Assembly: GCA_965205345.1 (NCBI GenBank)
Contig: CBDBGQ010000036.1
Location: 65,463-129,462, forward strand
From: Acidobacteriota bacterium
GTDB taxonomy: Bacteria > Acidobacteriota > UBA6911 > RPQK01 > CBDAPI01
Direction: 5' to 3'
DNA: 64,000 nucleotides
Shown: positions 1 through 64,000 of the stretch, one piece after another
Layout: each line of letters opens with the position of its first letter
Position numbering within the stretch: position 1 is the stretch's first letter
Translations under genes and position numbers: made by a program
The notes under the pieces: model-generated
What the model saw: the letters and a program-made list of their open reading frames with translations, nothing else
The model's database searches: none
Told to the model about the DNA's origin: nothing

Positions 1-6
1 CGGATA

Positions 7-37
7 GTTCCACGTTTCACGTTCCACGTTCCACGTT
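7..37. repeat. (ACGTTCC)n heptanucleotide tandem repeat, about 4 units, at the window edge
   Basis: gttccacgtttcacgttccacgttccacgtt read directly. Confidence 0.8.
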
Positions 38-441
38 GCTGCTTGCTGATCTGTCACGTCTCCCGGCAGCTTCCGCGCTGCTGCGCAGTCACTGTCGTTC
101 CTGCCTTCCATGAGAAGGCCAATGTATGTCAAGCAACTTGGTGCGTTTAATCGTTTCTTCGATAAGTAACTTCAGCAGCTGTCAGAATGGGGGACTGGAT
201 TCGCGGGCTTCCATTCGCACTCTTGGTGGTCCCTTTTCGCTTCGGGACCGGTGCATGCAGGGGTCCGGCTATCCAGGGGGCTGCTACCTCTGTCGCGACC
301 TCAAGGGTCAGGCAGGAACTCGCAGTCACCCCCGGGACGGGGCGATCTCTCTCACCCCAACTCGTCAAACTGTAGAAGTCTTGTGATCTCCTTTTTGGTT
401 TCGGTGTCGATGTCACTAGGGTAGCTCTTTGCTTAAGGCTC

Positions 442-759
442 TCAGGCTGCCTGGCGGTGGCTCTGGTAAAAGGGATCGTAAAGACTGTCGGCGCGCAACT
501 TGCGTGCATTGGCCACCCACACTTCATGGCCCAGGCTGGATAAAAGTCGAGAGATCCACCCCGAATGAGTCCCCACTTCCAGCGCGATACGGCTGTCCGC
601 CACTGGAGAGAAAAACTTCTGCAAGGCTGCGGCGCGAGTCGCTACTTTCTGTTCCCAAACCAGCTCCCCATCCTCCTGCGAAAGCGCTATCACATGGCAG
701 CTGCGATCCGAAATATCCATCCCGATTGTTACCATTCCATCTCTGTGATACTTTTTCAT
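442..759 (-). pseudogene. IS110-family transposase N-terminal fragment (truncated)
   Basis: 105-aa ORF 'MVTIGMDISDRSCHVIAL...LEVGTHSGWISRLL..HEVWVANARKLR' resembles the N-terminal DEDD domain of IS110 transposases. The C-terminal two thirds are absent. It abuts the IS1182-like element. Confidence 0.5.
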
Positions 760-780
760 CGCCAGACCTCCAGTTTCTAT

Positions 781-2243
781 GGCCCCTAGCAGCCCGTGGT
801 GGAAGTACGTTTTCTGAGCTCAGGTGGTACCCACGGGTGGAAGCAGCGAAGGGGTCGCTGAGTTGGGTTTTTCGGGCCAAGCAGCCGGAATCAGTCCGAA
901 CAGGCCCTTAAGACGCTTGAACAGCGACAAAATCAGTAGCATCAGGGCGCAAATCCGCCCCTGCAGACCCCGCGGCGTTCCCACACCCAGGCTCTGACGC
1001 ATCAGCATCCCCAGATTGAAGGCGCTCACCTGGATCAGCAGTCGCTTCAACACATTCTCATGTCCCCGTACATGCAGCCGTCTCATCCCTCCGCTCCCGT
1101 ACAGATGCGCACAGGGTCGCTCCAGCTGCTCTCCTCGTTGCCGCAGCAGCCGCTGCCCTCGCTCTCCCCGGATGCGCCGCCGATTCGCATACACCGCTTC
1201 CTGCCCCTGCCGGTCTCCTCGCCAGCGTCGCTTCCCTCGCCTCGGTTCGCTCACATAGCTGCGCAGTCCCACCGCATCCAGGTCCACCATCCGCTGCGTG
1301 CTGTGATACCCCTTGTCGGCCACCACCTCTTCGATGCCTCGTCCCTCCGGCAGCGCTTGTTCCACCTTCTCGGCCGCTTCCGTCAGGGTCTTCACCATGG
1401 TCTGCGTGTCCCCTTGATCGGCTCCCTGTACCGTCACCGAGACAATCGCTCCGGTCTCCAGATCCACTGCATGCTCCGCCTTGTGCGCCAGGTGCGTCCG
1501 CCCGTCCTTCATTCTGGTAATCCGCGCATCCGCATCATGCGGGTGCTTCCAAACCCGGTTCGATCCTTTGCCCGTGCGCTTGCGGTCCAGTTTGGCCAGA
1601 TCTTCCCGTCGCGGCGTCTCAATCCCGGAGGCTTTCGCCAGCTCCATCAAAAACTCTTCATACCCCTGCTCGCTGTCCCGGCGCACGATGCTGCGCAGCG
1701 CTGCATTCGCTTCCAGCGTAGTGGCATCGATGCCGATCGTCTTGCCCCGCAGCAGGCCGCTCGCCCCGATCCGCTTCAGTACCCAGTCAAAGACTGCTTC
1801 GTGGGTAGCCACATCGATCAGTCGTCGGGTTCGGGAGATCGTGGAGTGATCAGACGGCGACTCGCTCAGTTTCAATCCCAGAAACTCTCGCAGTGCCAGA
1901 GAATCAGCTGCTCTCCAGGCTATTCCTCGTTCCGATCCGATCCCTTCGAAATACCCCACCAGCAGCAGCCGAAAGTACACTCCCGGAGCCAGGCTCGGTC
2001 GCCCCATCTTGTCTGCATAGAACTTCGCACACAGTCCCTCCACGAAGTCGTCAAAGCCGTGTTCGTTGAAAAGGCCATTCAGTCTTTCGTAGAAGGGATG
2101 GCCGGCGGTGCGGGGCAGCTCACTGGTGGCGACCCACAGGTCTTCTTGCTGTCGACGTTTCTTTTTCCCCATTGCCATGGGGTCAGTCTAGTGTCGCTGT
2201 GTGACCCCTTATCCTCGACTTTCACCACGGGCTGCTAGAGGCC
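781..2243 (-). mobile_element. IS1182/IS5-like insertion sequence (about 1.46 kb) with 21-bp terminal inverted repeats
   Basis: Left IR ggcccctagcagcccgtggtg (781-801) is the reverse complement of right IR caccacgggctgctagaggcc (2224-2243) with 1 mismatch. The repeats enclose a single transposase ORF. Confidence 0.75.
820..2178 (-). CDS. DDE transposase, IS1182/IS5 (IS4 superfamily)-like, 452 aa
   Basis: Length and motifs (GIDATTLEANAA..., DKGYHS...) are typical of IS1182-type transposases. It lies between the terminal IRs. Confidence 0.7.
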   Translation of the reverse strand: MAMGKKKRRQQEDLWVATSELPRTAGHPFYERLNGLFNEHGFDDFVEGLCAKFYADKMGRPSLAPGVYFRLLLVGYFEGIGSERGIAWRAADSLALREFLGLKLSESPSDHSTISRTRRLIDVATHEAVFDWVLKRIGASGLLRGKTIGIDATTLEANAALRSIVRRDSEQGYEEFLMELAKASGIETPRREDLAKLDRKRTGKGSNRVWKHPHDADARITRMKDGRTHLAHKAEHAVDLETGAIVSVTVQGADQGDTQTMVKTLTEAAEKVEQALPEGRGIEEVVADKGYHSTQRMVDLDAVGLRSYVSEPRRGKRRWRGDRQGQEAVYANRRRIRGERGQRLLRQRGEQLERPCAHLYGSGGMRRLHVRGHENVLKRLLIQVSAFNLGMLMRQSLGVGTPRGLQGRICALMLLILSLFKRLKGLFGLIPAAWPEKPNSATPSLLPPVGTT

Positions 2244-2417
2244 ACATTTAACAAGAATTGCAGCACGACCCGTTCGTGACTGCGTAACCTGGCAGAGTCT
2301 AGCTTCTAGGCTTTGCCGGGGTCTGGCCTTCTCATCCCTATCTCTGACGTTTCCTTGGTTGTCTATGTTTCTCGTGGCTTCGGGGCCGGTGCCATGAGGT
2401 GACTTGTCAGGGCGCGC

Positions 2418-2441
2418 AACGTGGAACGTGGAACGTGGAAG
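2418..2441. repeat. (GGAACGT)n heptamer array, about 3.5 units
   Basis: gtggaacgtggaacgtggaa lies downstream of the ispB-like stop. Confidence 0.75.
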
Positions 2442-2465
2442 GGCACGAGCGCCAGCGAGTGCCCC

Positions 2466-3479
2466 TCACTCCACCCGATTAAGAACGTAGGCGGGAAGGC
2501 ACATCAGAGACTCGCGGGCCGCGGAGGCAGGAAAGCTGTTAAGCCAATCCATGGCCTCCGATGCGTAGGTTCGGACCACGTCGCGGGCTTTCTCAAGACT
2601 CTGGTAACGTTGGATCAGAGATAGGATCTCCTGCTTGTCCCCGTCGCTCAGTTTCCCTTGCAGGGCCAGACTGGCCAGCAGTTCCCTCTCGGCCCGATTC
2701 GCCTGGCCGAGTACCAGAATAATCGGCAAGGTGATTTTCCCCTCCTCGAGGTCCTTCAACACAGGTTTCCCCAGACCCTGCTCGTCAGCCGTGTAGTCCA
2801 GCATATCGTCCGTGAGTTGAAAGGCCATTCCGAGGGCCTTCCCAAAGGCTGCCAGACGCTCTTCAGTTGCAGCGGGAGCGCCGGCCAGTATGGCAGGGAG
2901 AGCCGCACAAGCAGAAAACAGCTGGGCAGTCTTGCGCGACGAGATCTCCGTTTGCTCCTGAACGGAAATCGCGACTTGGCCTTCAAGCGCCAGTTGCATC
3001 ATCTCGCCGGTGACCATGGTTCGGGTCAACTGAATAAGGACATCGAGCACCTTGAGATTCCGTAATTCCAGCGCAATCTGAAAGGCGGTCATGTACATCC
3101 AGTCGCCCATGAGCACTGTAATCTCGTTTCCCCACCTGGCATTGACAGAGGGACGGCCACGACGAAGGTCTGCTTTGTCAATAATGTCATCGTGTACGAG
3201 CGTGGCGACATGGATCAGTTCAACGACGGTGCCCAGCTTGATGACCTCGTAGCCCCCGGTCTCGCAGAGCTTGGAGACCAGCAGCAAAAGCGCTGGGCGC
3301 AGGCGTTTTCCGCCGCTCTCGTGAATGTACTGGTTGATCTCGTCGATGAGAGGAAACGCCGAATCCGTGTAACTCTTCAGCTCGACTTCGACTTGCGCAA
3401 GTTCCTCCGCAACCGGGCTCAGGAGCTCTTCCTTCGTCAGGGCTCCGCTCACAGAGAGATCACTTTCCATTCGCAACAT
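2466..3479 (-). CDS. ispB: All-trans polyprenyl diphosphate synthase (octa/heptaprenyl, IspB/HepT-like)
   Basis: FARM motif 'LIHVATLVHDDIIDKADLRRGRP' and second Asp-rich motif 'FQLTDDMLDY' are present. The start is taken at the internal Met (MLRMESD...); the upstream 76 R/K-rich codons of the ORF run through a heptamer repeat and are probably not translated. Confidence 0.8.
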   Translation of the reverse strand: MLRMESDLSVSGALTKEELLSPVAEELAQVEVELKSYTDSAFPLIDEINQYIHESGGKRLRPALLLLVSKLCETGGYEVIKLGTVVELIHVATLVHDDIIDKADLRRGRPSVNARWGNEITVLMGDWMYMTAFQIALELRNLKVLDVLIQLTRTMVTGEMMQLALEGQVAISVQEQTEISSRKTAQLFSACAALPAILAGAPAATEERLAAFGKALGMAFQLTDDMLDYTADEQGLGKPVLKDLEEGKITLPIILVLGQANRAERELLASLALQGKLSDGDKQEILSLIQRYQSLEKARDVVRTYASEAMDWLNSFPASAARESLMCLPAYVLNRVE

Positions 3480-3493
3480 TATAGCCCGATGCC

Positions 3494-3526
3494 GGAACGT
3501 GGAACGTGGAATGTGGAACGTGGAAC
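3494..3526. repeat. (GGAACGT)n heptamer array, about 4.5 units, overlapping the PBP1A stop codon
   Basis: ggaacgtggaacgtggaatgtggaacgtggaac read directly. Confidence 0.8.
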
Positions 3527-5868
3527 TATCCAGTGCGTGGCTTCTTTTCCTTCTCTCCTGCCTTGCCTTCCTTCTCCTCTTCCTCTTCCTCGGACGGAGG
3601 TGGCGGAGGGATCTCCTCGACTTGAATCGGGAGGGCGGCGACCTGCTGTGCTGCCTGCTTTTCCGCGAGTGCGATTTCAAGAGGCGTTGGCCGATAGATA
3701 TTCTCAAAGTCCCTGACGGGAACGTCCTCGAGCGCCTTTCCCATGAAGTCGATCCAGATGGGCAGGGCGAGATTGTTGCCGTAAACCTTCTCTCCCAGGG
3801 ATATCTTTTCGTCGTGACCGACCCAGACTGCCGCAGTGATGTCGGGTGTAAAGCCTACGAACCAGACATCCGTAGACTCATTGGTCGTGCCGGTCTTTCC
3901 TGCCACCGGTCTTCCCAGTACGTTGGCCCGGGCCGCGGTGCCACGCAGGACAACCTGGCGAAGCAGGTAGACCATCCTGGCGGCAATGTCCGGGGAGGTA
4001 GCCTGCTCAAAGCGCATTCGATGTTCTTCCAGAGTGACTCCCTCGTAGTCTTCGACCCGAACCAGGTAATGGGGCACGGCTCGAACGCCGCTGTTGGGAA
4101 AGGCGCTGAAGGCTGATGTCAGCTCCAGAAGCGTAGTCTCACCGGATCCCAGAGCAATCGACAGGACCGGCAGGAAGTCGTGGTCAATTCCGAAACGCTT
4201 CACCGCATCGATAATCTTTTGGACGCCCAGCGCCCGGGCCAATCGCACCGTCGGCACGTTGCGAGACTCTGCCAAAGCCTGATACATAGGGATGAGACCC
4301 TTGAAGTTTTCGTCGGAATTCTTGGGTTCATACAGGTTGCCCACTGCGTCCAGGTAACTGACGGGGGCATCCAGGATTCTTTCGTAGGGTGATCTTTCTT
4401 CCTCGAGAGCAACCAGATAAGTGAAGGGCTTGAAGATGGATCCGGGCTGACGCAGAGCCTGTGTAACTCGATTGAACTGGCTCAGCTCGAAGTCGAATCC
4501 GCCCACCATGGCCCGCATGGCGCCGGTCTTGTTATCCAGAACTACCATTCCACCCTGGATCTCGGGAATGCGATCCAGCACGACTTCCACATTCTGCGCT
4601 GCGACGTCAACTTTCTGAATCAGGAAATGAGCCAGATCTCCAGCTCGAAAGACTCTGGTCAGATCCTCTTCTCCGGTCCACTCAACTTCTGCCGGACCAA
4701 TGTCCGCGGAGTATTTTCCAAAGCGGATCCCGGCGCTATTTTCTTCGACTTCCATGATGAGGCCCCGAACCATCCGGCCCGGGTCGAAGACCTGACTCCA
4801 CTCAGGATCCGTGTATTCATCGAGATTCTTGCCCTCATCCACAAGATTTCGGGGTGCTCCTTCCCAGGGTCGATGGGTCTTGTCAAACTCCTTCAGCCCC
4901 TTTCGAAGCGCCTGTCGAGCAATCCTGTGCAGATTGGAATTCAGAGTCGTATAGATCTTGAGCCCACCCTTCCAGATGGTCTCCGTCGAATAGTTCTTCT
5001 CCAACGCCTGACGAACCCATTCGACAAAGTAGGGAGCCACTTCCCGTACATCACTTCCCCTGGACATCAGTGGCTCCTGAAGCGCCTGTTCCATCTTCTC
5101 CTGTGAGAGATAACCTTCATCGACCATGCGCCTGAGAGCGTAGGCTCGACGGGTCAGTGCCGCCTCCGGATTACGAATGGGAGAAAACCTTCCCGGGACC
5201 TGCAGGATTCCGGCCAGCAGAGCACATTCTGCAGTCGAGATCTCATTCAGGGGCTTGTTGAAATAGAAGCGGGCGGCAGCCGCCATCCCGTAAATACCGT
5301 GCCCCATGTAGATCTGATTGACGTAAAGCGTAAAGATCTGCTCCTTGGAGTAGTTCTGCTCGGTTTCGAGCGCGAAGAGCCAGTCCTTGATTTTGCGCTC
5401 CAGTCGCTTTTCCGAACCGGTAAAGCGCAGCTTGCAGAGCTGCATGGTCAGGGTCGAGGCTGCTTTCCAGCGAGTGTAATGGAGGCCTTGATTCCAGAGG
5501 TTGCGGACCATTTCGATCCCCAGCCTCGAGAAGTCGATGCCCGAATGTTCAAAAAAATCCGCGTCTTCAGCGGCCAGAATGGCCTGCTTGAGTTGTTGGG
5601 GAATCTGGCCATATGTCACCAGAATCCGCCGTTCCAGGGCAAACTCACCGATTACCTGACCGTCCGAGGAGTACACATAGGACACTACATTGGGACGAAC
5701 GTCCTGGAGTTCCTCGACCTGAGGTAGGTCAATGGTGTAGCCCAGGACGACTCCAGCCAGTCCCCCAAACAGGACGGTTACCAGTACCAGGAGGCCGTAG
5801 CTCATCCAGAAGAGGGGGCCGCGCACGGTGACAACGGTTCTGAACTTTCTCCAGACTTTCGAGAACAT
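3526..5868 (-). CDS. mrcA: Penicillin-binding protein 1A (bifunctional glycosyltransferase/transpeptidase), 780 aa, with an acidic/Pro-rich C-terminal tail
   Basis: N-terminal TM segment, GT51 motifs (EDADFFEHSGID, RQ..TLTMQL) and transpeptidase motifs (SIFKPF, KTGT) are present. Confidence 0.85.
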   Translation of the reverse strand: MFSKVWRKFRTVVTVRGPLFWMSYGLLVLVTVLFGGLAGVVLGYTIDLPQVEELQDVRPNVVSYVYSSDGQVIGEFALERRILVTYGQIPQQLKQAILAAEDADFFEHSGIDFSRLGIEMVRNLWNQGLHYTRWKAASTLTMQLCKLRFTGSEKRLERKIKDWLFALETEQNYSKEQIFTLYVNQIYMGHGIYGMAAAARFYFNKPLNEISTAECALLAGILQVPGRFSPIRNPEAALTRRAYALRRMVDEGYLSQEKMEQALQEPLMSRGSDVREVAPYFVEWVRQALEKNYSTETIWKGGLKIYTTLNSNLHRIARQALRKGLKEFDKTHRPWEGAPRNLVDEGKNLDEYTDPEWSQVFDPGRMVRGLIMEVEENSAGIRFGKYSADIGPAEVEWTGEEDLTRVFRAGDLAHFLIQKVDVAAQNVEVVLDRIPEIQGGMVVLDNKTGAMRAMVGGFDFELSQFNRVTQALRQPGSIFKPFTYLVALEEERSPYERILDAPVSYLDAVGNLYEPKNSDENFKGLIPMYQALAESRNVPTVRLARALGVQKIIDAVKRFGIDHDFLPVLSIALGSGETTLLELTSAFSAFPNSGVRAVPHYLVRVEDYEGVTLEEHRMRFEQATSPDIAARMVYLLRQVVLRGTAARANVLGRPVAGKTGTTNESTDVWFVGFTPDITAAVWVGHDEKISLGEKVYGNNLALPIWIDFMGKALEDVPVRDFENIYRPTPLEIALAEKQAAQQVAALPIQVEEIPPPPPSEEEEEEKEGKAGEKEKKPRTG

Positions 5869-5917
5869 CTTTCCCTTCGAACCTGCTCGGCAGTACTGGT
5901 TCCAATCTTAACCCATT

Positions 5918-6048
5918 GTTCCACGTTCCACGTTCCACGTTCCACGTCCCGGGGATCCTAAACGATTCCAGGTTCGAAGAAAGCGTGGAACGTGAAACGT
6001 GAAACGTGAAACGTGAAACGCGGAACGTGGAAGGTGGAACGTGGAACG
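5918..6048. repeat. Inverted pair of heptamer arrays, (ACGTTCC)4 then a 35-bp spacer then (GNAACGT)9, between greA and mrcA; a potential long hairpin
   Basis: gttccacgttccacgttccacgttccacg ... gtggaacgtgaaacgtgaaacgtgaaacgtgaaacgcggaacgtggaaggtggaacgtggaacg. Confidence 0.85.
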
Positions 6049-6055
6049 CAGAGCG

Positions 6056-6523
6056 TCAGCGAGTGTCGTGAATGGTGGTGAGCCCGACAATCTCGTAGGT
6101 GACCTTTCCCCGCGGCGTCACAATCTCGACTTCATCGCCTTCCTGCTTCCCCATCAGACTGCGACCGATCGGGGAGCCGGTAGAGATGAGTCCCGCCTTC
6201 ACGTCCGCCTCCTCGCTCGTCACCAGGCGATAGGTTGCCTCTTTTTCTGTCGCCAGGTTGAGAACGACGACTGTGGACCCGTAGGAAACGCGATCCTCCG
6301 GGAGTTTTCTGAGATCGACCATAGAGAGATCCGAGAGCCGCTTTCGAAGCTGGGCCAGCCGGATCTGAACGATTGACACGCGCTCCTTGGCCGTCTGATA
6401 CTCTGCATTCTCTCGCAGGTCTCCCATCTCGATAGCTTTCTTTAAGGCAGCAGGGAGCTCCTCGGTGAGTTCTCGCTCCAGGGCTCTGACCTCTTGTTCC
6501 AGTTTTCTCTTCGCCTCTTTCAA
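6056..6523 (-). CDS. greA: Transcription elongation factor GreA
   Basis: 155 aa with an N-terminal coiled-coil and 'GDLRENAEY' motif, followed by a C-terminal FKBP-like domain. Confidence 0.85.
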   Translation of the reverse strand: MKEAKRKLEQEVRALERELTEELPAALKKAIEMGDLRENAEYQTAKERVSIVQIRLAQLRKRLSDLSMVDLRKLPEDRVSYGSTVVVLNLATEKEATYRLVTSEEADVKAGLISTGSPIGRSLMGKQEGDEVEIVTPRGKVTYEIVGLTTIHDTR

Positions 6524-6535
6524 AGGACACCCACC

Positions 6536-6990
6536 TCACTCGCTATTCGCACCAAAGGGCCTGGAAACAGCCCCAGCACGAAGGTGCCCAGGACCATCAC
6601 CAGGATCACTAATCCGGCGACCGCCGGCACCCTGACGGCTTCTTGGTGGTGTAGAAAAGGCCCCCAGAATGAAGTACTTCCAGGCCGCCTCAGCCGACTT
6701 CGTGTCGACTCGATAGCCCACCAGAACATAACTGGTGATGGAAAGGACTTCGATTCCCAAAAAGGTCACAATCAGGTCTGAACTGGTCGCCATCAGACCC
6801 ATTCCCACCGTAACGAGCAGAATTAGGATCAGGAACCCTGCTGTAGAACCCCGTAAATGGCCCGACGAAGCACCACAACCCCGAGGGCTGTGACAACCGA
6901 GATGGTTGCGAACAGGTAGAAAACTAACAGCTCCACTCGGACCTCTTGAGATCGCTGTCCGGACGAAATGGGCATCTTATGTTCACTCTC
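6536..6990 (-). pseudogene. Degenerate remnants of NADH-quinone oxidoreductase membrane subunits (NuoJ-like N-terminus plus a NuoN/ND2-like internal segment), with frameshifts and stops
   Basis: 'ELLVFYLFATISVVTALGVVVLRRAIYGVL' resembles a NuoJ N-terminus. 'LIVTFLGIEVLSITSYVLVG...EAAWKYFILGAFS' resembles a NuoN core. The pieces lie in different frames and no complete ORF exists. Confidence 0.4.
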
Positions 6991-7005
6991 GGACGCTGTC
7001 AAGGC

Positions 7006-7290
7006 AGCCTTTCGGTTCCGAGTTCCGGGTTCCGAGTTCCGGGTTCCGGTTCCGGGGGGGCGTGTTGCCAAAGGGTGCGCTGGCCCGCGCATTGACTGTA
7101 GGGCACGGTTATTAAGCGTGCCGAACTGGACCCGGTGGCACAGTTCATCCATTTCCGGGCCATTGTTGTCATCTCCATTGGTTCGGCACGCCAGGTTGGC
7201 GTGCCCTACGAATCACACCCGGCGGTCGCGGCCCGAGGCCCTCCACTTCAAGAGCGCGGAACCTGGAACTCAGAACCCGGAACTCGGAAC
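7006..7290. repeat. Inverted arrays of variant heptamers, (TTCCGRG)n at 7006-7053 and (GGAACYC)n at 7258-7290, flanking a 200-bp hairpin-rich spacer
   Basis: The spacer contains a perfect 8-bp stem ggcacgcc/ggcgtgcc, and gtagggcacg...cgtgccctac as long-range inverted repeats. Confidence 0.7.
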
Positions 7291-7381
7291 TCGGAACTCC
7301 GGATGTTGAAGTCCGACCTGCTGCGGGATAAGATCTTTCTCAGGTAGTTCGAGGACTCTCACCAAGAGGGATGAAGACAGC

Positions 7382-8386
7382 ATGACAGGCACTGTTGAAG
7401 TCGTAGTGAATGGTCAACAGCACAGCCTCCCCGACCGGTGGACGATCGGAGACGTGATCAGCCACCTGATCGATCCGTCCGGTCCGGTTGCGGTTGAGCT
7501 GAATCGGGAGATACTTCGGCGCGATCTCTGGATGTCAAAAAGGGTCGAGCCGGGCGACCAGATTGAAGTGGTCCATTTCGTGGGCGGAGGAGAGGCGACG
7601 CAGACGACTGAAGCAGACGAACTCGTAGTTGGTGACTGCCGCCTGCGCTCCCGTCTGATCGTAGGCACCGGAAAGTACGAAAGTAACGAGCTCATGCGTC
7701 AGGCGCTGGCGGCCAGCGGCTCGGAGATGGTCACCGTGGCTGTTCGCCGGGTCGATTTGAGCGGCCGCGGGGAATCGCTCCTCAACTACATTGACAGGGA
7801 ACGCTTCCACATCCTCCCTAATACAGCTGGTTGCTACACTGCCGAGGAAGCGATTCGCTACGCTCGTCTGGGGCGGGAAGCAGGGCTTTCATCCATGGTG
7901 AAACTGGAGGTCATCGGGGACGAGCGGACCTTATTTCCCGACAACGAGGCACTGCTGAAGGCCACCCGCACGCTCGTGAGCGAAGGCTTCACTGTCCTGC
8001 CTTATACAAACGATGATCCTGTAGTGTGCAGGAAGCTGGAAGACCTGGGGGCCGCAGCCGTCATGCCATTGGGAGCCCCGATCGGTTCCGGTCTGGGAAT
8101 TCAGAATCCGAACAACATCAGCATCATCCGCGAAGTGGTGTCGGTGCCGTTGATCGTGGATGCCGGTGTGGGGACGGCCTCGGACGCCGCTCTGGCGATG
8201 GAGCTGGGCGCCGACGGCGTCCTGATGAACACCGGTATCGCAGGAGCCGGGGACCCGGTGAGCATGGCACGTTCCATGCGACTGGCCGTAGAAGCCGGTC
8301 GCCTGGCCTGCCTGGCCGGAAGAATACCCAGGCGCCGCTATGCTACCGCCAGCACTCCATCGGCGGGAATGTTGCCCAGTTCATGA
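7382..8386 (+). CDS. thiG: ThiS-ThiG fusion protein (sulfur-carrier ThiS domain ending ...VHFVGGG, fused in frame to thiazole synthase ThiG)
   Basis: The N-terminal 70 aa form a ThiS-like beta-grasp ending in GGG. A 10-aa linker follows, then ThiG motifs ([11 protein letters not shown], ...NTAGC). There is no stop between the domains. Confidence 0.75.
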
Positions 8387-9492
8387 GAAAGATTGGAGTC
8401 GAGCTCGGGCCCAGAAGCTACAGCATCCTCATCGCCCCCGGGCTGGGCAAGGAGGCGGGTCGGCTGTTCCTGGAGTATTCCATCGCAAAGAGAGTCTTCC
8501 TGGTCTCGAACAAGAAGGTCTTCTCTCTGCATGGGGCTCAGGTTTGCCGGAGCCTCCAGGAAGCTGGGTTCGAGGTCACGGAGATCTTTGTCCCTGATGG
8601 TGAGGCCTACAAGAATCTCCACACAGTAGAGAATATTTATACCTGTCTGGCCGCTCAGCGGGCTGACCGTGAATCCACGATTGTGGCTCTGGGGGGAGGG
8701 GTTACAGGAGACATGAGCGGGTTTGTGGCGGCCACCTTTCTGCGGGGAATCGACTGCGTTCAGATACCCACTACCCTGCTCTCTCAGGTGGACAGCTCAG
8801 TGGGTGGAAAAACGGGAGTTAACCACCAGAAAGGGAAAAACCTGGTGGGGGCGTTCCATCAGCCCCGTCTCGTCCTGATCGACACCGCGACACTCTCTAC
8901 TTTGCCCGAACGCGAGTTTCAGTCTGGGCTTTACGAGATCGTCAAGTACGGCCTCATTTATGACTCCAGCTTCTTTTCTTTCCTTGAATCCAACCTGGAC
9001 AGTTTGCTGGCCAGAGGAGAGGAGACTCTGGAGCAGGTGATCGCCCGCTGTTGTGAGATCAAGGCCGAGGTTACGTCTCAGGATGAAAGGGAGTCGGATC
9101 TGCGTAGAATCCTGAATTTCGGGCACACTTTTGGACATGCTCTCGAAGTCGCCACTTCCTACGTACGGTTGACCCACGGGGAGGCGGTCGCACTCGGGAT
9201 GCTGGCCGCGACTGAGCTTTCGCGCGAGTTGGACCTGCTGGACTCCAGGGCAGCAGACCGAGTTGTCAGAATGATTCGAAGTGTGGGCCCTCTTCCGCCC
9301 ATAGATGATATCGGGTATCCAGAGCTTCTCGAAGCCATGGAACATGACAAGAAGCGCCAGGAGGATGTCGTTCACTTTGTTCTCCTGGAGCGGATCGGCC
9401 ACACCGAGATTCGGGCAAACCTGGAACAGGCACTTCTGGCTCAGGTGTGGAGCAGCGTACAGGCGGCCGAACAATCGCTGTCGCATGGTTGA
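8383..9492 (+). CDS. aroB: 3-dehydroquinate synthase
   Basis: Motifs '[20 protein letters not shown]' and '[11 protein letters not shown]' are present. The start ([10 protein letters not shown]) overlaps the thiG stop as ATGA. The upstream 119 codons of the ORF overlap thiG and are not counted. Confidence 0.85.
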
Positions 9493-10192
9493 GAGAGACG
9501 GCCGCAAGATTCGGGGCATGTTCGGCGCCATCGCTCCGACCTACGACTTTCTGAACCATCTCCTCTCTTTCTCGGTAGACCGTTACTGGCGAAGGGTCAC
9601 ACGAAAACAGCTGGAAGCCCGCCTCGGACCTTGCAGTCGAGCACTTGATCTTTGCACTGGAACCGGGGACCTGGCGCTGGAGATGGCGAGAATGGGTCCC
9701 GTGACCGCCTGTGACTTCGCACGCCCGATGCTGGTCAGGGGAATGCGCAAGGTGCAGCGGCGGGCACCTGCGAATCCAATTCGTTTCGTGCAGGGTGATG
9801 CGCTCGAACTTCCGTTTCCCTCCCACACTTTTCAGGTTGCGACCATCGCCTTCGGTCTTCGCAACCTGGAGGATTATGGGAGAGGACTGGGGGAGGTGGC
9901 GCGAGTTCTCCGGGCAGGAGGGTATCTGGCCGTCCTGGAATTCGCGGTGCCCGACTCGAGGATCTTTGCAGCCCTCTACCGGATCTATTTCGAGCGCCTC
10001 CTGCCTGTGGTCGGAGGTCTGATCTCGGGTCAGATCAACTCGTATCGCTACCTCCCTGAGTCGGTCAAGGGTTTTCCCCGGGGTGTCGAACTGGAGAGGC
10101 TCTTTCTGGACGCGGGTTTTTCGACACCGGACTCACTGAAACTATCGGCGGGTATCGCCGAAATCCACATCGCACGAAAGCAGCAGGATTAG
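9485..10192 (+). CDS. ubiE: Ubiquinone/menaquinone biosynthesis C-methyltransferase UbiE/MenG
   Basis: 'MFGAIAPTYDFLNHLLSF' plus SAM motif 'ALDLCTGTGDLA' are present. The start overlaps the aroB stop by 8 nt. Confidence 0.8.
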   Translation: MVERDGRKIRGMFGAIAPTYDFLNHLLSFSVDRYWRRVTRKQLEARLGPCSRALDLCTGTGDLALEMARMGPVTACDFARPMLVRGMRKVQRRAPANPIRFVQGDALELPFPSHTFQVATIAFGLRNLEDYGRGLGEVARVLRAGGYLAVLEFAVPDSRIFAALYRIYFERLLPVVGGLISGQINSYRYLPESVKGFPRGVELERLFLDAGFSTPDSLKLSAGIAEIHIARKQQD

Positions 10193-10444
10193 TAGTTGCG
10201 GATGATTCTCCAGTAAACTGGTGCCCACACGGGCGTTTTCGGGGGCTGGTCCTGGTGAGAGAGCCGGGACTGCGAACATGCGCCTGGGAAGAAGGTGTGC
10301 GACATGAAAACCATCTACTGGATCGATTAAGGAGCCAAGGAAGAAGGCCGCGCACCGCGCCGTCCTTTTGGGGCACAGCTTGGAATCATCCTGTCGCCAG
10401 GCCTGGGGACGAGTGGACGGGGGTGGCCGCTTCGCAGCAGAGCA

Positions 10445-11075
10445 GTGCGTTTTTTTACCGACGATCTGCCTCAACCCGCGCGGAAGTATCTTTCGTCGAT
10501 CACCGTTGTGGGCTTACTCATAGCAGTTTACTCCTACACTCGCGTGATTCTGGAGGCGGATGGACAGTGGCTTTATCTCGCTCTTCTGACCGCGGTGGCC
10601 GCCTTTCTGCCGGTGCGGCTGCGTTTTTCCGGAGATCAGATTCTCTCCGTCAGTTTCACGATCAGCGACGTCTTCATATTCAGCGGGCTCCTTTTTTTCT
10701 CCCCCGAAGTGGCGGTGGCGATCGGAATCATTGATGCGACCCTCGTCAGTTTCCAGTTCCTGCACCGATCACGGATGTATCGATTCCTTTTCAACGTCGC
10801 TCAGGTGTCGATCTCCATTTTCTTTGTCGGAACCCTCTTCTACCTGATCCAGGGGCACTTGCCTCCCCTGACCGGCCAGGACTCGGTGATCCAGACCTTC
10901 CTCAACGTGGGGATCTGCGGCTTTCTCTACGTCGGTCTGAATACTACAGCGGTGGCCACAGCCATGTTTCTGTCCAGCCCCGGGGCGGGCACCGAAGTGT
11001 GGCGTGCCAGCATAGTCCCCTCAGCCTTCTCGACCCTGGCCGGGGCGCTGACCGCCGCCTCGATTTTCTTCGGGT
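10445..11075 (+). CDS. Polytopic membrane sensor domain, 6-7 TM helices; probably the N-terminal part of the downstream histidine kinase, separated from it by a +1 frameshift
   Basis: A run of hydrophobic helices ends about 11070. The out-of-frame continuation is junk, while the +1 frame continues as a TM helix and PAS domain. Confidence 0.5.
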
Positions 11076-13115
11076 GTGACCTTGGAGCAGGAGTTATTGT
11101 TCGGAGTGGCCATTTCCCTCCCACTGATTCTGGTCCTCTACATCTCCTACCGCATGGCCAACGAACGTGTGGAAGGACTGTTGGAATCCCGCAGCTTACT
11201 GCAGGATTCGCTGGATGCCATAGAGTCGTACATTGCGGTGCTGGATGAGTCGGGTGTGATCATCACTGCCAATCAGTCCTGGAAGTCCTTCGGTGTGTCC
11301 GGACACCTTTTTGGTGAAGATTTAGCGGTGGGGATGAACTACCTGGATGAGCTTGACTCAAACCTGTCAAGAAACTCGGACGCCACTACCAGCATCAGCC
11401 AGGGTATCCGCCAGGTTATCGCCTTTGAGAAACCGGAGTTTTCATGCACGTACTCTACTGCGACCACCAGTTCTACCTCCTGGCTGGTGGTACGCGTTAC
11501 CCGCTTCAAGATTCAGGATCCGATTCGGGTTGTGGTCGCGCATGAAGACATCACCGAGCGTCAGCGGGCTGAACAGGGTTTGAGGCTGAGCGAAGAAAGG
11601 TATCGACGCTTCTTCGAAGACGACCTGACGGGTGATTTTACGGCCAAGCTCAACGGTGACATCCTCACTTGTAACACAGCCTTTACGAGGATGTTCGGGT
11701 TCGAGTCTCTTCAGCATGCAGAAAGCTCCAACCTGTTTTCACTGTTTCCGGGCCAACAGCAGACGATTGAATTCCTGGAGCTTCTTCGCTCCCAGAAAAA
11801 GCTCGAATACCATGAGATTGAACTTCGGCGCATCACCGGCGATCCCGTCTACGTCGTAGCCAATGTGACCGGCTCGTTCGACGAGAGAGGGTTCCTTTCG
11901 CGTGTCACAGGATATTTGTTCGACGACACCGCCCGGAAAGCACTGGAAGCCGAACTTCGGCAGGCACAGAAAATGGAGGCCGTCGGCCAGCTTGCGGGAG
12001 GAATTGCCCACGACCTCAACAACATATTGACTGTCATCATGGGCTACGCAGAGTTCCTCAAGGATTCCCTGTGGGAATCATCCGAGGGGCGCGGGGATGC
12101 CCAGGCAATTCTGGACTCGGTCGATCGGGCCCAGAGTCTGACCCACAAGCTCCTGACGTTCAGCCGCCACCAGGTTCTGCAACCTGAGACACTGGATATG
12201 AACAAGGTCGTTCAAGACTTTTCGCAGCTTCTGCGCCGGATCATTCGAGCCAATATCAGAATTGAGACCCAGCTGGATCCCCAAATCAGCCCCGTGCGAA
12301 TGGACCCCGGCCAGATGGACCAGGTGCTCATGAATCTCTCGGTCAATGCGCAGGACGCCATGGCGGAGGGGGGGGCCCTGACGATTCGAACCGCGAAGCG
12401 TTCTGTCGAGGAAGGCCAGGAGGACGTGCCGGCCAACTTGAAAGCCGGCGAATACGTCGTGATCAGTGTGATAGATGAGGGGGAAGGGATCCCTGACAAG
12501 GTTCGGGAGCGAGTCTTTGAACCCTTCTTTACGACCAAATCCACCGGTCAGGGAACGGGTCTGGGTCTTTCCATCGTCTACGGGATCATTACCCAGGGTG
12601 GTGGCCAGATTCACATCCGTAAGGGTGAGGAAAAAGGAACCGTTTTTGAAATCTGGTTGCCAGCCGGTCAACCCGTCCAGGTGCCGCTCCCTGCCCCGCC
12701 GGAGGAGACCTCTCTCGCCCGCAAGGATGGAGACGAAACCATCCTTCTGGTTGAGGACGAGGACCGGATTCGCGAACTGATCAGCGAAATCCTGAGGCGC
12801 AAGGGATACACCGTCTTCGAAGCTGCCGACGGAGAAAAAGCGCTTCCCCTGGCGAAGAGACTCGGGGCCTTCGATCTGCTGATCACCGACCTCATCATGC
12901 CGGTCATGGGTGGCTGGGAACTGGCTCGAGAACTCAGAAAGACGAGAGAAGGGGAGGACCTCCGTGTTCTTTACATCTCCGGCTACCCGGACACGATCAA
13001 CCCGGAACTCCTGAAAGGGGGTTCCGCGGGTGTGTCTTTCCTGGCAAAACCGTTCACCCCCGGTGCACTATTGCAAAAAGTGCGAGAGATTCTCAGCCCG
13101 AGCCGAGATGCTTGA
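11076..13115 (+). CDS. Hybrid sensor histidine kinase/response regulator (TM helix, two PAS domains, HisKA, HATPase_c, REC)
   Basis: H-box 'GGIAHDLNNIL', N/G boxes 'NLSVNAQDAM...GTGLGLSIV', and a receiver domain 'ILLVEDED...DLLITDLIMP' are present. Confidence 0.85.
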   Translation: MTLEQELLFGVAISLPLILVLYISYRMANERVEGLLESRSLLQDSLDAIESYIAVLDESGVIITANQSWKSFGVSGHLFGEDLAVGMNYLDELDSNLSRNSDATTSISQGIRQVIAFEKPEFSCTYSTATTSSTSWLVVRVTRFKIQDPIRVVVAHEDITERQRAEQGLRLSEERYRRFFEDDLTGDFTAKLNGDILTCNTAFTRMFGFESLQHAESSNLFSLFPGQQQTIEFLELLRSQKKLEYHEIELRRITGDPVYVVANVTGSFDERGFLSRVTGYLFDDTARKALEAELRQAQKMEAVGQLAGGIAHDLNNILTVIMGYAEFLKDSLWESSEGRGDAQAILDSVDRAQSLTHKLLTFSRHQVLQPETLDMNKVVQDFSQLLRRIIRANIRIETQLDPQISPVRMDPGQMDQVLMNLSVNAQDAMAEGGALTIRTAKRSVEEGQEDVPANLKAGEYVVISVIDEGEGIPDKVRERVFEPFFTTKSTGQGTGLGLSIVYGIITQGGGQIHIRKGEEKGTVFEIWLPAGQPVQVPLPAPPEETSLARKDGDETILLVEDEDRIRELISEILRRKGYTVFEAADGEKALPLAKRLGAFDLLITDLIMPVMGGWELARELRKTREGEDLRVLYISGYPDTINPELLKGGSAGVSFLAKPFTPGALLQKVREILSPSRDA

Positions 13116-13908
13116 CAACCAGAGGATCGCCGTTGTCCTCCCAGCCTACAACGCCGAGTCGACTCTTGAAAAAACCTACCGCGAGATCCCCAGAAAGGTG
13201 GTTGATGAAGTGGTCCTGGTCGATGACGGAAGCTCGGATGCAACGGCTCGAATCTCGAAAGACCTCGGAATCAAGACCATCTGCCACGGTCACAATCTTG
13301 GTTACGGTGCCAACCAGAAAACCTGCTACTGTCACGCCCTCTCTCTCTCGGCCGATATCTTTGTCATGCTCCACCCGGACTACCAGTACTCGCCCCGGCT
13401 GATTCCTGCGATGGCCGCCATGATTGTCAGCGGGGAGTTCGATGTCGTCCTGGGCTCCAGGATCCTGGGCGGCACCGCCCTGAAGGGAGGAATGCCGGTT
13501 CACAAGTACTGTGCCAATCGATTCCTGACCTGGTTCGAGAACCTGTTCACGGGCGCCAAACTCTCCGAATATCACACCGGCTTCCGCGCGTTCTCTCGGA
13601 GGGTTCTGGAGGTGCTTCCGCTGGGAAGTAACTCGAATGATTTTGTTTTCGACAATCAGATTCTGGTCCAGGCTCTGCACTTCGGATTTCGAGTGGGTGA
13701 AATCAGTTGTCCGACCCGATACAATGCAGACGCCTCGACCATCAACTTCGGGAGATCGATTGTGTACGGGCTTGGAGTGATGGGGTGCAGTCTCCAGTAC
13801 CGGATCCAGCGTACCGGGCTGTGGTCCTTTCCCGTTTTCGACCCGGCAGGCAAACTGGAACCTCGGATCAATGACGCTTCAGAGAGCGGTGAAAGTCACC
13901 ACGAATAG
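13108..13908 (+). CDS. Family-2 glycosyltransferase (DPM1-like)
   Basis: 'IAVVLPAYNAESTL...VVLVDDGSSD' GT-A fold motifs are present. The start overlaps the kinase stop by 8 nt. Confidence 0.75.
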   Translation: MLDNQRIAVVLPAYNAESTLEKTYREIPRKVVDEVVLVDDGSSDATARISKDLGIKTICHGHNLGYGANQKTCYCHALSLSADIFVMLHPDYQYSPRLIPAMAAMIVSGEFDVVLGSRILGGTALKGGMPVHKYCANRFLTWFENLFTGAKLSEYHTGFRAFSRRVLEVLPLGSNSNDFVFDNQILVQALHFGFRVGEISCPTRYNADASTINFGRSIVYGLGVMGCSLQYRIQRTGLWSFPVFDPAGKLEPRINDASESGESHHE

Positions 13909-14989
13909 GAGGAGCGCCGGTTTTCGGATCGTTCTAACCATTGTTCTCCTGCCCTTTTTTCTCTTTCCTGCAGAACTGCTGGTCAAATACATAAGGACGC
14001 CGGGACCAGCCCGGCAGGACACGATTCCGAGCAGTTACATGCCCACCAGACTTCGGCCCAACTTCAGGGGCCCGATTGGGGACATGCAGGAAGTGATCAC
14101 CAATCGCTACGGCTTTCGGGGAGAGCCCGATTTCCCCCGGCGCAGACCTGACGATGAGTACCGGATTCTGGCCCTGGGTGACTCCATTGGCTTTGGCTTT
14201 GGCGTGCAACCGGGAGAGACCTATTCCCGACAGGCGGAAGCGCTCCTGACGGGCGGACCCGGGCGGATTCGAATCATCAATGCAGCGGGACAGGGCTACA
14301 GTCCCTCGACGTATCTTGCCTACCTGCAGGCGGAAGGGTTCGACCTTGAACCCAACCTGATACTGGTTCAGGTGGAGCCTTCCAACGACGTTACTGATGA
14401 AGCCCTGCTGCGAGTTGTGGATGGAGGAGGCCAGGATGTGGAAGTGCGGGGCGGGAGGTATTGTGTGACCTGGGACGGCAACCTGCTGGGATCTTTCACG
14501 CTGGGCCCCTATTTCTACGAACGGACGTATCTCTACACCATGCTCACACGCCGTCTCCTGGAGACGCTGGGGCGGCTCTTTCCCGGGCACTCGGCACTCT
14601 CGACTCCGGGAAGCCTCTACTATCACATGGGTTTTGATCGCTTTCTTTTCACTTCGGCGAGGCTCGAATCCGGCTGGACTCAGTCTCAGGCAGCTCTCTC
14701 GCAGATCAGAGAAGTCGCCAGCCGGCACGGATCCCGGTTCGTCCTGCTACTAACTCCCACCCTCTATGCTTTCCACGAGAACAGGACACTGAACGGTTCT
14801 GGAAATCTGCTGATCGACCGGATGACTAACTGGGCCCGGCAGCAGTCAATCGATACCATCGACCCCCGGGCTGCGCTTGCCGGAAACGGGGGTACAGCCC
14901 TTTTCACGGACTTCGCCCACTACACGCCAGAAGGGCACAGGGTTCTGGGGCGGGAGATCGCACGGTATCTTCAGGATCAGCTGCGCTGA
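13871..14989 (+). CDS. SGNH/GDSL-family hydrolase, membrane-anchored
   Basis: N-terminal TM helix, 'ILALGDSIGFGFG' (GDS block I) and 'DFAHYTPEGH' (DxxH block V) are present. Confidence 0.65.
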   Translation: MTLQRAVKVTTNRRSAGFRIVLTIVLLPFFLFPAELLVKYIRTPGPARQDTIPSSYMPTRLRPNFRGPIGDMQEVITNRYGFRGEPDFPRRRPDDEYRILALGDSIGFGFGVQPGETYSRQAEALLTGGPGRIRIINAAGQGYSPSTYLAYLQAEGFDLEPNLILVQVEPSNDVTDEALLRVVDGGGQDVEVRGGRYCVTWDGNLLGSFTLGPYFYERTYLYTMLTRRLLETLGRLFPGHSALSTPGSLYYHMGFDRFLFTSARLESGWTQSQAALSQIREVASRHGSRFVLLLTPTLYAFHENRTLNGSGNLLIDRMTNWARQQSIDTIDPRAALAGNGGTALFTDFAHYTPEGHRVLGREIARYLQDQLR

Positions 14990-14992
14990 TCC

Positions 14993-15027
14993 CGGGTTCC
15001 AGGTTCCAGGTTCCACGTTCCACGCTC
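14993..15027. repeat. (GGTTCCA)/(ACGTTCC)-type heptamer array
   Basis: gggttccaggttccaggttccacgttccacg lies between convergent genes. Confidence 0.75.
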
Positions 15028-15075
15028 CGGAGGAAGGGATTCGTAGGGGCCGTAAAGCCACCAGCGCCATCGAAT

Positions 15076-17574
15076 CTACCCCTGCAGTGCCGTCTCACCC
15101 AGGACTCCAGCCAGCATTTCAACAAGGCGATCGGCGTCCCTCTGGTCAAAGACGAGCGGGGGCTTGATCTTGATGACATTGTGCCAGGGACCATCGCTGC
15201 TCAGGAGGATTCCGTATTCTTTCATTCGCTCAACAACGTAGCTCGTCTGCAGTGGGGCCGGCTCCAGCGTACTCCGATCCAGAATCAGCTCGATACCCAG
15301 GAAGAGTCCCTCGCCCCGCACGTCTCCGATGAGAGAAAACTGGTCCAGCAACTGGGCGAGTCGCGATTTGAGATGCTGCCCGACCTGCAGAGATTGTTCC
15401 TGCAGCCCTTCCCTGGAAATGACGTCCAATACTGCCAGGCCAACGGCGCAGGACACAGGGTTCCCCCCGAAAGTGTTGAAGTACTCCATGCCGTTGGCGA
15501 AAGAGGCCGCGATTTGAGGCGTCGTGACCACAGCTGCCAGGGGATATCCGTTTCCGATCGGCTTTCCCATGGTCACAATGTCGGGGACGACATCCTGCAG
15601 CTCGAACGCCCAGAATTCCGACCCGACCCGGCCAAAGCCGGTTTGAGCCTCGTCGACAATGCACACCCCACCACCGCTTCTCACTCTTTGAAAGGCCTCC
15701 CGAAGGTAGCCTGGGGGAGGCACGATCTGTCCCCCGCACCCGAGGATGGATTCACAAATGAACGCCGCCACACCCTCCCCCTGGTTTCGGGCCTGTTCGA
15801 TGGGGCCGGAGAGAAGGCGTGCATATTCGAGCCCGGCCCGGGGTTGGTGCCGCTTGAACGGTCCACGGTAGTCGTCAGGGGTAGGGGCGACATGGACATG
15901 CTTCGGGCAGCCCGAGCCTCCAGGGCCCTCGAACTTGTAAGGACTGATGTCGATGAGCCCCGAGGTGTTTCCGTGGTAGGCACCCTCAAGCACTAGAAAG
16001 TCCTGATGTTCCGTATGAGCACGGGCCAGACGCAGAGCCAGTTCATTGGCCTCGCTCCCGCTGCACACAAAGAAGCAGACCCGAAGCGGTTCGGGAAGAG
16101 TCGAGGTCAGCCGCTCGGCGTATTCGAGTATGGTGTCGTGCAGGTATCTTGTGTTCGTGTTCAGCAACATGTTCTGGTGGTGAGCGGCCTTGACGACTGC
16201 CGGATGACAGTGGCCCACATGGGCCACGTTGTTTACGCAATCGAGGTAGGACCGCCCCTGATGGTCATACAGGAACTGCCCTATACCACGAGTGATCTTC
16301 AGGGGTTTGCTGTAGGCAAGGCTGAGTGAGGGGCCAAGCAGCTCTTTCCGCCTGCGCAGGCTCTCTATCGCTTCCTGATCACCTCCGTGGGCGGTCGCTT
16401 CGGGGACCCCGGAGCTGCCAACGCTGAGGTCCAGTTCGGCAAAGGGCACTCCAGGCAAGTCTTGTTCCGTCCCCGAGGCGACTGACCCGGAGTGCTCCTG
16501 GATCCAACTACTGACTGCCAATTGTTCAGGATGGGGTTCGAGTCCGCAACTGGCCCGCACCGAGTGATGAAAAAGACTCACCTCCGTCTCCCCCAGCTTC
16601 GCCAGCAGCGCCCAGGCGGACCTCTGGCTGATCTGAAGATACTCGTCTTCGGGATGGAGGCGCGCGTTCCTCGATCCAATACCCACGCTGACCAGCAGCC
16701 TCAGCATGATCAGATCATGGAGAAGGCTCATCTCCAGTTCTGAAAGGGGCAGCTCCCGGTGATAGCCACGGACAGCCGCTCTCAGTGCAGCCAGCAGGTC
16801 GGCCTTGTTCATCAGCAGATAGGCGCAGGCAATCGCCAGTTCGGCGATCGTCCAGGAGTAGATCAGGTCTCCGAAGTCGACCAGCCCGAGCAGTTCAGCC
16901 TGGCCCGGAGGGGAGTCGACGCCGGCATTTCGGACCAGAAAGTTGTAGTCATTGGCATCCCCGTGGATCACACTTCTACGCAGATCGTCGGTCTTCGGGC
17001 TCACCCGGCCCCAGCTCTTCTCAAAGAGTAACTCGGCGAGGCGGCGTCTGCCCTTCTCCGTCATGTCGGCAAGACAATCCTGAAACGTCCTTTCCGCGGC
17101 TCTCAGGTCCCACACGAACGTCCGGTGAACGGCCGGATGGTCAAAGTCGAGGAGAGCCCGGTCGATGCTCCCCAGCAACCCGCCGATCGCCTCCAGAAGA
17201 GAGTTCGAGTGAGGGCGACAATCCGCCACAGGAATCCCCTCCACATAGGAAAGGAGCCTCAGCCCGTAAGTAGACGCGGCTCGAGAGATGGGAACGCATT
17301 TCCGCCCTGCTGAGTCGGGGATTACGCGAGGAATACCCAGATGGGGGAGTTCCCGATTCAGATGGTCGAGAGCCTGGTTCTGGGCTTCAATCAGTTCGGT
17401 CCCCGAGGCAGCGTCGCTGATCTTGAGAACGAAGAACCGGCCATCATCCGCGTGCAGCTTGAAGTTGCGATCGGTCTCCGACGGAAGCAGGATGGCTGAG
17501 GCTCTCAGACCATAAAACTCACGAGCGTAACCAACCGCGTCGTCACATGAGATTGGCGGGCGGCTGAAGTTCAT
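15076..17574 (-). CDS. Two-domain fusion: N-terminal aminoglycoside-phosphotransferase-fold kinase plus C-terminal class-III (PLP) aminotransferase/phospho-lyase domain, 832 aa
   Basis: The N-terminal half carries the APH catalytic loop 'VIHGDANDYNFLV' and 'DFGD'. The C-terminal half has the class-III aminotransferase signature 'DEAQTGFGRVG' and the PLP-Lys region 'TMGKPIGNGYPL'. Confidence 0.75.
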   Translation of the reverse strand: MNFSRPPISCDDAVGYAREFYGLRASAILLPSETDRNFKLHADDGRFFVLKISDAASGTELIEAQNQALDHLNRELPHLGIPRVIPDSAGRKCVPISRAASTYGLRLLSYVEGIPVADCRPHSNSLLEAIGGLLGSIDRALLDFDHPAVHRTFVWDLRAAERTFQDCLADMTEKGRRRLAELLFEKSWGRVSPKTDDLRRSVIHGDANDYNFLVRNAGVDSPPGQAELLGLVDFGDLIYSWTIAELAIACAYLLMNKADLLAALRAAVRGYHRELPLSELEMSLLHDLIMLRLLVSVGIGSRNARLHPEDEYLQISQRSAWALLAKLGETEVSLFHHSVRASCGLEPHPEQLAVSSWIQEHSGSVASGTEQDLPGVPFAELDLSVGSSGVPEATAHGGDQEAIESLRRRKELLGPSLSLAYSKPLKITRGIGQFLYDHQGRSYLDCVNNVAHVGHCHPAVVKAAHHQNMLLNTNTRYLHDTILEYAERLTSTLPEPLRVCFFVCSGSEANELALRLARAHTEHQDFLVLEGAYHGNTSGLIDISPYKFEGPGGSGCPKHVHVAPTPDDYRGPFKRHQPRAGLEYARLLSGPIEQARNQGEGVAAFICESILGCGGQIVPPPGYLREAFQRVRSGGGVCIVDEAQTGFGRVGSEFWAFELQDVVPDIVTMGKPIGNGYPLAAVVTTPQIAASFANGMEYFNTFGGNPVSCAVGLAVLDVISREGLQEQSLQVGQHLKSRLAQLLDQFSLIGDVRGEGLFLGIELILDRSTLEPAPLQTSYVVERMKEYGILLSSDGPWHNVIKIKPPLVFDQRDADRLVEMLAGVLGETALQG

Positions 17575-17579
17575 TGGCT

Positions 17580-17608
17580 CGTGGAACGTGGAACGTGAAA
17601 CGTGGAAC
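17580..17608. repeat. (GGAACGT)n heptamer array, about 4 units, abutting the fabH stop
   Basis: gtggaacgtggaacgtgaaacgtggaac read directly. Confidence 0.8.
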
Positions 17609-18600
17609 TAACCAGCCCAGCGCAGGAGCAGACTTCCCCAGGTGAAACCAGCCCCGAATGAGGCCAGAAGTACCAGATCTCCATCCTGAACGCGACCTTC
17701 TCGCTGTGCCTCGGCCAGGCCCACTGGAATGGTGGCCGCGGTCGTGTTGGCGTAGCGGTCAATGTTGACCAGGACCTGTTCCTTGCGCAGACCCAGGCGA
17801 TCGACCGACGCGTTGATAATTCGCAGGTTGGCCTGGTGAGGAACGAACAATTGGATGTCTTCCGGCCCAAGCCCGTTTCTCTTTAACAGGTTCTGACAGA
17901 CTTCAGTCATCAGTTTGACGGCGAACTTGAATACCATTCGACCATCCTGGTGTACCGAATGCATCTTCTTTTCCAGAGTCTCCTGGCTGGCTGGATGCAG
18001 ACTTCCTCCGGCCGGCATGCACAAGAATTTTCCACCGGATCCGTCACTGTGGAGAAGAAAGTCGAGGATTCCCCGGTCATTATCACTGGGCTCCAACAGC
18101 ACTGCTCCGGATCCGTCACCAAAGAGGACACAGGTCGACCGGTCCTCGAAGTTGACGATGCTGCTCATCACATCGGTACCCACCACGAGCACCCTCTTGT
18201 GGACTCCGGTCTGGATGTACTGGGCGCCGGTGGCAAGGGCATAAACGAATCCCGAGCAGGCACCTGACAGGTCAAATCCCCAGGCATTGGTAGCCCCGAT
18301 TTTATCCTGAAGGACACAGGCGGTCGAAGGAAACATCATGTCGGGAGTGACGGTGGCAACGATGATCAGATCGAGATCTTGTGGTCCGTAAGGGGTTTGC
18401 TCGAGTGCGTCCAGGACGGCCTTCACCGAAAGATCGCTATTCACCTGCCCGTTGGAGACGATTCTCCTTGCGAGTATGCCTGTTCTGTCGCGAATCCACT
18501 GATCAGACGTGTCGAGGAATTCAGACAGCTCCTGGTTGCCGACCACTCTCTCCGGGAAGAACATGCCCGTTGCCGTGATCTTGGCCCTGACGTTACTCAA
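17608..18600 (-). CDS. fabH: 3-oxoacyl-ACP synthase III
   Basis: Active-site Cys context 'LSGACSGFVYAL', His 'VPHQANLRI' and Asn 'GNTTAATIP' are present; 330 aa. Confidence 0.9.
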   Translation of the reverse strand: MSNVRAKITATGMFFPERVVGNQELSEFLDTSDQWIRDRTGILARRIVSNGQVNSDLSVKAVLDALEQTPYGPQDLDLIIVATVTPDMMFPSTACVLQDKIGATNAWGFDLSGACSGFVYALATGAQYIQTGVHKRVLVVGTDVMSSIVNFEDRSTCVLFGDGSGAVLLEPSDNDRGILDFLLHSDGSGGKFLCMPAGGSLHPASQETLEKKMHSVHQDGRMVFKFAVKLMTEVCQNLLKRNGLGPEDIQLFVPHQANLRIINASVDRLGLRKEQVLVNIDRYANTTAATIPVGLAEAQREGRVQDGDLVLLASFGAGFTWGSLLLRWAG

Positions 18601-18665
18601 CCGCTCCGCCTTCCTTCGATTGCCATGGTCAACAGCTCACTCCTTCCCAAGTCTCTGCAGAAGTA

Positions 18666-19325
18666 CTAATACTGGCGGACGATTTCAACGCCTTTGGGAG
18701 GTTTAAACCTGAATCTCCGGTCGGGAATACTGGCATCCTCCCGGACGTTCTTCAAGATGTAGTCATTTCTTGCCCCGATCGGCTCAATGGCGACGAGCCT
18801 CTCAATTTGGTAAGAAGAGGGGGCAATTTCCAGCAATATCTGGGAAAGGGATGCCTCTTCCTCCCGCGGTGTAAGCCGGATCAGGAAGTTCTCATCCTGG
18901 TGGGGCAGCTCCTCCGTCTCAAAGACAATTTCAAAGTCTCGAGCAACCTGCCCCTCCCCCATCAGAAACAGAAAGAGCGGATCATCTTCTAGTTCGTAAA
19001 TGAATACCTGGCGGTCTCGAGGAACGTAGAAATAGGCCCGTTTGCCGTTCGCGATCAAGTATTTCTCAACCGGGTCTCGGTATTCCCAGTACATTTTCCG
19101 GGGTTTCTTGAGCATGAGAATGCCGTGCTCTTCGTCTCTCACCATGTGAGCTCTGTAGACCTGACTAAAATCTGCCTGCAGTGTGCGGATTCCGCGGTAG
19201 TGCTTCTGACTGAGCTGAACAACCTCGAGGGCAGAGACTTCCGCTCCGACTGCTTCTGCACCCCAGTTCCCCTCCATCAGCGCTACCAGCAGAAGGGCAA
19301 GAACCTGACCACTCCGGTATCTCAT
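18666..19325 (-). CDS. LolA-like outer-membrane lipoprotein carrier / lipoprotein-sorting protein
   Basis: Signal peptide; 219 aa. Composition and length fit the LolA fold (open beta-barrel family). It lies upstream of lspA. Confidence 0.55.
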   Translation of the reverse strand: MRYRSGQVLALLLVALMEGNWGAEAVGAEVSALEVVQLSQKHYRGIRTLQADFSQVYRAHMVRDEEHGILMLKKPRKMYWEYRDPVEKYLIANGKRAYFYVPRDRQVFIYELEDDPLFLFLMGEGQVARDFEIVFETEELPHQDENFLIRLTPREEEASLSQILLEIAPSSYQIERLVAIEPIGARNDYILKNVREDASIPDRRFRFKPPKGVEIVRQY

Positions 19326-19825
19326 TCGCTGTCGGGGCTCCCCTCGGTGACTTCCTGGTTGTGGCTCCCAAACAGACTGAGCGCCAGAATCAGCAGGACT
19401 CCAGTCGTGATCGCTGAGTCAGCCAGGTTGAAAGTCGGCCAGGCAAAGACATCACGCCAGTGCAGTTTAATGAAATCAACCACGTACTGGTGGGTCAGAC
19501 GGTCAACGAAATTGCCGAGAATGCCGCCCAGCACCAGCCCCAGAGCCACGAAGATGACGTGCTCGTCGACAGGCGTAGTCCAGATGTAATAGAGAACCAT
19601 GCACATGGCGACAACAGCCAGCAGACTCAGAAGGGGGCTTTTCCACTGGGACTGGACATCGTTGAACAATCCAAAGGCAATTCCCGTGTTTTCGACGTAG
19701 TGAATGGTGACGAATTCCTCGAAGATCGGGTAATACTGGAGCCACAGGCTGGTCTTCACCCACCACTTGGTCAAGAGGTCGGCTGCGAAGACAATGAATG
19801 CCAGTGAAATGGACAGCTTGCGCAT
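19322..19825 (-). CDS. lspA: Lipoprotein signal peptidase II
   Basis: 'FNLADSAITTGV' hallmark and 4 TM helices are present. The start is taken at MRKLSISLAF; the upstream 77 codons of the ORF run through the repeat array. Confidence 0.85.
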   Translation of the reverse strand: MRKLSISLAFIVFAADLLTKWWVKTSLWLQYYPIFEEFVTIHYVENTGIAFGLFNDVQSQWKSPLLSLLAVVAMCMVLYYIWTTPVDEHVIFVALGLVLGGILGNFVDRLTHQYVVDFIKLHWRDVFAWPTFNLADSAITTGVLLILALSLFGSHNQEVTEGSPDSE

Positions 19826-19874
19826 CTCAGGTGCAGTGCGCTGACATCCCGCAGCGCGGCCCGACATTATATGC

Positions 19875-19980
19875 GTTCCACGTTCCATGTTCCAGGTGGG
19901 TTCTAGGTTCTGGGTTCTGGGTTCTGGAAATTTGGGATCCAAGCGTGGAACGTGGAACTTGGAACGTGGAACCTGGAACG
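19875..19980. repeat. Composite inverted heptamer structure: (ACGTTCC)-type arm, (GGGTTCT)4 spacer, (GGAACNT)-type arm
   Basis: gttccacgttccatgttccagg tgggttctaggttctgggttctgggttctgg ... gtggaacgtggaacttggaacgtggaacctggaacg. Confidence 0.85.
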
Positions 19981-20052
19981 CCGCGAGCGACAGCGAGTGG
20001 TTTCCTAGCAGCCCGTAACCCGAAGGGCACCAGGGCTTTGCGCCCAGTGCGA

Positions 20053-20913
20053 TCAACGGAGGTTGAAGGTGACTTCAATGGTCGCCCAAACATCGACGGA
20101 CTGACCATTGCGCATTCCCGGCCGGAATTTCCAATTCGAGGCGATTTCTCTGATGGCGTTTTCCTCGAGACCGTATCCCAGTCCCCGCACGACGCTCAGA
20201 GTGTCCACCCGGCCGTTCCTTCGCACAATACCCCGCAGCAGCACAACTCCCTGTACCTTGGCCTTGATGGCCTGGTCCGTATAGGAAGGGGTCGTCTTGA
20301 CCAGCAGGACCGGCATGCTGACGTCCCCTCCCACCTGAAAGATGCCGCCACCTCCGCCGGCTCCATCACCAAGGCCCTGCCGCCCGATTCCAAGGCCGCC
20401 CTGGTCTCCCAGTCCCCTGCCTCCACGGGAAGGAGGACCTGGGGGTGCCTCGATTTCGCCGATGCTGAGGTCGATTGTGAGCTCTTCCAGAACCCTCGGA
20501 AGTTCAACAGCAACCCGGCGGATGGGCTCGGGAGCGTTGGGGGTCGGATCGGGAATAGGGACAAATCTGGGCTTGGGCTTGGGAACCACTGGTTTGGGCT
20601 TGGGAGGAGGCGCGGCGGGCCGACCTGCGGCACCCTCGAGTTTGGCTGGGCGGGCCAGTTGCTTGATGACAAATTTGTCCGCTGTCAGGGGCAGCTCGTT
20701 TGCCCCAAAATGGGGCCAAACGATGAGTATGAGGAAGAGATGGAAAAGGAGTGCGAAAATCGCCGCAACCACCAGGGGGCGCCGTCCAGAGACATCCTCG
20801 TTGAAGATGTTGCAGGGGTCGTCAACAAAGGCCAAGCGCTCGCTCTCCACGATTCTGAGAGCAAACAGCCACTCAACGAAATCCCGGAATCCACTCTTCA
20901 GTCCGTGTGCCAT
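20053..20913 (-). CDS. tonB: TonB-family energy transducer (N-terminal TM anchor, Pro-rich spacer, C-terminal TonB domain)
   Basis: 'PAAPPPKPKPVVPKPKPRFVPIPDPTP' spacer is present. The C-terminal 90 aa fit the TonB_C fold. Confidence 0.7.
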   Translation of the reverse strand: MAHGLKSGFRDFVEWLFALRIVESERLAFVDDPCNIFNEDVSGRRPLVVAAIFALLFHLFLILIVWPHFGANELPLTADKFVIKQLARPAKLEGAAGRPAAPPPKPKPVVPKPKPRFVPIPDPTPNAPEPIRRVAVELPRVLEELTIDLSIGEIEAPPGPPSRGGRGLGDQGGLGIGRQGLGDGAGGGGGIFQVGGDVSMPVLLVKTTPSYTDQAIKAKVQGVVLLRGIVRRNGRVDTLSVVRGLGYGLEENAIREIASNWKFRPGMRNGQSVDVWATIEVTFNLR

Positions 20914-21356
20914 GGTCTCCGCAAAAGTCAGTATTGTAATGAGCGCGAAGGCCTGCCTTCAACACCCTTCACTACAATCCGATGCCGGCCCTCTGGAAAA
21001 GTCTCACTCGGCCCGCCCATCGCCCGCGGGTCAGCATCGCCCCTTACTATGACGCAAGCCAGGGTTCCCGGGTTCCCTAACACCGCCATCCCATGCTACT
21101 CCAATTGCTTGAGTAAGGTAACGTCTCATCGTATTCACACAAGCGTGCCTTTATTGCCATATCGAACGAACGGGGTACTTAGTGTTCCAGACTTAGCCAG
21201 GGAGCTGTTTAGCGCCTTGCCTTTGCCCGTGCCTGGGCCTGTCGCGTTTTTCTGGCCTGGAACGTTATTAGCCCTCCATGCTGACCGGGTTGGTCAAGAG
21301 CCTTGATGGAACGCAACGGTCGGCGGCTCAATGTGCTTCAGTTCCTCGTTTTGGTG

Positions 21357-21412
21357 TTGAAGGCAAGTCTCAAGCGAACCTAGGAAACGCAATGAGCGAA
21401 GTGAATAAAGAT
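21357..21412. repeat. 56-bp dispersed repeat, type D copy 1
   Basis: ttgaaggcaagtctcaagcgaacctaggaaacgcaatgagcgaagtgaataaagat is about 80% identical to 22752-22806. Confidence 0.7.
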
Positions 21413-21470
21413 GGGGTCAGGGCAAAGGCAAGGGCGAGGGCACAGGCAAGAAGAGGACGCTGAACACGTA

Positions 21471-22136
21471 CTAAGCTGGTAGTTCCCATGACGCAAGCAG
21501 ACTTCGGGTTCGCTCCAGAGGAGGACGACAGGTCGGCAGGTCAACCATCAAAGTCTTCAAATCTTCTGCCCTGTCCACGTCGTACCAGTGCGGCAGTTCA
21601 TACCAGCGCCGGCCACCGAGACGGGTGCGAGTCTGAGCCAGAACCTGCGAGGTCCCCCAGGCGATACCCTGAAAGATTTCCGGAGCAGGTTCGGAGAGGC
21701 CGAGCAGATAGTACCCTCCATCGGCAACGGGGCCCAGGACAACCGGATAGTCGTGAAGCTCCCGATAAGCCTCTTCGATGTGAGAAAGGGGGAGAGTCGG
21801 AGAATCAGCTCCCATGAACACGACTCTGTGACTCGTCTCAGCCAGTTCCAGATAGGCATTCCACAGACGCTGTCCCAGGTCATTGCCCAACTGGCGCCGG
21901 ATGGGGAGATGGTCCGGAAGGCAATGACGCCTGGCCAGGTTCCTGTTCTCCTCGTCGCTCGAGTCGGCCAGAAAAAGAAACAGGTTGGCGGGAAGAAGAG
22001 CCAGGCGGTCAATGACGTCGAGCAGGAAGGCCTCGTAAAGCTGCAGGGCTGGCCCGTCACCAATCGAGGCCGCAATCCTGGTCTTCACCCTGCCGGATCG
22101 GGGAAAGCGAGCAAAAAGAGCCAGAGCTTCACTCAA
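21471..22136 (-). CDS. DUF2064-family protein (MobA-like nucleotidyltransferase fold; TIGR04282-type)
   Basis: 'LALFARFPRSGRVKTRIA...GPVADGGYYLLGL' is characteristic of DUF2064. Confidence 0.6.
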   Translation of the reverse strand: MSEALALFARFPRSGRVKTRIAASIGDGPALQLYEAFLLDVIDRLALLPANLFLFLADSSDEENRNLARRHCLPDHLPIRRQLGNDLGQRLWNAYLELAETSHRVVFMGADSPTLPLSHIEEAYRELHDYPVVLGPVADGGYYLLGLSEPAPEIFQGIAWGTSQVLAQTRTRLGGRRWYELPHWYDVDRAEDLKTLMVDLPTCRPPLERTRSLLASWELPA

Positions 22137-22665
22137 TCCGGACTTCCAGGTTCCAGAAAATGAAGTCTCTCCAGCTGTCGGGCGGCTTGCGCTGCTGCAA
22201 CTTCAGTCGAATCTTGTGGTGAAAGCCGTTCGGTGCTTTCGGCTTCTTCAACAGGCCCAGCCCGGCCTCCTCGGGCGTTCGGTTTCCTTTCCTCCGATTG
22301 CAGACCACGCAACAGGTCACTATGTTTTCCCAGGTCTTCGGCCCGCCGCGGGCTACCGGGATCACATGATCATAGGTTAATTGAGCTGCTGTGTAGCGGC
22401 GCTTGCAGTACTGGCAGGTGTGGTGATCGCGGGCGTAGATGTTGGTTCGGGAAAAGCGAACTCGACTGTGATGAGGCCGCAGCTTCACATAGTGCAGAAG
22501 GCGCAGGACCGAGGGCATCTGGATGGTCAGCGAAACGCTTCGAATCTCTCGATCGTACTCGGCGACTACTTCGACCTTGTCCTGAAACAGCATTCGAACT
22601 GCGCGTCGCCAGGAAACAATCTGAATCGGCTCGTAGGTAGCATTCAAGACGAGTGTCGAATCCAT
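22129..22665 (-). CDS. HNH endonuclease family protein
   Basis: 'CQYCKRR...YDHVIPVARGG..TWENIVTCCVVCNRRKG' HNH motif is present. It overlaps the DUF2064 gene by 8 nt. Confidence 0.8.
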   Translation of the reverse strand: MDSTLVLNATYEPIQIVSWRRAVRMLFQDKVEVVAEYDREIRSVSLTIQMPSVLRLLHYVKLRPHHSRVRFSRTNIYARDHHTCQYCKRRYTAAQLTYDHVIPVARGGPKTWENIVTCCVVCNRRKGNRTPEEAGLGLLKKPKAPNGFHHKIRLKLQQRKPPDSWRDFIFWNLEVRIE

Positions 22666-22751
22666 CTCTCTTCAGGCCCCTGGAGGGAACTCCCGGCTAG
22701 TTCCGGGTAAGAGACTCTAGCATAACGATTCTCAAGTCGCCTCTTTCCCGT

Positions 22752-22832
22752 TCAAGGCAAAACTCAGGCGAACCAGGGAAACGCAGTGAGCAAAGTGAAC
22801 AAAGATTATCGTATTTCATGAAAGGGAGTATT
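22752..22832. repeat. Type D repeat copy 2 (22752-22806) followed by a solo MITE-C-like terminal motif (atcgtatttcatgaaagggagtat)
   Basis: Direct sequence comparison with 21357-21412 and with the 3' end of the element at 34693-34962. Confidence 0.65.
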
Positions 22833-22907
22833 TAATACTTGAAGTTTGAGCTCTCGAGAAATAGAAAAGAGTCTTCGATTCAAACCTGAAAAGGGGGTTT
22901 CAGACAC

Positions 22908-23198
22908 GTGCGCTCCTTTCGATCCTTCTTCTCAACTGTCCTCCACGAAGCCCGGGCGGATCCCGAGGCTCTGGTCGCGGTCCTGCAGGGGCTGTGGCCT
23001 CACCTCACGGGAGAAGAGATCTCCGCCCACAGTCGGCCCGTCAGCCTTCGCCGGTCCACGCTGGTTGTTGAAGTGGCTTCCACGAGATGGACCGGGGAAC
23101 TGGCTGGCCTCGAGCAGATGCTGGTTGAGAAAATCAATCGTTTCTGGGACGAAAAACTGATTGATCGAATTGAGTTCCGGAGACGTCTAAGGCAGTGA
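22908..23198 (+). CDS. DUF721 (DciA-like) small protein
   Basis: 96 aa. '...HSRPVSLRRSTLVVEVASTRWTGELAGLEQMLVEKINRF' matches the DUF721 pattern (the domain family to which the replicative-helicase-associated factor DciA belongs). Confidence 0.5.
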   Translation: MRSFRSFFSTVLHEARADPEALVAVLQGLWPHLTGEEISAHSRPVSLRRSTLVVEVASTRWTGELAGLEQMLVEKINRFWDEKLIDRIEFRRRLRQ

Positions 23199-23346
23199 CG
23201 TAGTCGCTCCTGCGGTCCCCCGGGGAAGACCTGTCGAGTTGTTTCCAGGCGAGCCGGCGACTTATAATTGAATGTTCTTATGCGCAAGCAATTGTGGGGA
23301 GACTGATCTACGCAGAGCCAGTCCATCTTGTCATAATTGAGAAGAA

Positions 23347-25344
23347 ATGATCGCTTTTTTACTCGCAGCCCTCTTGATGGCTCTTCCCCCGGCCCAGAGC
23401 CCCACGGACCCGGGATCGCATTCTGAGCAGGCGCGGGCCTATTACCACTTCAGCCTTGCCCAGTTTCTCCGACTTGAGGGCGAGCAGGAGCGAGCTGTCG
23501 AAGAGCTTCGCAATGCCCTCGAGTACGATCCCGAAAGCTCCAGCCTGCACTTTTCTCTGGCTCAGTCCCTGGCCGACACCGGCCTTCTGGAAGAATCTAT
23601 CCATGAGTGCGAGAAAGCCATCGAACTGGATTCCAACAACCCCGATCCCCACTTCCTTCTAGGCTTGATCTACAAGAGTCTCTTTCGAAGGGGCCGGACT
23701 CAAGTTCTGGAACCGGCCATCCAGGAACTCACCCGGGCCATCGAGCTGGACCCCCGCAACCTGGAAGCCCTTTCGGCCCTGGGTCAGCTTTATTCTGACA
23801 CCCAGCGCTGGGAAGATGCAGCCCGCACCTACCAGGAGTTGAGGACGCTCCGCCCCGACATCCACAGGGTTGATCTGTTGCAGGCCCGGGCCCTGGCCAA
23901 CCTGGGCAGGACGGAAGAGGCGATCGATGTGCTGCTGGATCCTTCTGAGGATCCGGCCAGCCAGTTCGATCGGCTGGTCCTGCTGGCACAGCTCTACGTG
24001 AGCACAGATAGATTCGATGATGCCATCGACACCTATGAACAGGCCGTCGAGCTGACCCCGGAGGGCCAGAATCGCTGGAATCTTCAGTTCACCCTGGGAG
24101 GCCTGCTGATCCACCAGTCTCGCTTCGCAGAGGCCGAGGAGGTTCTCCGGAAGGTGGTGGAGGGCGGCTCAACCGACCCTCAGGCGCTGGTCGAACTGGG
24201 AAAGGCCCAGGAAGGGTCGCGTCACTACGCCACAGCCGTGGAGAGCTTTCAAGAGGTCCTGAAGCTAGAACCGGACAACCTGGAAGCCAACTACTACCTG
24301 GCTTCTTCCCTGAGAAACCTGGGACGGCGGGATGAAGCCATCGAGCGACTTCACCATCTCCTGAGTCTCACCGAGTCAGCCTCCGCCTCCTCTTCGCCTG
24401 CGGACCGCCGCCGCGGAACTCGCTTCCGACAGTTTCTGGGCGTTCTGTACCAGGAGACGCGGCAACACGAGAAGTCGATTGAGCTGTTCCAGGAGCTGTG
24501 CCGGGACCAGCCCGATGATGTACAGGCAAAGCTTGGTCTCGTCTTTGCGCTGAAAGAAGGAGGCAGGCTCGACGAAGCTCGAAAACTCAGCTCCGAGCTA
24601 CTGGCGCAGGAACCTGAAGATCTGAACATCCTGATTACTCATGCCCGGATTCTCTCCAGCGATGGTGAGCTCGAGGCGGCCGCTCGGTTGCTCAAAGAAG
24701 AGCTGCGAAGGAAGCAGGAAAACAGCCCCGGTGATGAGGAAGAAGAAGAATATTACCTGTCTGTCAGCCAGCTTTACAGCGAGCATCGCCATTACGATAT
24801 GGCCCAGCAAGTTCTGGAAGAAGGTCTTGTTCAGCACCCCGGAAGTCAGGCCCTGATTTTTAACCTGGGTTCGGTGTTCGAGCGTCTGAATCAGATCGCC
24901 TCAGCTGAAGGACAGTTCAAGAAGGTACTGGCGGAGAATCCGGAACATGCGGCCGCCTTGAACTATCTCGGTTACATGCTGGCCGATCGGGAACTACGAC
25001 TTAAGGAGGCACTGGGGTACATTGAGCGGGCCCTGGCTCAGGACCCTCACAACGGTGCCTACCTGGACAGCCTGGGCTGGGTATACTTCAAGCTCAATCA
25101 GTTTGAGCTGGCCGAAAAGAACCTGCAGAAGGCGACAAAGATCAACGACCAGGACCCGACTATCCTTGAACATCTGGGTGACCTCTACCTCAGACTAGGT
25201 GACCACTCTGGAGCTCTGAACTACTACCGCAAATCAGTGGCCCTGGCGGAGGATCCCGAGGAGCTTGAGAAGGTCGAGGCGAAGCTGGTGTCCCTGGAGA
25301 AAGAGTTCCCAAAAACAAGCCGGTATCGGAAAGAGAACCGCTGA
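23347..25344 (+). CDS. Secreted tetratricopeptide-repeat protein (at least 12 TPR units), 665 aa
   Basis: Signal peptide, then repeated 34-aa TPR motifs (A..Y..LG..Y....A...Y..AL..DP). Confidence 0.8.
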   Translation: MIAFLLAALLMALPPAQSPTDPGSHSEQARAYYHFSLAQFLRLEGEQERAVEELRNALEYDPESSSLHFSLAQSLADTGLLEESIHECEKAIELDSNNPDPHFLLGLIYKSLFRRGRTQVLEPAIQELTRAIELDPRNLEALSALGQLYSDTQRWEDAARTYQELRTLRPDIHRVDLLQARALANLGRTEEAIDVLLDPSEDPASQFDRLVLLAQLYVSTDRFDDAIDTYEQAVELTPEGQNRWNLQFTLGGLLIHQSRFAEAEEVLRKVVEGGSTDPQALVELGKAQEGSRHYATAVESFQEVLKLEPDNLEANYYLASSLRNLGRRDEAIERLHHLLSLTESASASSSPADRRRGTRFRQFLGVLYQETRQHEKSIELFQELCRDQPDDVQAKLGLVFALKEGGRLDEARKLSSELLAQEPEDLNILITHARILSSDGELEAAARLLKEELRRKQENSPGDEEEEEYYLSVSQLYSEHRHYDMAQQVLEEGLVQHPGSQALIFNLGSVFERLNQIASAEGQFKKVLAENPEHAAALNYLGYMLADRELRLKEALGYIERALAQDPHNGAYLDSLGWVYFKLNQFELAEKNLQKATKINDQDPTILEHLGDLYLRLGDHSGALNYYRKSVALAEDPEELEKVEAKLVSLEKEFPKTSRYRKENR

Positions 25345-25402
25345 CCCGCTCTCATTTGCAGCATTTACCTGTGCGGACAGTCGCCTTGCCTGGAGTGTTA
25401 CT

Positions 25403-25428
25403 CGTTCCACGTTCCACGTTCCACGTTC
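25403..25428. repeat. (ACGTTCC)n heptamer array, about 3.5 units
   Basis: cgttccacgttccacgttccacgtt lies upstream of ispE. Confidence 0.8.
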
Positions 25429-25449
25429 GACGGAAGTCAAGTCAGCACC

Positions 25450-26376
25450 GTGAGCAAAACACGAATCAAGTCGTTTGCCAAGATCAACTGGATCTTTAAG
25501 GTTCTGGGCCGCCGCCCGGATTCCTTCCACGAAGTGAGCACAGTACTGCAAACCGTCGACCTGGCTGATCGGATCTCGATCGAGCTGCTCACTTCGGACG
25601 GGATCGAGCTGAAAACAACGGGTTACGAGGTCGCGCAGGGCGAGGACAATCTTGTCCATCGTGCTGCCTGCCTGCTGAAGCGGGAATTCTCGGTTCAGAC
25701 CGGGGCCAGGATCTTTCTGGAGAAACGGATTCCTGTAGGGGCCGGCCTGGGTGGAGGGTCTTCCAATGCCGCGATTGTCCTGCTGGGATTGAATCGACTC
25801 TGGGACTGTGGGGCGGATCCGGAACGTCTACACAAACTGGGTCAGAAACTCGGCTCTGATGTCCCGTTCTTCCTGCTGGGGGGCACGGCCTGGGGACGGG
25901 GTCGGGGCGAACAACTCAGACCTCTGCCGGATCCCCCAAACGAAGAGCTTGTCCTCTGCTACCCGGGCTTCTCCATGTCGACGGCAGAGGCCTATGCCAT
26001 GGGGCAGTGGGCCCCTCTGAACAAGCCCCCTAAATGGTTGACAAAGACCGGGACGGATACTAAAATCCGACGCTTCTGTGATTATGCGGAGAATGGTCGA
26101 CGGGTTCATGTGCTTATTGAGAACGATTTCGAAGCCCCTCTTCTGAAACGCTTTCCGCAACTCGCAGAAACCCATCGGGCGGTGGAGAAGGCGGGGTGCG
26201 AATGTGTCGCACTTTGTGGAAGTGGTTCGACGCTTCTCGGAGTTCCTGCACGAAGCCCAACAAAACTGGTGGCGGAAAGACTCTCTCACGCCGGGGTAGG
26301 ACAGGTCTTTCAGACCTCGACTCTGGCCCGGCATCAGTACAGGGCAGCTCTTCAGGAGACCGGGATCGGGCTCTAG
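25450..26376 (+). CDS. ispE: 4-diphosphocytidyl-2-C-methyl-D-erythritol kinase
   Basis: 'KINWIFKVLGRRPDSFHEV' and GHMP ATP motif 'PVGAGLGGGSSNAA' are present. Its TAG stop is the TA flank of the downstream MITE. Confidence 0.9.
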   Translation: MSKTRIKSFAKINWIFKVLGRRPDSFHEVSTVLQTVDLADRISIELLTSDGIELKTTGYEVAQGEDNLVHRAACLLKREFSVQTGARIFLEKRIPVGAGLGGGSSNAAIVLLGLNRLWDCGADPERLHKLGQKLGSDVPFFLLGGTAWGRGRGEQLRPLPDPPNEELVLCYPGFSMSTAEAYAMGQWAPLNKPPKWLTKTGTDTKIRRFCDYAENGRRVHVLIENDFEAPLLKRFPQLAETHRAVEKAGCECVALCGSGSTLLGVPARSPTKLVAERLSHAGVGQVFQTSTLARHQYRAALQETGIGL

Positions 26377-26473
26377 TGCAGCCCGCCATAAGTTCTGAGC
26401 CACGTTCAGACGCCCCTCCCCGCCGCTGGCGTTGTTGCGCTGACCCTGGCTCAGAACTTATGGCGAGCTGCAC
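26377..26473. mobile_element. MITE-like palindromic element type A (97 bp; about 28-bp terminal inverted repeats GTGCAGCCCGCCATAAGTTCTGAGCC), TA-flanked
   Basis: A perfect long hairpin is read directly. A second copy lies at 56867-57028 with the internal loop inverted plus a 60-bp insert. Confidence 0.75.
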
Positions 26474-26475
26474 TA

Positions 26476-26633
26476 GTGTGCTGTCTGGGAAGTTCGCGGG
26501 GTTAATTCGGGATGGATTTTCGTCGCCAGTGAGGCGCGCGACGCAGGAATGCCGGGAGTCTTTCGAGGAGCGCAACAAAGCTGTCGGCGAAAAGACGCCC
26601 GAAGTAGCGTCGTGAACTTTCCGGATAGTACAC
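26476..26633. mobile_element. MITE-like element type B (158 bp; 24-bp TIR GTGYRCTGTCYGGRAAGTYCRCG), TA-flanked, abutting type A
   Basis: A second copy lies at 47109-47266, about 90% identical over its full length. Confidence 0.75.
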
Positions 26634-26635
26634 TA

Positions 26636-26665
26636 GCAGTCCGTGTTGAAAGTCGCGCGCTAGGG
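26636..26665. repeat. Solo copy of an IS1182-like terminal-IR motif (TAGCAGYCCGTGKTGAAARTCGCGCGC)
   Basis: Similar to the IS IR at 781-801 and to 35988-36018. Confidence 0.5.
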
Positions 26666-26673
26666 AGTTTCAC

Positions 26674-27603
26674 ATGCTGAAAGTTTTTGCTGGAAGTTCG
26701 AATCCGGAATTAGCGGAGGAGATCTGTCAGTACCTGGGTGTCCCCCCGGGCGAACAGTCTCTGCGACGCTTCAGCGACGGTGAGGTCGCTTACCAGGTTC
26801 TGGAAAACGTGCGAGGAGCAGATGTCTTTGTAGTCCAACCCAGTTGTCCGCCTGTCAATGAAAGCATCATGGAGATGCTGATCATGATCGACGCCTTCAA
26901 GCGTGCGTCGGCTCGACGGATAACGGCTGTCTTGCCCTATTACGGATACGCCCGACAGGACCGGAAAGACAAGCCCCGAGTCCCCATCTCTGCCAAGATT
27001 GTGGGAGATCTGCTGACTGCGGTCGGAGCCAGCCGCCTGTTGACAATGGACCTGCACGCGGGCCAGATTCAGGGCTTCCTGAACATCCCGGTGGATCATC
27101 TTTTTGCGGCTCCGGTGATTCTGGAACATCTGGCAACTCTCGGGCTGAACGACCCGGCCATCGTGTCACCTGATGCCGGTGGCGTTGAGCGGGCGCGCTT
27201 TTACGCAGAGCGCCTGAAGGCCAATCTTGCCATCATTGACAAACGTCGGGTTGTCGCCAATGAGGCCGAAATCATGAACATTATCGGTGATGTGCGGGGC
27301 CAGGAGGTGGTTGTGGTGGACGACATGATTGACACCGCCGGCACCCTGGTCAAGGCGGCACAAGCCCTCAAAGATCAGGGGGCTACACGCGTTTATGCAG
27401 CGGCCAGCCACGGGGTACTGTCGGGACCCGCCATACAAAGACTTCGCGAGTCTCCCGTGGAAGAAGTGATCGTGACCAATTCAATCACAGTGACCGAGGG
27501 AAAACGAATCGACAAGCTGACCATCCTGAGTGTTGCCTCACTGCTGGGTGAGGCGATTCGATCCATTCACGAGGAAACCTCGGTCAGCAAACTGTTCATT
27601 TAA
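26674..27603 (+). CDS. prs: Ribose-phosphate pyrophosphokinase
   Basis: PRPP-binding motif 'VVVDDMIDTAGT' is present; 309 aa. Confidence 0.9.
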   Translation: MLKVFAGSSNPELAEEICQYLGVPPGEQSLRRFSDGEVAYQVLENVRGADVFVVQPSCPPVNESIMEMLIMIDAFKRASARRITAVLPYYGYARQDRKDKPRVPISAKIVGDLLTAVGASRLLTMDLHAGQIQGFLNIPVDHLFAAPVILEHLATLGLNDPAIVSPDAGGVERARFYAERLKANLAIIDKRRVVANEAEIMNIIGDVRGQEVVVVDDMIDTAGTLVKAAQALKDQGATRVYAAASHGVLSGPAIQRLRESPVEEVIVTNSITVTEGKRIDKLTILSVASLLGEAIRSIHEETSVSKLFI

Positions 27604-27632
27604 GAGTACTCAGGATTCTGGAGAACCAGACC

Positions 27633-28274
27633 ATGCCTGATTTTGTTTTGACTGCACTGCTCAGAGAAGAGCGTGGGAAAAATGCCAACCGTCGACTCCG
27701 TGCCACCGGACAGATCCCAGCGATTGTCTACGGAAGGGCCATCGATCCAATCTCTGTGGCCATCGATCCCAGAGAAGTCTTCTCGATATTGCATTCCGAG
27801 TCCGGCCGTAACACCGTGTTCAAGTTGAAAATCAATGAGAAACAGATGGATGTGCTGATCCGCGAACTGCAGGTAGACCCGATTCGAGGCCATCTGCTGC
27901 ACGCGGACTTCCAGACAATCTCAATGGACGAGAAACGAGCTTTCAGCGTGCCCATTGATCCTGTCGGTGAAGCCGAGGGAGTCAAGGGCGGAGGCATCCT
28001 CGATATCGTCGTCCGGGAGATTGAAGTGGAGTGTCTTCCCACGGACGTACCGGACCACATCCCTGTCGACATTTCTGATCTCGAGGTAGGTCAGGCCATC
28101 CGAGTGAGGGATCTGGAAATCACGGCAGAAGGGTTTGAGGTCTTGTCCGACCAGGATCTGGTGCTCTTGACAGTGGTACCGCCCAAGGTCGAGGTCGAGC
28201 CGGAACCCGAGGAAGAGCTGGCTGAAGAGGAGGCTCCGGAACCCGCCGCAGAGACACCCGAGGAGAAAGAGTAG
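27633..28274 (+). CDS. rplY: 50S ribosomal protein L25 / general stress protein Ctc
   Basis: L25 beta-barrel followed by a CTC domain and acidic tail; canonical prs-rplY-pth arrangement. Confidence 0.85.
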   Translation: MPDFVLTALLREERGKNANRRLRATGQIPAIVYGRAIDPISVAIDPREVFSILHSESGRNTVFKLKINEKQMDVLIRELQVDPIRGHLLHADFQTISMDEKRAFSVPIDPVGEAEGVKGGGILDIVVREIEVECLPTDVPDHIPVDISDLEVGQAIRVRDLEITAEGFEVLSDQDLVLLTVVPPKVEVEPEPEEELAEEEAPEPAAETPEEKE

Positions 28275-28285
28275 GGCGACTTCGA

Positions 28286-28891
28286 TTGTATTTGATCGCC
28301 GGATTGGGGAATCCAGAAAGACGGTTCGAAAACACGCGCCACAACATAGGATTCATGGCGGCAGACCGGCTGGTGGCCGCAGCCGGGGCAGGCTTCGTAG
28401 CGCAGCATCAGTCCCTGGTTTCGATGATCCGCCGGTGTAAGCACCAGGTGGTGGTGGCCAAGCCCCAGACTTACATGAACCGCAGCGGGGCTGCCGTTCG
28501 GAGATTGATGGAGTGGAAACAACTGGAACTGCAGGATCTGCTGGTCGTGTACGACGATGTTGACCTCCCCTTTGGACGACTTCGGCTCAGAACTGGAGGA
28601 GGGTCTGGTGGTCACAACGGAATGAACTCGATTATTGCTGAGCTTGCTTCTCAGGAATTCGCACGAGTGAGAATAGGAATCGGAAGGGCAACGAGAGAAT
28701 CGGACCTCAGCTCGTTTGTCCTGGACGTGTTCGACAAAGAAGAGATGGAATTGCTTGATCCTGTGCTCGACTTCACGCTGCAGGCTGTGGACTCGATCCT
28801 TATTAACGGAATAGAAAAGAGCATGGCCCGCTTCAACCAGCGGCGTCCCCCCAATGCTCCCCCAGGTTCGAAGGAATGTGTTGATGAGTGA
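28286..28891 (+). CDS. pth: Peptidyl-tRNA hydrolase
   Basis: '[21 protein letters not shown]' and 'GGHNG' are present. Confidence 0.9.
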
Positions 28892-30881
28892 CTACTACTG
28901 GACTCTCCCCGTTCTCGGAGTTGTCGGTCTGTTGTTTGCAGGGTTGATTTATGCCTCGATCAAAAGGGTGAAGGTCTCGAACCAGAAGATGATGGAGATC
29001 TCCGATGCCATCCACGATGGCGCGATGGTCTTCTTGCGAAGGGAATATGGAATTCTTCTGGTGTTTATCGTCCTCGCCTTCGGGCTCCTGAGCTGGGCAG
29101 TTTCTGTGTGGACGGCAGTGGCCTTCGGGCTGGGCGCGGCGAGTTCCATGATGGCTGGCTTTTTCGGGCTGAAAGCGGCCACTCGAGCGAATGTAAGGAC
29201 GACCCAGGCCGCCCACGACTCGGGTATAGCCGAGGCCTTGAATATTGCTTTCTCCGGAGGAGCCGTGATGGGCCTCTCAGTCGCCAGCCTGGGTCTGATG
29301 GGCGTCTCGATCGCCTTCATGCTTGGCCTCCACGGATCCATCGAGTTCAGCGATATCAGCGGATTTGCCATGGGGGCCAGTTCGATCGCCCTCTTTGCCC
29401 GCGTCGGGGGCGGGATCTACACGAAGACGGCAGATGTCGGAGCCGATCTGGTCGGAAAGGTCGAGGCGGGAATTCCCGAGGACGATCCAAGGAACCCGGC
29501 CACCATCGCAGACAACGTGGGCGACTGTGTGGGGGACACAGCCGGCATGGGAGCTGACATTTTTGAAAGCTATGTGGGCTCCGTGATCGCAACGATCGCC
29601 CTGGCCGCCACCGGAACTTCGGAGGTTCTGCAGATCACGGAGACGAACCGGCTTCTCTACATGGCACTGCCCCTCTACATCATCGCCATTGGCCTCGCAG
29701 CCTCCCTGATCGGCGTGGCTTCCATGCGCTTGTTGAGAGGAATGGGACCTGCCCAAGCGCTTCGCTACTCTCCCGTTGTGAGTGCCGTTCTCCTGCTCGT
29801 CGGAACTTATCTAAGCGTGGACGGCATGGGGCTGGAACTCGGAATCTTCTTGGCTGTCCTCACGGGCACGGTCAGCGGAATCGTCATTGGTCTGTTGACG
29901 GAATGGTACACATCGGCCAGTCCCATCCAACGTATTGCTGAGGCCTCAAAGACCGGTCCGGCGACCAACATCATTGCCGGGCTCGCGGTGGGGATGCAGT
30001 CTACCGTGCTGCCCATCCTGACCATCTGCGCCAGCATCCTGATCGCCTACAATTATGCCGGGCTGTACGGGATTGGAATCGCAGCCGTCGGGATGCTGGC
30101 AACGGTAGGGGTTACGATGTCGGTTGATGCCTATGGCCCGATTGCCGACAATGCTGGAGGCATCTCTGAAATGGCGGGTCTGGGCTCGGACACCCGCTCC
30201 ATCACAGACAGCCTGGACTCAATTGGAAACACCACCGCCGCCATCGGGAAAGGATTTGCAATCGGGTCGGCGGCCCTCACTGCACTGGCACTTTTCTCGG
30301 CTTACAGCAAAGCAGTTCATCTGGAAGTTCTGAACCTGCTCAACCCTACCGTGGTTGTGGGCTTTTTCATCGGCGGAGCTTTGCCCTTCCTGGTTGCCGA
30401 CTTGACCATGTCGGCTGTAGGACGGGCAGCCTTTCAAATGGTGGAAGAGGTTCGACGGCAGTTTCGGGAGATCCAGGGGCTGATGGAGGGAACCGCAAAA
30501 CCGGACACGGCCCGCTGCATTGACATCTCGACCAGGGCCGCCCTCAGAGAAATGGTCCTTCCCGGACTGGTTGCCATTTCGGCTCCGCTTCTAATGGGTT
30601 TACTGCTGGGCGCTGAGGCCCTGGGAGGTATGCTTGCCGGAGCCACCCTCACGGGCGTGCTGATGGCCCTTTTCATGGCCAATGCAGGTGGAGCCTGGGA
30701 CAATGCCAAGAAGCTCATCGAGGGAGGGATTCTGGGCGGCAAAGGCTCCGATCCACACAAAGCTGCAGTCGTCGGTGACACGGTCGGAGATCCCTTCAAG
30801 GACACAAGCGGGCCCTCCATGAACATCTTGATCAAGTTGATGTCCATCGTCTCGCTCGTCATCGCACCGCTTCTGAGGTAG
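28884..30881 (+). CDS. hppA: Membrane-bound proton-translocating pyrophosphatase (V-type H+-PPase)
   Basis: '[19 protein letters not shown]', '[21 protein letters not shown]' and a C-terminal '[13 protein letters not shown]' are present. The start (MSDYYW) overlaps the pth stop by 8 nt. Confidence 0.9.
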
Positions 30882-31002
30882 AGTACTCACTTGGGCCAGG
30901 CTCATTGGCAAGGCAGAACGGCCCAACCATGTGCTAAGATGAGCGTTTTTTTGGAGTTGAGTACTCACTTTCATGAATACCGTACTTATGGAAGAGAGTA
31001 CT
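30882..31002. mobile_element. MITE-C-like palindromic element (AGTACTCAC termini) between the hppA stop and the rpsF RBS
   Basis: AGTACTCACTTGGGCC...AGTACTCACTTTCATGAATACCGTACTTATGGAAGAGAGTACT shares termini with the element at 34693-34962. Confidence 0.6.
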
Positions 31003-31018
31003 TAGGAGGAATTTGTCC

Positions 31019-31471
31019 ATGAGGCGATACGAAATCGTTTTCGTTCTCGCTCCCGACCTGCCTGACACCGATCTGGAAGATACGATCGACGGTTACAAAG
31101 TCGCGGCAGAAGAGATGGGAGCCAAAGTCCTCGACGTTGACAAATGGGTGAGAAAGCGGCTTGCATTTCCCGTCAAGAAGTACACCGAGGGTACCTACGT
31201 CTTTCTGCTCGTCGAGGAGGAACAAGCCAAGGCTGTGGCGGAACTGGAACGCCGGTTCAAGGTGGCCGAGTCTGTTATCCGTTTCTTGACGATCAGGACG
31301 GACGGCACAGACAAACGTATCCAGAAGAAAATTGCTTACCGGGAAAAGCGCAGGCAGCAACTCGCTCAGCAAAAGGATGCGGCCAACCAGGCGGGCCAGA
31401 CAGGCCCCGACACAGCCGCGCAGACGACTCCCGAAGCAACCACCGTGGCGACTGCCGGGAAAGAAGAGTAA
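31019..31471 (+). CDS. rpsF: 30S ribosomal protein S6 (with extended C-terminal tail)
   Basis: 'MRRYEIVFVL...' with RBS GGAGG 8 nt upstream. Confidence 0.85.
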   Translation: MRRYEIVFVLAPDLPDTDLEDTIDGYKVAAEEMGAKVLDVDKWVRKRLAFPVKKYTEGTYVFLLVEEEQAKAVAELERRFKVAESVIRFLTIRTDGTDKRIQKKIAYREKRRQQLAQQKDAANQAGQTGPDTAAQTTPEATTVATAGKEE

Positions 31472-31491
31472 GAAGCCTGGAGGAGGCTGCC

Positions 31492-32157
31492 ATGCAATTG
31501 GTGCTAGTCGATGATGTACTCCATCTGGGAAGACGAGGTGACGTTGTCACCGTTGCATCCGGCTATGGACGGAACTATTTGATACCGAAGGGCCTTGCCG
31601 TTGCGGCTACCTCCGCTAACCTGAAAATGGTGCAGCAACAGCGGGCAGTTCTGGCAAGAAAGGAATCGAGAGTCAAAGAAGATGCCGAGATTCTCGCTCA
31701 GGAATTGAATCAGCTTCATCTTGTCCTCAGCCGCAAGGCGGGTGAAACAGGGGCTCTATTCGGCTCCGTAACCGCCAAAGATCTGGCTGATCTGTTTGCA
31801 GAGAATGGCTTCAGCCTGGACCGCCGAAAGATCGATTTGGAGCACCCGCTGAAGTCGATCGGAAACTTCCCGGTCGTGGTTCATCCCCACCCTGAAGTCA
31901 AGCTGGAGTTTCTCGTCTCCGTGGTTCTCGAAGAGCAAGAGCCCGTCGCCAGAATTCTCAAACAGGGAACTGATGAGAGCGCCGGAATTGTTAGCGGTGT
32001 GGAAAGCCTCCTCAGAGAAGCTGCGGAAGAACTGGAGGCTCAAAAGGAGGCCCTGCCAGCCGAGATACTGGAGACGGTAGAACCTGCTGCCGAGGTTCCG
32101 GAGGACGTAGTCGAAGAAGAAGTCGTTGAAGCTGCAGAAGAAGACAAGAGCGACTGA
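31492..32157 (+). CDS. rplI: 50S ribosomal protein L9 with an acidic C-terminal extension
   Basis: 'MQLVLVDDVLHLGRRGDVVTVASGYGRNYLIPKGLA' is present. The upstream 116 codons of the ORF overlap rpsF and are not counted. Confidence 0.85.
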   Translation: MQLVLVDDVLHLGRRGDVVTVASGYGRNYLIPKGLAVAATSANLKMVQQQRAVLARKESRVKEDAEILAQELNQLHLVLSRKAGETGALFGSVTAKDLADLFAENGFSLDRRKIDLEHPLKSIGNFPVVVHPHPEVKLEFLVSVVLEEQEPVARILKQGTDESAGIVSGVESLLREAAEELEAQKEALPAEILETVEPAAEVPEDVVEEEVVEAAEEDKSD

Positions 32158-32165
32158 CAACGAAA

Positions 32166-32189
32166 ACGTTCCACGTTCCACGTTCCACG
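32166..32189. repeat. (ACGTTCC)n heptamer array, about 3.5 units
   Basis: cgttccacgttccacgttccacg lies between rplI and dnaB. Confidence 0.8.
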
Positions 32190-32288
32190 CATCTTGATTC
32201 CGAGTTGGCGGACTGGTTACCATGGAACCATCAGTCTTGCGGCTTCCTCGTTTACCTACTCAGACTGGTCTTATAAAGTGCGGTCGGA

Positions 32289-33656
32289 ATGGCAGCTCCG
32301 GACATAACTCTCGAGAAGGTTCTTCCTCACAGCGCCGAAGCGGAACGGGCTGTTCTGGGAGCCATCCTGCTGGACAACCAGCTCTTCGATCAGGCCGCAG
32401 CCATCCTCCATATCGAAGACTTCCATGTCCGCGCCCACCAGACAGTTTTTGCCGGCATGGCAACGTTATCAACCGCCCTAAAGGCGATCGACGCCGTGAC
32501 CCTGCGTTCCGAGCTGGAAAAAGGGAGCCACCTTCAGGAGATCGGTGGAGCATCGTATATCTCTTCTCTTCTCGACGGCGTCCCCAGACTGGCCAACATT
32601 GAACACTACGCCCGGATCGTCAAGGAGAAGGCGGTCCAGCGGAAGCTAATTCATGCCGCCTACAAGATCCTGGAGCAGAGCTACACCGACCACCTCGATA
32701 CCGCCGAGCTACTGGAAGAGGCAGAGCGGTCCATTTTTGAAATCAGCCAGCAACGAATCGAAAGTGGCTTCGTGAAGCTCGGGCACATTCTTCCTGATGC
32801 CTACAAACAGATCCAATCCTTTTACGAGCAGAAATCGCTGATCACGGGAATCGGGACCGGCTATACCGACCTGGATGCTTTAACTTCGGGATTTCAGAAA
32901 ACGGATCTGATCATCATCGCGGCGCGCCCTGGACTCGGGAAGACCAGCCTGGCATTGAATATCGGGCAATACGCTGCGCTTGGCCACAATTCGGTCGGTA
33001 TTTTCAGCCTGGAGATGAGCTCTTTCCAGCTCGTCACCCGTTTGCTCTGCTCCCACGCCCGAATTGACAGTCACAAGCTGCGCTCAGGACGTCTTTCCAA
33101 GGGGGACTGGACGGAGCTGGCTGCGACGATGGGCCATCTCGATCAGGCCAAGATCTTCATCGATGATGCGGCCGCTATTTCCATCCTGGAAATGAGGTCC
33201 AGGGCGCGCCGGCTAAAGGCGGAGCACGGTCTCGACCTCCTGATCGTGGACTATCTCCAACTGATGTCTCCTTCCGCGGGAGGAAGGAGATCGGATAACA
33301 GGGAACGTGAGATCTCGGCGATCACTCGGTCCTTGAAGGCCCTGGCCAAAGAGCTCAACATCCCGGTCGTGGCCCTCTCCCAGCTGAGCCGCGCACCCGA
33401 ACAGAGAAAGGGCCGCCAGATTGGCAGGCCTCAACTCTCCGACCTGCGTGAATCGGGAGCGATCGAGCAGGATGCGGATGTCGTCCTTTTCATTTATCGA
33501 GAAGACCTGTACAAGAAGCCGGAGGACCTGGAAAACGAGCAGGGAGTAGCTGAGATCATCATTGCAAAGCAGCGAAACGGACCTACCGGAGTGATCAAGC
33601 TCGCCTTTATTGACAAGTGGACGCGATTTGAGAATCTGGCCTTCGATCGAGAATGA
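32289..33656 (+). CDS. dnaB: Replicative DNA helicase DnaB
   Basis: N-terminal 'AERAVLGAILLDN', Walker A 'ARPGLGKTSLALN' and RecA-like C-terminal domain are present; 455 aa with no intein. Confidence 0.9.
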   Translation: MAAPDITLEKVLPHSAEAERAVLGAILLDNQLFDQAAAILHIEDFHVRAHQTVFAGMATLSTALKAIDAVTLRSELEKGSHLQEIGGASYISSLLDGVPRLANIEHYARIVKEKAVQRKLIHAAYKILEQSYTDHLDTAELLEEAERSIFEISQQRIESGFVKLGHILPDAYKQIQSFYEQKSLITGIGTGYTDLDALTSGFQKTDLIIIAARPGLGKTSLALNIGQYAALGHNSVGIFSLEMSSFQLVTRLLCSHARIDSHKLRSGRLSKGDWTELAATMGHLDQAKIFIDDAAAISILEMRSRARRLKAEHGLDLLIVDYLQLMSPSAGGRRSDNREREISAITRSLKALAKELNIPVVALSQLSRAPEQRKGRQIGRPQLSDLRESGAIEQDADVVLFIYREDLYKKPEDLENEQGVAEIIIAKQRNGPTGVIKLAFIDKWTRFENLAFDRE

Positions 33657-34708
33657 AGTCCCGGTCGTGGGTGGAAATCTCCGTTTCCAGCCTCAAACAC
33701 AATCTGAAAGCGATTCGGTCGCGCCTCCGCAAGGGCACGGCCATCATGCCCGTCGTCAAAGCGAATGCCTATGGCCACGGCCTTCTCCAGGTTGCCGGGA
33801 TACTGCGCCAGGAAGGGATCTCCAGATTCGCTGTTGCTCAGCCTGCTGAAGGTCTTGAGTTGCGGCAGGCCCTTGCCGAGAGCGAGATTCTGGTCTTCGG
33901 TGGTTGCCAGGAGAACGAGGGCCGGGACTTCATTGAACATCGCCTTACCGCAACCATCCACGACACTCGAACCGTACACCCCGACCTGGCAGTTGAAGTC
34001 AAAATCGATACCGGAATGACCCGAATCGGGATCCCCTGGGAGGAAGCGGCTGCTTTTCTCAGATCCACTCCTGCCCGGCTACAGGGTGTTTACTCCCACT
34101 TTGCGCGGGCCGACGCCGACGCCGACTTTTCCCGGCTGCAGATGGAGCGCTTCCTGAGAGCGACCCGTAACATCCCACAACGGCGACACATCGCGAACAG
34201 TGCGGGATTGAGGTTTCCCGAAGCACACCTCAACCTGGTCAGGGTCGGGCTGGCTCTGTATGGTGTGGCTCCTTGCCCCGGATTTGAAGATCTGCGACCC
34301 GCACTCACGTGGAAGAGTCGACTCATGGCCGTTCGTCGAGTCAAGGCAGGCCAGTGGGTTGGCTATGGGACATCTTTTCAGAGCCTCCGGGAATCGGTGA
34401 TTGGAGTATTGCCTGTCGGTTACGCCGATGGCTACCGGCGAGTTCTCTCGAATCAGGCAGATGTCCTTGCCCGCGGGCATCCGGCCAGGGTGGTCGGTAG
34501 TGTCAGCATGGACCTGACCTGCATAGACCTGACGGACATCGAGGGGATGCAGCCTGGAACTGAAGTCGAGCTCCTCAGCGCCGATCCAGACTCTCCCTTT
34601 CCTGCCGGGCCCTGGCAAGACTCGCTGACACCATTCCCTACGAGATTCTCACCGGGATCGGACCACGGGTGGAACGCCGCTACGTCGACTAAGTACTCAC
34701 TTCCATAA
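33653..34708 (+). CDS. alr: Alanine racemase, with an apparent 1-nt frameshift about 34615 that replaces the last 25 residues
   Basis: PLP-Lys 'MPVVKANAYGHG' is present. The conserved C-terminus '...ALARLADTIPYEILTGIGPRVERRYVD*' is readable in the -1 frame from a GGG(G) run onward. Confidence 0.8.
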   Translation: MKSRSWVEISVSSLKHNLKAIRSRLRKGTAIMPVVKANAYGHGLLQVAGILRQEGISRFAVAQPAEGLELRQALAESEILVFGGCQENEGRDFIEHRLTATIHDTRTVHPDLAVEVKIDTGMTRIGIPWEEAAAFLRSTPARLQGVYSHFARADADADFSRLQMERFLRATRNIPQRRHIANSAGLRFPEAHLNLVRVGLALYGVAPCPGFEDLRPALTWKSRLMAVRRVKAGQWVGYGTSFQSLRESVIGVLPVGYADGYRRVLSNQADVLARGHPARVVGSVSMDLTCIDLTDIEGMQPGTEVELLSADPDSPFPAGPWQDSLTPFPTRFSPGSDHGWNAATSTKYSLP

Positions 34709-34962
34709 ATACGATGATGTTTGTTGGGAGCGCGACGGAGACCAGATTGAGGCGAGACGACGAGTCGATGCGGGAGCATCGGCGAGGAGGAACAACAAAG
34801 AGATGGGCCCGTCCCGCCCCAACCCTTCGGGCGGATGGGGGTTGCGGGCGATCTCTTTGTCGTTCGTCGTCAACGATGCTACCGCATCGCCTCCTCCTCT
34901 CTTCGCAACCTCACCTCGCAAGCCCCATCCGCAAACATCATCGTATTTATGGAAGGGAGTAC
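34693..34962. mobile_element. MITE-like element type C (270 bp; about 30-bp TIR GTACTCACTTCCATAAATACGATGATGTTTG), TAA-flanked
   Basis: The terminal inverted repeats are read directly, and there is an internal GC-rich hairpin. It starts on the corrected alr stop codon. Confidence 0.7.
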
Positions 34963-34965
34963 TAA

Positions 34966-35080
34966 GGTTGAAAGTTCATGACACCACGACAACGGAACAG
35001 CAAGGCGTGAGCCTGCCGTTTCCCCAAAGCTGAGCTGACAACGGTGAGCTGGCGCTCTACCGTTCTGTGGGTTTCCTTGA
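34966..35080. repeat. Dispersed two-module repeat (type E) containing the hairpin AACGGCAAGGCGTGAGCCTGCCGTT
   Basis: Matches 47276-47372 with the two roughly 45-bp modules in swapped order. Confidence 0.6.
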
Positions 35081-35139
35081 CACCGAAACGTCTCACAGCC
35101 CTGTGCCGTTTCGTAGGTTTTCGACGACGGGCCCTCTGT

Positions 35140-35883
35140 TCATCCTCCAGCCCCAAGGACTGAGAGCAGATAGCGGATCTCTTCGTCGACTTGCCCGGAA
35201 TCCGCCACGGTCTGACCCACTTCCTCCCGGAGTAACACCCCGAAACGCTGGCGCAGGCGATGGACGGCCACTTTGACCGCTCCTTCCGTCATCCCCAGCC
35301 GATCTGCCACAGAGCGGTAGCGGATGCCCGTGGTCTCCCCGGTCAGGAACGGCTGGAGGCTATTGAACCGCTGGCTCTGGCCTGCCTGATCCATGGCCGC
35401 CGCCAGTCTTTCCAGAGTCTGGTCGATCAGAGTGAGAGCCCAGCGCTGCTCGTAAACCTTGTCGGGAGAGATGTCGTCTGCCGGTTCCACATGGTAACGA
35501 TCCTCTCCTTTTTCAAAATCAAGAGAGATTGGAATTCTCCCTCCGCCCCGTTTCTTGGTCCTGGCACGGTCCCACTCGTTCGCCAGGTAGTTCTTCAAGG
35601 AAGTTAAGAGGAAAGAGCGAAACTTCCCCCGCTGCGGATCGGCAGCCTTAATGTATCCCTTACCCAGAAACTGGGCAAAGAACCCCTGAGTGAGATCCTG
35701 GGCCTCTTCGGAACCGTAGCCACGGCGCCGAACATAGACATACAGGGGGTACCAGTAGCGCTCGCAAAGATCCTCGAGAGCCTCCCGCCCATGTGGGCTC
35801 CTCGTGTCCGCCGCCTCCAGAACAAGTGTCCACCTGGTTGTTGTGAACCAGTCTTGACGGGGGGTTGGCTTCCGATCGTCCAT
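35140..35883 (-). CDS. ECF-type RNA polymerase sigma factor (sigma-70 regions 2 and 4), of the kind associated with Ser/Thr kinases
   Basis: 'DWFTTTRWTLV' N-terminal motif is present, with region 2 'YWYPLYVYVRRRG' and region 4 'VADRLGMTEGAVKVAVHRLRQR'. Confidence 0.7.
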   Translation of the reverse strand: MDDRKPTPRQDWFTTTRWTLVLEAADTRSPHGREALEDLCERYWYPLYVYVRRRGYGSEEAQDLTQGFFAQFLGKGYIKAADPQRGKFRSFLLTSLKNYLANEWDRARTKKRGGGRIPISLDFEKGEDRYHVEPADDISPDKVYEQRWALTLIDQTLERLAAAMDQAGQSQRFNSLQPFLTGETTGIRYRSVADRLGMTEGAVKVAVHRLRQRFGVLLREEVGQTVADSGQVDEEIRYLLSVLGAGG

Positions 35884-35987
35884 GGGGAAGGTTGCAACGA
35901 GAATAGCAGATCCTTCATACGAACGACACTCGGTCGACTTGACAGATTTCATTGGGAGCTTTGTTATACTCGATCCGCTTTTCTCGC

Positions 35988-36018
35988 GTAGCAGCCCGTG
36001 GTGAAAATCGCGCGCGGT
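35988..36018. repeat. Solo IS1182-like IR motif (GTAGCAGCCCGTGGTGAAAATCGCGCGC) in the sigma-kinase divergent intergenic region
   Basis: Compared with 781-801 and 26636-26665. Confidence 0.5.
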
Positions 36019-36043
36019 CGCGCGCCAGGGATCTGAAGGAGCA

Positions 36044-38611
36044 TTGTCTTTGCCGGGCGACACACTGTGCTCTGAGTGTGGAACGGAATTATCCAGCCAG
36101 GAGCTGTCGCGAGGCCTGTGTCCAGGCTGCCTCCTGTCACTCGGGTTGAGCCTCTCCGCTGTGAGGGCGGGAATCGCTGAGCAGCCTCAACCATTCCCGG
36201 ATTTGATCGGGGCCTCCGTGTCTCGTTACCTCATCCTCGAGCAGATTGGCCGCGGAGGAATGGGCGAAGTCTTCCTGGCTCAGGACACTTCGCTGGGTCG
36301 AAGAGTCGCCCTGAAGTTCCTGCCCGGCGAGCTCCAGCAGCACCCCACTGCCAGACAGCGTTTTCTCAGAGAAGCCAAAGCTGCAGCAGCTCTGGACCAC
36401 CCTTACATCTGCAAGATTTATGAAATCGACGAATTTGAGGGCCGAAGCTTCATCTCCATGGAGTACGTACCGGGCAGGAACTTGAGGCAAAGACTGGAGG
36501 AAGGGCGCCTCTCTCTGGAAGACGCCTTGAACGCCGCCAGGGAACTGGCAGAAGCCTTCGAAATCGCCTTCCAGGGAGGAATCGTCCATCGCGACCTGAA
36601 GCCGTCCAATGTCATGTTCACCCCGGAAGGACATGTCAAGGTCCTCGATTTCGGGCTGGCCAAGAGAATCTTGCCGGACCGAAAGGAAGGAACGGAGGAT
36701 ACCTGGTTTTCCGACCTCACGGAGACCGGTTCCATCCTGGGAACACCCGCCTACATGTCTCCTGAACAGCTGCAGGGAAAGGAACTCGACCATCGATCAG
36801 ATATCTTCTCGCTGGGGGTCGTCCTCTACGAGATGGCAACTGGGGTTCACCCCTTTCTGAAGGACTCCAAACTGGAGACCATCAATGCGATCGTCTCGAC
36901 ACCGTTTCCGGAGTTGTCCGAACACCTGCGCGAAGCCCCCCCTTCTTTGCAGCGAACTCTGGAAAAGATGATGGCAAAGAAACCGCATCGCCGCTTCGCT
37001 ACATTCGGGGAGGTCCGTGAGAAACTGATGCGCCTTCTCGAAGACGTCAAGGCCACCGGTTACAAGAGCTTCTTCCGCGAGCTGCTGAGTCCCGGTGTTG
37101 TTTTGACTGCCGCTGCAGGTCTGGTCCTGGGGATCCTCTTCATCGCTTTCCTTTCCCTGGACCGCAGCGTACGCGAGGAAACTCGGAGAGACCAAACGAT
37201 GGACCGGGCGGGAATGCCCGTGGATCCAAACCCCCGAATTGCCGTTCTCCCGCTCGTCCATCTCGGTCCCAACGAGCAGGACGGCATCCTTGGTGAGGGA
37301 CTGACAGACTCCCTGATCACCCGACTGGCCAATGTAAGGGGACTGTCTGTGATTTCACGGACCTCAGTCATGTACTTCAAGGGAAAAGACCTGACTCTTC
37401 CCGAAATCGCCGAGAAACTGCAGGCAGACTACATACTGAACGGCAGTTTCCAGCGACCGGACAGCGAGTTTGTGGTGACGGTTCAGCTGGTGCGAGCTGC
37501 TGATGACACGACCGTGTGGGCAAAGGAGTACCGACAGGCCTGGACGGACATCCTGAGGGTCCAGTCTGACATCTCGCAACAGGTGGTCGAGAATATCAAC
37601 CTGGCGCTGGGCCCCGGGGAGGAGGCCGCGATCCGGGGATCCCCTGTGGAAAACGTCGGGGCCTACGAGCTTTATCTGCACGGCCGGTTCTTTCTGGCCC
37701 AGCGCTCCCGGACCGCCCTGGAGACCGCCATCTCGTATTTCCAGCAAGCCATTGAGCTGGATCCCGAGTCGGCGCTCGCGTACTCAGGACTGGCGGACGC
37801 CTATGGGCTGCTGGGAGCTACCGGCTATGGGGGACTGCCACCTGCAGAGGTCATGCCCAAAGCGGAGCAGGCTGCCCGCAAAGCTCTCTCCATTGACGGC
37901 AACTCGGCCGAAGCACACACCTCTCTGGCAAGCACGCTGATGTCCTACTACTGGGATTGGGAGGAGTCGGAGAAGCACTTCAAAACAGCGCTCCAGCTGA
38001 ATCCCGGTTACTCGACTGCCCGCCACTGGTACGGGCTCTATCTGGCAGCCACGTACGACCTGGAGGGTGCACTTCGTGAGATCGGGATGGCTCGAAGACT
38101 GGATCCCCTCTCCCCGGCGGCTAACGCCGCGCTGGCCCGCTGTCTCTACTACCGGCGCGAGTATGAAGCGGCCATCCCTTTGTACGAGAGGGCTCTCGAA
38201 CTGGATCCCGACTTTGGGCCGGCCCATCTCGGGCTGGCCCTGGCCTACGTGAAACAATATGAGAACTCGGACTCCAGAATCGAGCAGATGTCCCTGTTTC
38301 TGAACTCCATCTCCGAGTTTGAAAAAGGTGTCGGAGTTCCGATCAATGTTTTCGCTTTTGTGAACTCACTGATGGCATCCGCGCCCGATGAAGAGGAGTG
38401 GGAAGACGAGGTTCCACCCGTGTTCTTTGCGATTGCCTATACCATCCTCGGGGACTCGCCTCAGGCACTGGCATGGCTCGACAGGGCCGTTGAGGAGCGT
38501 TCCGAGTATCTCGTTTTTCTCAGGGTTGATCCGATTTTCGACAAGTTGCGCACCACTCCCGAATTCGATCAGATACTGGAGAGAGTTGGGCCCTCAGAGC
38601 AGTCTCACTGA
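36044..38611 (+). CDS. Ser/Thr protein kinase with N-terminal Cys-rich segment, TM helix and C-terminal TPR array, 855 aa
   Basis: 'GRGGMGEVFLAQD', 'VALKFL', 'HRDLKPSNVMF' and 'DFGLAK' kinase subdomains are present, with TPR repeats downstream. Confidence 0.85.
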   Translation: MSLPGDTLCSECGTELSSQELSRGLCPGCLLSLGLSLSAVRAGIAEQPQPFPDLIGASVSRYLILEQIGRGGMGEVFLAQDTSLGRRVALKFLPGELQQHPTARQRFLREAKAAAALDHPYICKIYEIDEFEGRSFISMEYVPGRNLRQRLEEGRLSLEDALNAARELAEAFEIAFQGGIVHRDLKPSNVMFTPEGHVKVLDFGLAKRILPDRKEGTEDTWFSDLTETGSILGTPAYMSPEQLQGKELDHRSDIFSLGVVLYEMATGVHPFLKDSKLETINAIVSTPFPELSEHLREAPPSLQRTLEKMMAKKPHRRFATFGEVREKLMRLLEDVKATGYKSFFRELLSPGVVLTAAAGLVLGILFIAFLSLDRSVREETRRDQTMDRAGMPVDPNPRIAVLPLVHLGPNEQDGILGEGLTDSLITRLANVRGLSVISRTSVMYFKGKDLTLPEIAEKLQADYILNGSFQRPDSEFVVTVQLVRAADDTTVWAKEYRQAWTDILRVQSDISQQVVENINLALGPGEEAAIRGSPVENVGAYELYLHGRFFLAQRSRTALETAISYFQQAIELDPESALAYSGLADAYGLLGATGYGGLPPAEVMPKAEQAARKALSIDGNSAEAHTSLASTLMSYYWDWEESEKHFKTALQLNPGYSTARHWYGLYLAATYDLEGALREIGMARRLDPLSPAANAALARCLYYRREYEAAIPLYERALELDPDFGPAHLGLALAYVKQYENSDSRIEQMSLFLNSISEFEKGVGVPINVFAFVNSLMASAPDEEEWEDEVPPVFFAIAYTILGDSPQALAWLDRAVEERSEYLVFLRVDPIFDKLRTTPEFDQILERVGPSEQSH

Positions 38612-39918
38612 TGTAGACTGCGCGAGAATGCTGCGAAGTCGATCCGGTCGATTGACTGGAGGGCGCTCTCGTAGAGCTTCCATGCGCCTCCAGAAGCGGA
38701 GACGCTCCCACTTCGATTCTGAGGCCCGGACACAGAAGATCCGCTGGACTTGAAGGTCGCCAGACCGCAATAGTCCTCGAAGCCCTCATATCGCTCAGGC
38801 TCAACTCTCTTGAGGTAGGCGTTCAGGCTCAGGTTGGTGAGAGCCAGATAGCCCTCCGCGGGTGGAAGGATCGGCAAATGACTCTTCTCAGCGCTTCTGA
38901 GGATCCGGCGAAGCAGACTCCCGAAGAACTCGAATGTGTCAATCCCAAGAGCTTCAAAATCGGGTCGGTAGTCCAGGACCACGGGAATCGTCAGGACCAG
39001 AAATCGAGTGCGGCGCAAGCGGTAGCGAGTGCTGCAGCGAATTGTAGCGGGAACATATCCCAACCTGGCATATTCCCGCGGGAAGGCGCAGTGCCGGGTC
39101 TCGTCCCGGTAGAGACTTTGCAGAATCTGATCCAGGCCGGCGCAGGAAGGCAGTCTGGAGAAAATTTGGAGGGCAAACGTTTCCATCAATACATTCAGAC
39201 CGAACAACCTGGTGAACGGGTCACTACGGGCGATCAACTCGAGAAGAATCCTGGCGGAAGGATAAAGCGGCCTGGGCTTGCCCCACAGCGTCTCGAGCAG
39301 GGCTTTCATGACAGCGAAATGACGGGCTTCTTCAACGACCTGAGCACTCAGTCGGAGTTTGGATCCGGTACCCTCCAGGGAGGCCAGCAGAGTTGACGAA
39401 ATATGAAGGGCATAGGCCTCGCCGTGAGCCAGCAGCGAAAGGATCGAAAAGAGACCTTCCCGCTCCCGCGGAGAGAAACTACTTTGGAATTTGCTTCGAA
39501 TGACTGGCGAACTCGCGAGCTCAATCAGGTTGACGCCCTCTGCAGCTGGAGGAGTTCGAGATTGAGGTCCTTCCTCCGGTAGAGTCTCCGTCAGATGGGG
39601 ACCAGGAGCCTCGATCTCCGCCTCCCACAGGCGCCGTAAGGCCCGCTCGTAGTGGCGCGCTCCGGGTGTGTCAGCTCCATTACTCTCAAAAGAGCCAATC
39701 CGATCGTCGTAGCCGGTCTCGCTACGCCAACCTACGTAACATCGGATCGGCTTTTCACAGCGACGGTAAAGCCATCCCCCGCTGAAAGCTAGTCTTGTGC
39801 ACCAATGAATAACGAAATCCTGCAAGCCTGTTCCACTCACTGAACAAGAATGGTAACTAACGATTCTGCTTCTGCAAACAAGTCGGTGCTGATCCAGAGG
39901 AGGTTTGGTATTGCGCAA
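38605..39918 (-). CDS. Ferritin-like diiron-carboxylate protein (two E..ExxH half-sites; AurF/desaturase-like), putative oxygenase; N-terminal extent uncertain
   Basis: Helices carrying 'GEAYA', 'EEARH', 'METFA' and 'DETRH' are spaced as in four-helix-bundle diiron proteins. Confidence 0.4.
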   Translation of the reverse strand: MRNTKPPLDQHRLVCRSRIVSYHSCSVSGTGLQDFVIHWCTRLAFSGGWLYRRCEKPIRCYVGWRSETGYDDRIGSFESNGADTPGARHYERALRRLWEAEIEAPGPHLTETLPEEGPQSRTPPAAEGVNLIELASSPVIRSKFQSSFSPREREGLFSILSLLAHGEAYALHISSTLLASLEGTGSKLRLSAQVVEEARHFAVMKALLETLWGKPRPLYPSARILLELIARSDPFTRLFGLNVLMETFALQIFSRLPSCAGLDQILQSLYRDETRHCAFPREYARLGYVPATIRCSTRYRLRRTRFLVLTIPVVLDYRPDFEALGIDTFEFFGSLLRRILRSAEKSHLPILPPAEGYLALTNLSLNAYLKRVEPERYEGFEDYCGLATFKSSGSSVSGPQNRSGSVSASGGAWKLYESALQSIDRIDFAAFSRSLHQ

Positions 39919-40743
39919 ACCCGATTGCTATGCTTCCTGTTGTTGCACTTTCAAACCCAACCGCTCTCGACAATTACACTCTGCCTGGGTGCCTGGATGA
40001 TCTGCTGGGGGCTCGGGGTTTCCGCTTCCGAATACCAACATCCCTCTTCCATCAGCCAACTTGTGGGGCGAGCTCGCTCTCTGCAGGAGCAGTACCGGGA
40101 GCGTGAGGCCCTGGATCTCTACCTACAGGCTCTCAAAGTCGATCCTGATCATTTTGAGGCGGTCTGCGGCGCCAGCTATCTGTACGGCCAGGTGGGAAAG
40201 CGCCTCTCCGACAAGAAGAGCCAGAGAGAGTACTACCGGAGGTCCCAGACTCTGGCCCGGCAGGCCTTTGCCGCCAGGCCCGATGACCCGGAGGCCAATC
40301 TGGTGATGGCCTGGTCGCATGGAGGCATAGCCTTGATCTCCGGCTTTCGGGAAAAGGTAGCGGCCGGCTGGAAAGTCAAGGAGCACGTCGACCGGACTCT
40401 CGAGAGCAGGCCCGAAGATCACAGGGCCTGGTACATTCTGGCCAATCTCAACTACCAGGCGGGGACGGTCGGCTTTCTCCAGAAGAGCCTGGCCAGGGTC
40501 TTGTTCGGAGGAGTACCAAAGGAGCTTTCCCTCGAAAAGGCAATTGAAGCTTATCGGAAAGCAGTGGAGATCCGGCCCGATTTCATACTCTATCGGTATG
40601 AATTAGCGCGTGCTCTCAACCGCTCGGGCCTAAAGAGCGAAGCTTCCGAGCACCTTCGCCAGGCCCTGATCCTGGAGGCCAGGTTCGAAGATGACCCCGC
40701 TGTCCTGAAGCAGTGCCGGAAATTACTTTCTCGTCTCAATTAA
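39850..40743 (+). CDS. TPR-like helical repeat protein, possibly a TatT-family paralogue; start uncertain
   Basis: All-helical with TPR-like periodicity. It lies upstream of the disrupted tatT-like gene. Confidence 0.4.
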   Translation: MVTNDSASANKSVLIQRRFGIAQTRLLCFLLLHFQTQPLSTITLCLGAWMICWGLGVSASEYQHPSSISQLVGRARSLQEQYREREALDLYLQALKVDPDHFEAVCGASYLYGQVGKRLSDKKSQREYYRRSQTLARQAFAARPDDPEANLVMAWSHGGIALISGFREKVAAGWKVKEHVDRTLESRPEDHRAWYILANLNYQAGTVGFLQKSLARVLFGGVPKELSLEKAIEAYRKAVEIRPDFILYRYELARALNRSGLKSEASEHLRQALILEARFEDDPAVLKQCRKLLSRLN

Positions 40744-40892
40744 CCTGCCCTCTTCCCTTCCCAGAAGGATTGCATCTTGTAACTCTCCAGCACTTTTGCT
40801 TTATTAGCGCACAGGAGTACCTCATGAACATAAAGATGAAGCTTGGACACAGCCTGTTTCTGGTCTCCTTCACCCTCCTGCTTCCGCTTTCC

Positions 40893-42224
40893 GGCTAAGC
40901 AACTGTTTTTCTGTAATTTGACTGAGAGTGATCTGAGATCGGATTCTCCTGTGGTTTGAAATCGACCAGGCTGAGGTACTGTTTCCCGATCAGCCAGTCT
41001 TCGTGAATCTCCTCGACGACAGCGGTGATGAGTCGTAGTGCGGACTCGGTGTTTGGAAAGATACCGACGACCCGGGTACGCCGGCGAATCTGACGGTTTA
41101 GGTTCTCCAGCCCGTTGTTGGTGCGAATGCGCCGCCAGGCAGAACGTGCAAAACGAAAGACCGTAAAGCCTTCCGGCAGATTGGTCTCCATCCAATCGGC
41201 CAGCTCCGGGTTGCGGTCGTAGTATTGCTCGACTCTGGCCCGAAGCATCGCCTCAGCTTCGCCTCCAGACGGGGCATTGAAGATGTCTCGAATGTCAGTG
41301 GCGATGGCGGCACGTTGGTCGGATCGGCGGGCGTATCGCTGAGCATTCTGGCTCAGGTGAAACTGACAGCGTTGCCAGGGCACTGAAGGAAAGACAGCTC
41401 TTCTGGCAGCTCGTAGTCCTGAGTGGTCATCGCTGACAATCAGCTGCACACCCTCCAGACCACGCTTTTGAAGCTGCTGCAGAAACTCTCGCCAGTGGAC
41501 CTCCGCCTCGCTGAGTCGGCAGCTGACCCCAATCACCTCCCGCTTGCCCCAGCAGTTGACTCCGGTCGCTTTCAAGACGGCCACATCCTGAATGCTGCCC
41601 TGGCGACGGACCTTCTCGTAGTGGGCATCCAGGTACACAACTGGATAGCTGCCCAAAGGGCGGTTGCGAAACTGCTCGAGTTCGTCGTCCAGCAGCTTGG
41701 AGATTCTTGAGACCTGGCTGGCGGAGATCTCGGTGCCGCACAGCTGCTCGGTAATCTCAGTGACCTTGCGCGTCGACACGCCCATCACGTACATCTCGGC
41801 GATGGCCAGCTTCAGGGCTTTCTCCGAGCGGCACCCTCGCTCCAGGGATCGGGGATAGAAGTCCAGGTGACGTACTTGTGGAATCCGGATTTGAAGCTGT
41901 CCCACTCGAGTTGACAGCGTCTTGGCCTTGTACCCGTTGGCGTGGTCTCGACGCTGCTCGCTCCGCTCCCAGCGTCGAGCTCCCAGAAACTCTTCTCGTT
42001 CCATCTGCATGGCGGTGTTGAGCAGTTTCTCCAACACTCCTCGAAACGCGTCGCTGCCTTCTTCGATCAGTTCTTTCAACAATTCTCGTGGTAGCCTCTG
42101 TTCTGGGTCTGGGGTCATTCGGATCCTCCTTGCTCTTGTCTTGAGTTTTTGGAGAAATCCTGCCCCAGACCTCTGATCCTTTTAGCTCACCTTCCTCAAA
42201 TTACAGAAAGAACGGTACACCCCT
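40893..42224 (-). mobile_element. IS256-family insertion sequence (about 1.33 kb) with imperfect terminal IRs and 8-bp TSD CGCTTTCC
   Basis: TSD at 40885-40892 and 42225-42232. The IRs share ...TTCTGTAATTTGA. Confidence 0.8.
40895..42118 (-). CDS. IS256-family (Mutator-like) transposase, 407 aa
   Basis: Typical IS256 transposase length and motifs (DxxH...E catalytic region 'VVYLDAHYEKVR', 'CQFHLSQN'). Confidence 0.85.
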   Translation of the reverse strand: MTPDPEQRLPRELLKELIEEGSDAFRGVLEKLLNTAMQMEREEFLGARRWERSEQRRDHANGYKAKTLSTRVGQLQIRIPQVRHLDFYPRSLERGCRSEKALKLAIAEMYVMGVSTRKVTEITEQLCGTEISASQVSRISKLLDDELEQFRNRPLGSYPVVYLDAHYEKVRRQGSIQDVAVLKATGVNCWGKREVIGVSCRLSEAEVHWREFLQQLQKRGLEGVQLIVSDDHSGLRAARRAVFPSVPWQRCQFHLSQNAQRYARRSDQRAAIATDIRDIFNAPSGGEAEAMLRARVEQYYDRNPELADWMETNLPEGFTVFRFARSAWRRIRTNNGLENLNRQIRRRTRVVGIFPNTESALRLITAVVEEIHEDWLIGKQYLSLVDFKPQENPISDHSQSNYRKTVA

Positions 42225-43128
42225 CGCTTTCCTCAGCTTGTTCGGTCCGCCGCTATGCGGTAAACATGGTGGGGGACGCGCTGGCATCGGGAAACTCGGT
42301 GTATGAGACGGATGAGGATATCGAGCTGGTCGGCGAGGCATTTCCCTTCGCTCTCAAGCTGACCGAGACCCTGTTGGCCGAATCACCCAATCATCCCGGC
42401 TTGCTGATCACCGCTTGCAAGGGGTTTGTGGGCTACTCCTACGCCTACGTCGACTTCCGGGCGGAGCTGGCAGAGGAAACCGACCTGGACCGAGCCCGAG
42501 TGCTTCGAACTAGAGCGAGAAAACTTTATCTGCGCGCCCACAATTACTGTACGCGGGGCCTCGAGCGATGGTACCCGGGGTTGACAGCTGCCCTGACAAC
42601 GGATCCTCAAGCGGCGGTCCGTCTGACCAAGGAAAAGAAGCGCGACAGGGATCTCCCTTTTCTCTATTGGACAGCCGCCGCACTGGGCAGTGCCATTTCA
42701 GCGTCCCGAGACGACGCAGCCATGCTGGCGCGACTACCCGAGGTTGAAGCACTGCTCGATCGTGCCCTGATGCTGGATGAGGACTGGAACAAAGGCTCAC
42801 TCTACGAGGTCAAGGTGCAGCTTGCAGGAGCGAAAGTCTGGGGGGGCGATGAGCAGGAGATCGCCCGGAATTACGAGAGGGCCCTGATGCTCTCGAGCGG
42901 GCAGCATGCCGCCCTGTTCGTGACCTATGCGGAAGCTGTCGCAATCCCGAACCAGGATCGGGAACTGTTTCTAACACTGATGAATCGAGCCCTCTCCGTC
43001 AACCCTGACCTCGATCCTGAGAACCGGCTCCTCAACCTCCTCGCCCAGCGCAGGGCTCAGTTCCTGCTGGATCGAATTGAGGACCTCATCCTAAGTGATG
43101 ACCCGACCCAGGGCCAGGGAGGCCAACC

Positions 43129-44139
43129 ATGAAAATTCCAACCGTTGGCAGTTGGTTGATTCTACTTGGGGGTCTGCTGCTGTTCGGGTCCGTTCTCCAG
43201 GCTCAGACCATCCGGATCCGGATTGGAACCGTGGCGCCCCAGGACTCCCCGTGGCACGAAACTCTCAAGCAGCTTCGTCAGGAATGGCACAGAATCTCCC
43301 AAGGAGCGGTCCGGGTCCAGATCTATCCCGGGGGCGTGCTGGGCGACGGACCGGAAATGGTCAGACAAGTGCGTGCCGGTCGAATCCAGGCGGTGGCCCT
43401 CTCCTCTGCCGGGTTGGCCCAGATCGACAAGGGGATCTCCTGTCTTCAGATTCCCCTGATGTTTGATTCCTATGAGGAACTCGACTACGTAAGAGCACGC
43501 ATCTCGGATCAACTCGAGAAGCGGCTCGAGCAGCGGGGATTCAAGCTCCTGCACTGGGGAGACGCCGGCTGGGTCCACTCCTTTACAACTGCACCCGCGC
43601 GGACACCCAATGATCTTCGCAAGCTCAAACTCTTTACCCACGCCGGAGATCCGGACATGGAGAGCCTCTACAAGGAGTTTGGCTTCCGAGTTGTCCCGCT
43701 TTCGCTCACCGATTTGATCACCTCTCTTCAGACGGGAATGATCGAAGCCGTGAGCCTGCCCCCGCTCATCACTTTACTCAACGAGTCGTACCGTCTGGCC
43801 CCCAATATGGCGAGCTTCAGATGGACTCCGATGGTGGCAGGAACCGTGATCAGCCTGAAAACCTGGGAGCAGATTCCAGAAGAGCTCCGCCCCAGAATGC
43901 TGGAGGCGGCCACTAAAGTCGGTGACCTTCTGCGAGATGAAATCCGCCAGATGGATGGCGATGCAGTGGCTGAAATGGAAAAACGCGGACTGCAGGTGAT
44001 CGACCTGAATCAAGACGAACTCGACCGCTGGCAGAAGGAGGCTGAGGATGCTTATCCTCGCCTCCGGGGACGCTATGCTCCGGCCGACCTCTTTGACGAA
44101 GTTCGCCGTCTGCGCGATCAATTCCGAGCTCAAAGGTAA
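43129..44139 (+). CDS. TRAP transporter solute-binding protein (DctP-family; TatP-like)
   Basis: Signal peptide and DctP-family fold. Its start overlaps the tatT-like stop (ATGA), as in TPAT operons. Confidence 0.75.
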   Translation: MKIPTVGSWLILLGGLLLFGSVLQAQTIRIRIGTVAPQDSPWHETLKQLRQEWHRISQGAVRVQIYPGGVLGDGPEMVRQVRAGRIQAVALSSAGLAQIDKGISCLQIPLMFDSYEELDYVRARISDQLEKRLEQRGFKLLHWGDAGWVHSFTTAPARTPNDLRKLKLFTHAGDPDMESLYKEFGFRVVPLSLTDLITSLQTGMIEAVSLPPLITLLNESYRLAPNMASFRWTPMVAGTVISLKTWEQIPEELRPRMLEAATKVGDLLRDEIRQMDGDAVAEMEKRGLQVIDLNQDELDRWQKEAEDAYPRLRGRYAPADLFDEVRRLRDQFRAQR

Positions 44140-44674
44140 GAGCTCAAAGGTAAGAGGTTGTGAGACTGTCACGGGCAGCCAACCGACCAGTTCTGGTCTG
44201 GTTCGAAGACTCCCTTTCGCTCCTCATTCTCAGCCTGATGGCGCTTCTGCCAGTCATTGAGATCCTGGGCCGGACCCTGCTGGGAAGGGGAATTCCCGGC
44301 TCCATCGTGCTGGTCCAGCACATGACGCTCTGGATCACGATCCTGGGGGCCGCCCTGGCAGCACGGAGTCACCGCCTGCTCGCTCTTTCCAGTTTGAATT
44401 TTTTCCCGGAGAAGCTGCGCCCTCCAGTGCGCGTGGGCACCTCCATGCTGGCAACAGGCATTACCGCCATCCTCTTCGTTGCCAGCCTGGATTTTGTTCG
44501 AATCGAACGCGAGGCCGGTACCGAGCTGGCCTGGGGCATTCCCGCCTGGCTGGCTCTGACCATTCTGCCGACAGGGTTCAGTGTGATCACGCTGCGGCTG
44601 ATCTGGCATGCCGCGGAGACTCACCGGGGAAGGTTGTTGGCAGCAGCTGGACTGGCCATTCCGGTTATTTTTGG

Positions 44675-45892
44675 GGGATTATATACGAAAGTGGCGAAAT
44701 AGGTGGACGGCTGCTTAAAGGTACGCTAAGCTAGAAGCCGTACAGCGAAACGCCCCGGTTCCAGCCGGGGCGGTGGATAACCCTTAACCGGCTGGTCCAA
44801 TGGGTGCCTAAGCCTCAGACCAGCTACTGGAGTACAGCTATGCCCAAGACTATCCTCAATGTCACCCTCCCGTCAACCCTCGCGCTCAATACGGTGCTCG
44901 CTCAGGACATCAAGGTCCTGGCGAAGGTCGATCAAGCCATGGCCAAGCCAAATGCCATCGTCGACCAGTCGTTCAGAAAGGTGAACTCCTGGACGTAGCG
45001 GTCCAGGTGCTTGGGGCTGAGCTTGTGGAAGGTGCCCTTGTGCGCTCGCTTGAGCATCGACCACAGCGATTCAATCCCGTTGGTGTGAACCTCGCCCTTG
45101 ACGTACTCGGAGAGCGAGTGCTTGACCGTGGCGTGATTGAACCGTAGCGACTCGTAGGCGGTCGCATCGTCGGTGTAGACCGTCGCACCAGGGGCCGCGT
45201 GTTCCTCGACGAATCCCTGCAACGTTTGCTGGTCCGTCGCATGAACGACCTTCGCGGCCACGCGCTTGGTTCGGCGGTCCTTCGCTCCGACCGCCGCCGT
45301 CTTGCCGACGGGTCCACGGCCCGTGTTGGCCAGGGCCTTCCGTCGGGTGTTGCTCATGTTCCGGCGACGACCGCCGAAGTATGTTTCGTCGATTTCAACG
45401 GGACCGGCGAACCGCACCCCATCCTGCGACAAGGCCGCCCGGAGCCGCTGCGCGAGGAACCACGCGGATTTCTGCGTGATACCCAAGTCGCGGTGGAGCT
45501 TCATGCTCGACACGCTCTTGAGGCTAGTCATGATCTGGAAGATGGCGATGATCCAGTCCTGATAGCCGATCTTCGAGCCTTCCATGATCGTGCCGGTCTT
45601 GACGCTGAACTTCTTGCCGCATGCCTTCTCACGGCAGCGGAACGGCATCGTCTTGTGCTTGCACCCCGTCTGCACGTTGACGGAGCCGCAGTCGTGGCAG
45701 CATACGCCGTCAGGCCACCGCTGCTGGATGAACCACCGCTCCGCCGTCGCGTTGTCGGGGAACATCCGCATGATCTGTTTGAGGGAAATGCCTTTGCGGA
45801 ACGCTTTGCCTGGGGCCTTCTTTCTCATGCCCCTAGTTTACAGGAAAGTGGCTGCGTGTCAAGAGTAAACGCCACTTTCGTATATAATCCCC
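44675..45892 (-). mobile_element. IS1595-family insertion sequence (about 1.2 kb), 22-bp perfect terminal IRs GGGGATTATATACGAAAGTGGCG, TSD TATTTTTG
   Basis: IRs at 44675-44697 and 45870-45892. Direct repeat at 44666-44673 and 45893-45900. Confidence 0.85.
44932..45828 (-). CDS. IS1595-family (ISXO2-like) transposase with N-terminal zinc-ribbon
   Basis: 'CCHDCGS...C..C..KFSV' Zn-ribbon, then DDE domain 'VEIDETYFGG'. Confidence 0.8.
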   Translation of the reverse strand: MRKKAPGKAFRKGISLKQIMRMFPDNATAERWFIQQRWPDGVCCHDCGSVNVQTGCKHKTMPFRCREKACGKKFSVKTGTIMEGSKIGYQDWIIAIFQIMTSLKSVSSMKLHRDLGITQKSAWFLAQRLRAALSQDGVRFAGPVEIDETYFGGRRRNMSNTRRKALANTGRGPVGKTAAVGAKDRRTKRVAAKVVHATDQQTLQGFVEEHAAPGATVYTDDATAYESLRFNHATVKHSLSEYVKGEVHTNGIESLWSMLKRAHKGTFHKLSPKHLDRYVQEFTFLNDWSTMAFGLAMA

Positions 45893-47108
45893 TATTTTTG
45901 GAACGGTTCCCCTGCCCCAGGGCCGCGAAGTTGTGCTTCCCTGCTTTCTCCTGATTGTTGTTGCCACGATGCTGGAGATGCCAATCTTCACCGCCATTGG
46001 CGGAATCGCACTCCTGGGCCTCTGGAGCGACGGCACTCCCATCAACTCGGTGCCCGGGGAAACCTACCGGTTGACGGTCAACGCCATGCTGCCGGCGATC
46101 CCCCTGTTTGCCCTGGGGGGTTACATACTGGCCGAAGGAGGAGCCAGCCGCCGCCTGATGCGACTGTTTACCGCCTGGGTCGGGTGGATGCCGGGCGGGT
46201 TGGCTGTCGTCACCGCTCTGGTGCTGGCCTTCTTCACTCCCCTGACCGGCGCCTCGGGTATCACCATTGTTGCCATGGGCGGCATGTTTCTCCCGGTTCT
46301 CTTGAAAGCAGGCTATCCACGGCAAACGTCCCTTGGATTGGTGACGGTCTCGGGATCCATCGGCCTGCTCTTTTTTCCCAGCCTTCCGGTATTCCTTTAT
46401 GCCTTCTACGCAAAGCAGCACTACAAAGAGCTGTTTGTGGGTGGGTTTCTACCCGGTCTCCTCCTGGTCACCTGTGTGGCTGGCTGGGCCGCAGCCAGGG
46501 GATGGCAGCGGGGAGCGGAACGGACCCCCTTTCGACCCCACGAAGCGGGGGCAGCTGCCTGGGAAGCCAAATGGGATCTGGTGCTTCCAGTACAGGAACC
46601 TGAGTCCTCGGAAGCATTTACCCAAGGTCTTTGTGGAATGCTCCACCTTGATCGGGGGCTTCATGATCATCCTCTGCGTAGCCCTGGGATTTGTCTATTA
46701 TCTGACGCTGGTCGAGATCCCGACAATGGCTCTCGAGTGGGTGCAGGCGCATATCGAGTCTCCCCTCGTCTTTTTGCTGGCCCTGAACCTGCTGCTGATC
46801 ATTGTCGGGGCCCTGATGGATATTTACTCCGCCATCGTCGTCGTGGTTCCGCTCATCATTCCCATGGCGGCAGCCTATGGCATCGATCCTGTCCATCTGG
46901 GAATCATCTTTTTAGCCAATATGGAGCTCGGTTACCTGATGCCGCCCATGGGCGAGAACCTGTTCCTTTCCTCCTATCGCTTTGACAAACCACTCACACA
47001 GGTCTACCGGTCCACCCTGCCCTATATTCTCATCCTGCTGGGAGTCGTCCTTCTGATTACATACGTCCCGATTTTTACTCTGGGCCCGATCGAGCTCTTG
47101 CTCCGCTA

Positions 47109-47266
47109 GTGTACTGTCCGGGAAGTCCACGGTGTTAATTCGGGATGGATTTTCGTCGTCAGTGAGGCGCACGACGCAGGAATGCCTGGAGTATTTCGAG
47201 GTAGCGCAACAAAGCTGTCGGCGAAAAGACGCCCGAAGTAGCGGCGTGAACTTTCCGGACAGTGCA
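47109..47266. mobile_element. MITE-like element type B, copy 2, TA-flanked, starting on the dctM stop codon
   Basis: About 90% identical to 26476-26633. Confidence 0.75.
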
Positions 47267-47275
47267 CTAGGGTTG

Positions 47276-47372
47276 GACTCCAGATTTCAGATTAACGGTG
47301 AGCTGACGCTCTTCCGTTCTGTGCCGTTTCCTTGACACCACAACAACAGAACGGCAAGGCGTGAGCCTGCCG
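47276..47372. repeat. Type E two-module repeat, copy 2
   Basis: See 34966-35080. Confidence 0.6.
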
Positions 47373-47431
47373 TTATTCCTCGAACTTCTCACATTCCAGG
47401 ACCCAGAAGTCAGAGCCCCAAACATGTTAAG

Positions 47432-47935
47432 ATGACCCGCGTCGTGAGTTTTCAGGAATTTTCCGTTTTTGGAGATGCGGCCCGACTCTGGGTCTATCCT
47501 TTCCGGGATCCCTTGACCGGGCCGCCCCGCAGCCTGCTGGGGCAGACGCTGAATGGTTTTCTACCCACCTGGGCTTCCCATGGGGCACGGGTTGAGGGCC
47601 GCTTTCTTATTCACGAGGACCGGTTCGTCCTGCTGGTCGGCGACTCCCCGGCCGGGATCTCGGGTTGTTCCATTGACAGCAGCGTTGAGAATTTCAAGAT
47701 GCTTCGGGATCGGCATGGCCTGGACGGTCTGGATCGCTCGCTGGTCTTCTTTCGGGACACAGCAGGCCGCATCCAGGCAGAGCATTTCTTCGACTTCCAG
47801 AAGCTGGTATCTTCCGAGCGCATAGTACCGGACACGCCCGTCTTTGACACTACGATCACCACTCTGGGGGAACTTCGAGAGGGTGGCCTGGAGAAGCCCT
47901 TCCAGGATTCGTGGCACGCCGCACGGTTTTCTTGA
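47432..47935 (+). CDS. Hypothetical protein, 167 aa
   Basis: ORF with plausible composition and no recognisable motifs. It ends exactly at a heptamer array. Confidence 0.35.
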   Translation: MTRVVSFQEFSVFGDAARLWVYPFRDPLTGPPRSLLGQTLNGFLPTWASHGARVEGRFLIHEDRFVLLVGDSPAGISGCSIDSSVENFKMLRDRHGLDGLDRSLVFFRDTAGRIQAEHFFDFQKLVSSERIVPDTPVFDTTITTLGELREGGLEKPFQDSWHAARFS

Positions 47936-48172
47936 TTCCACGTTCCACGTTTCACGTTCCACGTCGTGCGCTCATTGTCATTCGCGCCTTTTGCCTGCCC
48001 GGCGGCTGGACAGATCATCTCCGGAACACCGGCCCGCAAGGCCGTGAGGAACTGTCACCATCAAGGAAACGACAGAGGCAGGAACGAAAGTGACTGCGCA
48101 GCAGCGCGGAAGCTGCCGGGAAAACGCCTCACGCTGCGCAACCGTGGAACGCGAAACGTGAAACGTGGAATG
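47936..48172. repeat. Inverted pair of heptamer arrays, (ACGTTYC)4 at 47936-47964 and (GNAACGT)4 at 48143-48172, flanking a 180-bp spacer
   Basis: Read directly. Confidence 0.8.
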
Positions 48173-48179
48173 CGAAGCG

Positions 48180-48545
48180 CTAGTCAGAATGACTGACATA
48201 AGGCCCCCCGTGGAAGTCTTCCAGGGCCTCATCCTCGTCTTCCGCAAAATCGAGCAGCGGAAGAATTCGCCCCAGATCCAGAACATGTCGAACCTGAGGA
48301 GCAATACTAAGGAGCTTGACCTGGCAACCGGCTTTCTCCGCCCGCTTGATGGAAGCCACCAGCTCGCCGACCCCGGTGCTGTCAATGCGCGAGACCTTTT
48401 CGAGATTCAGGAGAACCTTCCCCTCTCTTTTCCCGATCAGCTTGTCCATCGAATCCCGGAGCTGCTCGGCACCAACTCCTGCGACGAGACGGCCCTCAAT
48501 GTCGACAATCACGACATCTTCCGTTTGCCTCAATTCGATCTTCAT
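48180..48545 (-). CDS. STAS-domain anti-sigma-factor antagonist (SpoIIAA-like)
   Basis: 'MKIELRQTEDVVIVDIEGRL...LLNLEKVSRIDSTGVGELV' is typical. Confidence 0.7.
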   Translation of the reverse strand: MKIELRQTEDVVIVDIEGRLVAGVGAEQLRDSMDKLIGKREGKVLLNLEKVSRIDSTGVGELVASIKRAEKAGCQVKLLSIAPQVRHVLDLGRILPLLDFAEDEDEALEDFHGGPYVSHSD

Positions 48546-48638
48546 CTTGCAGGCTCCATCCGGCAGAATTTCCTCGGCAGCCGCCGGAATGGGATGATAC
48601 CAGTCTGTTAACCTCGTCCGCAACAAGAGGAGAAACCC

Positions 48639-49061
48639 ATGAGGTGCCACTGGTCGTCTGCAAGCAGCTCTTTGCTGCTGATCCTACTCTTTTTCGAGCC
48701 GCTGTCAGCGCAGAGAGGCGAGTTTTCGCTGGAGCAGGTCATGAGTGCCGGCTTTCCCTCGGAAATGACTGCTGCCCCGGTCGGTGGAGCTGTGGCCTGG
48801 GTCATCAATGAACGGGGCAGATCGCCCGTTCTTCTGATCCACGGAGACGATGATCGCAACGTCCCTTTCAGCGAGACGGTCGATCTGGTAGCAGCCTTGA
48901 GAAAGCAGGGGGTTGAATTCGAGCAGCTGGTTTTTCCCGATGAAGTCCATGGATTTCTGACCCACCACTCCTGGATACGAGCCTTTCAGGCTGCGGCCGA
49001 GTTTCTGGAGCGCAGGCTCATGTCCACCCGGCACAAAGTTGGAGACAACCCGGAACAATAA
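48639..49061 (+). pseudogene. Remnant of an S9 (prolyl-oligopeptidase/dienelactone hydrolase) family peptidase: signal peptide fused to the extreme C-terminus, with roughly 500 residues missing
   Basis: The signal peptide plus the first propeller strand run directly into 'LLIHGDDDRNVPFSETVDLVAALRKQGVEFEQLVFPDEVHGF', which is the catalytic Asp/His region at the S9 C-terminus. Confidence 0.5.
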
Positions 49062-49177
49062 TTGAAACAAACAAGGGGATTGAGGCGTCCTTTATGCACA
49101 ACAGGTACGGCACCCAAGCAAGTATGGAACCGGTCCCAAACTTGACTCAACATTAAAGATGAACTCGGCTCAAGTAA

Positions 49178-49207
49178 CCTAGAACCCAGAACCCAGAACC
49201 TAGAACC
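49178..49207. repeat. (AGAACCY)n heptamer variant array, the complement of GGGTTCT
   Basis: aacctagaacccagaacccagaacctagaacc lies upstream of bshC. Confidence 0.75.
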
Positions 49208-49209
49208 TT

Positions 49210-50841
49210 ATGGACAGTGTCTGTCTCCCGTTCGGAAGCCTCCCGGGACAGAATCCACTTTTTGTCGATTTCGCGCACCACTTCGAAACAGTGCGGGACT
49301 TCTATAATCCGCCCTCTCTAGCGGATCCAGAGCTTAGTCAACGCCTCGACCAGGCTCGCCGCTCGTGCGGCGTACCCAGGAAGCCCTTCGCCGCCGCCCT
49401 GGCCAAATACAACAGAACACTTCACCCTGGCGAGCCTCTGGTCAGGAATCTCAAAGCCTTTGAGTCGGAGGACTGCGTGGCGGTGGTCAGCGGGCAGCAG
49501 GTCACCTTGCTGGGCGGCCCGTCCTACACGGTTTTCAAGGCAGCGACTGCCATCCGACTGGCGCAGAGACTAAGTAAGCAGGGAGTCAACGCCGTACCAG
49601 TGTTCTGGCTGGCCTCCAACGATTCGGACTTCGAGGAGATCCGCCATACCCATTTTATCGGCTCGGATGCGAAGCTCGTCTCTGTCACCTTCCCGGACGA
49701 TCCAGAGCATTCGTGTCAGATGGCTGGAACCGTGCGCCTGTCCTCGGTGGGTACCTGTCTCAGCGAATTGCGCTCGAATGTGGAATTTCACCCCTTTTCC
49801 GAAACGATTCTGGATGGCCTCGAGAGGGATTACAGGAAGGACCGAAGCTTTCGAGAGGCATTCGCCGCCTGGGTCAGCCGGCTTTTCAGCGACTACGGCC
49901 TGATTGTCTTCGATCCCCTCATGGAGGGCTATCAGGACTCGCTTTCACGCTTCTACGAAATCGCCGTGACCCGGCGCCAGCCGATCATCAAAGCGTTGCT
50001 GGAACGCAATCGGGAGATTGAGCAGGCGGGCTATGATCCGCAGGTCTGGATAGACGACAAGGAAAGCCTCCTTTTTCTGGTAGACGGGTCACGACGCTAC
50101 AAACTGCTCTGGGAAGAGGACAAGTATCGAGCCAAGGAGAAGAGAGAGCTTTCCTTTTCGACCAGGGAACTGCAGCAGCTGGCCCTCGACGAACCCGGGC
50201 GACTGGGTGTCAATGTCCTGCTCCGCCCAATCCTTCAAGACTACCTCTTCCCGACGGCTTTTTACGTGGGCGGCCCCTCGGAGGTTGCCTATTTTGCCCA
50301 GTTGAACTCCGTTGCCAACCACTGGGACCTGGAGCCAGTCATTCTACCCAGGGCCGGGTTCACCATCGTGAATCACCGGGACCAGCGGCATTTGAAACGC
50401 CACCATATCGCCTCGCTGGATGTGCTCCAGAGATCAGTAGACGACCTCACCGAGATGATTCTCAGGGAGAGCCAGAAGGGTAACGCTCTCCAGCAGATGG
50501 AGTCGGTGTCGGGAGAGTTGCGGCAGCGTCTTCAGGAGCTTCAGCAGTTGATCCATGCTTCTGACCCTACGGTGTCGGCGATGCTCGAGAATACCCGGGA
50601 AAAGATGCTCTACCAGCTGGACAAGGTGAAATCCCGTTTCGTCATCAATCACCGCCGTACAGCCCCCTCCCTGAGACAGCACCTCGACCATCTTCTCAAC
50701 CATCTCAGGCCCATGAACAAGTTGCAGGAGCGGGTCATCAACTTCAACCACTTCCTGATGGATCGCGGACCCGGTTTCCTGAATGAGGTGACTGAGCTGA
50801 TCGACCCCCATTGCTTTTCCCACCGGCTGCTGGAACTCTAA
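49210..50841 (+). CDS. bshC: Bacillithiol biosynthesis cysteine-adding enzyme BshC (YllA family)
   Basis: 543 aa. N-terminal 'GGPSYTVFKAATAIRLAQ' and 'VPVFWLASNDSDFEEI' fit the BshC family signature. Confidence 0.65.
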   Translation: MDSVCLPFGSLPGQNPLFVDFAHHFETVRDFYNPPSLADPELSQRLDQARRSCGVPRKPFAAALAKYNRTLHPGEPLVRNLKAFESEDCVAVVSGQQVTLLGGPSYTVFKAATAIRLAQRLSKQGVNAVPVFWLASNDSDFEEIRHTHFIGSDAKLVSVTFPDDPEHSCQMAGTVRLSSVGTCLSELRSNVEFHPFSETILDGLERDYRKDRSFREAFAAWVSRLFSDYGLIVFDPLMEGYQDSLSRFYEIAVTRRQPIIKALLERNREIEQAGYDPQVWIDDKESLLFLVDGSRRYKLLWEEDKYRAKEKRELSFSTRELQQLALDEPGRLGVNVLLRPILQDYLFPTAFYVGGPSEVAYFAQLNSVANHWDLEPVILPRAGFTIVNHRDQRHLKRHHIASLDVLQRSVDDLTEMILRESQKGNALQQMESVSGELRQRLQELQQLIHASDPTVSAMLENTREKMLYQLDKVKSRFVINHRRTAPSLRQHLDHLLNHLRPMNKLQERVINFNHFLMDRGPGFLNEVTELIDPHCFSHRLLEL

Positions 50842-50895
50842 CCGTTACTAGTTACCGGTTTCTTGACAATATCCCCTAAGCGGGAACCGGTAACC

Positions 50896-53577
50896 TCATT
50901 CAGCCCGGCCCAGTGACACCAGGTTGGCCAGCAGACGATAGCTTCCCGGGACCCCGGCAGGAAGCTGGCGCCAGAGGCCCAGGCCCACATAGATCCAGCG
51001 ACCCTTTCCGTAACGAGCTTCGACTAGAGCCCCCAGCTTCTCATCCGCGTTAAAGGGAAACGGATCCTCCATAGCGACCAGATCCCGGTAGCGGGCATCC
51101 TTCTGGCCCAGAAAATAGAGTCCCCGTTCCTGCACCCATCCCTGCCAGTCCTCTTCCCCGATCTCATTTGGCACTAGAAAAAGCGGATGATCGGGGGCCA
51201 GCACTCGAATCGGCGCTCTCTCGTCAGTGACCCGACCCCGGCCCACCACAACGGGAAAGGGAGCAAACGGACTGGAGGAAAACTTCTGTGCCGACCCTCC
51301 CGATCCAGGGCCGTTGAATTCGAATTTGTTGTACTGGACGATCAGAGTCCCACCCTGTTCGACCCACTGCAGCAGGCGATCATTGTAGGCCTTCAGGTCC
51401 TCCCGGTTGAGATAGGCACGAACCCCGGTAAAGATGGTGTCGAATCGATCCAGATCGGAAGAAGCCAGCTGGTCGGGTCCCAGCAGTTCGAAGTCTGCCT
51501 CCAGTTGGCCCAGAGCCTCCGGAACATAGTCCCCAACGCCCACGATGTAGCCGACCCGTACTTCGGGGTCGATCTCAACGTTCAGAACCTGGAGACGAAC
51601 TTGGGCAGACCGGTACAGGTGTCTCCGCTGAATATGATGGTAGTCGATGACTTGAAATCCCCGGCCAAAGCTCTGGCCCCCAAATCCCCCCACTGCCTGG
51701 ATCTCGAGGGTGCCCTCCCTGAGATTCTCCGGTGGGTAGACGGTAAAGGTTGTCGCGATTGATTCTTCCTCTCGCTCAAACTTCAAAAGGTGGAATGGGG
51801 GAACGATTTTCCAGCCTCTCGGCGCTTCCAGGACAACTTCTCCGGCAACGGCCTGGTTCCCATTGTGCGTGACCTGCACCCGCAACTCCCGACCTTTTCG
51901 GGCAGCCGAGAGAGGAAGCACGCTGATCTCCGGTTCCACAGCCAGAGAGATTCGGGGCACCACCATAAGGTCATGGCGCTGCTCTCCCCCCACCCAGGGA
52001 CCGGTGTACCGATATTCGGCAGGGGCGCCCAGGGTACTTTCCACTCCGAAGCTTCTGTACCCGACCTGTACGAAAAGCTCAGGGGGACCCCAGGGGGCAG
52101 AGGCGTCTTTTCCCTGGATCCGGAATCGATCGGCGTCTTCCATTGGGCCGCTCCAGTAGGGCTCCGTAACTTCGGCATCGGAACTCACCCGCACGCCGAC
52201 CTTGAAGGTCCGGACCTCGCCTGCCCCCAGTTGGAAATTGGAGAAGTCATTGCCCGGATACTCGATTTGCCAGTCCCCCTTCGTCGCCACTTCCCAAGAC
52301 CAGACGACAACCGGGTGAGAACCTCCGTTGAAAAGGACCAGGGTGAGCTCCAGCTCCTGCCCTGGTGTAACCCGACCGTCATCCACGGTTGCCTCCAGGA
52401 CCATCTGATTCGCCAGGTTGAGGGCGTGAACAAAGTCCTCTTCTTTCTTGTTCAGGAGAAAGAAGATCTCGTACTCGTCCTCTTCACTGAGGCCGCTGGC
52501 GTAGAACTGCTGCCGCAGGAGGCGAAGCCTTCTCAAGCCTTCGGCCACAAAGGGCGTCGTCAATCCCGGGTCGCGGGGATCGAAGGCTTCCCCGGCCTGG
52601 CGGATGGCCAACTGAATCCGGTGGATTGAAGGGACCAGGAAGGGGAGCCGATCCAGATCTGTCTCGGTGAACCGGGCAAGAACCATCAGGGTCGTATCGA
52701 TTCCCTCGAACAAATCGGCTTCGCCTTCCTTCATTTCCTCCTGGGAGGCAACCGGATTCCACAGCGACGAGCGCTGGCCAGGGGCAGCCAGAAGTTGCGC
52801 CATTCCCTGGCACTTGTGCATCGATCGGGACTCGTGCCCGAGCTGTGCAAACGTCCGACCCAGAATGGGATCGTAAGCACCGGTGGACACCTCAACGACC
52901 CGCGCAGGTCGCTCAGCCGATCCCTCCGGTCCTCCGCCCTGCCATCGGAACCTCTCGTACAGCTTGGCTGCCTTCCAAGGGCGCAGTCCTTCCTGCAATT
53001 GATGGGGGAAACGGGCGGGATCCGCAGCCGCATGGAACGCCTTTTCGGCCAGCCGGGCCGAGGCCTGATGATGCTGTCCCCCGCCTTCACCTCCCCTGGG
53101 AAGTGAAAGGATCACTTGAGGTCGGAAGCTGCGGATCACCCGGACCATGTCCTCCAGGATGGGTTCTTCTCCCCAGCGCTCCAGGGTCTCTTCAACACTG
53201 AAGGAATAGCCGAACTCGTAGGCCCGGGTGAAGAACTGCCGGGCGTCGTCGTATCGATGCATCGACATGAGCTCTTCGCTGCGGATGATGCCCAGGGCCT
53301 GGAACAACTCAGGTCCAATTTCGTTTTGGCCGCCGTCTCCTCGGGTCAGAGTGAGGAGCCCGGTCCGAAGGCCGCGTCCGCGTCGCATCATCACCAGAAG
53401 GGCATTGTCCTCGTCATCGGGATGGGCCGTAATGTGCAGAAGGGAACCCGTTGCCGGAAGCCGTCGCAGCGCCAGCGCCAGGCCCACCGCACCTTGATCG
53501 AGTTGGGGCCGCTGGGCAAAAACCGCAGAGAAGAGAAATGAGAGGAACAGGATCGCACCGACCGTGCGGACTTTCAT
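50896..53577 (-). CDS. Secreted multidomain protein with an N-terminal PIG-L/LmbE-family deacetylase domain, 893 aa
   Basis: Signal peptide, 'ITAHPDDEDNALL' and 'HHQASARL' LmbE zinc-site motifs, then a large C-terminal region of uncertain function. Confidence 0.6.
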   Translation of the reverse strand: MKVRTVGAILFLSFLFSAVFAQRPQLDQGAVGLALALRRLPATGSLLHITAHPDDEDNALLVMMRRGRGLRTGLLTLTRGDGGQNEIGPELFQALGIIRSEELMSMHRYDDARQFFTRAYEFGYSFSVEETLERWGEEPILEDMVRVIRSFRPQVILSLPRGGEGGGQHHQASARLAEKAFHAAADPARFPHQLQEGLRPWKAAKLYERFRWQGGGPEGSAERPARVVEVSTGAYDPILGRTFAQLGHESRSMHKCQGMAQLLAAPGQRSSLWNPVASQEEMKEGEADLFEGIDTTLMVLARFTETDLDRLPFLVPSIHRIQLAIRQAGEAFDPRDPGLTTPFVAEGLRRLRLLRQQFYASGLSEEDEYEIFFLLNKKEEDFVHALNLANQMVLEATVDDGRVTPGQELELTLVLFNGGSHPVVVWSWEVATKGDWQIEYPGNDFSNFQLGAGEVRTFKVGVRVSSDAEVTEPYWSGPMEDADRFRIQGKDASAPWGPPELFVQVGYRSFGVESTLGAPAEYRYTGPWVGGEQRHDLMVVPRISLAVEPEISVLPLSAARKGRELRVQVTHNGNQAVAGEVVLEAPRGWKIVPPFHLLKFEREEESIATTFTVYPPENLREGTLEIQAVGGFGGQSFGRGFQVIDYHHIQRRHLYRSAQVRLQVLNVEIDPEVRVGYIVGVGDYVPEALGQLEADFELLGPDQLASSDLDRFDTIFTGVRAYLNREDLKAYNDRLLQWVEQGGTLIVQYNKFEFNGPGSGGSAQKFSSSPFAPFPVVVGRGRVTDERAPIRVLAPDHPLFLVPNEIGEEDWQGWVQERGLYFLGQKDARYRDLVAMEDPFPFNADEKLGALVEARYGKGRWIYVGLGLWRQLPAGVPGSYRLLANLVSLGRAE

Positions 53578-53607
53578 ACTCGATTCACTCCACCTTCGAA
53601 CTAGTAC

Positions 53608-55266
53608 CTACTTGCGGGACGGATAGATCCTCTCCGCGAGCGAGACCAGAAATGCCACCACCACGACGGTGGCAACTCCCACCAGGTTGTACCAGAGAAA
53701 AGAAACGCTCGTCGTCGCTCCGAAGAATGCAACCGCTCCCATGCCTGCCAACAATCCTACAAAAGCGGAACGCGCTGTGGCCCATCTGGTTCCGATCGCC
53801 AGCACGAACACACCCAGAAGAGAACCGTAAAAAAACGACCCGAATTTGTTCACGACTTCGATCAATGAACCCAGCTGGCTGGCGTACACAGCTACCGAAC
53901 AGGCCAGAAACCCCCAGCAGGCTGTGGCGAGCTTGGACACCCGAAGGTAGTGGGCGTCACTGGCCTCCCTCCGGATCAGGCGCCGGTAGATATCTATGAC
54001 AGTTGCAGCGGACAGCGCATTCAGTTCAGCGGAGACGCTCGACATGGCAGCGGCAAATATAGCCGCGATCATGATTCCCACGATTCCGATGGGAAGATGG
54101 TGGGTTACGAAATACGGGAAAACGTAGTTGACGTCATTGACTTCTTCCCCCAGCATCTCGCTCAAGTCCCCCCTGATCACGTCCCTCTGCCTCAGCGCCT
54201 GGAGATAATCCCGGCGCCTCTCTACGCTCCCGTCCGGCGTGGCTGCAAACTGGATGGCCGTCTCCCTGATTTGACCCTGAACCTCATCGTATTGCCTGGC
54301 CAGCTTTGTAAACCCACTCCGGCCCTCGGCCTTCTCCAGCTCTGCCGGGCTGAACACGATGGGCGCACCTGTGAAGTTGAAAAACACGAAGACCAGCACC
54401 CCGATGAGGAGAATTGCAAACTGTAGCGGAATCTTCAGGAAGGCACTCATCAAGAGGGAAACTCGGCCTTCGGTTACGGAGCGTGCGGTCAGGTAACGCT
54501 GAACCTGGCTCTGGTCACAGCCAAAGTAAGACAGCATCAGAAAGGTCCCTCCCAGCAGGCCCGACCAGAACGTATAGGTGCGAGACGGGTCGAAAGAGAA
54601 GTCGACTGTCTGCAGTCTACCCGCAGCTCCGGCGATCTGGAGTGCGCTGGAAAAGGAGACTTCCTCGGGAAGCTGCCCGATGATGACAATCAGCACCACC
54701 GCCATTCCCGCGACGATGAGGATCATTTGCTTTACGTCGACCCAGGTGACGGCCTGCACACCTCCAATCATCGTATAGACAACGGTAGGAAGACCGATCG
54801 CCAGCACTGTGAGAATCAAATTCCATCCCAGCACGATCGAGAGAATGACAGCGGGCGCCGCAATGATTACACCACACTGCAGCCCGCGTGAGGCGAGGAA
54901 GAGGAGGCTCGTCAGGGTTCGGGTCCGAGTGTCGAAGCGCTGCTCCAGGAACTCGTAGGCCGTGAATATGCGGGCGCGGTGAAAGAAAGGGACCACTGTC
55001 AGACACAGGATGACCATCGCAAGGGGCAGGCCAAAATAGAACTGGATGAAGCGCATACCGTCCTGGTAGCCCTGACCAGTCGTCCCGACCAGAGTGATGG
55101 CACTCATCTGCGTGGCCATGATGGAGAGCCCGACGGCCCACCAGGGCAGGCTGCGGTTGGCCAGAAAGTAGCCTTCGATTTCGTGTGTGGCCCGACTCCG
55201 TCGAATCCCGTCAACCACAATGTAGACCAGGTAGGCCACAACGATGAGCCAATCCACAAGGTGCAT
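53608..55266 (-). CDS. Sodium:solute symporter (SSS family)
   Basis: About 13 TM helices; '[14 protein letters not shown]' and '[14 protein letters not shown]' SSS motifs are present. Confidence 0.8.
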
Positions 55267-55433
55267 CAGTCAAACATCCTGGAGAAAAACCGGAGGGCGA
55301 AGATCCATCCCACAGTGTGGATCAAAACCGCGGCGTAAAGGAGAAAGAAGCGCCTTTGGGACCATTCGCTGAGTTCAGACCCCGGACCGGAGTCAGCTCC
55401 GGGAGAGGCCGTGTGTTTGCTTTCAGTCATACG
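55266..55433 (-). CDS. Small single-TM protein translationally coupled to the symporter (YjcH/DUF485-like accessory subunit)
   Basis: '[24 protein letters not shown]' is present. Its stop overlaps the symporter start. Confidence 0.4.
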
Positions 55434-55539
55434 TTCCCGACCCAAGTTGTCTGTGCGAGTCAGTCTCTCCCATATCGCTACTGTGCGTAAAGTCCCAGAA
55501 GGCTTTGACAACGCCCGTGTGCACAGGTAGCCTTCCCAA

Positions 55540-55570
55540 CAACGTCATCGTATTTATGCAAGTGAGTACT
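55540..55570. repeat. Solo MITE-C terminal motif (CATCGTATTTATGCAAGTGAGTACT)
   Basis: Matches the 3' end of the element at 34693-34962. Confidence 0.55.
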
Positions 55571-55588
55571 TCTGCCGGCATTCATCCA

Positions 55589-56866
55589 ATGGCATCTTTT
55601 CTATTTCCTCAAATAGCGACCGTCACGCAGCGATTCGACCCGCAACGAGTCGAGAATATCGAGTCGACCCTGCTCGCGGAGTTTCAACAGAAGAGGGAGC
55701 TCCTGGAAGGAACCTGCGGGCGGAGAATTGCCGTCTGCGTGGGGAGTCGGGGCATCGCCCAGCTCTCCGACGTCGTTCGGGTACTCGTTGATGAGCTCAG
55801 GAAGGCCGGCGCCGACCCCTTCATCGTGCCGGCCATGGGGAGCCACGGCGGGGGGACGGCCGAGGGTCAGACACAGATTCTGGCCGGGTACGGCGTTACC
55901 GAGTCGAACGTCGGAGCTCCCCTGATTGCCTCTATGGACGTGGTGGAGATCAGCCCCACCGTCGACGGCGTTCCGGTGCATGTGGACCGGGCCGCCTTCG
56001 AATCGGATGGAATCATTCTCGTCAACAGAGTCAAGCCGCATACGGATTTCAAGGGAAAGGCCGAAAGCGGCTTGATGAAGCTGGCCGCCGTCGGCCTGGG
56101 CAACATCCACGGCGCAACCCATTTTCACCGTTTTACTCGCTCGCTGGGTTACGAACGACTGATCATCACCAAAGCCCGGAATATCATCGCCAGCGGCAAG
56201 GTGCTCATGGGGCTGACCATTATTGAGAATGCCTACCACCAACCGGCTCACCTCGAGCTGATTCCGTCCGCGGAGATTGTCGAGAGAGAGCAGCAACTGC
56301 TGCTTCGTGCCAAAGATCTGATGCCCACTCTGCCGGCTTCCCAGATCGACTTGCTCATCATTGACCGCATTGGCAAGAACATCAGTGGAACAGGTCTGGA
56401 CCCGAACGTGACGGGCCGCTGGTCCGGCTTCAACTCGCTGTGGCAGGACACTCCCGATGTCCATCGGATTGCTGTCCTGGATCTCAGCACAGAAACCCAC
56501 GGGAATGCAGTAGGGATTGGACTGGCTGACTTCTGCACCCAGCGTCTGGTGGACAAGATCGACAAGGACGTGACCTACCTCAACTGCCTCACCGCCCACC
56601 TTACCGTTCCTGGACGAATCCCCATCCACTTCTCGACGGATCAAGAGACGATTCGCCGGGCTTTGCTTTCGGTAGGCGGCCTAAGCCGGTCTGAAGACCA
56701 GCGTGTGATTCGAATCCGCGACACTCTCAGTCTAAACACCCTGGAGGCCTCAGAGTCGATGCTGGAAGAACTTCGAGACCACCCCAACATGGTCCAGATT
56801 GGTGATCTTCGCCCCCTCACCTTCGATGGCGACGGAGGACTGGGGGAGATGGGTTCTGGGTTCTAG
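55589..56866 (+). CDS. LarA-like (DUF2088) nickel-pincer-cofactor racemase/epimerase family protein, putative; last 4 codons encoded by a heptamer repeat
   Basis: Size and motifs (AMGSHGG, KPHTDFKG, NIHGATHF) suggest the LarA N-terminal domain family. The start is taken at MASFLFP. Confidence 0.4.
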   Translation: MASFLFPQIATVTQRFDPQRVENIESTLLAEFQQKRELLEGTCGRRIAVCVGSRGIAQLSDVVRVLVDELRKAGADPFIVPAMGSHGGGTAEGQTQILAGYGVTESNVGAPLIASMDVVEISPTVDGVPVHVDRAAFESDGIILVNRVKPHTDFKGKAESGLMKLAAVGLGNIHGATHFHRFTRSLGYERLIITKARNIIASGKVLMGLTIIENAYHQPAHLELIPSAEIVEREQQLLLRAKDLMPTLPASQIDLLIIDRIGKNISGTGLDPNVTGRWSGFNSLWQDTPDVHRIAVLDLSTETHGNAVGIGLADFCTQRLVDKIDKDVTYLNCLTAHLTVPGRIPIHFSTDQETIRRALLSVGGLSRSEDQRVIRIRDTLSLNTLEASESMLEELRDHPNMVQIGDLRPLTFDGDGGLGEMGSGF

Positions 56867-57028
56867 TGCAGTTCGCCATAAGTTCTGAGCCAGGGTCAGC
56901 GCGTCAATCGTCGTCGCTGGTTAGGCGTCGCGAGCGAGTCATATCATGCCATATGGCGAGCGAGCGCAACAACGCCAGCGGCGGGGAGGGGCGTCTGAAC
57001 GTGGCTCAGAACTTATGGCGAACTGCAC
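56867..57028. mobile_element. MITE-like element type A, copy 2 (loop inverted plus 60-bp insert), TA-flanked, inserted inside a (GGGTTCT)n array
   Basis: Flanks gggttctgggttcTA | element | TAggttctgggttctgg. Confidence 0.75.
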
Positions 57029-57076
57029 TAGGTTCTGGGTTCTGGGGTGGCGCGCTCACATTCCATCAGGAACCCT

Positions 57077-57158
57077 TCACGTTCCACGTTGCGCCGAACG
57101 AACTTCGAAGCTGCAACTTTGAACTTTCAACTTTGAACCTTGAAGGCTGGAACCTTTG
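57077..57158. repeat. Heptamer arrays: (ACGTTCC)2 and the variant (CAACTTT/GAACTTT)5
   Basis: cacgttccacgtt ... ctgcaactttgaactttcaactttgaaccttgaaggctggaaccttt. Confidence 0.7.
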
Positions 57159-57213
57159 AGCCCGCCGAGCTGATGCTAGAATGGGACCCTCTAGCAACAG
57201 AAAAGGATTTATC

Positions 57214-59130
57214 ATGACCACGAAGGCCGGCCCCACCTCAGAACAGAAATCTCTGGAAGTCGCGGAAGCTTCTCGCCAGAAGGTGTGGAAAGCCCCCAGT
57301 TTTCTGCGAGAGCTTTTCCTGGGAAATTTCCGCCTCGATCTCATTCATCCTTACCCGCTGTCCGGAAAAGAGCGCCCGGAATTCACCGAGTTTTATGAGA
57401 GATTCCGCCAGTTCCTGCTGGAAGAAGTGGACTCGGTGCGAATCGATGAGGAGGGAGATTATCCAGAAGAGGTTGTGGAAGGGTTCCGGCGCCTGGGTGC
57501 TTTTGGAATGAAGATTTCCAAGGAATATGGTGGTCTCGGATTCTCCCAGGTCGAATATGCGCGCATCATGGAGCTGCTGGGAAGCCGTGATGCGAATCTG
57601 AGCGCTCTGCTCTCCGCCCATCAGTCCATCGGGGTTCCCCAGCCCTTGAAGCTTTTTGGCTCGGAGGAACTGAAGAAGAAGTATCTCCCCCGCTGTGCCA
57701 CCGGGGAAATCTCAGCCTTTGCACTGACAGAACCCGATGTGGGTTCCGATCCCGCCAGGGTGGCGACCCGAGCAGAACTGAGTCCGGAAGGTGACACCTA
57801 CATTCTGAACGGAACCAAGCTCTGGTGTACGAATGGCACACTAGCCGGGCTTCTGGTCGTCATGGCGGTGGACTCGGAGACCGAAAAAATCAGCGCCTTT
57901 GTGGTCGAAACCGATTGGCCTGGTGTCACCATCGAGCATCGATGTCATTTCATGGGCCTGAAAGCACTGGCAAATGCCGTGATCTCTTTCCACAACGTGC
58001 GGCTGCCTCGCGAGAACCTGATCGGCAAGGCCGGAAAAGGACTCAAGATTGCCCTGACGACTCTCAATGAGGGCCGGCTTTCCATTCCTAACGGGGCCGT
58101 AGGCGGAGCGAAAGTCTGTCTCCAAATTTGCCGCAAATGGAGCAATGAGCGAGTTCAGTGGGGGAAACCGATCGGGCGGCATGAGACCATAGCCCACATG
58201 ATTTCCCGGATGGCAGCCAAGACATTCGCCATGGAGTCCGTTGCCAGGCTGGCCACTGAAATGTCCGATCGAGGAGGCTACGACATTCGGCTGGAGGCTG
58301 CTGCTGCCAAAGAGTGGAACACGTGCGCCGGCTGGGAAATTATTGACGACACGATGCAGATTCGCGGTGGCCGCGGATACGAGACCGAATCTTCTCTGGC
58401 CGCCCGAGGAGAAGATCCGATTGGAATCGAACGAATGATGCGCGATTTTCGCATCAACAAGATTTTTGAGGGCTCCAGTGAAATCATGCACCTCTTCATG
58501 GCCCGGGAAGCAGTGGACAAGCACCTTCAGGTCGCCGGCCTACTGGTGGATCCCGGGAGTTCTCTCGGTGCGCAGTTGAAGGCTCTGCCGGGCATCCTCG
58601 CCTTTTATGCTTCGTGGTATCCGACTCGCTGGCTGGGCTGGGGTCGCTGGCCCCGCTACGGGAACTTCGGTGACCTGGCGCCCCACCTCCGTTTCGTGGA
58701 ACGCATGGGTCGCAAACTGGCTCGCCAGGTATTCCATGGTATGGTGGTACACGGTCCCAGACTCCAGAACAAACAAGCCTTCCTGTTTCGCCTGGTCGAC
58801 ATCGCCAACCAGCTGTTCGCGATGGCTGCCTCCCTTTCCCGCGCCCATGCCCTGCGCAAAGCACGACGCCACGATTACAAGGAGGCAGTACACCTGGCCG
58901 ACATCTTCTGCCGCCAGTCCAAACGGAAGGTGAGACGGCTATTTCAGGATCTCTGGTCGAACGACGATGTTCTTCTTTACAAGTCAGCCCGGCGGCTGCT
59001 GGAAACTGAGCAGTCATGGATGCAACGTGGAGTGTACAGGCTGGAAGAAATGGTCGAGAGAGCGAAGCAGCCTCCTCCGATGGTGCCGGAAGAAGTCCCG
59101 CCGGGGACCATTTTCAGCCGGCCGGTCTGA
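57214..59130 (+). CDS. Long-form acyl-CoA dehydrogenase (ACAD9/VLCAD-like with C-terminal extension)
   Basis: 'FALTEPDVGSD', 'GTKLWCTNG' and the catalytic region 'IRGGRGYETE...FEGSSEIM' are present. Confidence 0.8.
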   Translation: MTTKAGPTSEQKSLEVAEASRQKVWKAPSFLRELFLGNFRLDLIHPYPLSGKERPEFTEFYERFRQFLLEEVDSVRIDEEGDYPEEVVEGFRRLGAFGMKISKEYGGLGFSQVEYARIMELLGSRDANLSALLSAHQSIGVPQPLKLFGSEELKKKYLPRCATGEISAFALTEPDVGSDPARVATRAELSPEGDTYILNGTKLWCTNGTLAGLLVVMAVDSETEKISAFVVETDWPGVTIEHRCHFMGLKALANAVISFHNVRLPRENLIGKAGKGLKIALTTLNEGRLSIPNGAVGGAKVCLQICRKWSNERVQWGKPIGRHETIAHMISRMAAKTFAMESVARLATEMSDRGGYDIRLEAAAAKEWNTCAGWEIIDDTMQIRGGRGYETESSLAARGEDPIGIERMMRDFRINKIFEGSSEIMHLFMAREAVDKHLQVAGLLVDPGSSLGAQLKALPGILAFYASWYPTRWLGWGRWPRYGNFGDLAPHLRFVERMGRKLARQVFHGMVVHGPRLQNKQAFLFRLVDIANQLFAMAASLSRAHALRKARRHDYKEAVHLADIFCRQSKRKVRRLFQDLWSNDDVLLYKSARRLLETEQSWMQRGVYRLEEMVERAKQPPPMVPEEVPPGTIFSRPV

Positions 59131-59210
59131 TCAGGGAGATGGCGCAGAGAAGGGGCAAATTCTTCAAAGATGCCTGATTTGGGTTTGACCCAGTCGGCGT
59201 GTCCGGCTCC

Positions 59211-60200
59211 TCAGGGGATGCTCTCCAGATGGAGAACCACGGCCTCCCGGACCGCCCGGAGAGAATCGATTCCCGACGGATAAGTCAAGCGACACACTTC
59301 CAGCCGCGTCGCAATCCGATGCAGCAGATGAAATCGCTCTCTCTGCATACCGGCTCCTGCAGTCAGCCGGGGAACCAGGGAGTGGCGAACCAGCTCGATG
59401 ACAGCCGCGGCTCCCCGGACCGGCTCAATGACGACATCCCGTTGATCTGGCCGGTGCTCCGGAAGATAGCAGCAAAGCAGTCTCCTGGGAGATGTCCCGA
59501 AGCTGCCCGACCAGGTCTCCCTGACCGGGACTCCGATCTTGCGGGAGAAGCCATTTACAAATGGAAAATGATCCACATCGGGCAGGAACAGCTTCGCCTG
59601 CTCGGGTGTCATTTTGATGCGAGGATGGCAGGGCCAGGCAAGAACTTCTTCCTCAGAAACCTCGATCGGAAGGGAATCATCTGAGATCAGTCGGTACCCG
59701 TCCTTGAGGAAGGCCGCCGCCAGGGTGCTCTTCCCTCTACCGCTGAAAGCCAGGAAGGCGCCGGCCCGGTCAGCAGCTGCAATACAGGATGCGTGTAAGA
59801 CCGGACGGCCGATGGTCTCGAGCCAGAAACTCATCGCCGCCTGGAAGAGAAATGTCTCCACTGAGCTGATGTTCTCGGTACTGGGAAAGCATTGGAGACA
59901 CTTGTCCGTAATCGCAAAATCAGCAATTTCCGCCATTCTGAGGAGATACCCATCGTGAAGCTTGTACAGTCGGGCCAGGGGAACGCCCTTTTCGTTCTCG
60001 AGCTCACTCGTATACACGGGTTCGACTCCCTCCTGCAAGCCGCTCGGCGTTCCCGGATGAAAGCTGAGAGTCAGGTCCGGTTCACTTTCAGAGAGAGGAA
60101 GGTCGATCCCGAAAGGAAAGTTGCTTCGGACAGTGGATCCGAAAAGATAGTAGGCGGGCCAGGGGGCGCTTTCGAGGGACAAGTCTGAAAGTTCTGTCAA
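59211..60200 (-). CDS. HPr-kinase-like P-loop Ser kinase of the type found in lasso-peptide clusters
   Basis: Walker A 'FLAFSGRGKSTLAAAF' sits in the context of an HprK C-terminal fold. It lies adjacent to the AsnB-like and PqqD genes. Confidence 0.65.
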   Translation of the reverse strand: MTELSDLSLESAPWPAYYLFGSTVRSNFPFGIDLPLSESEPDLTLSFHPGTPSGLQEGVEPVYTSELENEKGVPLARLYKLHDGYLLRMAEIADFAITDKCLQCFPSTENISSVETFLFQAAMSFWLETIGRPVLHASCIAAADRAGAFLAFSGRGKSTLAAAFLKDGYRLISDDSLPIEVSEEEVLAWPCHPRIKMTPEQAKLFLPDVDHFPFVNGFSRKIGVPVRETWSGSFGTSPRRLLCCYLPEHRPDQRDVVIEPVRGAAAVIELVRHSLVPRLTAGAGMQRERFHLLHRIATRLEVCRLTYPSGIDSLRAVREAVVLHLESIP

Positions 60201-60316
60201 GAAGATGGGTCCTGCAACATCCGGGAGTACAGATAACAGATTGAATGAACCGTGGCAAGCTCGCCGAGTATGCTGAGGAGCCGGGAGCGTTAGCGACCGA
60301 GAATGCTTCGCACCGT

Positions 60317-62005
60317 TTAGAAATAGCGCCGCAGCCAGTCTTCCACGCTGACGGCATTCCAGATGCCCAGCCCGTGGCCCTCTCCCTTCAGGTATAGGCG
60401 GTACTGGTCCTGCAGAGAAGCTTGATCCACAAGCCCCAATTCCGCGGCACGCATATCCCGCAGCAGCGGCCAGACCTTTTCCGTTTCCCTTTCCCGGAAT
60501 CCACGATGAAACAGGGACTCTACGGTGATCTTCCTCTTTCTTTGAAGGACAGGAGCCGGCAGAATCCCTTCAAACGCCCGCCTCAAAACCAGCTTGTCTT
60601 TTCCTGCACAGGAATTGTGAGTTGCAGACAAACTGGCCGCAAACTCCACAATCCGTCGATCGAGGAGTGGGTGGATCATCACCATTTCAAAACGACCGGC
60701 TATCCTGGAAATCCGCAGGAGCAGTGTATTCCGGGCCAGGTTCTGAAGCCAGCGTATACGGAGTCGGCGGCCCAGGTCCCCGCGCCTGGCCCGCAGCGGC
60801 GGCGGCAGGAGCCCGCGAACTCTCTCTCTGGTGTTTTTCGTGAGCCCGGCGGGAAGCCGAGTCCGTTTCCGCTCCCAGGCCGGAAATCGATTCCGGAGTA
60901 AAGGATCCAAGGTGGATCGGAAAATATAGCGCAGATTGAAACCCGGATCTTTGCGCTCCCGGCCCAGTTGAGCAGCCAGCGAAATCCAGCGCCCGCTCAA
61001 GAATAAGTCGGGATAGGCGCTGATACTACCGAACAATTCATCTCCTCCCACGCCCGAGAACAGGTAACTGTGACCCCGAGATGCTGCTTCTTGAAAAATT
61101 GCTTCCCAGCTTTCCCTGTAATAATGGGCTTCCGGACCCTCCCTGGGAGTTCTCAGGCCCTGTGGGTCGCTCAGAGTCCACTGCTGGTCCGCCCTAATCG
61201 GGGTCAGGTCAAGATCAAGTACCCTGCACACCTCCCGAATCTCCTCAGATTCGTCGGCCTCGGGCAAACCCGGATGGAGCCATGAGAACGCCCGGATTCG
61301 TTGCCTGAAATCGAGTTCTCGGACGACAGCGGCTACACTGGTTGAGTCCATTCCCCCACTCAAGGCAATCCCTGCGGAAGCCGGCAAGACCCGGAGCCAA
61401 TCACTGTGAACGGCAGAGAGACGTTCGCGAAGGGCCTCCCGGTAGGCGTCATCATCGGGCAGCCGCAACGCGGTCACCTCGTCCAGACTCCAGTACCTCT
61501 TCAGTCGAAACCCATCCTCGTCAACCGTCACAATCATCCCGGCCGGGACTCTCCGAATCCCTTCGTAGAAGGTCCGACCCTCAGGCAGCAGGAAGCCTGC
61601 GACCTGGGCCGACAGACTCATCATGTCCACACGGGAATCGGGGACGTGCGGGACCAGATCCTCCACCTTCCAGGAAACGAGCAGGTTGTTGCGGTAGAAG
61701 TAGTAGTAGATGGGGTGGAGACCGAGTCGATCCGTCGAGAGAATCAGTCGCCTGGCCTCACCATCCCACAGGGCGAAGGAAAGGGTTCCTTCCACAAGTC
61801 TGCTGAACTCTCGGGGACCACGCTCGAGGTATGAGGCAGAAAGTTCCGGCGCCGAGACGGCCGCGGGTGCAGAGATGCCCTTATTCAATACGTGGCCGCG
61901 GGCAAAAAGGAACTGGATTGGGTGCGAAGTGTCGTCGCGAGCGCCTTCCGATGAGTCTCGAACCTGCCACGTGATCTGGCCGGAAGTACCGGATCGGCAG
62001 TTCAT
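60317..62005 (-). CDS. Asparagine-synthetase-B-like macrolactam synthetase (lasso cyclase, C-protein-like)
   Basis: PP-loop 'IALSGGMDSTSVAA' is present. The N-terminal amidotransferase domain lacks the catalytic Cys2, as in lasso cyclases; 562 aa. Confidence 0.7.
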   Translation of the reverse strand: MNCRSGTSGQITWQVRDSSEGARDDTSHPIQFLFARGHVLNKGISAPAAVSAPELSASYLERGPREFSRLVEGTLSFALWDGEARRLILSTDRLGLHPIYYYFYRNNLLVSWKVEDLVPHVPDSRVDMMSLSAQVAGFLLPEGRTFYEGIRRVPAGMIVTVDEDGFRLKRYWSLDEVTALRLPDDDAYREALRERLSAVHSDWLRVLPASAGIALSGGMDSTSVAAVVRELDFRQRIRAFSWLHPGLPEADESEEIREVCRVLDLDLTPIRADQQWTLSDPQGLRTPREGPEAHYYRESWEAIFQEAASRGHSYLFSGVGGDELFGSISAYPDLFLSGRWISLAAQLGRERKDPGFNLRYIFRSTLDPLLRNRFPAWERKRTRLPAGLTKNTRERVRGLLPPPLRARRGDLGRRLRIRWLQNLARNTLLLRISRIAGRFEMVMIHPLLDRRIVEFAASLSATHNSCAGKDKLVLRRAFEGILPAPVLQRKRKITVESLFHRGFRERETEKVWPLLRDMRAAELGLVDQASLQDQYRLYLKGEGHGLGIWNAVSVEDWLRRYF

Positions 62006-62029
62006 TGGATCACTGTCGAGCAGGCCATT

Positions 62030-62314
62030 TCACGGCCTGACGGCCAGAAGTTCCAGGTCAACCATTTCTTTGACAAACTCGATGATGGCTTCTTCCAGAT
62101 CGCTGTCCTCGATCTCGAATTCCTTCATCAGGACCGTGTGAGCTTCACGGAGGGAACTGGTCTGATGAAAGGCTTCCCACACCCGACTTCCCACGTCATC
62201 CAGCCCGTAATACTGGCCGGTTTCCTCGTGAAAGATGGCCACCTCTTCGTCCACATGGCCAAACGTGACCTTGGGCGGGAGTTCCACGGTGGATTCGAGT
62301 GTGACTTCTTCCAT
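62030..62314 (-). CDS. PqqD-family RiPP leader-recognition element (lasso B1-like)
   Basis: 94 aa. 'VEEVAIFHEETGQYYGLDDVGSRVWE' fits the PqqD/RRE winged-helix pattern. RBS GGAG is 8 nt upstream. Confidence 0.7.
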   Translation of the reverse strand: MEEVTLESTVELPPKVTFGHVDEEVAIFHEETGQYYGLDDVGSRVWEAFHQTSSLREAHTVLMKEFEIEDSDLEEAIIEFVKEMVDLELLAVRP

Positions 62315-62391
62315 GACGACTGCTCCAAACCTAACAGACCAGGACAGCAGATGCTAGTGCTCTGCACTAACGGTCGGGCTGGGGCCCAACC

Positions 62392-62489
62392 GCGTTCCAC
62401 GTTCCACGTTGTCTCGGTGTAGGAAAACTCTCGGACGAGGCACGACGTGGAACTTGGAACGTGGAAACGTGGAACGTGAATCTGGAATG
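62392..62489. repeat. Inverted pair of heptamer arrays in the maf/PqqD intergenic region
   Basis: gcgttccacgttccacgtt ... cgtggaacttggaacgtggaaacgtggaacgtgaatctggaatg. Confidence 0.8.
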
Positions 62490-62511
62490 CACCGCCTGAG
62501 TCAGCTGAGTT

Positions 62512-63144
62512 TCAACGGAGCAAACTCGTGGACCTGGGACAGAATCCGCCATCAGGTAAATAGCATCTGGCAGGAACATGGAAACCGACCGCTGAGAGCA
62601 TCCGGCTCAACTCACAGAGAGGCAGCCCCACCACATTGAAATAACAGCCCTGAATGGATTCCACAAGCCTCCCCCCGGCTCCTTGAATCGCGTAGGCTCC
62701 GGCCTTGTCTTCGGGCTCTCCGGAAGAGACGTACTCTTCCATCTCTCGATCCGTGTAAGAATGCATTGTGACGGCGGTTGTGGTATGTGAAACTGCACAC
62801 TTGCCGGAGGGATTCTCGACGATAGCCAACCCCGTGACGACCTGGTGGGTCTGCCCGCGGAGCTGCCGCAGCATGGCCAGAGCGTCTTCACGATTGCAAG
62901 GCTTTCCGAGAATCCGGCTTCCCAGGATGACTGCCGTATCAGCCCCGATGACCAGCATTGCAGACCTGTCTGCAGCGGCCACAGCCGTAGCCTTCTGCCG
63001 AGCAATCTGCTGGATCGTTTGTACTGGTGTTGTGCAAAGGTCCAGGGACTCGTCCGTGCCCGCGGGTTTCACATCGAAGGGCTTTCCCAGTCTTGCAAGT
63101 AGTTCCCGCCGCCGGGGAGAGGCGGACGCCAAGACCATTCTCAT
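62512..63144 (-). CDS. maf: Maf-like nucleoside-triphosphate pyrophosphatase (septum formation protein Maf)
   Basis: 'MVLASASPRRRELL' and 'GKP...GAYAIQG' motifs are present. Confidence 0.85.
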   Translation of the reverse strand: MRMVLASASPRRRELLARLGKPFDVKPAGTDESLDLCTTPVQTIQQIARQKATAVAAADRSAMLVIGADTAVILGSRILGKPCNREDALAMLRQLRGQTHQVVTGLAIVENPSGKCAVSHTTTAVTMHSYTDREMEEYVSSGEPEDKAGAYAIQGAGGRLVESIQGCYFNVVGLPLCELSRMLSAVGFHVPARCYLPDGGFCPRSTSLLR

Positions 63145-63164
63145 CGGACTGGTATGACGATTCA

Positions 63165-63332
63165 TGAGAACCCAACGGAGGCGTTGACCAGTTCTGCAAA
63201 TGCAAATCCAGGCAGACGATTTCTTCTTGATTTCGTTGCCACCGGAATTCCCGCGTCGAAATCATCCTGACAGCCGACCGTGGACAGCACGAGCAGAACC
63301 GGCAGAGCGTGAAGAAAAGGGACACTCTTCAT
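63165..63332 (-). CDS. Small 56-aa peptide (MKSVPFLHALPVLLVLSTV|GCQDDFDAGIP...ASVGFS): either a small secreted peptide/lipoprotein or a candidate lasso-type precursor
   Basis: ATG ORF verified by hand translation. Hydrophobic N-terminus; the TVGC motif is an imperfect lipobox. It also fits the lasso precursor rule (Thr at -2, Gly1, Asp7, C-terminal Ser). Confidence 0.4.
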
Positions 63333-63346
63333 TCTCTTATCTACGG

Positions 63347-63982
63347 TCACAGGCTCTGGTAGGTTTCCTGGATCAGTTGCCTGCCGTACTTGCGTTCCAG
63401 GCTCCGCACCTTGAAATGCCCCCGCGCCATGCTATTGAAATGGTCGATGAACAGGGCGTTCACGACTCCTCCTCCCACCGCTCCAATGGCCGGGATCGCC
63501 ATGGCGGCCGTTTTCTCAGACACGACGATTCCGAAGCGGGAGGCAATCGCTGCCACAAACCGGATCAGGGCGGGGGCTCCTTCCGTGGAAAGACCTTTTT
63601 GAGAGATATGCTGAGCTGCATCGGCCAGGGTTGTCGCCAGCACGCCCCGGATCGCATAATAGCCCGTCTCGACTGAGTCGTCGGCAGGCGAGTTCCCTCC
63701 CAGCGCAAAGACTTCCAGACAGGCAAGCTTGGCTTCCGGCCGATCCAGGTCTTCTCCCTCCGATCTGGCCACATCGGCGATGTCACGGAGCATGATCGTT
63801 GTCGAAACCGGCAGCTCTACCGGCAGTGCAGCTAGCCCGAAGGCCCCTCCCAGACCACCTGTTCCAATCACGGCAGCTCGATGGAGACGGCTCCGCCGCA
63901 TCTTCCCCTTCGGCTTGCTCCCCAGGGTCGCTACCGCAATGTTCAGAGCCCGGTTCAGAGAGATCTCAACAGCATTCTGCAC
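63347..63982 (-). CDS. EcsC-family protein (putative)
   Basis: 'AIPAIGAVGGGVVNALFIDHFNSMARGHFKVR' resembles the EcsC family signature. Confidence 0.4.
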   Translation of the reverse strand: MQNAVEISLNRALNIAVATLGSKPKGKMRRSRLHRAAVIGTGGLGGAFGLAALPVELPVSTTIMLRDIADVARSEGEDLDRPEAKLACLEVFALGGNSPADDSVETGYYAIRGVLATTLADAAQHISQKGLSTEGAPALIRFVAAIASRFGIVVSEKTAAMAIPAIGAVGGGVVNALFIDHFNSMARGHFKVRSLERKYGRQLIQETYQSL

Positions 63983-64000
63983 GGCCGATGACCATTTGAC

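Follow-up and report, generated by a model that had tools for sequence, protein, structure and literature searches.

A lasso-type recognition protein, cyclase and kinase without an adjacent B2 protease or precursor in a lineage of soil Acidobacteriota

The accepted requirements of lasso peptide biosynthesis are a precursor peptide (A), a B protease (or separate B1 and B2 proteins) and a C cyclase. The window analyzed here, a 64-kb stretch of an Acidobacteriota contig, carries a B1-like leader-recognition protein, a C-like cyclase homologue and a putative precursor kinase (K) with neither a B2 nor a precursor gene beside them. Is this trio a working module whose missing parts are encoded elsewhere, a remnant of a complete cluster, or a system with another way of processing its leader? 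All three open reading frames (ORFs) were confirmed on the minus strand, separated by 24 nt (B1-C) and 116 nt (C-K), so the co-directional, tightly spaced arrangement described in the original prediction holds. The features of the locus are as follows.

62315-62511, no strand assigned: Maf-B1 spacer, with a hairpin of GTGGAAC heptamer repeats and no precursor ORF
62030-62314, minus strand: B1, PqqD-family RiPP recognition element (leader-binding chaperone), 94 aa; matches PF05402, NF033536 and TbiB1
60317-62005, minus strand: C, asparagine-synthetase-like macrolactam synthetase homologue lacking the amidotransferase nucleophile, 562 aa; matches Asn_synthase and NF033535
60201-60316, minus strand: C-K spacer, with the clade-conserved block TTGCCA...TTCAATCTGTTATCTGTAC...GATGTTGCAGGA and no precursor ORF
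59211-60200, minus strand: K, HprK/PEPCK-fold P-loop kinase homologous to lasso precursor kinases, 329 aa; TIGR04352, TIGR04355 and AF2/Foldseek evidence
59131-59210, no strand assigned: K-acyl-CoA dehydrogenase junction, where relatives carry a nucleotidyltransferase gene (N) on the opposite strand; N deleted in the window

The C-K block is conserved between the window and four relatives (L009, L010, L011 and L012), and this spacer may act as an internal promoter or other regulatory region; a scan for the sigma-70 consensus gave no match, and a terminator scan was likewise uninformative. The heptamer-repeat hairpin of the Maf-B1 spacer is a REP-like element that occurs genome-wide, and the same spacer is ~155 bp longer in L006, a 99% identical strain.

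Identity and ancestry of the three proteins

The 94-aa protein had been proposed to be a PqqD-family recognition element, and it passed the suggested search with Pfam PqqD (PF05402), scoring 48.9 bits against a cut-off of 23.4. It also matched the lasso PqqD chaperone model NF033536 (E = 1.4e-12), falling under the strict cut-off of that model, as B1 proteins from canonical lasso contexts also do. Its best match in the PDB was the lasso recognition element TbiB1 (5v1u; E = 1.8e-11), compared with an E value of 0.37 for a true PqqD, and the tyrosine of its QYYGLD motif aligns with that of TYFGLD in TbiB1. BsfB1, from the lasso cluster of Bradymonas sediminis, detected it in a small database (E = 5e-5), and B1 identity across the clade to which the window belongs is 85 to 90%.

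C matched Pfam Asn_synthase (E = 5.9e-36), with the GATase domain recognized as a fragment only. The PP-loop (SGGMDS), GGDELFG and KxxLR motifs are intact and conserved in relatives, in line with the intact PP-loop and degenerate nucleophile noted originally. Because the protein begins MNCRSG, an in-frame stop lies 8 codons upstream and orthologues have a tryptophan at the position of the cysteine in this motif, C lacks a Cys2 nucleophile, nor could a different start codon supply one. Its top NCBIfam model is the lasso cyclase NF033535 (168 bits; canonical-context cyclases score 178 to 216), while the AsnB model TIGR01536 gave 119.6 bits, below its cut-off of 267.1. At the sequence level, C has the intact PP-loop and the missing Ntn-Cys expected of a lasso macrolactam synthetase. 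PDB profile searches with C returned amidotransferases and AsnB only, and no exact-sequence record was found for the window's own C protein. A precursor fused to the N terminus of C was also considered and rejected, given that the C protein of L005-type relatives has the same N terminus yet separate A genes.

The sequence signal of K is weak (TIGR04352, E = 7e-9; TIGR04355, E = 1.3e-7; Hpr_kinase_C, E = 0.005). Its AlphaFold (AF2) model is confident (pLDDT 94.3), and Foldseek searches with it retrieved ATP-PEPCK at E = 9e-8 and HprK/P at E = 1.4e-6, the latter with a target-based TM score of up to 0.72. The GxGKS(T) P-loop (G156, K157 and S158), H136 and the D174-D175 pair are invariant in 74 homologues, and the aspartate pair corresponds to the metal site mutated in PsmK (PMC6993621). 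These results bear out the HprK-like P-loop kinase of the original prediction. With HprK proper (TIGR00679, 15.8 bits against a cut-off of 240) only the fold and P-loop are shared. K scores 35.2 bits against a cut-off of 200 on TIGR04352, and B1 scores 24 bits against a cut-off of 35 on TIGR04353, the PqqD chaperone of the HPr-rel-A system; these are related families to which the two proteins do not belong. BsfK detected K in a small database (E = 7.8e-4).

The nearest relatives outside the clade, for B1 as well as for C and K, are in L015 (a Deltaproteobacteria MAG, 39% identity in C and 32% in K) and L016 (an Acidobacteriota MAG, 35% and 36%). Both are uncharacterized, canonical lasso clusters of the kinase type that comprise A, B1, B2, C, K and N. 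In L015, the precursor gene (core GGTGGNPEVPPLVGNTSEAV) lies directly upstream of C and is followed by K, with B1, B2 (PF13471, E = 2e-22) and N on the other strand; in L016, the precursor gene (core GGTIGPDDGQFGGTLPGS) is likewise directly upstream of C and is accompanied by B1, K and B2 (PF13471). Both precursors have Gly1 with Glu8 or Asp7/8, and the window proteins score on lasso HMMs at the level of these canonical-context proteins. Since the closest non-clade relatives sit in canonical kinase-type lasso clusters, the trio is lasso-derived, which upholds the gene identities and lasso link first suggested. Judged from these comparisons, the three genes encode the B1, C (predicted isopeptide-forming macrolactam synthetase) and K (predicted serine kinase) proteins of a kinase-type lasso pathway of the paeninodin, pseudomycoidin and Bsf kind. 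A scan of JGI metagenomes returned no clade members, only generic AsnB paralogues (23 to 31% identity), 3 of 80 of which had lasso partner genes. Kinase-type lasso clusters had already been predicted in Acidobacteriaceae, and one from Bradymonadales has been studied biochemically (PMC10368454), both of which the original prediction missed.

Parts missing from the locus

A six-frame search of the whole 64-kb window with a B2 HMM built from 123 sequences gave nothing with an E value below 10, and Pfam found no PF13471 domain in 20 otherwise unassigned window ORFs. B2 HMMs built from 1, 3 and 123 sequences, again run in six frames, matched neither the window nor any clade locus and recovered both positive controls, L015 and L016. 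The absence of B2, previously claimed for 3 kb on either side, therefore extends to the entire window. PF13471 is also absent from the precomputed Pfam annotation of the clade relatives' loci, and no B2 gene lies within 10 kb of the clade loci in about ten Acidobacteriota lineages (loci L001 to L014, L017 and L098). Among the best 120 of 1320 B2 homologues in a 5.8-billion-protein database, none lies on a contig that matches a clade genome in length, which counts weakly against a remote B2. N-B2 fusions exist (PMC8498205). Such a fusion was rejected here, given that the B2 HMMs miss the N protein of every relative and that the N protein of L015 is of the same size with a separate B2.

No precursor was found among window stop-to-stop ORFs of at least 22 aa with a YxxPxLx3Gx5Tx regular expression and a 5-sequence HMM, which extends the earlier statement that no precursor of at least 60 aa is adjacent; translation of the Maf-B1, B1-C, C-K and K-acyl-CoA dehydrogenase spacers in all frames likewise gave no precursor-like ORF. 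Overlapping ORFs of 89 and 90 aa were discarded as out-of-frame shadows.

All relatives carry N, intact or fragmentary, as a PF14907 nucleotidyltransferase gene of 393 to 420 aa on the strand opposite K. In the window, the stop codons of K and the acyl-CoA dehydrogenase gene are only 80 bp apart, so N has been deleted, and tblastn with two N proteins matched nothing in the whole window. No ABC exporter (D) is annotated beside the locus in the window or relatives; both N and D are optional accessories of kinase-type lasso clusters. Thus, the clade locus lacks B2 and an exporter, and the window lineage additionally lacks precursor genes and N; the locus is a stripped-down variant of a known kinase-type lasso system, a reduction that the original prediction overlooked. 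The literature yielded nothing useful on naturally B2-less lasso clusters or on PF14907.

Inheritance, selection and decay

The arrangement EcsC-Maf-B1-C-K/N-acyl-CoA dehydrogenase is kept in about ten Acidobacteriota lineages with C identity down to 40%, and L098, at the lower end of this range, has the same tight, intact B1-C-K/N layout. In this clade of soil Acidobacteriota the module has been passed on by vertical descent and occupies a single site on the chromosome, flanked by Maf/EcsC and a fatty-acid oxidation block, and the B2-less state is old and common to the whole clade.

The trio is maintained by purifying selection in the clade, as the flanking genes are. dN/dS is 0.09 to 0.16 for B1 (0.02 against L005, where dS is saturated), 0.17 to 0.24 for C and 0.16 to 0.29 for K, compared with 0.07 to 0.25 for flanking genes, and the probability that the C reading frame would have stayed open under neutrality is between 1e-4 and 2.5e-11. 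The window differs little from L006, which is represented by a 1x long-read contig.

Repeated pseudogenization, which the original prediction did not notice, is also evident, with at least 6 independent disruptions among relatives. K is interrupted by an insertion sequence (IS) in L007/L011 and frameshifted in L008; L013 has a frameshifted C and a truncated K; N is frameshifted in L012 and L005/L014 and split by an IS in L001-3/L010; and C is split into pieces of 134 and 354 aa in other strains. The L009 type is intact throughout. Given these independent inactivations, the locus is dispensable in present populations.

Precursor genes occur in a single subclade, L005/L017, where two of them (A1 and A2) lie between B1 and C, again with no B2. 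Their leaders, FTRPAIRRYGGVDRLTR and FTQPRIHEYGDLRPLTQ, have the exact lasso leader spacing. The cores, SSPGESGQNTQGHIIYDSL and VTSIYDFG, share an IYD-x-x C terminus and have no Asp or Glu at positions 7 to 9, so a classical lasso product is doubtful even in this subclade. The IYDSL end of A1 in L005 resembles the end of the paeninodin core, HYDS. Where near-identical L005-type strains differ in their precursor genes, the substitutions are all nonsynonymous, and two strike the recognition residues Pro(-14) and Thr(-2). In an L017-type relative, B1-A1-A2-C-K-N are all intact, and heterologous expression of that locus would allow the question to be addressed directly.

A probable module with a remote substrate, and its rivals

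Given that the trio has been under purifying selection since its reduction, the module is most likely still active on a precursor whose gene lies at another place in the genome, a reading to which we assign a probability of about 0.5. We infer its activity, its trans-acting substrate and the following chemistry from the identities, ancestry, absences and selection observed. B1 would bind a leader of the YxxPxLx3Gx5Tx type and hand the peptide to K, which would phosphorylate a core serine; the leader would be cut by a protease encoded elsewhere, either a remote B2 or a housekeeping enzyme; and C would adenylate an Asp or Glu side chain and close the ring on the new N terminus. In addition to serving B2, BsfB1 enhances phosphorylation by BsfK, a B2-independent role (PMC10368454) that would account for the retention of B1 where B2 is lacking.

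A possible but less probable explanation is that the window copy is a decaying relic, a nonfunctional remnant of a complete kinase-type lasso cluster in which disabling mutations have yet to arise. The missing A and B2 genes, the deletion of N, the frequency with which K, C and N of sister lineages have been hit independently by IS insertions or frameshifts, and the exclusively nonsynonymous precursor substitutions in L005-type strains, including those at Pro(-14) and Thr(-2), would all fit this account. However, the whole window subclade lacks precursor genes at the same junction, which implies that their loss is old, and yet B1, C and K are full length in most lineages, evolve at dN/dS values of 0.1 to 0.3 like their flanks and have invariant catalytic motifs, and neutral survival of C is rejected at P ≤ 1e-4. 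Function may have been lost recently in the window strain alone.

We consider it unlikely, though more weakly so than for a primary metabolic role, that the clade dispensed with B2 and repurposed the pathway, such that B1 guides K and C (mostly together with the nucleotidyltransferase) to peptides with a lasso leader and a non-lasso core, the window's substrate being encoded elsewhere and the product being no lasso peptide. The products would be phosphorylated and/or unthreaded macrolactams, e.g., with a ring onto the conserved Asp three residues from the C terminus, and the leader, if cleaved off at all, would fall to a general protease. Consistent with this idea, no clade locus has B2, even at C identities as low as 40%, the L005/L017 peptides combine exact leaders with cores of the kind described above, and the pseudomycoidin cyclase can do without both B1 and B2 in vivo (PMC6993621). 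Against it, the case is built on a pair of paralogous peptides, drawn from a single near-clonal subclade, that may be degenerating in their own right, and the conservation of both the leader Thr(-2) and the B1 tyrosine, which elsewhere helps to form the Thr(-2) pocket with B2 (PMC10368454), suggests that B2-type cleavage still takes place.

A primary metabolic trio, i.e., a genuine AsnB/amidotransferase, a PqqD of PQQ synthesis and an HprK of carbon regulation, would be in keeping with the Asn_synthase and GATase_7 Pfam matches and the PDB profile of C but is effectively refuted by the lack of Cys2 or an upstream start, a TIGR01536 score below both its own cut-off and the lasso cyclase model, the far greater closeness of B1 to lasso recognition elements than to PqqD, the low TIGR00679 score of K and the lasso precursors and B2 genes adjoining the nearest relatives.

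Returning to the favored reading of a module with a remote precursor, both a remote B2 and precursor and a different handling of the leader would fit the 64 kb, and the choice between them is sharpened by the age and clade-wide extent of the B2 deficit, by purifying selection and by the L005/L017 leaders that occur without B2. To our knowledge, heterologous expression of pseudomycoidin has been the only hint that B2 can be dispensable. Here, a natural, vertically inherited lineage keeps B1, C and K by selection without an adjacent B2 and, in the window, without an adjacent precursor. If active, the locus is either a RiPP maturation module acting in trans, of a sort that would escape genome-mining tools for which A and B2 must be co-localized, or a natural B2-independent lasso derivative; if it instead makes non-lasso-core products without B2, these would be phosphorylated or unthreaded macrolactam RiPPs of a new kind, and if it is a relic, it records the piecemeal erosion of such clusters.

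Among known systems, the pseudomycoidin cluster of Bacillus pseudomycoides (psmC, A, K, B1, B2, N and D) has, as in the window, a split-B recognition element, an AsnB-like cyclase and an HprK-like kinase with the DD site, and its PF14907-type nucleotidyltransferase has a counterpart in the window's relatives but not in the window (PMC6993621). It differs in having A, B2, N and an ABC exporter, all absent from the window, and in coming from Firmicutes rather than Acidobacteriota. Neither B1 nor B2 was needed to make pseudomycoidin in Escherichia coli and Bacillus subtilis, where leader removal presumably fell to host factors (PMC6993621); that B2 is dispensable there was established by experiment, the gene not having been lost in nature. 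The Bsf cluster of B. sediminis (bsfA, B1, B2, C, D, K and N) is a kinase-type lasso cluster outside Firmicutes (PMC10368454), and the spacing of its YxxPxL leader motif matches that of the L005, L015 and L016 precursors. It differs in having B2, A, D and N, and its proteins are only distantly similar to those of the window (E = 1e-3 to 1e-5, from searches of a small database). The paeninodin cluster (pade) of Paenibacillus dendritiformis combines a kinase with A, C, B1, B2 and D and has no N (PMC6993621, PMC8498205), so the lack of N in the window has a precedent (PMC6993621). Unlike the window, it has A, B2 and D and belongs to Firmicutes, and its kinase phosphorylates the precursor ahead of leader removal.

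The B1-C-K trio and its lasso ancestry

The original prediction described a lasso-like trio of a PqqD-family gene, an AsnB homologue with an intact PP-loop and a degenerate nucleophile, and an HprK-like P-loop kinase, and all three assignments held. The genes are co-directional on the minus strand (59211-62314):

62030-62314, minus strand, B1 (PqqD-type, leader-binding RRE), 94 aa, PqqD family
60317-62005, minus strand, C (AsnB-like macrolactam synthetase homologue), 562 aa, asparagine-synthetase homologue
59211-60200, minus strand, K (HprK/PEPCK-fold kinase), 329 aa, P-loop kinase fold

B1 scored 48.9 bits against PF05402 (cut-off, 23.4), and the solved structures closest to it were lasso RREs (TbiB1, E = 1.8e-11; a "lasso peptide biosynthesis PqqD family chaperone," 7.8e-8), whereas true PqqD reached an E value of only 0.37 in this comparison. 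C matched Asn_synthase in Pfam (E = 5.9e-36) with its SGGMDS (PP-loop), GGDELFG, and KxxLR motifs all intact, while its amidotransferase domain is reduced to a fragment that lacks Cys2. A search for an alternative start that would give C a Cys2 found none: the N terminus reads MNCRSG, an in-frame stop lies 8 codons upstream, and the orthologues carry Trp at the position of the window Cys. Among NCBIfam models, C scored highest on NF033535, the lasso isopeptide cyclase (168 bits versus 119.6 bits for AsnB).

Sequence matches for K were weak (HprK-related kinase A, 7e-9; Hpr_kinase_C, 0.005). A confident AlphaFold model (pLDDT, 94.3), built from an alignment of 74 homologues, led Foldseek to the PEPCK/HprK P-loop fold, matching ATP-PEPCK over the full chain (9e-8) and HprK/P over the C-terminal domain (1.4e-6; target-normalized TM of ≤0.72). 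H136, G156-K157-S158, and D174-D175 were invariant among the 74 homologues; in PsmK, this DD pair forms the metal site, and its mutation inactivates the enzyme (PMC6993621). Upstream of K (60201-60316), a block, TTGCCA...TTCAATCTGTTATCTGTAC...GATGTTGCAGGA, is kept across the window subclade while the remaining spacer varies, and K may have its own regulatory site.

The closest relatives beyond the clade were L015, from a Deltaproteobacteria MAG (C, 39% identical), and L016, from an acidobacteriotal genome (C, 35%), both of which are textbook kinase-type lasso clusters. Each has a precursor immediately upstream of C with the leader YxxPxLx3Gx5Tx; the L015 core, GGTGGNPEVPPLVGNTSEAV, has Gly1 and Glu8, and the L016 core, GGTIGPDDGQFGGTLPGS, has Gly1, Asp7/8, and a C-terminal Ser. 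Both encode K, B1, and the B2 leader peptidase (L015, PF13471 E = 2e-22; L016, phmmer 6.5e-15), and L015 also encodes N, a PF14907 nucleotidyltransferase. These loci served to calibrate the NCBIfam lasso/HprK/PqqD models, on which their C, K, and B1 proteins, and also the experimentally characterized kinase BsfK, fell below threshold at the level of the window proteins. Used as queries, BsfK and BsfB1 (sequences from PMC10368454) matched window K and B1.

Missing partners in the window and its relatives

The original prediction also held that no B2 gene lies within 3 kb of the trio on either side, and this absence extends to the whole 64 kb: a 123-sequence B2 HMM run in six frames returned nothing at E < 10, even as it recovered positive controls at 1e-45 to 1e-62. 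Smaller HMMs and a BsfB2 query likewise gave no window match, and PF13471 was absent from 20 otherwise unassigned window ORFs. The predicted lack of an adjacent precursor was also upheld, as neither the lasso leader expression nor a five-sequence precursor HMM found one in the window among ORFs of ≥22 aa. Because B2 and the precursor both define a lasso cluster and the window has neither, we file it as a lasso-derived partial module rather than a lasso biosynthetic gene cluster.

The C family is tiny, comprising six protein clusters of 56 to 99% identity before the next match falls to 29%. Genome matches placed the clade in Acidobacteriota MAGs; a search of JGI metagenomes found no members. 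Every relative is syntenic, with the order EcsC-(PQQ β-propeller)-Maf-B1-C-K followed on the opposite strand by N, an acyl-CoA dehydrogenase, Lar_N, and SSF. The window has Maf and EcsC upstream and the convergent dehydrogenase downstream, with 80 bp between the stop of K and that of the dehydrogenase; tblastn over the whole window gave no match to N, which is deleted here. A deep branch, L098 (identity to the window of 40% for C, 51% for K, and 47% for B1), retains the tight B1-C-K/N arrangement with all genes intact. No clade locus has B2 within ~10 kb.

Within the clade, precursor genes occur only in the L005/L014/L017/L100 subclade, whose C is 56% identical to that of the window:

L005:9600-9886, L017:2600-2886, and the L014/L100 equivalents, between B1 and C, two tandem precursor genes, A1 and A2

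Their leader/core sequences are ...FTRPAIRRYGGVDRLTR|SSPGESGQNTQGHIIYDSL for A1 and MKKPRKQNRKTFTQPRIHEYGDLRPLTQ|VTSIYDFG for A2. Both leaders, of the form FTxPxIxxYG, fit the lasso leader spacing exactly; the cores have no Asp or Glu at positions 7 to 9 and share an IYD-x-x C terminus. At the L017 locus (ENA ERZ26167216 ctg495594), the gene order is B1-A1-A2-C-K-N. All four A1/A2 substitutions among near-clonal strains are nonsynonymous, two of them altering Pro(-14) and Thr(-2). Loci of the window subclade show no remnant of A1 or A2, and their B1 adjoins C (24 nt apart in the window). One ENA sample, ERZ25071132, contains both a window-type, precursor-less locus (L006) and an L005-type, precursor-bearing one (L100).

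Repeats and other features of the window

The window contains 45 occurrences of tandem GTGGAAC heptamers (pattern ACGTGGAACGTGGAAC, ≤2 mismatches) versus 0.01 expected, grouped in 11 clusters that all lie outside long ORFs or at their edges:

7-36, 2419-2441, 3497-3526, 14996-15025, 17579-17608, 25397-25433, 32168-32190, GTGGAAC clusters
5918-6047, 19875-19979, 47935-48171, 62394-62482, GTGGAAC clusters with copies on both strands
820-2178, 40895-42118, 44932-45828, minus strand, transposase-like ORFs (translations judged by eye)
42149-44702, plus strand, TRAP-type transporter genes (TAtT T-component, E = 1e-73; DctQ, E = 1e-16)
48639-49061, plus strand, 140-aa ORF matching only the last third of a prolyl oligopeptidase (Peptidase_S9) profile (143-210/213)

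Hairpin-forming inverted arms were shown at 62390-62464 only, and the repeat resembles a dispersed element of the REP type in this genome. The Maf-B1 spacer (62315-62511) contains one copy; in the 99%-identical strain L006 it is ~155 bp longer (L006:9492-9646), which may reflect insertion or deletion of a small repeat element. Relatives carry numerous IS copies near the locus, and together with the transposase-like ORFs these make the region appear IS rich. The 140-aa ORF is probably a truncated gene remnant, and the TRAP-type genes are ordinary and have no connection to the trio.

Selection, decay, and known systems

Comparing the window with four lineages of its subclade by the Nei-Gojobori method gave dN/dS values of 0.09 to 0.16 for B1, 0.17 to 0.24 for C, and 0.16 to 0.29 for K, compared with 0.07 to 0.25 for flanking genes; B1 gave 0.02 against L005, but dS is saturated in that pair. 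With ~3.6% of possible substitutions in C creating stops, the probability that a neutral C would stay open over the observed divergence is 1e-4 to 2.5e-11. Given that the locus lacks precursor genes and B2 throughout the window subclade, B1-C-K has been kept by selection in that state. Separately, dS for C (0.82 to 1.25) was ~2-fold that of B1, K, and flanking genes (0.3 to 0.6) in the same genome pairs, possibly through different codon constraint or past recombination.

The window module must either act on a substrate encoded at another site or have lost its substrate only recently. We give roughly even odds (about 0.5) that the trio functions in trans. By extension from published systems, B1 would bind the leader, K would phosphorylate a core Ser with help from B1 prior to leader removal, a protease would cut off the leader, and C would close the isopeptide ring. 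BsfB1 enhances BsfK (PMC10368454), and the precursor is the substrate of PsmK and PadeK (PMC6993621, PMC8498205). A dual role would explain why B1, despite the lack of B2, is the best conserved of the genes. Moreover, pseudomycoidin was made in Escherichia coli and Bacillus subtilis without B1 or B2 (PMC6993621), which implies that a dedicated B2 is replaceable.

That the trio is instead a relic is a weaker reading, to be weighed against the dN/dS values and the open frame of C on one side and the condition of its relatives on the other. An IS element splits K in L007/L011, and a frameshift disrupts it in L008; L013 combines a frameshift in C with a truncated K, N is frameshifted (L012, L005/L014) or IS split (L001-3/L010), and in further strains C is broken into 134 and 354 aa; the locus is dispensable today. 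In the L009-type genome (ENA ERZ25074053 ctg471324, 4.29 Mb), all of these genes are intact. Repurposing for B2-independent, non-lasso chemistry, to be set beside both the unusual A1/A2 cores and their lasso-type leaders, is doubtful, and a role in primary metabolism for a trio whose C ranks first with a lasso cyclase model is highly improbable.

Among known systems, the psm (pseudomycoidin, Bacillus pseudomycoides), pade (paeninodin, Paenibacillus dendritiformis), and bsf (Bradymonas sediminis) clusters come closest. The window has B1, C, and K in common with them; it lacks the precursor A, B2, the ABC exporter D, and N. Earlier work predicted kinase-type lasso clusters in Acidobacteriaceae (PMC10368454), so the novelty is not the phylum but a B2-less architecture that is conserved and selected.
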